Sequence record: SRR2962707_744
Reading direction: 5' to 3' (one strand)
Length of the DNA stretch: 34,959 bases
Shown here: one piece after another, positions 1-34,959 of the stretch
Layout: each line of letters opens with the position of its first letter
Position numbering within the stretch: the first letter of the stretch is position 1
Notes under the pieces: model-generated
Told to the model about the DNA's origin: nothing
The model's database searches: none
The model's input: only the letters and a program-made list of their open reading frames with translations
Position numbers and translations under genes: made by a program

Positions 1-897
1 GAACGGATCGTTCTTGTCTTTTGCTTTTGCGATATATTCTGGAATACGATCAACATGACCAATTTCAGAAAGCATATTGAGCGCAGCTTCGTTGGCGCCG
101 CCGTGGGCAGGGCCCCATAGGCAGGCAATACCAGCAGCAATACACGCAAATGGGTTTGCACCAGAAGAACCAGCCAAACGAACTGTTGATGTTGATGCGT
201 TTTGCTCATGGTCAGCGTGTAGAATGAAAATCTTGTCCATTGCGCGCGCAAGCACAGGATTGACCACATAGTCTTCGCAAGGAACAGCAAAACACATGCG
301 CAGGAAGTTCGACGCATAATCGAGGTTATTTTGCGGATAAACGAAAGGCTGACCCGTATGATATTTGAAAGCCATTGCGGCGATCGTTGGCATTTTCGCG
401 ATAAGGCGCAACGATGCGACCATGCGCTGATGCTCATCTGTAAAATCAGTTGAGTCATGATAGAAAGCCGACAATGCGCCAACTACGCCGCACATGACAG
501 CCATTGGGTGCGCATCACGTCTAAATCCGCTGAAGAATTTATTCATCTGCTCATGCACCATTGTGTGATGCGTTACGCGGTAATCAAAGTCAGTTTTCTG
601 CGCTTTTGTTGGCAATTCGCCGTAAAGAAGCAAATAACAAACTTCAAGAAAATCGCCATTATCTGCAAGCTGATCAATTGGATAGCCGCGGTGCAGCAAC
701 ACACCATTATCGCCGTCGATAAATGTAATTTCAGATTCGCAAGAAGCTGTAGACGTAAAACCGGGGTCTAAAGTGAAATGATCGGTTTGGGCATAAAGCT
801 TACTAATGTCGATAACATCGGGGCCAACCGTTCCGCTGCGCACAGCGAATTCATATTCCTTAGAGCCGATGCTCAATTTGGCGGTCTTATCTGTCAT
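1..897 (-). CDS. gltA: Citrate synthase (type II), 5' part; runs off the left edge
   Basis: Not in the ORF track; translated by hand from ATG at 897: [17 protein letters not shown]...[31 protein letters not shown]...[47 protein letters not shown]...KDKNDPF. AGGAG RBS just upstream. Confidence 0.97.
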
Positions 898-1050
898 TCT
901 TAAACTCCTGTCCCATAAAATAAATCAGTTCTGCCGAATGCAGTCACCCCGAAAAACCGATTAGTATCCACTTGCTAAACCATTTAATCATGCCTGCCAA
1001 GTTAGCCCAAAGGGTAATTTGGCGTGGTAAATTAATGATCTAGCAAAGCT

Positions 1051-2469
1051 TTATGACATTTGATCGGCGATCCGTGAAAGGGCTTCATCACGGCCTAAAA
1101 CATACAATACATCAAATACACCCGGCGAAGTAGCCCGTCCAGTCAACGCAGCGCGAATTGGCTGCGCAACCTTGCCCAATTTCAGCTCTTTTGAATCGGC
1201 AAAAGCGCGCACCGCAGCGTCAAGTGCTTCAATCGTCCATTCGTTAAGTTCAGAAAGCGCAGCGTGGGCATCTTTAAGTAAACTGCGTGCTTCATCGTCC
1301 AATATAGACGCAGCTTTCTCATCAAAATTGAGTGGCCGTGATGCATGGATATAATAAGTGCTCTCAATCAACTGCACCAAAGTTTTGGCGCGGTCTTTAA
1401 GACCAGGCATAGCCGCCAAAAGCATATCTTGTTTTGATGCAAGCGCGGTCTCAATTGCCGCGCCATCTTCTAAGTAGGGCAGCAAATTATTCAGAGAATC
1501 AACAAGATGCTTGTCATCAGCTGCGCGGATATAATTGCCGTTGAGTGCCTCAAGCTTATGAATATCAAAGCGCGATGCGCCCTTATTAATATCGCTGACT
1601 TCAAACCAAGAAATCATATCTTCGGTCGACATAATCTCATCATCGCCGTGGCTCCAGCCAAGACGCGCCAGATAGTTGCGCAATGCTTCAGGCAAGAAGC
1701 CCATGGCGCGATACGCTTCTGCGCCAAGCGCGCCATGACGCTTAGACAATTTAGCGCCATCAGGACCGTGGATCAGCGGAATATGCGCCATCTTTGGAAT
1801 GGTCCACCCCATCGCATCAAAAATGATTTGCTGGCGGGCAGCATTCGTCAAATGATCATCACCACGAATAATATCGGTAACGCCCATATCATGGTCATCA
1901 ACAACGACAGCGAGCATATAAGTCGGCGTGCGATCTGACCGCAGAATAACAAAATCATCCAAATCCGCATTGGGAAAGCGAACATCGCCCTGCACAACAT
2001 CAGCGACAATTGTGTGGCCTTCGCGCGGCGCTTTGATGCGAATAACAGGATCAATGCCCTCAGGTGCTTCACTTGCATCGCGATCGCGCCAACGTCCATC
2101 ATAACGCGGCGGCTTGCCAGCCTCTCGCTGTGCTTCGCGCATGGCCGTCAATTCGTCCGCTGAGGTGTAGCAATAATAGGCTTTACCATCGGCAACCAGT
2201 TGTTCAGCTACTTCGCAGTGGCGCTCAACGCGCTCAAACTGCGAAATAATATCGCCGTCCCAAGTTAAGCCGAGCCATGTCAGTCCATCTTTAATGGCTT
2301 CAACAGCAGCATCAGTGGAACGCGCACGATCTGTGTCTTCAATGCGCAGCAGCATTTTGCCGCCCATATGCTTGGCATAAAGCCAATTGAATAAAGCTGT
2401 TCTTGCACCACCAATATGCAGAAAACCAGTTGGCGAAGGGGCAAAGCGGGTGACGACACCAGCGGACAT
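1051..2469 (-). CDS. gltX: Glutamate--tRNA ligase
   Basis: [15 protein letters not shown] (HIGH motif), [19 protein letters not shown]. Start moved to ATG 2469, which follows an AGGAG RBS. Confidence 0.97.
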
Positions 2470-2658
2470 ATCAAACTCCTGATCGGGAAACGCGCACGCA
2501 GCGCAATTGTTATATCCATGTATCACAGACGATAATACGCGCAAGCCACGGTTTTGTCGCAAGCGTCTTTATAGATCACGCTTAAACCCATGCACTGGAC
2601 AATCATCGACATATGGCTCTAGGCTTTTGAAGTGCTAATTGCATAAGCTTGTTAGTAA

Positions 2659-5052
2659 GTGTGGGGCGGGGGCGTGCCAAAGCAGAAAACCACAGATCCG
2701 CCGGTAAAAGAGCGCAGCGAGCGTGATTTTTACAAGCTATTCGATCTACCAGTCGAAGATGATGATGATAAGCGCCTTCCAGAGCCTGCCGTAATAACGC
2801 CGCGCGACACGGTCCAAAAGCAGAAAGCTACAAAATTATCGCAGCGGCTAGAAAGCATCAGGCGCTTTAATCTGATGGAATTTCTGCTTGCACAGCTCGA
2901 ATTAGAGCGGCGTGCCGGCACACCATTTTTGCTCATACCGATTTTGTTGATCGCCGGTGCAGCTTACTATTTTGCGCTTCCAAGTGAACCAGCATTGCAT
3001 AATATTCCAGCAACACTTCTTATTCTATTTCTGCTGCGTACCGCTATATTCCGCGCCAACATCGCAACCAAATATGGCGTTAATGCTCTACTGATATTTT
3101 CTTTAGCGATGGGATTAGCGCAGTGGCACACCCATTATCTAGCAACACCAATTCTCGGCTCTCCAGTCGTCACGCGCATTTATGGAGAAATTGAAAAAAT
3201 CGAAGAAAGACCAAACGGGTCCGCGCGTTACACCATCGATATCATTTCAACGGAAAGGCCGACGCTAAAATATGGATTAAGCCGAGTGCGCGTGACAGCG
3301 CGCAAACCGGCGACGGCCGCCAAAATAGGTCAGGGCATCTACGGTATTGTCAGCCTCACACCGCCATCTGGCCCAGCAAGACCGAATGGATTTGATTTTG
3401 CTTTTAATAATTATTTCCAAGCCATTGGCGCAAATGGCTTTTTCTACGGCCAACCGCACACATCTAAGATCGCGGGAATATCCAAATCATCATTCATGTC
3501 CTCAAAAGTGGAATACGCGAGACACTGGCTTTCACAACACATCAGAAACTACGGCGACAAAAACATAAGCGCCGTGTCTGCGGCTTTGATTACAGGCGAT
3601 AAAGCCGCAATCAGTGACGACATTACCGAAGCGCTTAGAATATCCGGTCTGGCACATATCTTGTCTATATCAGGCCTGCATATGGCGCTTGTCGCGGGCA
3701 CGATCATGTTTGTTATAAGACTGTTGGGCGCTTTAACGCCTAATTGGTCCTCTAGGCGACCCGTGAAAAAATATGCAGCGATTGCCGGCTTCGCGACTAT
3801 CTCAATTTATCTATTTCTGGCCGGCGCAAGCATCGCAACGCAGCGATCATTCATCATGCTAGCTATTATGCTCGGCGCGCTAATGGGCGACCGCGCAGCG
3901 CTGACAATGCGCAATCTGGCAATTGCTGCCATCATCGTCATTGCCATTGCGCCTCAAGCGGTCGTGTCACCCGGCTTCCAAATGTCCTTTGCAGCAACGA
4001 TTGCGCTTATTGCGGTCTATGGATCATGGCAGACGCGGTACAATAACCGTTCATATGACGATATACCGCGTGGTTCCGCGAAATTATTGCGAAGCATTGG
4101 CACATTTTTTCTAGCGCTTGCATTGACGTCGTTAATCGCAGGCGCTGCGACCGGCATATACTCTGCGTACCATTTTCAACGCATCGCAGTGTTTGGACTT
4201 TTAGGAAACCTGCTGGCGATGCCAATCATTTCGTTGATTACTATGCCATCGGCAATTTTGGGGACATTATTAATTCCAACTGGCTTGGATGCATTTTTAT
4301 TTGGCTTAATGAACCTGTCGGTAAGCATGGTAATCGATATCGCAAAATATGTTGCAGCGCATGCACCGTCCGGCCTAACTGGCGCACTAGCACCTTGGGC
4401 TTTTATAGCGTTGACGGCGAGCCTGCTTATACTCTGCGTCTTCAAGTCTAAGCTCAAATACGCAAGTGCATTATGTTTGCTGCCATTTTTAATAGCCGAT
4501 GCAACGCCGCAGACTGCAAGAGTGGTTATCTCAGAAGATGCAAAACAGGTCGCAGTGATCAGCAATCACGGGCAACTATTTGTCAATCGCGAGCGCCCCA
4601 ACGCATTCATCCTAGATCAATGGAGCGTGGCTTATAGCGCACAGGAGACAATCAAGCCCGACCAAGAGGGTGAATTAAGTTTCAACTGTGAAAACAATTA
4701 TCTATGCCAGTTTTTGGATTCAAAAAACAAAGACAATCCACGTCTTCTTTGGCAAGCTAAGCCGAGAGATGATTTGGACGAAGCGACAGATATATGTGAT
4801 AAATTCGACGTGATTATTCTCGCCTATGCGCCAGCGCAAAGTTCATGCGATCATACAAAAACATTAATCATCACCGCGCAGCAATTAGCCAAGAGAGGCA
4901 GCGCGGAGATCGTTGCAAATGAAGCGGTAGGCGAGCCGAAATTTAAAACACTATTCGCGCTTTCAGAACATGAGCGGCCGTGGACGGCCCATCGCAAATA
5001 TTCACGCGCAGCGCGCAATCTTAGCCCTAACAAAAAGGGCGAAGATCAATAA
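2659..5052 (+). CDS. comEC: ComEC/Rec2 family DNA-uptake membrane protein
   Basis: [40 protein letters not shown] motifs; many TM segments; usual position between gltX and lexA. Exact start uncertain. Confidence 0.92.
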
Positions 5053-5771
5053 TTACGGATCAATCCCACCAAACGACCTTGAACTTGAACACGGTCTGGG
5101 CCGAAAATACGTGTCTCATAGGCAGGATTAGCAGCTTCAAGCGCAATAGATGCACCCTTGCGGCGAAAGCGTTTCAGCGTTGCTTCTTCATCATCAACAA
5201 GCGCCACAACAATATCACCAATATTGGCAACATCCGTGCGGCGGATAACAACCGTATCACCATCTAAAATACCGGCATTGACCATCGAGTCGCCTTCGAC
5301 TTCCAGCGCGTAGTGCTCGCCTTTGCCAATCAAATCTGGTGGTAACAAAATAGAGCGAGTTTGATGCTGTATCGCGGAAATCGGAACACCAGCGGCAATC
5401 TTTCCCATCATCGGAATACCTGGGCCAAAATCATCATCATTGGCGCTTGCTTCAAAGCGGCTCACATTGCTTTGTTGAGGCGCGGGCGCTTTGCCCAAAC
5501 TTCCTTCAATCACACTTGGAGAAAAGACTTGCCTTGCGCCATGAGATGGCATCATCGCATCCGGAAGCTTAATCACTTCCAAAGCGCGCGCCCGATTTGG
5601 CAACCGGCGAATAAAACCGCGCTCTTCCAAAGCTGTAATCAAACGGTGAATTCCGGACTTAGAAGCCAAGTCCAACGCATCCTTCATCTCATCAAAAGAA
5701 GGCGGAACACCGGTTTCTTTCAGACGTTCATTGATAAAAACGAGCAGATCAAGTTGTTTGCGTGTTAGCAT
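5046..5771 (-). CDS. lexA: SOS repressor LexA
   Basis: MLTRKQ...[37 protein letters not shown] cleavage site; GDSM serine; ATLKR lysine. Start placed at ATG 5771. Confidence 0.98.
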
Positions 5772-5791
5772 GGGTTCTTCCAGAATCATTA

Positions 5792-5832
5792 AAACAAAGC
5801 ACGAACATTCATAACATGTTCTATTTGTGTTC
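5792..5832. promoter_or_regulatory. LexA (SOS) boxes upstream of lexA
   Basis: Perfect GTTC-N7-GTTC at 5818-5832 and one-mismatch AAAC-N7-GAAC at 5792-5806, matching the alphaproteobacterial LexA direct-repeat motif. Confidence 0.88.
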
Positions 5833-5932
5833 TGCAAGTGTCTATATTTCGTTAAGCGGGAATGTATTTCCGCCACGAAATATGTCGCCAAATTGGAAGT
5901 TTAGTTAGCTCTATTGCACGGATGAATAAAAC

Positions 5933-7243
5933 CTACACACCGAGCCTATCGCGCACAGCATACCACCACGAACCGATTGTGGAGTAGGGCACGCGGAACA
6001 TGCGCCCGCCCGGGAACGGATACCAGGGCACATTTTCAAACACATCAAAGCGAGTGAGGTCGCCGTCAATCGCTTCGCTTAAAATCCGGCCAAAAGTGTG
6101 CGAACCAGTGACACCATGGCCGCTATAGCCATGCGCAAAATAGGTATTCTTCCCAATACGGCCCATTTGCGGAACGCGGCTGAATGAAAGGGCGAAATTA
6201 CCGCTCCACGCATAATCGATTTTCACGCCTTTTAGCTGCGGGAAAACTTTGTCCATATTACTACGAAGTTTGGCTTCAATATCAGCGGGATCTGCGCCGC
6301 CATAGACCGTGCCGCCACCAAACAACATGCGTTTATCGCCGGATAAGCGGTAATAGTCCAAAATATATCGAATATCTTCAACGCAGGCATTTTGGGGAAT
6401 TAGAGAATGCGCAAGCTCTTCACCAAGCGGGGCAGTCGCCATCACTTGCGTTGAGACAGGCATAACGCGCCACGTTAGCGTTGGCACCACATGGCCAAGA
6501 TAGGCATTGCCGCAAAGCACCAATGTTTTGCATGTCATTTCGCCTTTGGCGGTTTTGACAACAGGCTTGGCAGCATTCGTATCCACATCAATTGCTGGTG
6601 ACATTTCATAGATCACACCGCCCAGTTTTTCAAAGGCAGCTGCTTCACCAAGCGCTAGATTGAGCGGATGCATATGACCGCCTGAATGGTCAATCAGGCC
6701 GCCTTCATAGAGATCAGAATTCACATGTTCGCGCAGTTGGTTTTTGTCCAACATTTCTTGATTTTTGATGCCGTAGCTGGCCCAAAGTTTCATGCGCTCT
6801 TCCAATTCGCCCATATGCGCTTTGGTCAAACCGGTAAAAATATTCTTCTCTTTGAGATCGCATTTAATGTCATAGGTTTTAATGCGTTCGCGGATGATTT
6901 CGCCGCCTTCTTGTACCAATCCGGCAACGAAGGTCGCTGTGTCTTGGCCGTAGCGTTTTTTGATTGTCTGAAGGCTTGCATTGAGGCCATTGACGATCTG
7001 ACCGCCATTGCGCCCAGAAGCGCCCCAGCCGACGCGTGCACCTTCTATGATCGCAACCTTGTAGCCTTTTTCTGCCAAGTGAAGGCCTGTTGATAGGCCG
7101 CTATAACCTGCGCCAATGATACATACATCAATCTCATTTTTGCCAACCAGCTCAGGCCTTTCCGGCGATGGATTTGCCGAAGCAGCGTAATAGCTTGTCG
7201 TATGACTACCGTCGCCGGCATAAGGATGTTGGTTCGCATTCAT
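5933..7243 (-). CDS. puuB: FAD-dependent gamma-glutamylputrescine oxidase-like protein
   Basis: HTTSYYAASAN, GAGYSG, GASGRNGGQ, GGHMHPLNLA, LDYYRL, GYSGHGV and C-terminal RDRLGV closely follow PuuB/OrdL as I recall it. Confidence 0.85.
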   Translation of the reverse strand: MNANQHPYAGDGSHTTSYYAASANPSPERPELVGKNEIDVCIIGAGYSGLSTGLHLAEKGYKVAIIEGARVGWGASGRNGGQIVNGLNASLQTIKKRYGQDTATFVAGLVQEGGEIIRERIKTYDIKCDLKEKNIFTGLTKAHMGELEERMKLWASYGIKNQEMLDKNQLREHVNSDLYEGGLIDHSGGHMHPLNLALGEAAAFEKLGGVIYEMSPAIDVDTNAAKPVVKTAKGEMTCKTLVLCGNAYLGHVVPTLTWRVMPVSTQVMATAPLGEELAHSLIPQNACVEDIRYILDYYRLSGDKRMLFGGGTVYGGADPADIEAKLRSNMDKVFPQLKGVKIDYAWSGNFALSFSRVPQMGRIGKNTYFAHGYSGHGVTGSHTFGRILSEAIDGDLTRFDVFENVPWYPFPGGRMFRVPYSTIGSWWYAVRDRLGV

Positions 7244-7458
7244 GGCAATACCTAAAAATAAGAGAGATATTCAAAATCTATTGGTAACGAAAAGCTGCCG
7301 CCACACGCTAAAGAGCCTGCAAGTCAGCCCAAATCACTATCGCTAATCTCTAACATATCGATGCTTTGTCGCAAGGCATAACGGCGGCGCTCTTCGACTA
7401 ACGCCATCAATGTTTTCTGAGAGACATTATATTTCTTTTCTAACAATCAACGGATAAC

Positions 7459-7485
7459 AAAAAGGGCAAACCTAAGTCTGCCCTT
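7459..7485 (-). terminator. Intrinsic terminator of the RTX-like gene
   Basis: Minus strand AAGGGCAGAC-TTAG-GTTTGCCCTT followed by further Ts, about 30 nt after the stop at 7514. Confidence 0.75.
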
Positions 7486-7513
7486 AATGCAATCCAATAC
7501 TGGAGGTTTTGAA

Positions 7514-9952
7514 TTAGGCCATTTCAGCCTGTGCTTCTGGAACGGGATGCGTATCCAAGACATCATTAACATTGTGCCAGACCTGATCATCATTGAAGAT
7601 AACGCTTTCAACATCGATCAAAATATCAGTGCCTTCAGGCTTGATCACTGTGATGTTGCCGTCTGTATTTGTGTAGAATGTATAATCATCTGCGCTGCCG
7701 TCATAACGCACGAAGTCATAACCGCCGCCGCCATTGATTGTGTCATTACCAGCAGAGCCCATTGCACCATCATTGCCGTCATTCAGGTTGATTAGATCAT
7801 CACCATCTGTGCCTGCAATAAAGTCCACGCATTCAATACCATCAATTGTGTTGACTGTCGGCGTTGTAACAACTGTTGACGCGTCATCGTCAGCACCAGT
7901 GTCGTCCGTAGATGTCGTATCGTCGGTAGCATCTTCAGATGAACCATAACCGGTCGTGTCAGTTGATGTGTCATCGCCAGCAGTAGAAGTTGTATCTTCT
8001 GTTGAAGTAACATCGTCTTCTTCGTCTGTAGAACCATCAACCGTGTCATCTGTTCCCGCAACGTCGCCATTATGGTTAGCCGTTAGATCCTCCATGCCAT
8101 ACCAAGAATTATCGCCAGTAAAGAAGACTGCTTCGATATTGTCGAGCGTGTCCACGCCTTCAGGCTTTGTCACAGTGACGGTACCATCTTCATTTTCTAC
8201 AAACGTGTAATCATCAACGGTGCCTGAATATTCAACATGGTCGAAGCCGTCACCGCCATCAATCATGTCATTGCCGGCAGAAGCGTCAACCGCGTCATTG
8301 CCACCGAGAAGGTTGATAAGGTCATCGCCCTGAGTACCCATCAAATGGTCGCCATATACAGTGCCGGTGATTACCCCGTCGGTTAGATCGCCAGCCGTCG
8401 CACTATCGTCGCCATTATGGCTGGTTGTAAGATCATCCATACCATACCAAGCGCCTTCATCTGTGAAGTAGATCGCTTCGATGTTAGCCAATGTATCGGT
8501 AGAACCATCAGGCTTCATGACAACAATAGTGCCGTCATCCTGCAAGTTAAATGAGAAATCTTGAACAGAGCCTGGATACTGAACGTGGTCAAAGCCTTCG
8601 CCGCCATCAATCATATCATTGCCAGTTGTACCGTTGATTTGGTCATCGCTGCTAAGTGCATCAATTACATCATCGCCATCTGTACCATCAAGGACATCTT
8701 TACAAGCGGTGCCGGTGATTGTGCCATCTGAAGAAGGTGCAGAACCATCTTCGCTGGCGCCGTAGGCGTTGATTGTTACCGTTTCAGTAACGTAACCACC
8801 TTTGCCGTCATCAACGGTGATATTGTAGCTCTGCGAGCCTGTGTCGCCTTCATCCAAAGGATCAAGCACTGAATCATTGATTGTGAATTTCCATTCAACA
8901 GAACCATCATCAGCAAGCACCGCAACAAAGTCGCCGTAATAATCATCGCCATTAGGCTCAACAGAAACAGTATAGCCTTCAATTGAGATTGCGTCGGCAT
9001 CAGAGACAGAAATTTTGCCTTCCGCAGTTACATCGGCTGTGCCTGCGCCTTCTGCGCCTGCAGCAATTTCGTAAACATCGCCGGAAAGTGTCGACCCATC
9101 AACATCAATAACTGGGGCCGCGTTAGTTGAAGTATCATCGCCTTCATCATCGCTGTCCGTGCCTACACCGTTCACGATGAATTCAGCTGTTGTGCTAGTT
9201 GCAGCACCGCTGGCGTCGACAACATCATAAGTAGCTGTGATTGTGCGTGTTTCGCCGTCGTTCAAATCAGCATACTGGCTAGGATCGATAGAAACTTCGC
9301 CGTTGCCAAGATCTGTATAAGCAACATCGATGCCTAGATCATCTTTGACTGTAAGGTTTTCGACACTGATCGCATCACCGTCTGGATCATACGCATTTAC
9401 AAGCAAATCTATTGTTTGAACGCCAGCATCTTCAGAAACTTCGCCGGCGAGGGCCGCGCCGATAACTGGGGCGCTATTAGTAGAGGCATTATCATCGTAA
9501 TCATCATCTGAACAACCGGGCTTTCCGCCACCATTGTGATGTTCGTGACCATGGCCACCAAATCCAAAGTTTAGATCAATACCAAGGCCGCCAACATGGG
9601 CGCCAACTGACAGGCCATGATCAACATTCGCATGAACATCAACTAGATGGGAAGCGTGTTCACCATCATGATCATGACGACCACCATGATTTTCTTCATG
9701 TCCGTGTTCGCCGTGACCGAAGTTTAGATCAATACCAAGACCAGCAACATGGGCGCCAACTGAGAGGCCATGATCAACATTCGCATGAAGGTTCACAAGT
9801 TGGAAACCATTATGGTGATTTCCTGAGTGATGCTCACCCACATTTTTCCAATTAAATAGATTGCCAATACTAAAGTTTAGACCGCCATTACGGCCAACTT
9901 CGTAGTTATTATGGTGGTTTGAGTTATCTGTATTACATGCGCCCTTAGACAT
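7514..9952 (-). CDS. Secreted Ca-binding RTX-like protein (His-rich N-terminus, cadherin/VCBS-like domains, three RTX-like modules); probable T1SS cargo
   Basis: GNDMIDGGEGFD-type nonapeptides; NxAPV...DPDGD and TVDDGKGG...VTI motifs; very acidic; no signal peptide; divergent from T1SS genes. Start ATG 9952 follows AGGGG (alternative start 9994). Confidence 0.85.
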   Translation of the reverse strand: MSKGACNTDNSNHHNNYEVGRNGGLNFSIGNLFNWKNVGEHHSGNHHNGFQLVNLHANVDHGLSVGAHVAGLGIDLNFGHGEHGHEENHGGRHDHDGEHASHLVDVHANVDHGLSVGAHVGGLGIDLNFGFGGHGHEHHNGGGKPGCSDDDYDDNASTNSAPVIGAALAGEVSEDAGVQTIDLLVNAYDPDGDAISVENLTVKDDLGIDVAYTDLGNGEVSIDPSQYADLNDGETRTITATYDVVDASGAATSTTAEFIVNGVGTDSDDEGDDTSTNAAPVIDVDGSTLSGDVYEIAAGAEGAGTADVTAEGKISVSDADAISIEGYTVSVEPNGDDYYGDFVAVLADDGSVEWKFTINDSVLDPLDEGDTGSQSYNITVDDGKGGYVTETVTINAYGASEDGSAPSSDGTITGTACKDVLDGTDGDDVIDALSSDDQINGTTGNDMIDGGEGFDHVQYPGSVQDFSFNLQDDGTIVVMKPDGSTDTLANIEAIYFTDEGAWYGMDDLTTSHNGDDSATAGDLTDGVITGTVYGDHLMGTQGDDLINLLGGNDAVDASAGNDMIDGGDGFDHVEYSGTVDDYTFVENEDGTVTVTKPEGVDTLDNIEAVFFTGDNSWYGMEDLTANHNGDVAGTDDTVDGSTDEEDDVTSTEDTTSTAGDDTSTDTTGYGSSEDATDDTTSTDDTGADDDASTVVTTPTVNTIDGIECVDFIAGTDGDDLINLNDGNDGAMGSAGNDTINGGGGYDFVRYDGSADDYTFYTNTDGNITVIKPEGTDILIDVESVIFNDDQVWHNVNDVLDTHPVPEAQAEMA
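9567..9789. repeat. Intragenic 70-bp direct repeat (9567-9636 and 9720-9789)
   Basis: 66/70 identical by manual alignment, period 153 bp (51 codons); encodes HANVDHGLSVGAHV[A/G]GLGIDLNF. Confidence 0.93.
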
Positions 9953-10330
9953 ATTTTTCCCCTGTAGTTCGGTGCGATCTTTTTCGCCGCTCATGTTTTA
10001 TTTTGATACAATTTGAATTTCGATGAAAATGCCTAGCATCACACCAGTTACGATCGGCTTAGAAAACGGGGTTAAAGGTTGCCTAATCTATCCGTTCAAA
10101 TTGAGCGAAACCAAGAAATGCACAGGCTTAGGTTGAATCAGACCTTTAGGCATTCGCGCTAAGCGATTCTTTCCTAAAGATAATTCATTAACCAGCTAAA
10201 GCGCCGGAATCTGGATATTTTGTGAACTTAAGCCCCAAAATTGGGCCCTCAAACAGGCGACTGAAAGGTATTTTTAACTATAATCGTGTTTTGTACCACC
10301 TTGAGAATATAGTGAGTCTTGGGGTGCTGC

Positions 10331-12385
10331 ATGTTTGAGTTTAGAGCGTTTGCGAAGAAGTATGGAGTTTATCTGCGCGCTCTGTTCTTGTTCTCCGTTA
10401 TCGGCAACATCCTCATACTGGCGCCTTCATTTCATATGCTGCAGGTCTATGACCGCGTGTTGGCATCAGGCAGCCGCACAACATTGCTCTACATCTTCTT
10501 GATCGCCGCGTTCGCTCTTATCGTATATGGCGTGTGTGAAGCCGTGCGTACGCGCCTTGCGCAGCGCTTAGCCGCAAAATACACGGTCGACGTATCAGAC
10601 AAGATGTTTGCTAAGTTCGCTCAATTTCCAAACTCATCTTCGGCTGCATCGCTCTATTTGCGCGAATATTCCACAATACGCTCATTCCTCAGCAGCCGAA
10701 TAATGGTCTCGCTTTTTGATGTGCCATTTATCCCGCTCTATATTGGGCTGCTATTTATGGTTCATTGGAGCATTGGCGTTCTTACGCTCATTGGCGTTGT
10801 TGTGATGACCTTCATCAGCCTTGCCAATGGTAAATTCGGCGAAGAAAGCCGATTAAAGAGCAGACAGGCTGAGAACGAAGCTATTGGCTTTGCGCAGTCT
10901 GTTTATTCGCGCGGCGAAGACGTGCGCTCGCTCGGCCTCTTGCCAAACTTCATCACACTATGGGGCAAACGCACAGCCGCATCACTCAATGCGTCTGACG
11001 GCTCTGCCGATCAATCAGCGACATTCTACGCGCTTGGCAAAGCATTCCGCCAAATCCTGCAGATTTCAATCATGGCTTGGGGCGCATTCCTCGTGCTTGA
11101 TGGCGATATGTCTGGCGGCATGATTTTCCTTTCATCTATGATTTCAGGCAAAGCGCTTGCGCCAGTTGAACAAGTAATTGGTGCAACTGAACAAATTGGT
11201 CGGGCTATTGCGGCATACCGCAAAATTGATGAATTGACGGGCGCGGAAAAAACACTGATGCGTCGTCCGGACTTGCCAACGCCGCAAGGATTGCTTGAGG
11301 CTAATGGTCTTATCTATGTGCCGGAAAACGCCAAAATGGATCAACGGATCGTTGACCGCGTGTCACTGCGTGCCGCGCCGGGCGAATTAACTGCAATTAT
11401 CGGTCCAATCGGATCTGGCAAATCAACATTCATTCGTATGATGGCAGGCGCTTTAACGCCGACTGTTGGTGAAATCACAATGGATGGTGCGCCAATCACA
11501 CAATGGTCAGGGTCACAATGGGGTCGCTCTATCGGCTATGTGAGCCAAGAAATTGAATTGTTCGCCGGAACTGTGGCCGAAAACATCGCACGTTTTGATA
11601 TCGGTGCGCCTGAAGATGCAGTTTACACCGCTGCTAAACGGGCAGGGGTTCATGACTTCATTTTGTCTCTGCCCGGCGGTTATCAAACACCCACCGGAAA
11701 CGGTCAATTCGTCTTTTCACCTGGTCAAAAGCAGCAAATTGCGATGGCCCGCGCGTTTTATGGCAGCCCCAAAATCCTGCTCCTTGATGAGCCGAATGCG
11801 TCACTCGATCAGGAAACTGAGATGCGTTTGCTCAACGCGCTTTCTGCTGCCAAGCAAGAAGGCTTGTCCATCATCGTCATTTCGCAGCGCGCAAGCATTT
11901 TTAAGATCGCAGATCACGTCCTGCGCATGGATGGCGGCCGTGGCAAAATGGTCGACAAGGATGACTTGATGCCAAAACAGTCATCACCAAATCCAATTTC
12001 AATTCCGCAGCAAGCAAGACCGGTTGCTAATACAAAAAATGCGGCGACCGCTAAAGCTGAAGGTTTCAAAGTCCTCGCTGAGAAAGCAAAACCACAAACA
12101 TCTCGGCCAACTGCTGTAGCAACCAAGCCTGTGATTGTGCCAAAACCTGCTGCCGCGCCAGTTGCAGTTCAGCCGTCCGCGCCTCAGCGAGAAGAAGTTA
12201 AACCGCAATTTTCTCAACCACGCCAAGTCGTTGAAGCGCCACCTGTTGTGACATCCATTCGCGCGCAGGTCGACAAGTTGCGCCAGGCCATTGAGATTTC
12301 TCAGCTCGAAGCGCGCGAAGGTTTCGATATGCTCGAAAAACAAAAAGATGAAGCCAATTCTAGAGTAAATGGAGGTGCTTCATGA
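10331..12385 (+). CDS. Type I secretion ABC permease/ATPase (PrtD/AprD-like) with C-terminal extension
   Basis: MLQVYDRVLASGS..TL, FDVPFIP, KALAPVEQ, Walker A GPIGSGKST, LFAGTVAENIARF, Walker B LLLDEPNASLD; no C39 domain. Start placed at ATG 10331. Confidence 0.93.
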   Translation: MFEFRAFAKKYGVYLRALFLFSVIGNILILAPSFHMLQVYDRVLASGSRTTLLYIFLIAAFALIVYGVCEAVRTRLAQRLAAKYTVDVSDKMFAKFAQFPNSSSAASLYLREYSTIRSFLSSRIMVSLFDVPFIPLYIGLLFMVHWSIGVLTLIGVVVMTFISLANGKFGEESRLKSRQAENEAIGFAQSVYSRGEDVRSLGLLPNFITLWGKRTAASLNASDGSADQSATFYALGKAFRQILQISIMAWGAFLVLDGDMSGGMIFLSSMISGKALAPVEQVIGATEQIGRAIAAYRKIDELTGAEKTLMRRPDLPTPQGLLEANGLIYVPENAKMDQRIVDRVSLRAAPGELTAIIGPIGSGKSTFIRMMAGALTPTVGEITMDGAPITQWSGSQWGRSIGYVSQEIELFAGTVAENIARFDIGAPEDAVYTAAKRAGVHDFILSLPGGYQTPTGNGQFVFSPGQKQQIAMARAFYGSPKILLLDEPNASLDQETEMRLLNALSAAKQEGLSIIVISQRASIFKIADHVLRMDGGRGKMVDKDDLMPKQSSPNPISIPQQARPVANTKNAATAKAEGFKVLAEKAKPQTSRPTAVATKPVIVPKPAAAPVAVQPSAPQREEVKPQFSQPRQVVEAPPVVTSIRAQVDKLRQAIEISQLEAREGFDMLEKQKDEANSRVNGGAS

Positions 12386-13743
12386 GTGCTAATAAAGCAA
12401 ATTGGGAAGCCCAAGGCAGTTGGTATGAAGACGTAAATGTTGGTGTTAGCGATGTCCTATCCACCGGCAAAAAAGTCCTTCTAATTGCTTTTGTCATTTT
12501 TGCGGCTTGGGCTTTGTTTGTGCCTTTGCAATCTGCAATTCATGCGAATGGAAGCATTGTCGCTATTGGTAAAAACCAGATACTTCAGCATCGCGCAGGC
12601 GGAATTGTACGCCAAATTTTGGCAAATGAAGGCGATCATGTTGATAAGGGTGATGTGCTTTATGTGCTTGAACCTGCAAACAATCAGGCAGAATTGACAA
12701 AGCTACGTGCAGATCAAGCTCGATTGCTAGCGATTAAACAGCGATTGGTCTCTGAAAAATCTTCAACGAGTTCTGCTCAGCCAGTTGATACAATAAAAAC
12801 ATTCGCTTTGCGCGCGGGCGACGATGTCCAAAGCACCGTATTGTCAAGCGAACTCTACGAGGAGCAGCGCTATGAATTTGAAGCTGGTAGAAGCGCTCTC
12901 GCTGCTCAAATCGATGGCCTTCAACAACGCCGCGAAGCATTACAGAGCCGCCGTGATGGATTGATTGAACGTCTGTCTGATCTTAAAAAGCAAGTCAGCA
13001 TCCTGCAAAGACAAATGGATAGCGCACGCGCGCTCGTTCGTGACGGTCATATATCGCAGGATCAAGCTTGGAATGTTGAAACGCAATTACTCGCGACACG
13101 TTCTGAACTTTCCCAAACGCAGGCAGAACGCAACTCTATCGAAAACGATATTCTTGAGGCTGCAGCAGAGATTGACCGCGTTCGCTCAATGGATCAGCGC
13201 CAAACTTCTGAAACATTGACGACCGTTCTGGCTGACTTGTCTCGCATTACGGATGAAATCAAAGCGGTCGAATTAGCGCTCAATGAGACGCAAATACGCG
13301 CGCCAGAATCTGGCACTTTGATCCATCCTTCTGTCACAACCATCGGCGGCGTAATTAAACCCGGTGATGCTTTGGCCGAAATTGTACCGACCAACTCTGC
13401 GCTCGAAATTCGTGTGAAAGTGCTACCGCAAGATATTGGCCGCGTCCGTGTCGGTCAGGATGCAGAAGTAAAGGTCACTGCTTTGAACCCGCGTCTTTAC
13501 AGCAAGATTACCGGTAAGGTGAACTTCGTCGCAGCAGACACGACAACAGACCCGCGCACGCAAATGAAGTATTTTGATGTGGCTGTTACGCTCGACGATA
13601 ATCTCGCCGATGACGCGGGCAATCCGCTGCTATCACCTGGCATGACGGGTGACGCGTTCCTCAAAGGCAATTCACGGACATTTGCGTCGTATCTTATCCA
13701 GCCTCTTACTGAGAGCTTCAGCACCGCATTTTCGGAGTTCTAA
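12382..13743 (+). CDS. HlyD-family type I secretion periplasmic adaptor
   Basis: N-terminal TM, LQHRAGGIV..I...EGD.V.KGD, long coiled coil, IRAPESG, GGVIKPG..LAEIVP, LSPGM, YLIQPL; ATGA overlap with the ABC gene. Confidence 0.95.
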   Translation: MSANKANWEAQGSWYEDVNVGVSDVLSTGKKVLLIAFVIFAAWALFVPLQSAIHANGSIVAIGKNQILQHRAGGIVRQILANEGDHVDKGDVLYVLEPANNQAELTKLRADQARLLAIKQRLVSEKSSTSSAQPVDTIKTFALRAGDDVQSTVLSSELYEEQRYEFEAGRSALAAQIDGLQQRREALQSRRDGLIERLSDLKKQVSILQRQMDSARALVRDGHISQDQAWNVETQLLATRSELSQTQAERNSIENDILEAAAEIDRVRSMDQRQTSETLTTVLADLSRITDEIKAVELALNETQIRAPESGTLIHPSVTTIGGVIKPGDALAEIVPTNSALEIRVKVLPQDIGRVRVGQDAEVKVTALNPRLYSKITGKVNFVAADTTTDPRTQMKYFDVAVTLDDNLADDAGNPLLSPGMTGDAFLKGNSRTFASYLIQPLTESFSTAFSEF

Positions 13744-13745
13744 GT

Positions 13746-15218
13746 ATGAAAATGGCAACAAGATATCTAACAATCGCCATTGCTATTGGTCTATCAAGCT
13801 CAGTAGCGTTTGCTGATAACGAACCCATTCATTTGCGCGGGACAGTAGAAAATGACGCTGCACAGCAGCAGATGGAATTACGGTCAACGACCTATGGCAT
13901 GAGCCGTAGCCAGAAAAATAATGGCAATTGCCGGTTTTTCTTTTCTAAATGCGCACAGGCAAAAATGGCTCAACCGGTGCAGCGCCAAAGATACACACAA
14001 ATAGTCGAAAACATTGGTTTGCGCGGTGCGGTTCGCGAAGCAATTTCTACCAACCCATTGGCAAAGGCTGCGCATCAAGACACGATTGCGGCGCAGGCGG
14101 CGAAGTGGCGTTCAATTGTCGCTTATGCGCCAATTATTACTGGCTCGATTGATGTCAATCGCAGCTACAATAAAAGCTCTTCAGCTGTCGATACTTATGA
14201 AAATGCCAAAACCGCTACGATATCAGTCTCAATGCCAATCTTTACATCTGGACGGTTGTTTTTCGGCGCCCGCAAAGCACAAGCCGCTGAAATGGCAACG
14301 CGTTATCAAGAACTTTCAACGCAGAACCAAATTGCTGGACGTACAATCAACGCCTATCTGCAGTTCTATTATGCAAACCGCTCAAGTGCAGTTTTACAAA
14401 CACTTGTGAGCGATACCGAGAGCCTTCTTGTATCGGTACGCGCGCGCCGCAATGGCGGCTTTTCGTCGGACGCAGATGTTGCGCAAGTCGTAGGACAATT
14501 GGCAAATTATCGCGCACAGCTAAATTCTATGCGCAGCCAAACAAACACATCACAAGAACAGCTAGATTCGCTCGTAGGCCATCATGTGTCTGTCAGTTCC
14601 ATACAAGAACAAATGCAAGATCTGCCGATGCTTGGCCTTGATGAACTTCTCAATTCTGCGATGACGCGAAATGCCGATCTGATGGCCGCAACACATAGAT
14701 CAAGAGAAGCCGAATTCTCGAAGAATTCTGTTTTAGGAAGTTATCTACCTCAGGTGAATTTATCAGGCGATTACAGCCGCGATCTTGAAGGTGCAACCAG
14801 CCGCGACGACGATAGCTGGCGCATTGGCGTTCGCCTCACAATGCCCATCGTCAATCTTGCCGCAGCGCCTGATGTTGTCGCTGCAAATGCGCAGTCAAAA
14901 GCTGCGTATTATCGCGCACAAGACACGCGCAAACAGGTCGAATTAAGCATCCGCACATCCTACGAACAAACAATAACATCCGCAGATAACTTCGATTTGG
15001 CTATCGAAAACGTAACAGCAACTGCGCGGGTTACACAGGCCAAAAAAGAGCAGTTTAAACGCGGTGTTATTTCTCTTGATCGCTTGTTAGAGCAACGCGC
15101 AGTTCAGGCACGCGCAGAGATGGACAAAGTCAAAGTTCAGACAGAACTTTATAGCGCTAAGACAAATCTACTTATTCAGTCTGGCCGATTGAATGAAGTA
15201 ACGATGCAATATCAATAA
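13746..15218 (+). CDS. TolC-family outer membrane channel
   Basis: Signal peptide ending AFA; two OEP-like repeats (AISTNP, SMPIFTSG; YLPQVNLSG, GVRLTMPI, FKRGVISLDRLL); third gene of the T1SS operon. Confidence 0.88.
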   Translation: MKMATRYLTIAIAIGLSSSVAFADNEPIHLRGTVENDAAQQQMELRSTTYGMSRSQKNNGNCRFFFSKCAQAKMAQPVQRQRYTQIVENIGLRGAVREAISTNPLAKAAHQDTIAAQAAKWRSIVAYAPIITGSIDVNRSYNKSSSAVDTYENAKTATISVSMPIFTSGRLFFGARKAQAAEMATRYQELSTQNQIAGRTINAYLQFYYANRSSAVLQTLVSDTESLLVSVRARRNGGFSSDADVAQVVGQLANYRAQLNSMRSQTNTSQEQLDSLVGHHVSVSSIQEQMQDLPMLGLDELLNSAMTRNADLMAATHRSREAEFSKNSVLGSYLPQVNLSGDYSRDLEGATSRDDDSWRIGVRLTMPIVNLAAAPDVVAANAQSKAAYYRAQDTRKQVELSIRTSYEQTITSADNFDLAIENVTATARVTQAKKEQFKRGVISLDRLLEQRAVQARAEMDKVKVQTELYSAKTNLLIQSGRLNEVTMQYQ

Positions 15219-15243
15219 GTTGAATAGATTGAGGCGCTGCGTT

Positions 15244-16476
15244 TTAAACAATATCGCGCAGCGCTATAAATTCCACGCTTTCGCCAATCCTAGCTTTATC
15301 CGCATTGGGTGGTCGAATAACGAGCGCATTACAGGCTGCATAAAGCGATAAAAGCGACGAATCCTGATTTTCAAAAACGGTCGCGGTAAAACCATTTCCT
15401 GATTTTTCAACGATAGCGCGAGCATATTGTTCGCGCATGCCATTGGCACGGATATCATTGGCCAACTCAGCCTGTAAACGATGCGTGTGATGAACACGCC
15501 CAGCAAGTGCTGACACCAAGGGCACAAGAAAAACATGCGAACACACAAGGCTTGATACCGGATTACCAGGCAATCCAACAATACGCATAGCACCGAGACG
15601 GCCATGCATAAGCGGTTTTCCTGGCTGCATTGCGATTTTCCAAAAATCGATCTCCATGCCTGCATCAATAAATGTAGAACGCACGAGATCATGATCGCCG
15701 ACAGATGCGCCGCCAAGCGTAACTAAAACATCGCATTTTTCTGAATGAGCGCGTTCCAAAGCGGCTTGAAGTGAGGCTTGTGTATCTGCAGCAATGCCTA
15801 AGTCCACAATATGAGCGCCTGCCTCGCGCAAAATAGCCGCAACGCCATAGTAGTTGGACGCAATTATTTGGCCTTCAGCCAGTTCTGAGCCGGGGGCAAG
15901 CAGTTCATCGCCGGTCGCCAAAATGCCAACCTCTGGCATTTTATAAACAGGCACTGCCGCATAATTACCAGATGCAGCCAGAGACAAAGCCCCAGCATCC
16001 ATCGCGCGGCCTTTGGCTAAAAGCAGATCACCGATCTTAAAGTCTAATCCTGCGGCCCGCACATAGGTGCCTGCAGCCACGGCTTCATTATTTGTAATGA
16101 TACCGCCTTCAAGTGCTGTTGCATCTTCCTGAATAAGAACAGCATCCGCGCCAGCGGGTAGGGGCGCGCCGGTAAATATGCGCACCGCTTCATTAGCGCC
16201 AACGGTACCATTGAATACGTATCCAGCCGCAACTTCGCCAATAATTCGCAATTGATTGCCAACAGATGCAACATCTGAAGCGCGCACGGCATAACCATCC
16301 ATCGCTGATGCACCGAAGGGCGGCTGTGTACGCAGTGATTTCAAATCTTCAGCAAGAACGCGGTTTTGCGCATCATCAAGCGCAACCATTTCGACGCCGA
16401 TTGGATCAGCCCCAGCCAATAGGCGCTCTAGCGCTTGGCTGACCGACATCAGTGGCTTTCTCACCTGATCACTCAA
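15244..16476 (-). CDS. moeA: Molybdopterin molybdotransferase MoeA
   Basis: [54 protein letters not shown]. Confidence 0.97.
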
Positions 16477-16967
16477 GTTTCACGCGCCCAATCGCCAGAT
16501 TTACCACCCGTTTTATTCAGCAATTTGATGTCTTCAATAATCATAGATTTATCAATGGCCTTGGCCATATCGTAAATCGTTAGACAGGCAATCGACGCTG
16601 CGGTGAGCGCTTCCATTTCAACGCCAGTTTTACCGGTCAGGCGCACGCGGGCTTCCACTTGAATGCCTGTAAATTCCCTTCCTTCAGCAAAGTCGACTGT
16701 AATTTTCGACAGCATTAAAGGATGGCAAAGCGGTATTAATTCATGGGTTTTCTTCGCAGCCATAATGCCCGCAATACGCGCCGTACCCAGCACATCGCCT
16801 TTTTTTGCATCCCCAGCGAGAATAGCTCTTAAGGTCTCAGAACTCATAACCACACGGCCAGAAGCGACGGCTTCGCGCACCGTTTCTATTTTGCCCCCCA
16901 CGTCAACCATATGGGCTGCGCCATCAGCGCCCAAATGTGTGAGGTTTTGAGCATCATCATTTGCCAT
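16473..16967 (-). CDS. moaC: Cyclic pyranopterin monophosphate synthase
   Basis: LTH...[57 protein letters not shown]. Confidence 0.98.
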
Positions 16968-16968
16968 T

Positions 16969-17790
16969 TTATCTATCGGTTCCGGTGGATTGCAGATCAG
17001 GCTTGGTCAACAGCGCTTTTGTCGCTGCCGCCACATCATCCTGCCGCATCAAACTTTCACCAATCAGAAATGTCGTTATGTCGCTTTGCTCTAACCGAGC
17101 ACAGTCTTCCGGTGTGAATATGCCGCTTTCGCCCACAAGGAAGCGGTCATCCGGTACCAATTTCGCGAGACGTTCACATGTTGAAAGACTAACTTCGAAG
17201 GTTCGTAGATTTCGATTATTAATGCCCAGCAAACGTGACTCTAATTTGAGAGCGCGCTCAAGTTCGGCTTCATCATGCACTTCGATGAGGGCATCCATGC
17301 CAAGTTCAAATGCCGTCTCCTCAAGCGCGTGAGCCAACTGGTCGTCGACACTCGCCATAATGATAAGGATCGCGTCAGCACCCCAGCTGCGAGCCTCATA
17401 AACCTGATAAACGTCATGCATGAAGTCTTTGCGCAGCGCGGGTAGGGAACACGCATTACGCGCTGCCACTAAAAATTCAGGCGCACCCTGAAATGATGGT
17501 GTATCAGTCAGCACAGAAAGACAGGCTGCGCCGCCTTCCTCATAGGCTTTGGCCAAGGCAGGTGGATCAAAGTCTTCTCGAATAAGGCCTTTTGAAGGGC
17601 TGGCTTTCTTGATCTCTGCGATCAAGCCATATTGCCCACGCGCTTTTTTAGCCTCTAACGCAGCAAGAAACCCGCGCGGCGCATCAACGTCTTGTATCTG
17701 CGCTTTCAAATTAGCAAGAGACACGACAGATTTAGCCGCCGCAATCTCTCCAAGTTTGTAGGCCTCAATTTTCTTTAAAATATCGACCAT
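16969..17790 (-). CDS. trpC: Indole-3-glycerol-phosphate synthase
   Basis: [45 protein letters not shown]. Confidence 0.98.
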
Positions 17791-18810
17791 TTATGCCGCA
17801 CCACCGTTAGAAACGCGCACCACACCATCGAGAACTTTTGCAGCCGCACCGCTATCGATTGCCTGTGCCGCTAGTTCAATTCCGTGCTTTATATCGTTAG
17901 CGATACCTGCAACGACCAAACCAGCACCTGCATTTAGGCACGCGATATCGCGGTATGCATTTTTTGCACCGCCAAGAACTTCACGCAGCGCCGCTGCGTT
18001 TTCCGCAGGTTCACCGCCAAGAAGTTTCTCCATCGAAACACGCGCTAGGCCGACATCCTCTGGATTAATCTCAAAAGATGAAATCTTGCCATTTTTAAGC
18101 TCAACAACCTGCGTCGTTCCGGCAGTTGTCAACTCATCAAGACCATCACCATGGACAACCCAAATGTGCTCTGCTCCAAATTCGCGAAGAACTTCCGCAA
18201 ATGGCATCAACCAGCGCGGATCATAAACACCTACAACTTGGCGCTTTACACCAGCCGGATTAGACAAGGGGCCCAGCAAGTTAAATATGGTACGTGTCCC
18301 AAGCTCAACGCGGCTCGGCCCAACAAAGCGCATCGCTGAATGATGCATCGGAGCAAACATGAAGCCAAGGCCAGCTTCGGCGATACAAGCGCCAATAGCA
18401 GTTGGATCTGCTTCTAAATTCACCCCCAGTTGGGCCAAAGCATCCGAAGCGCCTGATTTTGAAGACAAAGAGCGATTGCCATGCTTGGCAACCTTTGCAC
18501 CAGCACCAGCAGCGATAAGGGCTGCAGCCGTAGACACATTATATGTGCCTGAATTATCGCCGCCCGTACCAACGATATCGATAGCGCCGGCGGGTGCGAC
18601 CACCGGTGTCATTTTTGAACGCATGGTCGAAACAGCGCCAAAAATCTCATCAATGGTTTCACCGCGCACACGCAGCGCCATAAGAAAACCGCCTATTTGA
18701 GACGGCGTTGCTTCGCCAGACATGATAATATCAAAAGCAGCCAATGCCTCTTGGCTCGATAGCGTCTTGCCGTCAGCAACTTTTGCAATAATTGGTTTTA
18801 AATCATTCAT
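17791..18810 (-). CDS. trpD: Anthranilate phosphoribosyltransferase
   Basis: [41 protein letters not shown]. Confidence 0.98.
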
Positions 18811-18818
18811 TGAAAGGC

Positions 18819-20711
18819 CTATCGCTGCACTATTGCCTGCTGAATGGCAGTTTGGTTGACTGAAGCTGGAAATTCAAGCTGCAGGCGGTTGACCATCTGA
18901 TCCAGCAGATCGCTTTGCAAAGATGACGTAACAGTTTTCGCCAATTCTGGCTGAAGCGTGTCAGCGCCGCCCAGTGGGCTAGAAATCGCCGTCACTTTGA
19001 AAACAAGACGGTTATTGCCTGTGGCACCTTTGTTAAATGCAACACCATTAGGCCCGACACTGAACACAGCAGAAACGCCGTTTGCACCAAAATCAGCATC
19101 GTCTGACGTACGCGTTAGGCCAAATTTGCTATCAATTGGATAGTTCTTTTCTTCGGCAAGCGCAGCAAGATCGCCGCCAGCTTTTACAGCGTCAACCAAT
19201 CGAGTGGCTTCTGCATCCAAGAGATTGTTCTTTTCCTGCACCAGCCAATTCGCTGTTACTTGTTCGCGTACCTCGTCAAGTTCGCGATCACGGTCAGGCG
19301 TAATGCTTGATACTTCATACCAAATGAAACCATCGCGGCCTGCATTAAGCGGTGGGTTTTCTGTTTCGGTTTCGGTGCTAAACACAGCATCAATTATTTC
19401 ATTTTTCTCATCGCCTAGATCAACCGCGTTGCCATCCATATCAAGGCCTTGGCGATCTACTGCATCAATCGTGACAACTTTTAGCTTTTGTGATGCCGCT
19501 GCCTCTTCAATCGTGGAACCAGCTGCACGTGCATCTTCGTAGCCATCATGCACATTCAATATAAGGTCACCGGCATTTACCCGCGCGATATCATTGCGAA
19601 TCTCATCGCTTACTTCTGCAAATGTTTTGGTAGAACCGGTCGTAATTTGCGAAACATGCAAGATGATTGGGCCAAATGTACCATCAAGCACATCGCTGAC
19701 GCTGTTTGTATCCGGCAAAGCAAACGCAGCCTCAGCCACTTTTGGGTCTGGTACTTTAATTTGCTCAAAAGTCCCCAGTGTCACGTCTTCCATTTTACGG
19801 CCGGCTTCTGTGACAGCATCTTCAAAACTCTGCCCAGCGCGAATTTTTGCCAATGCCGCATCAGCAGCAGCTTTGTCTGGGAAAACGAGTTGCTGAATTG
19901 TACGTGTTTCAGGCACCGAATAACGCGCTAGATTCGCATCATATTCCGCCCGAACATCTTCGTCAGATACGGATGCGGGATCTATCAACAAGTCAGTTGT
20001 TAATTTCACCATTTTAAAGCTGCGGTATTCTGGCGCGCGGTATTTGGCTTTGTTAGCAACAAAGTAAGTCGTCAAATCCGCATCGTCTGGCGCTGCGATT
20101 TCACCAAGTGTTGATTCATCAACGGTGATGTAGCTGACATCTCGTGTTTGGCCTTGAAATTCAAACAATGCACTGAGGAAGGTTTGAGGTGCTTTCATAC
20201 CGTCCGTTGTTGCTTCGATGATCTGCTGACGCATCGCAAATTTTTCACGGCTTTTAATATAGTCGGTTTCGCTCATGCCAACATTGGCCAAAACGCGCTT
20301 AAATTGGTTGCGATCGAACTGACCAGACAGGCCTTGAAACGATTGATCTTCAGCGATCAACGAAGCCAGTCGATCTTCAGACAAACCGAGATTCATCACA
20401 CGGGCTTGCTCATCAAGCACGGCGCCGCCCACCAATTGCTGGATGATTTGGTTTTCAACGCCCAGTTGGCGCGCTTGCTCAATGGATAATTGCTGCCCAA
20501 AGCGCTGAGAAAGAATGTTCACCTGACGATTATAGGCGAGGCGATACTCAACAGGCGACACTTTGGTTTCGCCAGCGGTCACAACAGCGCTGTCGCCTAA
20601 ATTGCCGCTGAGCTGGCCAGCAACGCCCCAAACGCCAAAACTAAGCATGAGAAGAAGAAGCAGGATTTTGGAAGCCCAGCCTTTGGATGCAGCACGCAGA
20701 AAAGTTAACAT
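18819..20711 (-). CDS. ppiD: PpiD-like periplasmic chaperone/peptidyl-prolyl isomerase (SurA N-terminal plus rotamase domains)
   Basis: N-terminal TM anchor ending SFGVWG; F....GQFD...F; Y..PE.R motifs; 630 aa; usual position between trpD and tpiA. Confidence 0.87.
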
Positions 20712-20860
20712 TGATAGCCTCGGTTAAATATGTGTGTTGTCCGCTTTTATGAACGCTTTGCGACATAAGCAAGCCAAATGGGGTTTATAGTCGTCCACAA
20801 ACGCGCTAGCACAGCATAGAAGAAGAATTTTTATCCACAAATGACATTTTCGAGACAAAT

Positions 20861-21616
20861 ATGACGCCAAATATCAAACCATTGATCGCCGGAAACTGGA
20901 AAATGAACGGCCTTTCAGCCCAGTTAGAAGAAATAAAAGCGATTGGCGAAGGCGTTAACGCCTCTGGTCCTTATGAAGCACTGATTTGCACACCCGCTAC
21001 ACTTATGGAACGGGCAGCGGTTCAAGCTGGCGAATCTGGATTGAAAATTGGTGGGCAAGATTGCCATCAAAATGCATCAGGTGCTCATACCGGTGATGTT
21101 TCTGCGCCGATGATTGCCGATGTTGGTGCTTCATATGTCATCGTTGGCCATTCAGAACGCCGGACAGACCACGCAGAAACGGACGCTATTGTCTTGGCAA
21201 AATCACTGGCAGCCTATGAAGCTGGCCTATGTGCCATCATTTGCGTGGGCGAAACCCGCGAAGAGCGTGAAGCAGGTGAAGCGATGAATGTCGTTTCAAA
21301 ACAGCTAGCAGGCTCGGTTCCAGATGATGCTACACCTGACAATACAGTCATTGCTTACGAACCGGTTTGGGCAATTGGCACAGGCCTTGTCCCATCAAAT
21401 GAAGACATTGAAGCCATGCACGCGCATATACGCGCTGTCGTGGAAAAGCGATTTGGCGGCCAGGGTGCTCTCATGCGCATTTTATATGGCGGCTCGCTCA
21501 AGCCATCAAATGCTTCGGAAATTTTGAACATAAACAACGTAGATGGCGGACTTATTGGCGGCGCGAGCTTGAAAGCAAGCGATTTCCTCGCCATTTGCGG
21601 TGCAGTTCCGGCTTAA
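20861..21616 (+). CDS. tpiA: Triosephosphate isomerase
   Basis: [44 protein letters not shown]. Confidence 0.99.
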
Positions 21617-21719
21617 TAGCCATTTTAAACAGACTATTTTCAGACATTGCCTGCTGCGCCCTTGGCATCGGCCATCATTCGATGTATTGACGCGCCGCTA
21701 GCTAATTCAGGTATTCCTT

Positions 21720-22121
21720 ATGCAAAACGTACTTATCGTCATTCACCTCATCGTGGTTATCGCACTCGTAATCGTTGTTCTTCTTCAACGGTCGGAAGGC
21801 GGCGGACTAGGCATTGGCGGCGGTGGCGGCGGTATGATGAGCGCTCGCGGCGCAGCCGATGCGTTGACCCGCACGACTCAAATTTTGGGCGCGGCCTTCT
21901 TCGTTACCTCTTTGGCGTTGGGCATTTTGGCCCGTTACGGCGATAATCCAACCGATATTTTGAACCGTATCCCGCTGAACGCGCCAAGTCAGAGCGAAAC
22001 AACGATCCCTTCAGAGGGCGGTATTCTTAATCAGTTGGGTGGCCCTGCTACAGCACCGACGACAACGCCGGACGCAGCAGCACCTACAACCCCAGCGGCA
22101 CCTGCCGTTCCAACAGAGTAA
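21720..22121 (+). CDS. secG: Preprotein translocase subunit SecG
   Basis: VLLQRSEGGGLG...ARG...ALTRTT; two TM segments; lies between tpiA and pyrG. Confidence 0.96.
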   Translation: MQNVLIVIHLIVVIALVIVVLLQRSEGGGLGIGGGGGGMMSARGAADALTRTTQILGAAFFVTSLALGILARYGDNPTDILNRIPLNAPSQSETTIPSEGGILNQLGGPATAPTTTPDAAAPTTPAAPAVPTE

Positions 22122-22128
22122 TTTCATT

Positions 22129-22158
22129 AAATGCCGGTTTTCCACCGGCATTTTTTTT
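22129..22158 (+). terminator. Intrinsic terminator after secG
   Basis: AAATGCCGGT-TTTCC-ACCGGCA then T8. Confidence 0.88.
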
Positions 22159-22202
22159 GGATAATGATTTTTTCCTTTGCCAAATGCGGCGAACCTGACT
22201 AA

Positions 22203-23855
<1,653 letters not shown>

Positions 23856-24005
23856 AAAACCGAGCGACGATTTTGCTCTAATTAGACTAAAGTAGGGGCG
23901 TATAGGGCGACAAAATGCCCCATATTCAACCAAAGCACTATTAAAGTCGCATAGATTTTATCTGAAAAATTCGCTCTGTTTAGCCTAGGCCATACATTTG
24001 GCTGA

Positions 24006-24046
24006 TCCGTGACTCGGGAGGAGCCATGGAGGGCACAAAGGGAGGA
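24006..24046 (+). promoter_or_regulatory. Leader hairpin with GGGAG loop plus strong RBS
   Basis: TCCGTGACTC-GGGAG-GAGCCATGGA (9 of 10 stem positions pair, counting one G-U), then AGGGAGGA before ATG 24052. Function is inferred. Confidence 0.5.
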
Positions 24047-24051
24047 TTTTT

Positions 24052-25407
24052 ATGTCCAATTTTAAGTTTACACGTCGTGGCTTGATTAAGTCAGGTGCTG
24101 TTGCAGGTGCTGGATTGGCTATGCCAACAGTATTTTCGCCAGCATTTGCTGAAAATCATGCTGGTTACACCAATGCGCCAACCGGCGGCACTGTTACACT
24201 CGGCTTCAACGTTCCACAGACTGGTCCATATGCTGACGAAGGTGCTGACGAACTGCGCGCATTCCAACTCGCTGTCGAACACCTTAATGGTGAAGGCGAT
24301 GGTGGCTGCCTAAACACATTCTCATCTAAAGCACTTAAGGGTAACGGCATCCTTGGTAAAAAAGTGGCTTATGTAACAGGCGACACACAGACAAAATCAG
24401 ACGCGGCGCGCGCATCTGCTAAATCAATGATCGAAAAAGACGGCGCTGTGATGATCTCTGGTGGATCTTCTTCAGGTGTTGCTGTTGCTGTTCAGGGTCT
24501 TTGCCAAGAAGCTGGCATTATCTTTATGGCTGGTTTGACACACTCAAACGACACTACCGGTAAAGACAAAAAAGCTAACGGCTTCCGTCACTTCTTCAAC
24601 GCCTATATGTCAGGCGCTGCATTGGCTCCGGTTCTTGAAAAAGCTTACGGTAAAGATCGTAAAGCCTATCACCTTACAGCTGACTACACTTGGGGCTGGA
24701 CACAACAAGAATCAATTCAAGCCGCAACTGAGGCAATTGGTTGGCAGACAGTTAACAACGTGTTGACACCGCTTGCATCAACTGACTTCTCTTCATACAT
24801 CGCTCCAGTTCTTAACTCTGGCGCAGACGTGCTCGTTCTAAACCACTACGGCGGCAACATGGTCAACTCGTTGACACAGGCTGTTCAGTTCGGTCTTCGC
24901 GATAAAATGGTGAATGGCAAGCAGTTCGAAATCGTTGTTCCGCTTTACTCAGAGCTTATGGCTAAGGGTGCTGGCAAAAACATCGAAGGCGTGTTTGGTT
25001 CAACAAACTGGTCTTGGAAACTTGAAGATGAAGGCACAAAAGCTTTCGTTAAATCATTCGGCACCAAGTTCGGCTTCCCACCGTCAAACGCAGCGCAGAC
25101 ATGCTATGCACAAACATTGCTTTATGCGGACGCAGCTGAACGTGCAGGCACATTCAACCCTTGCGGCATTGCAGAAGCGCTAGAGGACTTCGAATTTGAC
25201 GGCTTGGGCAATGGTCCGACATTGTACCGCGCAGGCGATCACCAGTGCTTCAAAGACGTTCTCGTAATGAAGGGCAAAAAAGACCCTGAAAACGAATATG
25301 ATGCTTTGGAAATCGTTGAAGTAACACCGCGTGCTCAAGTTGAGTACCCAGTGGATCATCCAATGTTTGCTGGCGGCGATTTGGGCAAATGTAACCCAGG
25401 CGCATAA
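24052..25407 (+). CDS. ABC transporter substrate-binding protein (Leu/Ile/Val-binding family) with Tat signal
   Basis: TRRGLIK twin-arginine signal; PQTGPYADEG, GGSSSGVAVA, ADYTWG, DFSSYI; first gene of a Liv-type operon. Substrate unknown. Confidence 0.9.
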   Translation: MSNFKFTRRGLIKSGAVAGAGLAMPTVFSPAFAENHAGYTNAPTGGTVTLGFNVPQTGPYADEGADELRAFQLAVEHLNGEGDGGCLNTFSSKALKGNGILGKKVAYVTGDTQTKSDAARASAKSMIEKDGAVMISGGSSSGVAVAVQGLCQEAGIIFMAGLTHSNDTTGKDKKANGFRHFFNAYMSGAALAPVLEKAYGKDRKAYHLTADYTWGWTQQESIQAATEAIGWQTVNNVLTPLASTDFSSYIAPVLNSGADVLVLNHYGGNMVNSLTQAVQFGLRDKMVNGKQFEIVVPLYSELMAKGAGKNIEGVFGSTNWSWKLEDEGTKAFVKSFGTKFGFPPSNAAQTCYAQTLLYADAAERAGTFNPCGIAEALEDFEFDGLGNGPTLYRAGDHQCFKDVLVMKGKKDPENEYDALEIVEVTPRAQVEYPVDHPMFAGGDLGKCNPGA

Positions 25408-25428
25408 GCTTTTAAAACAACGCACATC

Positions 25429-25457
25429 CGCCGCGCTGAAAAATAATCAGCGCGGCG
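25429..25457 (+). other. Intercistronic GC-rich hairpin (likely mRNA-stabilising)
   Basis: CGCCGCGCTGA-N7-TCAGCGCGGCG, a perfect 11-bp stem with no U tract, between binding protein and permease genes. Confidence 0.7.
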
Positions 25458-25515
25458 ACTTATCCGCAAAAGTGATGTCGCCACATTTCCGGCAACTATA
25501 ATTTGGATCGACCTA

Positions 25516-26547
25516 ATGGACGCCATTATTCTACAAGTCTTGAACGGCTTGGACAAAGGCAGCGCATACGCGCTAATTGCCCTAGGCCTTACACTCATTT
25601 TCGGCACCCTTGGTGTGGTGAACTTCGCCCACGGCGCATTATTTATGATCGGCGCATTCTGCGCGGTCACATTACAGCGAATTTTATCTTTCAGTGCCGT
25701 TATTATCGACGACACGAAGAAGGACTTTTTGGGCAATCCACTTAAAGTGGAGGTTCCTTACATTGAAACTTGGTTTGGACCCGAAATAGGGGCGTCGATC
25801 ATAAATTGGTCCGTCCCCTTAGCCATTATTCTAACAATTCCGGTTATGATTCTGATCGGCTTTGCGATGGAACGCGGCCTCATCAAGCATTTTTATAAGC
25901 GCCCGCACGCTGACCAAATCCTTGTGACATTTGGCCTTGCGATCGTCTTGCAAGAAATCATCAAATATTTTTTCGGCGCAAATCCAATTCCAACGCCAGC
26001 ACCGGCTATGTTCGCAGGCTCATTCGACTTCGGCGTTCTCCTCGGATTTGATCAAAACGCGATTATCTATCCATTCTGGCGTTTGGTATACTTTGCGTTC
26101 TCGGCGATTATTATCAGTGCTGTTTTTGCCTTCTTGCAGTTCACGACATTCGGCATGGTTGTCCGTGCGGGCATGGCAGACCGCGAGACCGTTGGTCTAT
26201 TAGGCATCGACATTGATAAGCGCTTTACCATCATGTTTGGTATCGCAGCAGCAGTTGCTGGCTTAGCCGGCGTTATGTACGGGCCAATCAATTCGCCCAA
26301 CTATCATATGGGCATGGATTTCCTCGTTCTTAGTTTTGTTGTTGTTGTGGTCGGCGGCATGGGCTCTTTGACAGGCGCTGTGCTGGCTGGCTTCATGCTG
26401 GGTATTCTCGAAAGCTTTGCTTCCACCACTTGGGCATCAAACATGCTGCCTGGCATCAACCAAATTATCATCTACCTTGTTGCAATCATTGTTCTTTTGA
26501 CCCGTCCGCGCGGTCTTATGGGACGCAAAGGTGTGATGGAGGAATAA
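25516..26547 (+). CDS. Branched-chain amino acid type ABC permease (LivH-like)
   Basis: YALIALGLTLIFGTLGVVNFAHG, G..VRA, FVVVVVGGMGS..GA, RPRGLMG. Confidence 0.94.
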   Translation: MDAIILQVLNGLDKGSAYALIALGLTLIFGTLGVVNFAHGALFMIGAFCAVTLQRILSFSAVIIDDTKKDFLGNPLKVEVPYIETWFGPEIGASIINWSVPLAIILTIPVMILIGFAMERGLIKHFYKRPHADQILVTFGLAIVLQEIIKYFFGANPIPTPAPAMFAGSFDFGVLLGFDQNAIIYPFWRLVYFAFSAIIISAVFAFLQFTTFGMVVRAGMADRETVGLLGIDIDKRFTIMFGIAAAVAGLAGVMYGPINSPNYHMGMDFLVLSFVVVVVGGMGSLTGAVLAGFMLGILESFASTTWASNMLPGINQIIIYLVAIIVLLTRPRGLMGRKGVMEE

Positions 26548-26550
26548 GCT

Positions 26551-27765
26551 ATGCTTGGATTAAATAAAAAAGACTTACGCCTTCTAGTCATCGTTATTCT
26601 TCTAACAATGTTGGCACCTTTTATCCTCAATCCGTTTCCAACGGACAGCGCCATGGCGCAGTTCAACGCGGGTTACCCAGACTTGATGCAGAAATTTGTC
26701 ATCTTCGGCATTTTTGCGATCGGCTTCAACATTCTGTTTGGTTTGACCGGATATCTATCGTTCGGTCACGCAGCTTTCCTCGGCATCGGCTCCTACAGCT
26801 GCGTTTGGATGTATAAGCTGCTGAGCTACAATGTGATCCCGGGGATTATCCTAGCGGTCATTATGGCAGGCATTTTCTCGGTGTTGATCGGCTATATCAG
26901 CCTCAGACGATCCGGCATCTACTTCTCGATTTTGACACTTGCATTTGCGCAGATGTCGTTCGCGATTGCCTATTCAGTTCTGTCGAACCCTTCGTTCAAC
27001 CTGACCAATGGCGAAACAGGTTTGCAAGTCTATGCCGATGATCCGCAATGGCTACAAAGCGCAACGGCGCCTGACTCGCCGCACTTCTTCGGTTGGGCCC
27101 TTCGAGCCACTGAAAACTGGACTGTTGGTGGCTGGGATTTCCAATTCAGCTTTGGATATTATTTCTGCGCAATTATATTGATTTTGGCCTTCTATCTATC
27201 AATGCGGATTTTCCGCTCGCCCTTCGGCCTTATGCTTCGCGCGGTTAAATCTAACCAACACCGCATGAGCTATACGGGCCTCAATACGAAGCCATATACA
27301 CTGGCAGCCTTTGTTATTTCTGGCATGTATGCCGGTTTGGCTGGCGGCCTATTGTCCGCGACTGACCCACTTGCGGGCGCAGAACGCATGCAATGGACAG
27401 CATCAGGCGAGGTGGTCTTGATGACGATCCTTGGCGGCGCTGGCACATTGATCGGCCCAGTGTTTGGTGCAGGCTTCATCAAATATTTCGAGAACATCTT
27501 CTCTAAGATCAACGATAACATTTTGCATCAATGGTTCAGTGCACTGCCAGACGGCCTTGAAGACTTCCTAGTTTTCCTTGTTCATCCGTTTATTGGTAAG
27601 GGATGGAACTTGACACTCGGTCTGTTGTTTATGGCTGTGGTTATCTTCTTGCCTGGTGGTCTTGTTGAAGGCGGACAGCGCATCGGCAATCTGTTCAAGC
27701 GCAAAAAGAAAACCGAAAATGGCGATATGCCCGCCAAAGCAGAACTAGCCGAGGGAGGGCAATAA
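26551..27765 (+). CDS. Branched-chain amino acid type ABC permease (LivM-like)
   Basis: [52 protein letters not shown]. Confidence 0.94.
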
Positions 27766-27766
27766 T

Positions 27767-28525
27767 ATGGGTATTCTTGAAGTAAAGAACGTCAATAAGC
27801 GCTTCGGCGGTTTGCAAGCACTCGGTGATGTTAATCTCGATATCAAAGAAAACACTGTGCATGCGATCATCGGTCCAAATGGCGCAGGTAAATCGACCTT
27901 GCTCAATTGCCTGATTGGTAAGCTTGAACCTGATACCGGCTCGGTCACTTTCGATGGGCAGCCTGTGCTGGGGCGCAAGCCACATGAGATCAACCAGATG
28001 GGCATTAGCCGCGTCTTCCAAACGCCTGAAATCTTTACGGATTTGACGGTTATGGAAAACGTTTTAATCCCAACTTTTGCCAAACGCGACGGCGCATTTT
28101 CACTCCACGCTATGGGATCGATCACCAAAGAAACAGACGTGATTGAAACCGCAGAAAAAATGTTGGCCGATGTAAAAATGCTTGAAAAGCGGGATATGAT
28201 TGCCGGTTCACTATCGCGCGGTGATAAACGGCGTCTAGAAATGGCCATGTGCCTTGTTCAAGAGCCGCGGCTTTTGCTGCTTGACGAACCAACTGCTGGT
28301 ATGGCCCGCGCCGATACAAACAACACAATTGATCTGCTCAGAGAAATTAAATCCAATCGTGACATCACGATGGTTATTATTGAACATGATATGCATGTGG
28401 TGTTCTCATTGGCTGACCGCATTACCGTGTTGGCGCAAGGAACGCCGCTCGTTGAAGATGTGCCTGAGAAAATTAAAGGGCATCCGAAAGTCCAAGAAGC
28501 CTATCTCGGCGAAACAGCAGCATAA
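27767..28525 (+). CDS. ABC ATPase (LivG-like)
   Basis: KRFGGL.AL, GPNGAGKST, R.FQ, LLLDEPTAG, IEHDM, VQEAYLG. Confidence 0.95.
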   Translation: MGILEVKNVNKRFGGLQALGDVNLDIKENTVHAIIGPNGAGKSTLLNCLIGKLEPDTGSVTFDGQPVLGRKPHEINQMGISRVFQTPEIFTDLTVMENVLIPTFAKRDGAFSLHAMGSITKETDVIETAEKMLADVKMLEKRDMIAGSLSRGDKRRLEMAMCLVQEPRLLLLDEPTAGMARADTNNTIDLLREIKSNRDITMVIIEHDMHVVFSLADRITVLAQGTPLVEDVPEKIKGHPKVQEAYLGETAA

Positions 28526-28536
28526 ATAAGAGAGCT

Positions 28537-29298
28537 ATGGTAATGAACGCTATGCCCCCATTTGAAAAAAACGCCAATCATGCTGCCACAGCGCCTGCTT
28601 TTTTGTCGGTACACGATTTGCATGCCTATTATGGCGAGAGCTATATCGTGCAAGGTGTAAGTTTTAACGTCCATGAAGGCGAGATCATTGCGCTGCTCGG
28701 CCGTAACGGTGCGGGAAAGACTTCAACACTGCGCGCAATTGCACGTCTTGATGCGCCAGAAGCGCGCAAAGGCGAAATTTGGCTCGACCATCAACCACTG
28801 CACAAAATGAAAAGCCATCAAGCAGCCGTGGCGGGTATCGGACTTGTGCCGGAAGATCGCCGCATCATTGCGGGCCTTACGGTAGAAGAAAATCTAGAAC
28901 TAGCGCAAATTGTGCCGCCTGTGGGTTGGTCAATCGAGCGACTATATGAATTGTTTCCACGCCTCGGTGAACGGCGCAAACAAGAGGGCGTAACATTGTC
29001 AGGCGGCGAGCAGCAAATGCTTGCCATCGCCCGCGCTCTAGCCCGTGACATCAAAGTCTTGCTGCTTGATGAACCTTACGAAGGTCTAGCGCCAGTTATC
29101 GTTCATGAAATTGAAAAAACATTGGCGATTATCCGCGAGCAGGGGATGACAACAATCATCGTCGAACAAAACGCTATCGCTGCGCTTAAATTGGCTGACC
29201 GTGCCCTAATCCTTGATACAGGCATGCTCGTATATGATGGCTTGGCGAAAGATGTGCTGGAAAATGAATCGCTTAGACAGGAATATCTGGCTATTTAG
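28537..29298 (+). CDS. ABC ATPase (LivF-like)
   Basis: GRNGAGKTS, VPEDR, LFPRL.ER, LSGGEQQMLAIARAL, LLDEP.EGLAP, VEQN. Confidence 0.95.
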   Translation: MVMNAMPPFEKNANHAATAPAFLSVHDLHAYYGESYIVQGVSFNVHEGEIIALLGRNGAGKTSTLRAIARLDAPEARKGEIWLDHQPLHKMKSHQAAVAGIGLVPEDRRIIAGLTVEENLELAQIVPPVGWSIERLYELFPRLGERRKQEGVTLSGGEQQMLAIARALARDIKVLLLDEPYEGLAPVIVHEIEKTLAIIREQGMTTIIVEQNAIAALKLADRALILDTGMLVYDGLAKDVLENESLRQEYLAI

Positions 29299-29323
29299 AC
29301 TTTTCCAAAATTTTTGCCTTTTC

Positions 29324-29350
29324 AAAACCCGGTGAAGTTCATCGGGTTTT
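29324..29350 (+). terminator. Intrinsic terminator of the ABC operon
   Basis: AAAACCCGGTGA-AGT-TCATCGGGTTTT (one G-U pair), 25 nt after the stop. Confidence 0.8.
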
Positions 29351-29603
29351 GTCGTTTATGAGGTATTTTCAGGGTCAGAATCCAGCGGGTGGAGCTACAT
29401 TCTCAAATATAAAACCCGCACAGCAAAACATCAGCTCATCTGTATGCAGTAAAACATTTATTTAACATATCGCGGTTTAGATCTGATGTGCATCCTCTTT
29501 TAGCGAGAAACTCTGTGTTTCAGATCGCCTTGGGGGTTATCAAACTTTGGTTTATTGATGGATGCGACCAAAACAAACTGATTCTATACGGACTGGAGAC
29601 AGC

Positions 29604-31328
29604 ATGAATAATCCGATGAAAAGCATCAAAATTTTACGCGGGGTTAATGCCGCAGTCCTCATTTGTTTTTCATTGATGCTGACCAAGCCGTCAATTGCTC
29701 AAACGAGCACCGACGAGTCTGCTCCGCAAGCTATTGAAATTACGTACATATCCAGCTCAGCGGTTGAAACCCCATTGTCGCCATTACCAATGGCTTCGCC
29801 TCGGCAAACACTAAATAGCTTTTGGTCACTTTCGCGAGCGGCGGAAAATTCGCTGCTAGAAGCAATAGACATTGCCGCAAATAACAACGACTTATTTGAT
29901 ACGGCGGAAATAAAAGCCCTGAAGCGCCAAGCTCTTCAGCAGATGGTAAAAGCCTCATCAACCCTCGATCTTACATCTGTCGCGCCAGAAAATAGAAAAA
30001 CACTTGGTATAAATTCTGTTCTTTTACTCAAAGAAATACTTGAGCGGATAAATGTACCGTCACTCGATCAAGTGCCTGATACGAGTGGCGATAAGGGTGC
30101 GGAATGGATTTTACCAGGTACCGAAATTAGTATCGTTAATCAGCCAATGGCAAACGGCCGAGCCCACTACGTCTTTTCGCAGGAGACTGTTCAACGCCTT
30201 CCTGAATTTTATGAGTTGGTCAAAAGGCTACCACAGCAAACTGGAAACCCTGTCGACTTCTACAAGAGCTTTGTACTTGGTCCCGGTCTTCTTCTTCCCG
30301 TAGAGTTATACAGTCGCGTGATGAACTTGCCCGATTGGATGCTTAAAGAAGTTGCAGGCCAAGCCATTTGGCAATGGTTCGCATTCTTTTTATTAAGTTT
30401 GATCGTTGCGACACTCATTTGGAAGATGTTGCGTCATACTAATTGGCGAACCTCAAATGCAGTCGCGCTTGGACGCATTATTGTGCCCTATGCAATTGCC
30501 GGTATTCTGTGGGGCTTTGGCGTCATATGCGACGATTTGATTAATCTCACCGGCAATGTTGAGGCGACGTTAGAACTGGTAATAACCTGTCTAGAAGCGG
30601 TCGCACTAGCACTTGGTGCGATCATGACGGCAAACTCAATCGCCCACATCGTCGCCTCTTTGCCAAAGATCAAAGTTCAAGCGCTGGATGCAAGCCTTAT
30701 ACGATTAGGTATCCGCGTCATCGGCATACTAATCGCTGGTTATATATTGGCCTTGGCCGCAGCCCGTATTGGCATGCCACTTTATGGCATTATCGCCAGC
30801 TTGGGTGTTGGTGGTTTGGCGCTCGCCTTGGCGGTTAGACCGACATTGGAAAACTTTATCGGCGGCATTATTCTTTACGCTGACAAGCCGGTACAAGTTG
30901 GCGATGTTTGTAAGTTCGGCAATATCAAAGGCAGGGTCGAGACGATTGGGCTTCGCTCAACACGCATCCGCGCAGAAGATCGCACGCTCATCACCGTCCA
31001 AAATTCTGACTTCGTGGAAATGTCGATTATCAACTTCTCACGGCGTCACTCGGAGCTTTTCTCTTTCGATTTTACGCTGCCAACAAGCGTAGAGCAGCCT
31101 AAGATTTCGCAAGCGATAGATGACATTGCAGATTATCTCAAAAATTCTGAAGCGGTAATGGCACCGTCCGTAAAGGTCTATCTAAACAGCACAGAGAACA
31201 ATGCCCTCAAACTAGAATCTCGTGCTTATGTAAGTAAAAATACCGAACGGGATTTCTCAAAAATAAGGGAAGAACTTCTATTGGGCATCGTGGATATCCT
31301 TAGAAGTAAGGAAATTGCGATTGTTTAG
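29604..31328 (+). CDS. Large MscS-family mechanosensitive channel with N-terminal periplasmic domain
   Basis: ASLGVGGLALALA...TLENFIGG...DKPVQVGD..G.VETIGLRSTRIR...N...INFS; signal-like N-terminus. Start ATG 29604 follows GGAG (alternative start 29562). Confidence 0.9.
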   Translation: MNNPMKSIKILRGVNAAVLICFSLMLTKPSIAQTSTDESAPQAIEITYISSSAVETPLSPLPMASPRQTLNSFWSLSRAAENSLLEAIDIAANNNDLFDTAEIKALKRQALQQMVKASSTLDLTSVAPENRKTLGINSVLLLKEILERINVPSLDQVPDTSGDKGAEWILPGTEISIVNQPMANGRAHYVFSQETVQRLPEFYELVKRLPQQTGNPVDFYKSFVLGPGLLLPVELYSRVMNLPDWMLKEVAGQAIWQWFAFFLLSLIVATLIWKMLRHTNWRTSNAVALGRIIVPYAIAGILWGFGVICDDLINLTGNVEATLELVITCLEAVALALGAIMTANSIAHIVASLPKIKVQALDASLIRLGIRVIGILIAGYILALAAARIGMPLYGIIASLGVGGLALALAVRPTLENFIGGIILYADKPVQVGDVCKFGNIKGRVETIGLRSTRIRAEDRTLITVQNSDFVEMSIINFSRRHSELFSFDFTLPTSVEQPKISQAIDDIADYLKNSEAVMAPSVKVYLNSTENNALKLESRAYVSKNTERDFSKIREELLLGIVDILRSKEIAIV

Positions 31329-31367
31329 TCCTTCATCCGACTATTTTAGGCATTTGAGGAACCACAA

Positions 31368-32495
31368 ATGACAACCAAACACCGCGCCTCAGCCAAAACG
31401 AACATAATGGGAATCATCAAAAATGAATGGTTCTTGGGCGTTGGTTGGGCTGCAAGCCTGATATTCTATCTTTACGCCGATCAAATATTCGTCGGCATGG
31501 AAAATATGTTTTGGCTCGGCGCGTTGTTTCTAATTTTGTTCGTCATTGTGCTCGGATGCGCGATAAATGTCGTCAGGCATGCAGAACATATTTCAGAGCG
31601 TTTGGGAGAACCCTACGGGACGCTCGTTCTCACATTATCCATCACCGCGATCGAGGTTCTGAGTATTTCTGCCGTCATGTTGCACGGAGATAGCAATCCC
31701 GCTTTGGTGCGCGATACGATGTTTTCTGTTGTGATGATCATTCTTGGGGGAATGGTGGGCATTTCGCTCCTCGTTGGTGCAATTTATCACCGTGAGCAAA
31801 CCTTCAACCTGCAAGGTGCCAATGCTTATTTGGGCGTAATCGTGCCGCTGGCCGTATTTAGTTTGATACTGCCTAACTTTACAAAAACGACAGATGGCCC
31901 AACCCTCTCAACATTGCAGGAGTTTTTGGTTGGCGGCATGGCAATTGCGTTCTTCATCACATTTCTATTGATTCAGACGGGTAGGCACCGATCCTACTTC
32001 TCCGCCACCCCTGAAAATATAATCCCCGCTGAGGATGGAAAGCCTGCCTTGTTGCCGCACTTCGTTTTGTTGTTGGGCTTTATGGTGCCTGTGGTCTTTT
32101 TGGTGGAAGAACTGGCGCGGCCCATCGACTATATCGTCGAAACACTGCACGCACCGCAAATTGTTGGCGGTGTTGTTATGGCTGTTTTAGTCGCCGCGCC
32201 TGAAGGAATTGGCGGCGTCAGAGCGGCCATGCAGAACAAACTCCAACAGTCCGTGAATATCTTTCTCGGTTCTGTATTAGCCACAATCGGTCTTACCGTT
32301 CCCATTATGCTGGTGTTCGCAAACATTGCTGGCATCAATTTAACATTGGGGTTGGATAGCGCCAATATGATCCTTTTGGCCACGGTCCTTGCTGTATGCA
32401 CGATCACATTTTCGAGCGGCAAAACCCATCTCCTGCAGGGCGTCGTGCATATTGTGCTGTTTGCAGCGTTTATACTGTTAGCTTTTGATAGGTAA
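31368..32495 (+). CDS. chaA: Ca2+(Na+)/H+ antiporter, CaCA family
   Basis: GEPYGTLVLTLS...IEV, RDTMFS, H.EQ.FN, PEG...V.AA..N, LGSVLATIGLTVP, LQG.VH. Confidence 0.9.
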   Translation: MTTKHRASAKTNIMGIIKNEWFLGVGWAASLIFYLYADQIFVGMENMFWLGALFLILFVIVLGCAINVVRHAEHISERLGEPYGTLVLTLSITAIEVLSISAVMLHGDSNPALVRDTMFSVVMIILGGMVGISLLVGAIYHREQTFNLQGANAYLGVIVPLAVFSLILPNFTKTTDGPTLSTLQEFLVGGMAIAFFITFLLIQTGRHRSYFSATPENIIPAEDGKPALLPHFVLLLGFMVPVVFLVEELARPIDYIVETLHAPQIVGGVVMAVLVAAPEGIGGVRAAMQNKLQQSVNIFLGSVLATIGLTVPIMLVFANIAGINLTLGLDSANMILLATVLAVCTITFSSGKTHLLQGVVHIVLFAAFILLAFDR

Positions 32496-32731
32496 TATCG
32501 CTGCTTAAAGCGCGCGCTGCTGCATTTGCGTTGGCAAAGCAGGGGATTGATGAACAAACCGCCTCAGACCCTTGCTAGAAGCTTTTGGTTCAATTGGTAA
32601 GGAGTATATTCGTAGATACACCAGAAACACTCGCGCAAAAGCGTTTCAACTAATCGAATTCTGCAATTGCATTTACGGCTTCGGCTTTGCTATCAGCTAC
32701 GCCGGAGATTCCTGTACCGTCTGCATGATAT

Positions 32732-33184
32732 TTAAACCAATAGATCATCTAAAGTTAAGTATTCTATACCCAGAAATTCGCAAATATTATTCATTGAAGA
32801 GCAGTGATCACCGACATCTCCTGTTACAACTAAAGGCGTCGCATCCGACCCATTCTTGGCACAGTGGGCTATAGCAATTATCGGAATTTTTTGAGATGCC
32901 GCCGAGTTTATCTCAGCACCACTAGTTAAATACAGCTCGGTTAGGTTTTCAGCAGCTTCATAAACCACTTCATCCAACTCAATTATTTGAATATTCGATA
33001 GCGCGATTTGTTTGGCAAAACCATTATCGAAAATTTTCACCTGCGCGAATACCTCTTTAGAAATGACCATCCGACATGACTTTGCATACTCGAAAGTAGC
33101 GTTGATAAAGTTATTTCCCTTAACGGCCAATGAGAGACAGGCTTCTAGGTCCAAGACGTAATCTGCGCCTTCACATTCGCTCAC
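32732..33184 (-). CDS. PIN-fold DUF4411-like protein (divergent)
   Basis: YVLD at the N-terminus, ISKEV, IIAIA, VVTGD, C-terminal ICEFLGIEYLTLDDLL; about 150 aa. GTG 33184 lies just after the stop of the ImmA-like gene. Confidence 0.65.
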   Translation of the reverse strand: MSECEGADYVLDLEACLSLAVKGNNFINATFEYAKSCRMVISKEVFAQVKIFDNGFAKQIALSNIQIIELDEVVYEAAENLTELYLTSGAEINSAASQKIPIIAIAHCAKNGSDATPLVVTGDVGDHCSSMNNICEFLGIEYLTLDDLLV

Positions 33185-33185
33185 G

Positions 33186-34322
33186 TTAAGCCCCCAACCG
33201 CTTACGAGCGTTATCAGCAAGGTGTTCCATGGTCGCGGGTTTCAGATTAGTCAGTCTATACGCATCGAGTGAGGAAATACGCTTTTTCTCAACGGCTCCG
33301 CCAAGCATCTTAGGTAGTAAGTAACCAAAACGAGCAATTTGCGCTCCATAACCACCGCCACCGCTGGCTGGCTCGGCCTCTTCTTCTTCTATAAAAATTG
33401 GAATCTTTTTTGGAAGAGCGGCAGACCATCGTGTATAAAAATCTATATCCAATTCCAGCTCTGCAACACGGATTGCCGCGGCCTGCTTACTCGCGCCGAA
33501 CAACTTAGAAAGGTAATTAGCAATCAGCCGCGGCGATCGATCTTTCACCGCATTGTAAGAGTCAATAAATGGATCTTCAGGCATCATAATTGATGCTGCT
33601 ATATTATTGCAGAAACGCTCAGTGGAGTTTTTTAGAATGCCAGGATCTGAAACACCTGAACTACCGAGCAGGACATGAACCGATTCATGCATTAGCGTGA
33701 ATAACTTAGTCGCAGGCCGTTGAAATTTTGTGTTTATGAATATAGTGGGAAACTTGCCTGCTTCAGCGGAACAAAACCCTCTAAAACCATCCTGAACTTT
33801 ATCCGTTAGGACGATTACACCTGCATTCTCAAGCGCAACTCGCGTATTTTTAAATGTCTCAATCGGGTCAATTGTGTTATCTTTACGAAGTACAGGGCTA
33901 TAGAGCGCACCCAAGTGTTTTAATGCAGACTTCCGGTCTTTGATGGTAACCTTACCAACATTTTCATAAGGACAATTTTCCTCAAATATATCATCTGACA
34001 AATAACTCATTATTGAACGCACACGTTCAACTTTGTGTAATCCAGACCCTGTCAAAACCGCGGGGCTATTTCTGACAGTACGAAAATCAGGTATACTTTC
34101 AGCAACACTTACTTTTTCGAAAAATAAATACTGAACAGGAACAGACAGTGCGGAAGCAAGTGCGAAGATCCGCGCCTTACTTACTTTAGTAGGTTCGCCT
34201 TCCAATTGTTCTAAGATAGTCTGGTCGATGTTAGTTTCATCTGCCAAATTAGATAAAGAGAATTGCCGAGCGATTCTCAAGTTTTTTAACGTCTTAGAAT
34301 TTGGGGTTAATTTTAATGGCAT
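33186..34322 (-). CDS. XRE-HTH plus ImmA/IrrE-family zinc metallopeptidase
   Basis: N-terminal HTH (LR.ARQFSLSNLA...LASALSVP..YLF), PDFRT linker, FRGF, IFIN, FTLMHESVH (HExxH), ERFCNNIAASIMMP, FGASKQAAAIR. Start placed at ATG 34322. Confidence 0.9.
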   Translation of the reverse strand: MPLKLTPNSKTLKNLRIARQFSLSNLADETNIDQTILEQLEGEPTKVSKARIFALASALSVPVQYLFFEKVSVAESIPDFRTVRNSPAVLTGSGLHKVERVRSIMSYLSDDIFEENCPYENVGKVTIKDRKSALKHLGALYSPVLRKDNTIDPIETFKNTRVALENAGVIVLTDKVQDGFRGFCSAEAGKFPTIFINTKFQRPATKLFTLMHESVHVLLGSSGVSDPGILKNSTERFCNNIAASIMMPEDPFIDSYNAVKDRSPRLIANYLSKLFGASKQAAAIRVAELELDIDFYTRWSAALPKKIPIFIEEEEAEPASGGGGYGAQIARFGYLLPKMLGGAVEKKRISSLDAYRLTNLKPATMEHLADNARKRLGA

Positions 34323-34819
34323 GTACCGCAATCGCAAACGAAGTATGTTACAGATTAAACGACTTCTCTGGACTGCTCCAATTGGCTTTTGGCTTAAATC
34401 TTGCCCTGCCTATATTTCAAGAACTGGCCGTAATCCGCCGCACGCCACTTTATAGAAGGTTAAAGTCAATAGAGTCGCTATCAGGAGCTAGAACATTTGC
34501 TAATAAGAACGGTGAGTCAACTCTAAAGGCAGATATCGCCGAGATTAAGCGCCAACTATTAATATCAGACGATAAAATGAAGGGATGGGTAACAGTTTGC
34601 GCAATTGCAACGTTTTTGTTCGCGCTATCGGCTCTAGGTTTTTCTTATTTTGCAATCTTTGATCATGACTGCATGAGCGCTTGGATACCTACATCAACAT
34701 CCATCTTCCACTTCCTACCATTGCCAATCGCTCTGGCACTTCTTCACTACGTCAGTGGCAAGATATATGCCGACACAAAAACTAAGATTGATGCTGCTCA
34801 AAAGAAGTGCTTTCGGTAG
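34316..34819 (+). CDS. Hypothetical membrane protein (2-3 hydrophobic segments)
   Basis: Long open frame filling the gap to the tRNA; hydrophobic stretches LLQLAFGLNLALPIF, WVTVCAIATFLFALSALGFSYFAIF, IFHFLPLPIALALL. Start uncertain. Confidence 0.6.
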   Translation: MACTAIANEVCYRLNDFSGLLQLAFGLNLALPIFQELAVIRRTPLYRRLKSIESLSGARTFANKNGESTLKADIAEIKRQLLISDDKMKGWVTVCAIATFLFALSALGFSYFAIFDHDCMSAWIPTSTSIFHFLPLPIALALLHYVSGKIYADTKTKIDAAQKKCFR

Positions 34820-34847
34820 GAGGATAAACAATAAAATTTTCAACTTT

Positions 34848-34865
34848 GGACCCCGCGAGGACCCC
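34848..34865. repeat. GGACCCC direct repeat, 11-bp period
   Basis: GGACCCC at 34848-34854 and 34859-34865, about 70 bp from the tRNA 3' end. Confidence 0.5.
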
Positions 34866-34931
34866 ACAGTCAGAAATCCAGTTCTCACCAAAATGAAATT
34901 CAGTTTAAATATATGATTTTATGGAGGGTTA

Positions 34932-34959
34932 TGGTGAGCGCGCAGGGATTCGAACCCTG
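34932..34959 (-). tRNA. 3' part of a tRNA, probably tRNA-Lys; truncated by the window edge
   Basis: Minus strand CAGGG-TTCGAAT-CCCTG (T arm) + CGCGCTC-A-CCA. The anticodon is outside the window; Lys is inferred from recalled rhizobial tRNA-Lys 3' ends. Confidence 0.88.

Follow-up and report, generated by a model that had tools for sequence, protein, structure and literature searches.

A histidine-rich, duplicated N-terminal head on a putative type I-secreted RTX and cadherin-like protein

The cargo gene and its secretion operon

The window, by which is meant the whole stretch of 34,959 nucleotides (35 kb) that was analysed, contains a gene for an acidic protein, here referred to as the cargo, that is divergent from and head-to-head with an ABC-HlyD-TolC operon at 10319-15218 (Table 1), the arrangement that had been noted in the preliminary description. 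The ABC protein is of the PrtD type and has no N-terminal peptidase-like domain; it scores 492 bits against TIGR01842, slightly below the cut-off of 510, with an alignment that starts at residue 19. The cargo is probably exported by this adjoining PrtD-type ABC/HlyD/TolC system.

The open reading frame of the cargo spans 7514..9994, such that use of an upstream ATG at 9994 would yield a protein of 826 aa. The start is likely to be the ATG at 9952, which is preceded by a Shine-Dalgarno-like site, while no such site is present upstream of the ATG at 9994. Codon-usage log-odds support the frame in every segment of the gene, including the His-rich head, where this frame scores +41 bits and the alternative frames -3 and -168. 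By eye there is no visible hydrophobic stretch in the first 40 aa. A lipoprotein signal was rejected from inspection of the sequence, the N-terminal MSKGAC being without a hydrophobic region.

There are no metal-uptake, metal-sensing, metal-regulatory, or TonB-type genes in the 35-kb window and no curli-type (Csg) or Fap-type assembly genes, and a scan of 24 window ORFs gave no LapG- or LapD-type gene. Zur-like and Fur box consensus sequences have 0 matches across the window, which is weak evidence, since the regulators of alphaproteobacteria differ. None of the runs listed for the sequence is an RNA run.

Table 1. Features of the cargo gene, its protein modules, and the adjoining secretion operon. 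Positions are those of the window and residues are counted from the ATG at 9952.
Feature	Residues	Positions	Strand	Remarks
Terminator-like hairpin, then T run		7462..7485	-	29 nt past cargo stop codon
Cargo gene		7514..9952	-	812 aa
RTX module 3 and C-terminal tail	693-812	7517..7876	-	HemolysinCabind; tail a putative type I secretion signal from its position
Acidic Thr/Asp/Ser-rich linker	629-692	7877..8068	-	pLDDT 26-41
RTX module 2	521-628	8069..8392	-	HemolysinCabind; Foldseek
RTX module 1	405-512	8417..8740	-	HemolysinCabind; pLDDT 83-91; Foldseek RTX beta-rolls
Second beta-rich domain	279-398	8759..9118	-	All-beta, pLDDT 38-73; conserved in P0002; no Pfam assignment here
Cadherin-like / bacterial Ig domain	159-260	9173..9478	-	Cadherin_5 7.5e-07, Big_9 1.4e-04; pLDDT 74-90
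His-rich head	1-158	9479..9952	-	24 His, 20 Asp+Glu, 5 Lys+Arg
Acidic linker, head to body	148-158	9479..9511	-	SDDDYDDNAST
Loop 3	131-147	9512..9562	-	4 His (FGGHGHEHHNGGGKPGC)
Core unit 2	104-130	9563..9643	-	VDVHANVDHGLSVGAHVGGLGIDLNFG
Loop 2	80-103	9644..9715	-	8 His (HGEHGHEENHGGRHDHDGEHASHL)
Core unit 1	53-79	9716..9796	-	VNLHANVDHGLSVGAHVAGLGIDLNFG
Loop 1	29-52	9797..9868	-	4 His (EHHSGNHH)
Partial third unit	17-28	9869..9904	-	EVGRNGGLNFSI; resembles the ...GLGIDLNFG core end, read by eye, without statistics
Intergenic region between divergent cargo gene and secretion operon		9953..10318	.	
Shine-Dalgarno-like AGGGGA		9958..9963	-	6 nt upstream of ATG 9952; read from sequence
Type I secretion ABC permease/ATPase, PrtD type		10319..12385	+	TIGR01842; Pfam ABC_membrane, ABC_tran
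HlyD-family periplasmic adaptor		12382..13743	+	TIGR01843 299 bits, above cut-off
TolC-family outer-membrane channel		13746..15218	+	Pfam OEP 1.7e-43; TIGR01844 127.5 bits, below cut-off 225

Modules of the protein body

The cadherin-like domain scores 29.3 bits against Cadherin_5, above the cut-off of 26.5, and 23.1 bits against Big_9, barely under the cut-off of 23.6. Pfam HemolysinCabind is matched in 3 stretches (3.7e-09), with 5 stretches counted over the last 396 aa, and Gly- and Asp-rich nonapeptide repeats of the GGxGxD type are present. RTX module 1 also has partial NCBIfam matches to C-terminal parts of SapA and PueA/B. Foldseek searches with the body returned RTX beta-rolls, an RTX adhesin repeat, and cadherins (E 1.8e-07 to 1e-03), and AlphaFold models the body with a pLDDT of 80-94 overall, the values by module also including those of 74-90, 38-73, and 83-91 given in Table 1. 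No catalytic family was found in the cargo with Pfam or NCBIfam, which agrees with the earlier view of a fusion to cadherin-like and RTX modules that carries no recognizable catalytic domain.

Organization of the histidine-rich head

Residues 1-140 of the cargo (9533-9952) contain 24 His, exactly the number first counted, together with 27 Gly and 19 Asn, and there are only 7 His in the remaining 673 residues (Fisher p = 7e-14 for the head against the remainder of the protein). There is a similar excess over the 24 other window proteins, which have 1.77% His (binomial p = 7e-17) and a maximum of 9 His in any 140-aa stretch. The head is flanked by Cys6 and Cys147.

The head is made up of repeats of a 51-aa unit, in which a 27-aa amphipathic, beta-like core is followed by a loop of His, Gly, Asp, and Glu, with two full units and one partial third. 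The pattern V.[LV]HANVDHGLSVGAHV.GLGIDLNFG, of which two copies had been reported, is matched twice, at aa 53-79 and 104-130, and each of the His/Gly clusters HHSGNHH, HGEHGHEENHGGRHDHDGEH, and HGHEHH was located in the head. Within the cores hydrophobic and polar residues alternate strictly in three short strands, with Gly and Asn conserved at the turns and three conserved His in each core. In the DNA the two copies form a direct repeat of 126 nt that is 79% identical and has a spacing of 153 nt; Tandem Repeats Finder returned 0 rows for the locus. The acidic linker SDDDYDDNAST between head and body resembles the linker DDTSTNAAPVI that is ahead of the second domain of the body. A beta-hairpin pore stem was considered and rejected from the sequence, strands of 7-8 residues being too short.

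Structure prediction, which the preliminary description had proposed for the head, gave no confident fold. AlphaFold assigns the head a pLDDT of 26-39 within the whole protein and 41.7 when it is run as a single sequence, values that are too low for a fold search, although in both runs there are short beta-strands in the cores, at low confidence. Since the body is well modelled in the same protein, the low values in the head suggest that it may be disordered. Prediction of a four-copy complex of aa 14-150 scored 0.02 against a mark of 0.32 and gave no answer, which is neutral with regard to self-association.

Searches for relatives of the head

The domain had not been recognized from the sequence, and no relative of the head was found in Pfam, NCBIfam, PHROGs, PDB sequences, the ESM Atlas, or 1.84 billion protein representatives, nor did the profile and sequence searches find a match to any characterized domain. 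At E up to 10 the only Pfam entry returned is DUF5808 (E 0.12), the NCBIfam matches are confined to aa 425-520, the best E value against PHROGs is 0.37, and there is no usable match in the ESM Atlas. Against PDB sequences, 0 hits were obtained both with the head and with a profile of its two 38-aa units. No profile match to known metal-binding families was found for the head in Pfam or NCBIfam.

Pattern searches for the head gave 58 matches in genome contigs and 125 in metagenome contigs, of which 0 were confirmed in either set. Scans with other parts of the locus gave 5 loci for the ABC protein in genome contigs, all distant (27-31%), and 5 loci for body residues 159-400 in metagenome contigs, all distant or short. 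Exact look-up of 4 window proteins in a collection of 15 billion found 0 of 4; the source organism is therefore unsampled in that collection, which tempers use of the word "orphan" for the head.

A relative with a different head

The only close relative found is P0002, a protein of 965 aa encoded in the assembly of a public run, with 74% identity to the cargo across query residues 159-810 (BLASTP). It shares the cadherin-like domain, the second beta domain, the three RTX modules, and the C-terminal tail, the last of these partly conserved. The homology begins at aa 159 of the cargo, however, and in place of the His-rich head the N-terminus of P0002 has a head of the sugar-binding type, made of two DUF642 domains (aa 6-154 and 164-312), with no significant similarity between the two heads. 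That the same body carries two DUF642 domains in this position indicates that the His-rich head is, on sequence grounds, a swapped module.

A vestigial DUF642 origin of the head was considered and is unsupported by Smith-Waterman, HMM, or hhalign comparison. There is a weak WKNxG...HNGxQ similarity between the head and DUF642 at matching positions, with a Smith-Waterman z of ~2.2 that is equalled by 9-17 of 300 shuffles. A local HMM of 126 DUF642-like domains gives -1.0 bits and E 0.089 against the head, as a single comparison, and hhalign gives a probability of 0.1%; with Pfam there is no DUF642 match in the head at E up to 10.

Selection and natural variation

The two cores differ at 10 of 81 nucleotides and yet at only 3 of 27 residues (dN 0.052, dS 0.436, dN/dS 0.12), and random sets of 10 substitutions altered so few residues in just 26 of 5000 cases. 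Both 27-aa cores thus show purifying selection. The loops have diverged, with a dN/dS of 0.69, and have retained their richness in His. Purifying selection on the cores and the DUF642 pair in P0002 together strengthen the view that the head is a separate functional module.

The sequence is present in public aquatic and marine runs, where the comparison of run contigs is restricted to the covered parts of the locus. In one contig of run X1 there is an in-frame, one-unit allele that is 153 nt shorter and does not have loop 2, such that the number of units in nature is one or two. One low-depth contig of run X1 (depth 4.8) shows a 1-nt deletion at 9864. The frame would be broken by it near residue 30, and the deletion, if real, would mean that some cells lack the head. 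For the relatives at 93-96% DNA identity from another study, the listed X4 records reach 9536 and resume at 9861, and thus include the edges of the head only.

Proposed function of the head

The reading that is preferred here, with a probability of about 0.35, is that this is an extracellular head that binds transition metals, carried on a calcium-stabilized adhesin or matrix stalk, a proposal based on composition. The region would be the N-terminal head, of ~150 residues, of a type I-secreted, calcium-stabilized, non-enzymatic protein of the adhesin or matrix type, and would be a lineage-specific module that arose by duplication of the 51-aa unit. The three-strand cores (V.L.A.V / L.V.A.V / L.I.L.F) probably pack as a small beta scaffold, from which the three His/Gly/Asp/Glu loops and the three conserved His of each core probably display a dense cluster of imidazoles. 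This cluster would most likely chelate divalent transition metals (Zn, Ni, Cu, or Co) outside the cell, and binding of metal would fold or stiffen the head and let it form bridges with further heads, metal-loaded polymers, or the surfaces of minerals. As with the two DUF642 domains in P0002, the head would be the end of the protein that gives it specificity. Beta structure in the cores is suggested by their residue pattern, while the argument for metal binding and its effect is compositional and does not draw on a homologue of known function. The roles first suggested, a metal scavenger or a metal-cross-linked matrix protein, are likewise argued from composition.

It is rather doubtful that the head is instead fast-evolving, low-complexity filler with no specific ligand, expanded by slippage or unequal crossing-over after loss of an ancestral head and tolerated as a disordered spacer that is maybe being lost. 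A dN/dS of 0.12 in the cores at a dS of 0.44 means that their peptide sequence has long been kept, His-richness has been held in three independently diverging loops, and the 153-nt variant preserves the frame, all of which weigh against filler, even though no search found a relative of the head, its pLDDT is low and its loops are highly diverged, and a copy-number variant and a possible frameshift occur in one contig. The listed contigs of the 93-96% identical relatives, which overlap the edges of the head region only (reaching 9536 and starting at 9861), likewise do not favour it.

A role as a soluble protein metallophore or metal buffer would draw on the same compositional evidence of 24 His in 140 aa, with the released protein capturing scarce Zn, Ni, Co, or Cu, or soaking up an excess, and the metal then being returned to the cell. 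The T1SS hemophore HasA is exported by a system of the PrtD type that lacks an N-terminal accessory domain, and the ABC protein here belongs to that class. There is also precedent in ZepA for a secreted zinc-handling protein with a His-rich N-terminus (PMC10957091). However, the window has no receptor, TonB-dependent transporter, Znu- or Nik-type importer, or Zur- or Fur-type regulator, the Zur and Fur box consensus sequences have 0 matches, and an 812-aa body of the adhesin type would be costly for a diffusible scavenger. The presence of DUF642 on the same body in P0002 points to the binding of something rather than to nutrient capture, and a metallophore is decidedly unlikely.

Pseudo-repeats are found in functional amyloids or beta-solenoids such as CsgA, FapC, and HET-s, and the head could similarly be a self-assembling beta module, in which the Gly- and Asn-containing cores stack between molecules and protonation of His acts as a pH switch, metal not being essential. 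The three short strands of alternating hydrophobic and polar residues with Gly and Asn at the turns, the conservation of the cores while the loops drift, and the variation between one and two units in nature would all be compatible with this. Set against these are that there are merely two and a half units, that curli- and Fap-type genes are missing from the window, that no amyloid family is among the Pfam, NCBIfam, and PDB sequence matches, and that no confident stacked model comes from structure prediction, which make it quite improbable.

Cargo of a T1SS exits C-terminus first, so that an N-terminal folded module leaves last, and a head that folded with cytoplasmic metal before the completion of export might jam the TolC channel and keep the protein on the surface as a retention plug. 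The motif at which LapG cleaves is a di-alanine, and the sole N-terminal Ala-Ala of the cargo (aa 166-167, IGAALAG) is not retained in P0002 (IGDALIS). LapA is held in its TolC-like pore by such N-terminal plugging (10.1101/198937). With no LapG- or LapD-type genes in the window, a cargo that is small in comparison with known RTX adhesins, and an ABC protein of the PrtD type, retention of this kind is highly improbable here. It is scarcely credible that the head is an untranslated leader ahead of a true start near residue 159, as the 1-nt deletion in one X1 contig and the want of any homologue might suggest, given that there is no Met in aa 131-165, that the Shine-Dalgarno-like site at 9958-9963 is strong, that codon usage supports the frame, that synonymous differences are in excess between the cores, and that the indel variant stays in frame.

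A bolder form of the metal-binding reading, which we regard as unlikely, is that three-strand cores and His loops together make the head a metal-dependent beta-repeat fold of recent evolution, by which a marine alphaproteobacterium has turned a T1SS-exported matrix protein into a "zinc zipper" or a trap for metals at the surface. The number of units would then be tuned in natural populations by unequal crossing-over, and the fold would have replaced a DUF642 head and may even derive from its remnant.

Comparison with known systems

Further His-rich metal-handling proteins include Hpn, HypB, and UreE. In the loop of ZnuA and the N-termini of ZinT and ZepA, segments of His, Asp, Glu, and Gly are described as flexible zinc-handling parts; they resemble the head in having His clusters amid Asp, Glu, and Gly, and that of ZepA is on a secreted zinc-handling protein (PMC10957091). 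Each of them is a short tail or loop attached to a folded, conserved protein with a metal site, whereas here the His loops alternate with conserved beta-like cores. They have no homology to the head, their export is by Sec or PEP-CTERM rather than by T1SS, and a zinc-related gene neighbourhood is not present here.

With regard to the body, the Rap proteins of Rhizobium leguminosarum (Ra/CHDL cadherin-like lectins) are similarly alphaproteobacterial, non-enzymatic, and calcium-binding with a cadherin-like domain; their export is through PrsDE, a T1SS of the PrtD/PrsD type, and their action is in the biofilm matrix (PMC5061743, PMC9298526). In the available parts of these accounts there is no mention of a His-rich head or of three RTX modules, the comparison being one of descriptions only. 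The RTX adhesins and beta-roll proteins (LapA, the Aeromonas RTX adhesin, family I.3 lipases, serralysins, and the RTX blocks of CyaA) have the folds of the body and export by T1SS in common with the cargo. They differ in that the cargo is much smaller than the RTX adhesins and has no enzyme or toxin domain and no LapG or LapD partners, and in that a His-rich head is undescribed in them.

The G5 repeats of staphylococcal Aap and SasG, in which Zn2+-dependent dimerization is reported to hold cells together (PMC3110253), are also a repeat region of a surface protein and are a model, by analogy only, for a metal-bridged adhesive head. Unlike the cargo they are Gram-positive and cell-wall-anchored, with another fold and no sequence relation. 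In the literature searched, "histidine-rich", "type I secretion", and "RTX" were found together only in a paper on the Ehrlichia tandem-repeat proteins (PMC3417381).

Implications

Descriptions of RTX and cadherin-like proteins exported by type I systems usually centre on the stalk and on ligand-binding domains that are already known. In the cargo and P0002, which are closely related, one stalk bears two heads that are unrelated to each other. Should the His-rich head bind metals, it would give a marine bacterium a way, based on protein, of binding, bridging, or collecting trace metals at the cell surface, and it would also be a compact natural metal-binding scaffold. The locus also illustrates the birth and tuning of a new domain, through duplication, selection on the cores, and drift of the loops, with one-unit and two-unit alleles coexisting in nature.

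The cargo gene and its product

The histidine-rich stretch 9533-9952 lies within a minus-strand open reading frame (7514..9994). The sequence AGGGGA is found six bases upstream of the ATG at 9952, and inspection found no such site before the alternative ATG at 9994. From the ATG at 9952 the cargo protein has 812 residues, with 9533-9952 encoding residues 1-140 exactly. Codon usage in the head (residues 1-158) scores +41 bits in the annotated frame versus -3 and -168 in the others, and the His-rich head is therefore coding. The whole protein is very acidic, with 169 Asp+Glu versus 15 Lys+Arg, and no hydrophobic N-terminal signal was seen on inspection.

In the body (residue 159 onward), Pfam matches Cadherin_5 (7.5e-07) and Big_9 at residues 159-260 and the RTX repeat in three stretches, while the NCBIfam matches are partial and confined to the RTX regions of SapA, PueA/B, and RTX hemolysins. 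Neither library matches a catalytic family in the protein, in agreement with the preliminary description of a fusion to cadherin-like and RTX modules with no recognizable catalytic domain. The RTX modules are similar to one another, with an acidic Thr/Asp/Ser linker between the second and third. AlphaFold, given a 14-sequence alignment, models the cadherin-like domain and all three RTX modules at pLDDT 80-94, and Foldseek matches this model to RTX beta-rolls (family I.3 lipase, 1.8e-07; adenylate cyclase toxin RTX blocks), as well as to an RTX adhesin repeat and cadherins. The cargo protein belongs with the RTX-type substrates of type I secretion systems (T1SS) and with the families of cadherin-like domains. 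These features and the lack of a visible hydrophobic N-terminal signal therefore make it, the head excepted, an ordinary type of T1SS cargo.

The linker at residues 629-692 (7877-8068, -) is Asp/Thr/Ser-rich, whereas its equivalent in P0002, a 965-residue relative from a public run assembly, is Gly/Thr/Lys/Ser-rich; the length is similar and the sequence is free to vary. In RTX modules 1 and 3 the equivalent first position is a Cys, at residue 417 (8702-8704, TGTACKDV) and residue 708 (7829-7831, DGIECVDF), both on the minus strand and both conserved in P0002, and these could form a long-range disulfide.

The secretion operon and its surroundings

Profile matches place three secretion genes divergent from the cargo gene, and the head-to-head ABC-HlyD-TolC operon proposed earlier is therefore present. 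Since the TIGR01842 alignment starts at residue 19, the ABC protein has no N-terminal peptidase-like domain. About 140 residues follow its ATPase domain (11963-12385, +), Pro/Ala/Lys/Gln-rich and then with a helical-looking end, in which Pfam finds no family. Within the divergent promoter region (within 10055-10167) there is an inverted repeat, GCTTAGGTTGAAT / ATTCGCGCTAAGC, at 10126-10164, with 13-nt arms that are 77% complementary, and a further GGCTTAG near 10056; together these may be a regulator-binding site.

Features of the cargo gene, its product, and the divergent secretion genes
Feature	Location	Strand	Remarks
PrtD-type ABC	divergent from cargo gene		TIGR01842 492 bits, aligned from residue 19
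HlyD adaptor	divergent from cargo gene		TIGR01843 299 bits
TolC-family channel	divergent from cargo gene		Pfam OEP 1.7e-43
Short N-terminal piece	aa 1-16		head order read from sequence
Partial unit	aa 17-28		EVGRNGGLNFSI, resembles core end
Loop 1	aa 29-52		4 His
Core 1	aa 53-79		matches 27-residue pattern
Loop 2	aa 80-103		8 His
Core 2	aa 104-130		matches 27-residue pattern
Loop 3	aa 131-147		4 His
Acidic linker	aa 148-158		end of head
RTX modules	aa 405-512, 521-628, 693-812	-	mutually similar
Terminator-like hairpin	7485-7462	-	end of cargo gene

The window otherwise carries a housekeeping block, which includes citrate synthase, GltX, ComEC, and LexA, then MoeA, MoaC, TrpC, TrpD, a PpiD-like protein, TpiA, SecG, and PyrG, and further a branched-chain amino-acid ABC importer, MscS, and a Na/Ca exchanger. 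Between lexA and moeA, the segment 5933-15218 has the look of an inserted island; it contains the genes for an FAD oxidoreductase, the cargo protein, and the three secretion components. There are no metal-uptake or metal-regulatory genes in the window, nor any match in it to Zur and Fur box consensus motifs. At its far end, 33186-34337 (-) encodes a 383-residue protein with an IrrE/ImmA-like Peptidase_M78 domain.

Anatomy of the head and selection upon it

The first 140 residues contain 27 Gly, 19 Asn, and, exactly as first counted, 24 His; the other 673 residues contain 7 His (Fisher p = 7e-14). Against the 1.77% His of 24 other window proteins, in which no stretch of 140 residues has more than 9, the enrichment has a binomial p of 7e-17 and is not due to chance. 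The three His clusters named in the preliminary description are all in the translated head, as are both copies of its 27-residue pattern. Each of these cores has three alternating hydrophobic/polar runs (V.L.A.V, L.V.A.V, L.I.L.F) with Gly-containing turns between, and three conserved His. The repeat unit, of 51 residues, is a core with the His-rich loop after it. Cys6 and Cys147 flank the head.

Underlying the cores is a direct repeat of 126 nt, 79% identical at a spacing of 153 nt, which Tandem Repeats Finder does not report. The cores differ at 10 of 81 nt, with 5 codons changed synonymously and 3 altering the residue (Nei-Gojobori dN 0.052, dS 0.436, dN/dS 0.12). Three or fewer residue changes arose in only 26 of 5000 random draws of ten substitutions. 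In an ungapped comparison of the loops dN/dS is 0.69, but each of the three remains rich in His. The duplication is not a recent one, and selection has preserved the core peptide as well as the abundance of His in the loops.

Modelled alone by AlphaFold, the head has a mean pLDDT of 41.7 and shows hairpins at 65-78 and 116-129 only; within the whole protein it reaches 26-39, versus up to 94 in the body. On these models the head may either be disordered without ligand or be unmodellable for want of homologues.

Searches for relatives of the head

The only Pfam match to the head at E up to 10 is DUF5808 (0.12). NCBIfam, queried with the whole protein, leaves this region without a match, the best PHROGs E value is 0.37, and the ESM Atlas gave no usable match. 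No PDB sequence matches the head, either as a single sequence or as a two-unit profile. With a 160-residue query there were no phmmer matches at E up to 0.001 among 1.84 billion protein representatives, and none of 1087 candidates for region 1-160 from 5.8 billion word-indexed clusters was significant. Pattern matches were confirmed in none of 58 cases in genome contigs and none of 125 in metagenome contigs. The head is in none of the families tested, and the domain that the preliminary description did not recognize has, in the sequence and profile searches, no match to a characterized one. Its orphan status is qualified by the 15-billion-protein collection, in which none of the four window proteins looked up is present, so that the source organism is itself missing from the protein collections searched, and by library size, since similarity confined to the 27-residue core would fall below what libraries this large can reveal. 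The head is confirmed as a real coding domain under constraint, with no relative that the searches could detect.

A relative with a different head

The whole-protein search found 25 proteins at E up to 1e-05 (7999 scored candidates), of which P0002 alone is close. The two proteins share 74% identity over query residues 159-810, from the motif NSAP(V/I)IG onward, and the N-terminal 317 residues of P0002 consist of two DUF642-like domains (residues 6-154 and 164-312, local HMM), the second matching Pfam DUF642 at 3.6e-08. The DUF642 fold is like that of carbohydrate-binding modules. DUF642 is found in plant cell-wall proteins (PMC9966272). The P0002 head finds 65 proteins (8000 scored candidates). 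RTX proteins and other secreted proteins of several domains predominate among them, and those with a name, few in number, are alphaproteobacterial (Bradyrhizobium, Pelagimonas, Tropicibacter, Hyphomonadaceae). By local HMM, 68 of 89 proteins have one to five DUF642-like domains; in 8 of these 68 the first one begins no more than 40 residues from the N-terminus. Thus one stalk carries either a widespread module or a unique His-rich head, and by parsimony the latter would be the derived state.

There is a faint likeness, G.L..WKN.G......H.HNG.Q...L, at equivalent positions in the head and both DUF642 copies. Smith-Waterman comparison is not significant (z 2.1-2.3, equalled by 9-17 of 300 shuffles), the local DUF642 HMM scores the head at -1.0 bits (E 0.089 for a single comparison), and hhalign gives a probability of 0.1%. 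That the head might have grown from a DUF642 domain is an unsupported possibility.

The head in natural populations

Words of 9300-10100 occur in seven of the eight public runs listed, from five studies, with next to none in the eighth; the labels are aquatic, ballast-water, and seawater metagenomes and, for one run, an organism. Contigs from four runs were aligned to 7400-10400. In X3, a run from another study, a 204-nt contig spans 9520-9723, loop 2 included, with one difference, which means that the two-unit form exists independently. In X1, the top run for these words (share 0.70) and perhaps the sample of origin, a 700-nt contig joins 9611 to 9765, omitting exactly 153 nt; 25 letters fit both sides, this being the longest identical run between the cores. 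Because this overlap falls short of the 31-letter words underlying the contigs, we infer that the join is a real recombinant allele and not an assembly collapse. The join preserves the reading frame, and what remains is a single hybrid unit lacking loop 2. The same contig (depth 4.8) lacks one base at 9864, which would break the frame near residue 30 and at this depth may be an error. In a further run, X4, contigs about 93-96% identical cover 9064-9536 and 9861-10119.

Over the head and upstream (9119-10248) X1 contigs are 0-1 letters off the window, versus 3-8% over the body (9/119, 27/925, 15/400), which could reflect a strain mixture or a recombination mosaic.

Proposed function

RTX proteins are exported by T1SS C-terminus first, and their RTX modules fold on extracellular calcium. 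The cargo protein would leave through the adjacent T1SS with the head the last part out, as its ligand-binding end. The cores may form a small beta scaffold, with the three His/Asp/Glu/Gly loops and the core His chelating divalent transition metals; bound metal would then order the head, which could bridge to other heads, metal-loaded polymers, or mineral surfaces. Four things point to such a metal-dependent binding or bridging module, the reading preferred here at a probability of roughly 0.35: the composition of the head, its exchange as a module, a body of adhesin or matrix type, and selection on the cores. Against it count the lack of a metal-related neighbourhood in the window, the unmatched Zur and Fur boxes, the unmodelled head structure, and the possible frameshift allele in X1.

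It is unlikely, beside the selection seen on cores and loops, that the head is filler without a specific ligand. A soluble scavenger or buffer, for which the T1SS hemophore HasA would be the analogue of the head, is less probable again for a protein with this body. Self-assembly independent of metal is doubtful, and a retention plug, with the head last to leave, is improbable. That the head is untranslated is, on its codon usage, scarcely credible. Part of the probability is assigned to none of these readings.

The nearest working likenesses of the whole protein are small RTX adhesin-type proteins and the Rap cadherin-like lectins of Rhizobium, exported by PrsDE into the biofilm matrix (PMC5061743, PMC9298526). 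By analogy only, the head is likened to the zinc-handling segments rich in His that ZnuA, ZinT, and ZepA carry (PMC10957091) and to the Zn-dependent G5 repeats of Aap (PMC3110253). Among the papers listed, from literature to which subscription journals and supplements did not belong, none described a His-rich head on T1SS cargo, and "histidine-rich" was met with "type I secretion" and "RTX" only for Ehrlichia tandem-repeat proteins. What is confirmed here is a His-rich head on an otherwise ordinary secreted stalk, the nearest relative of which bears a different head.
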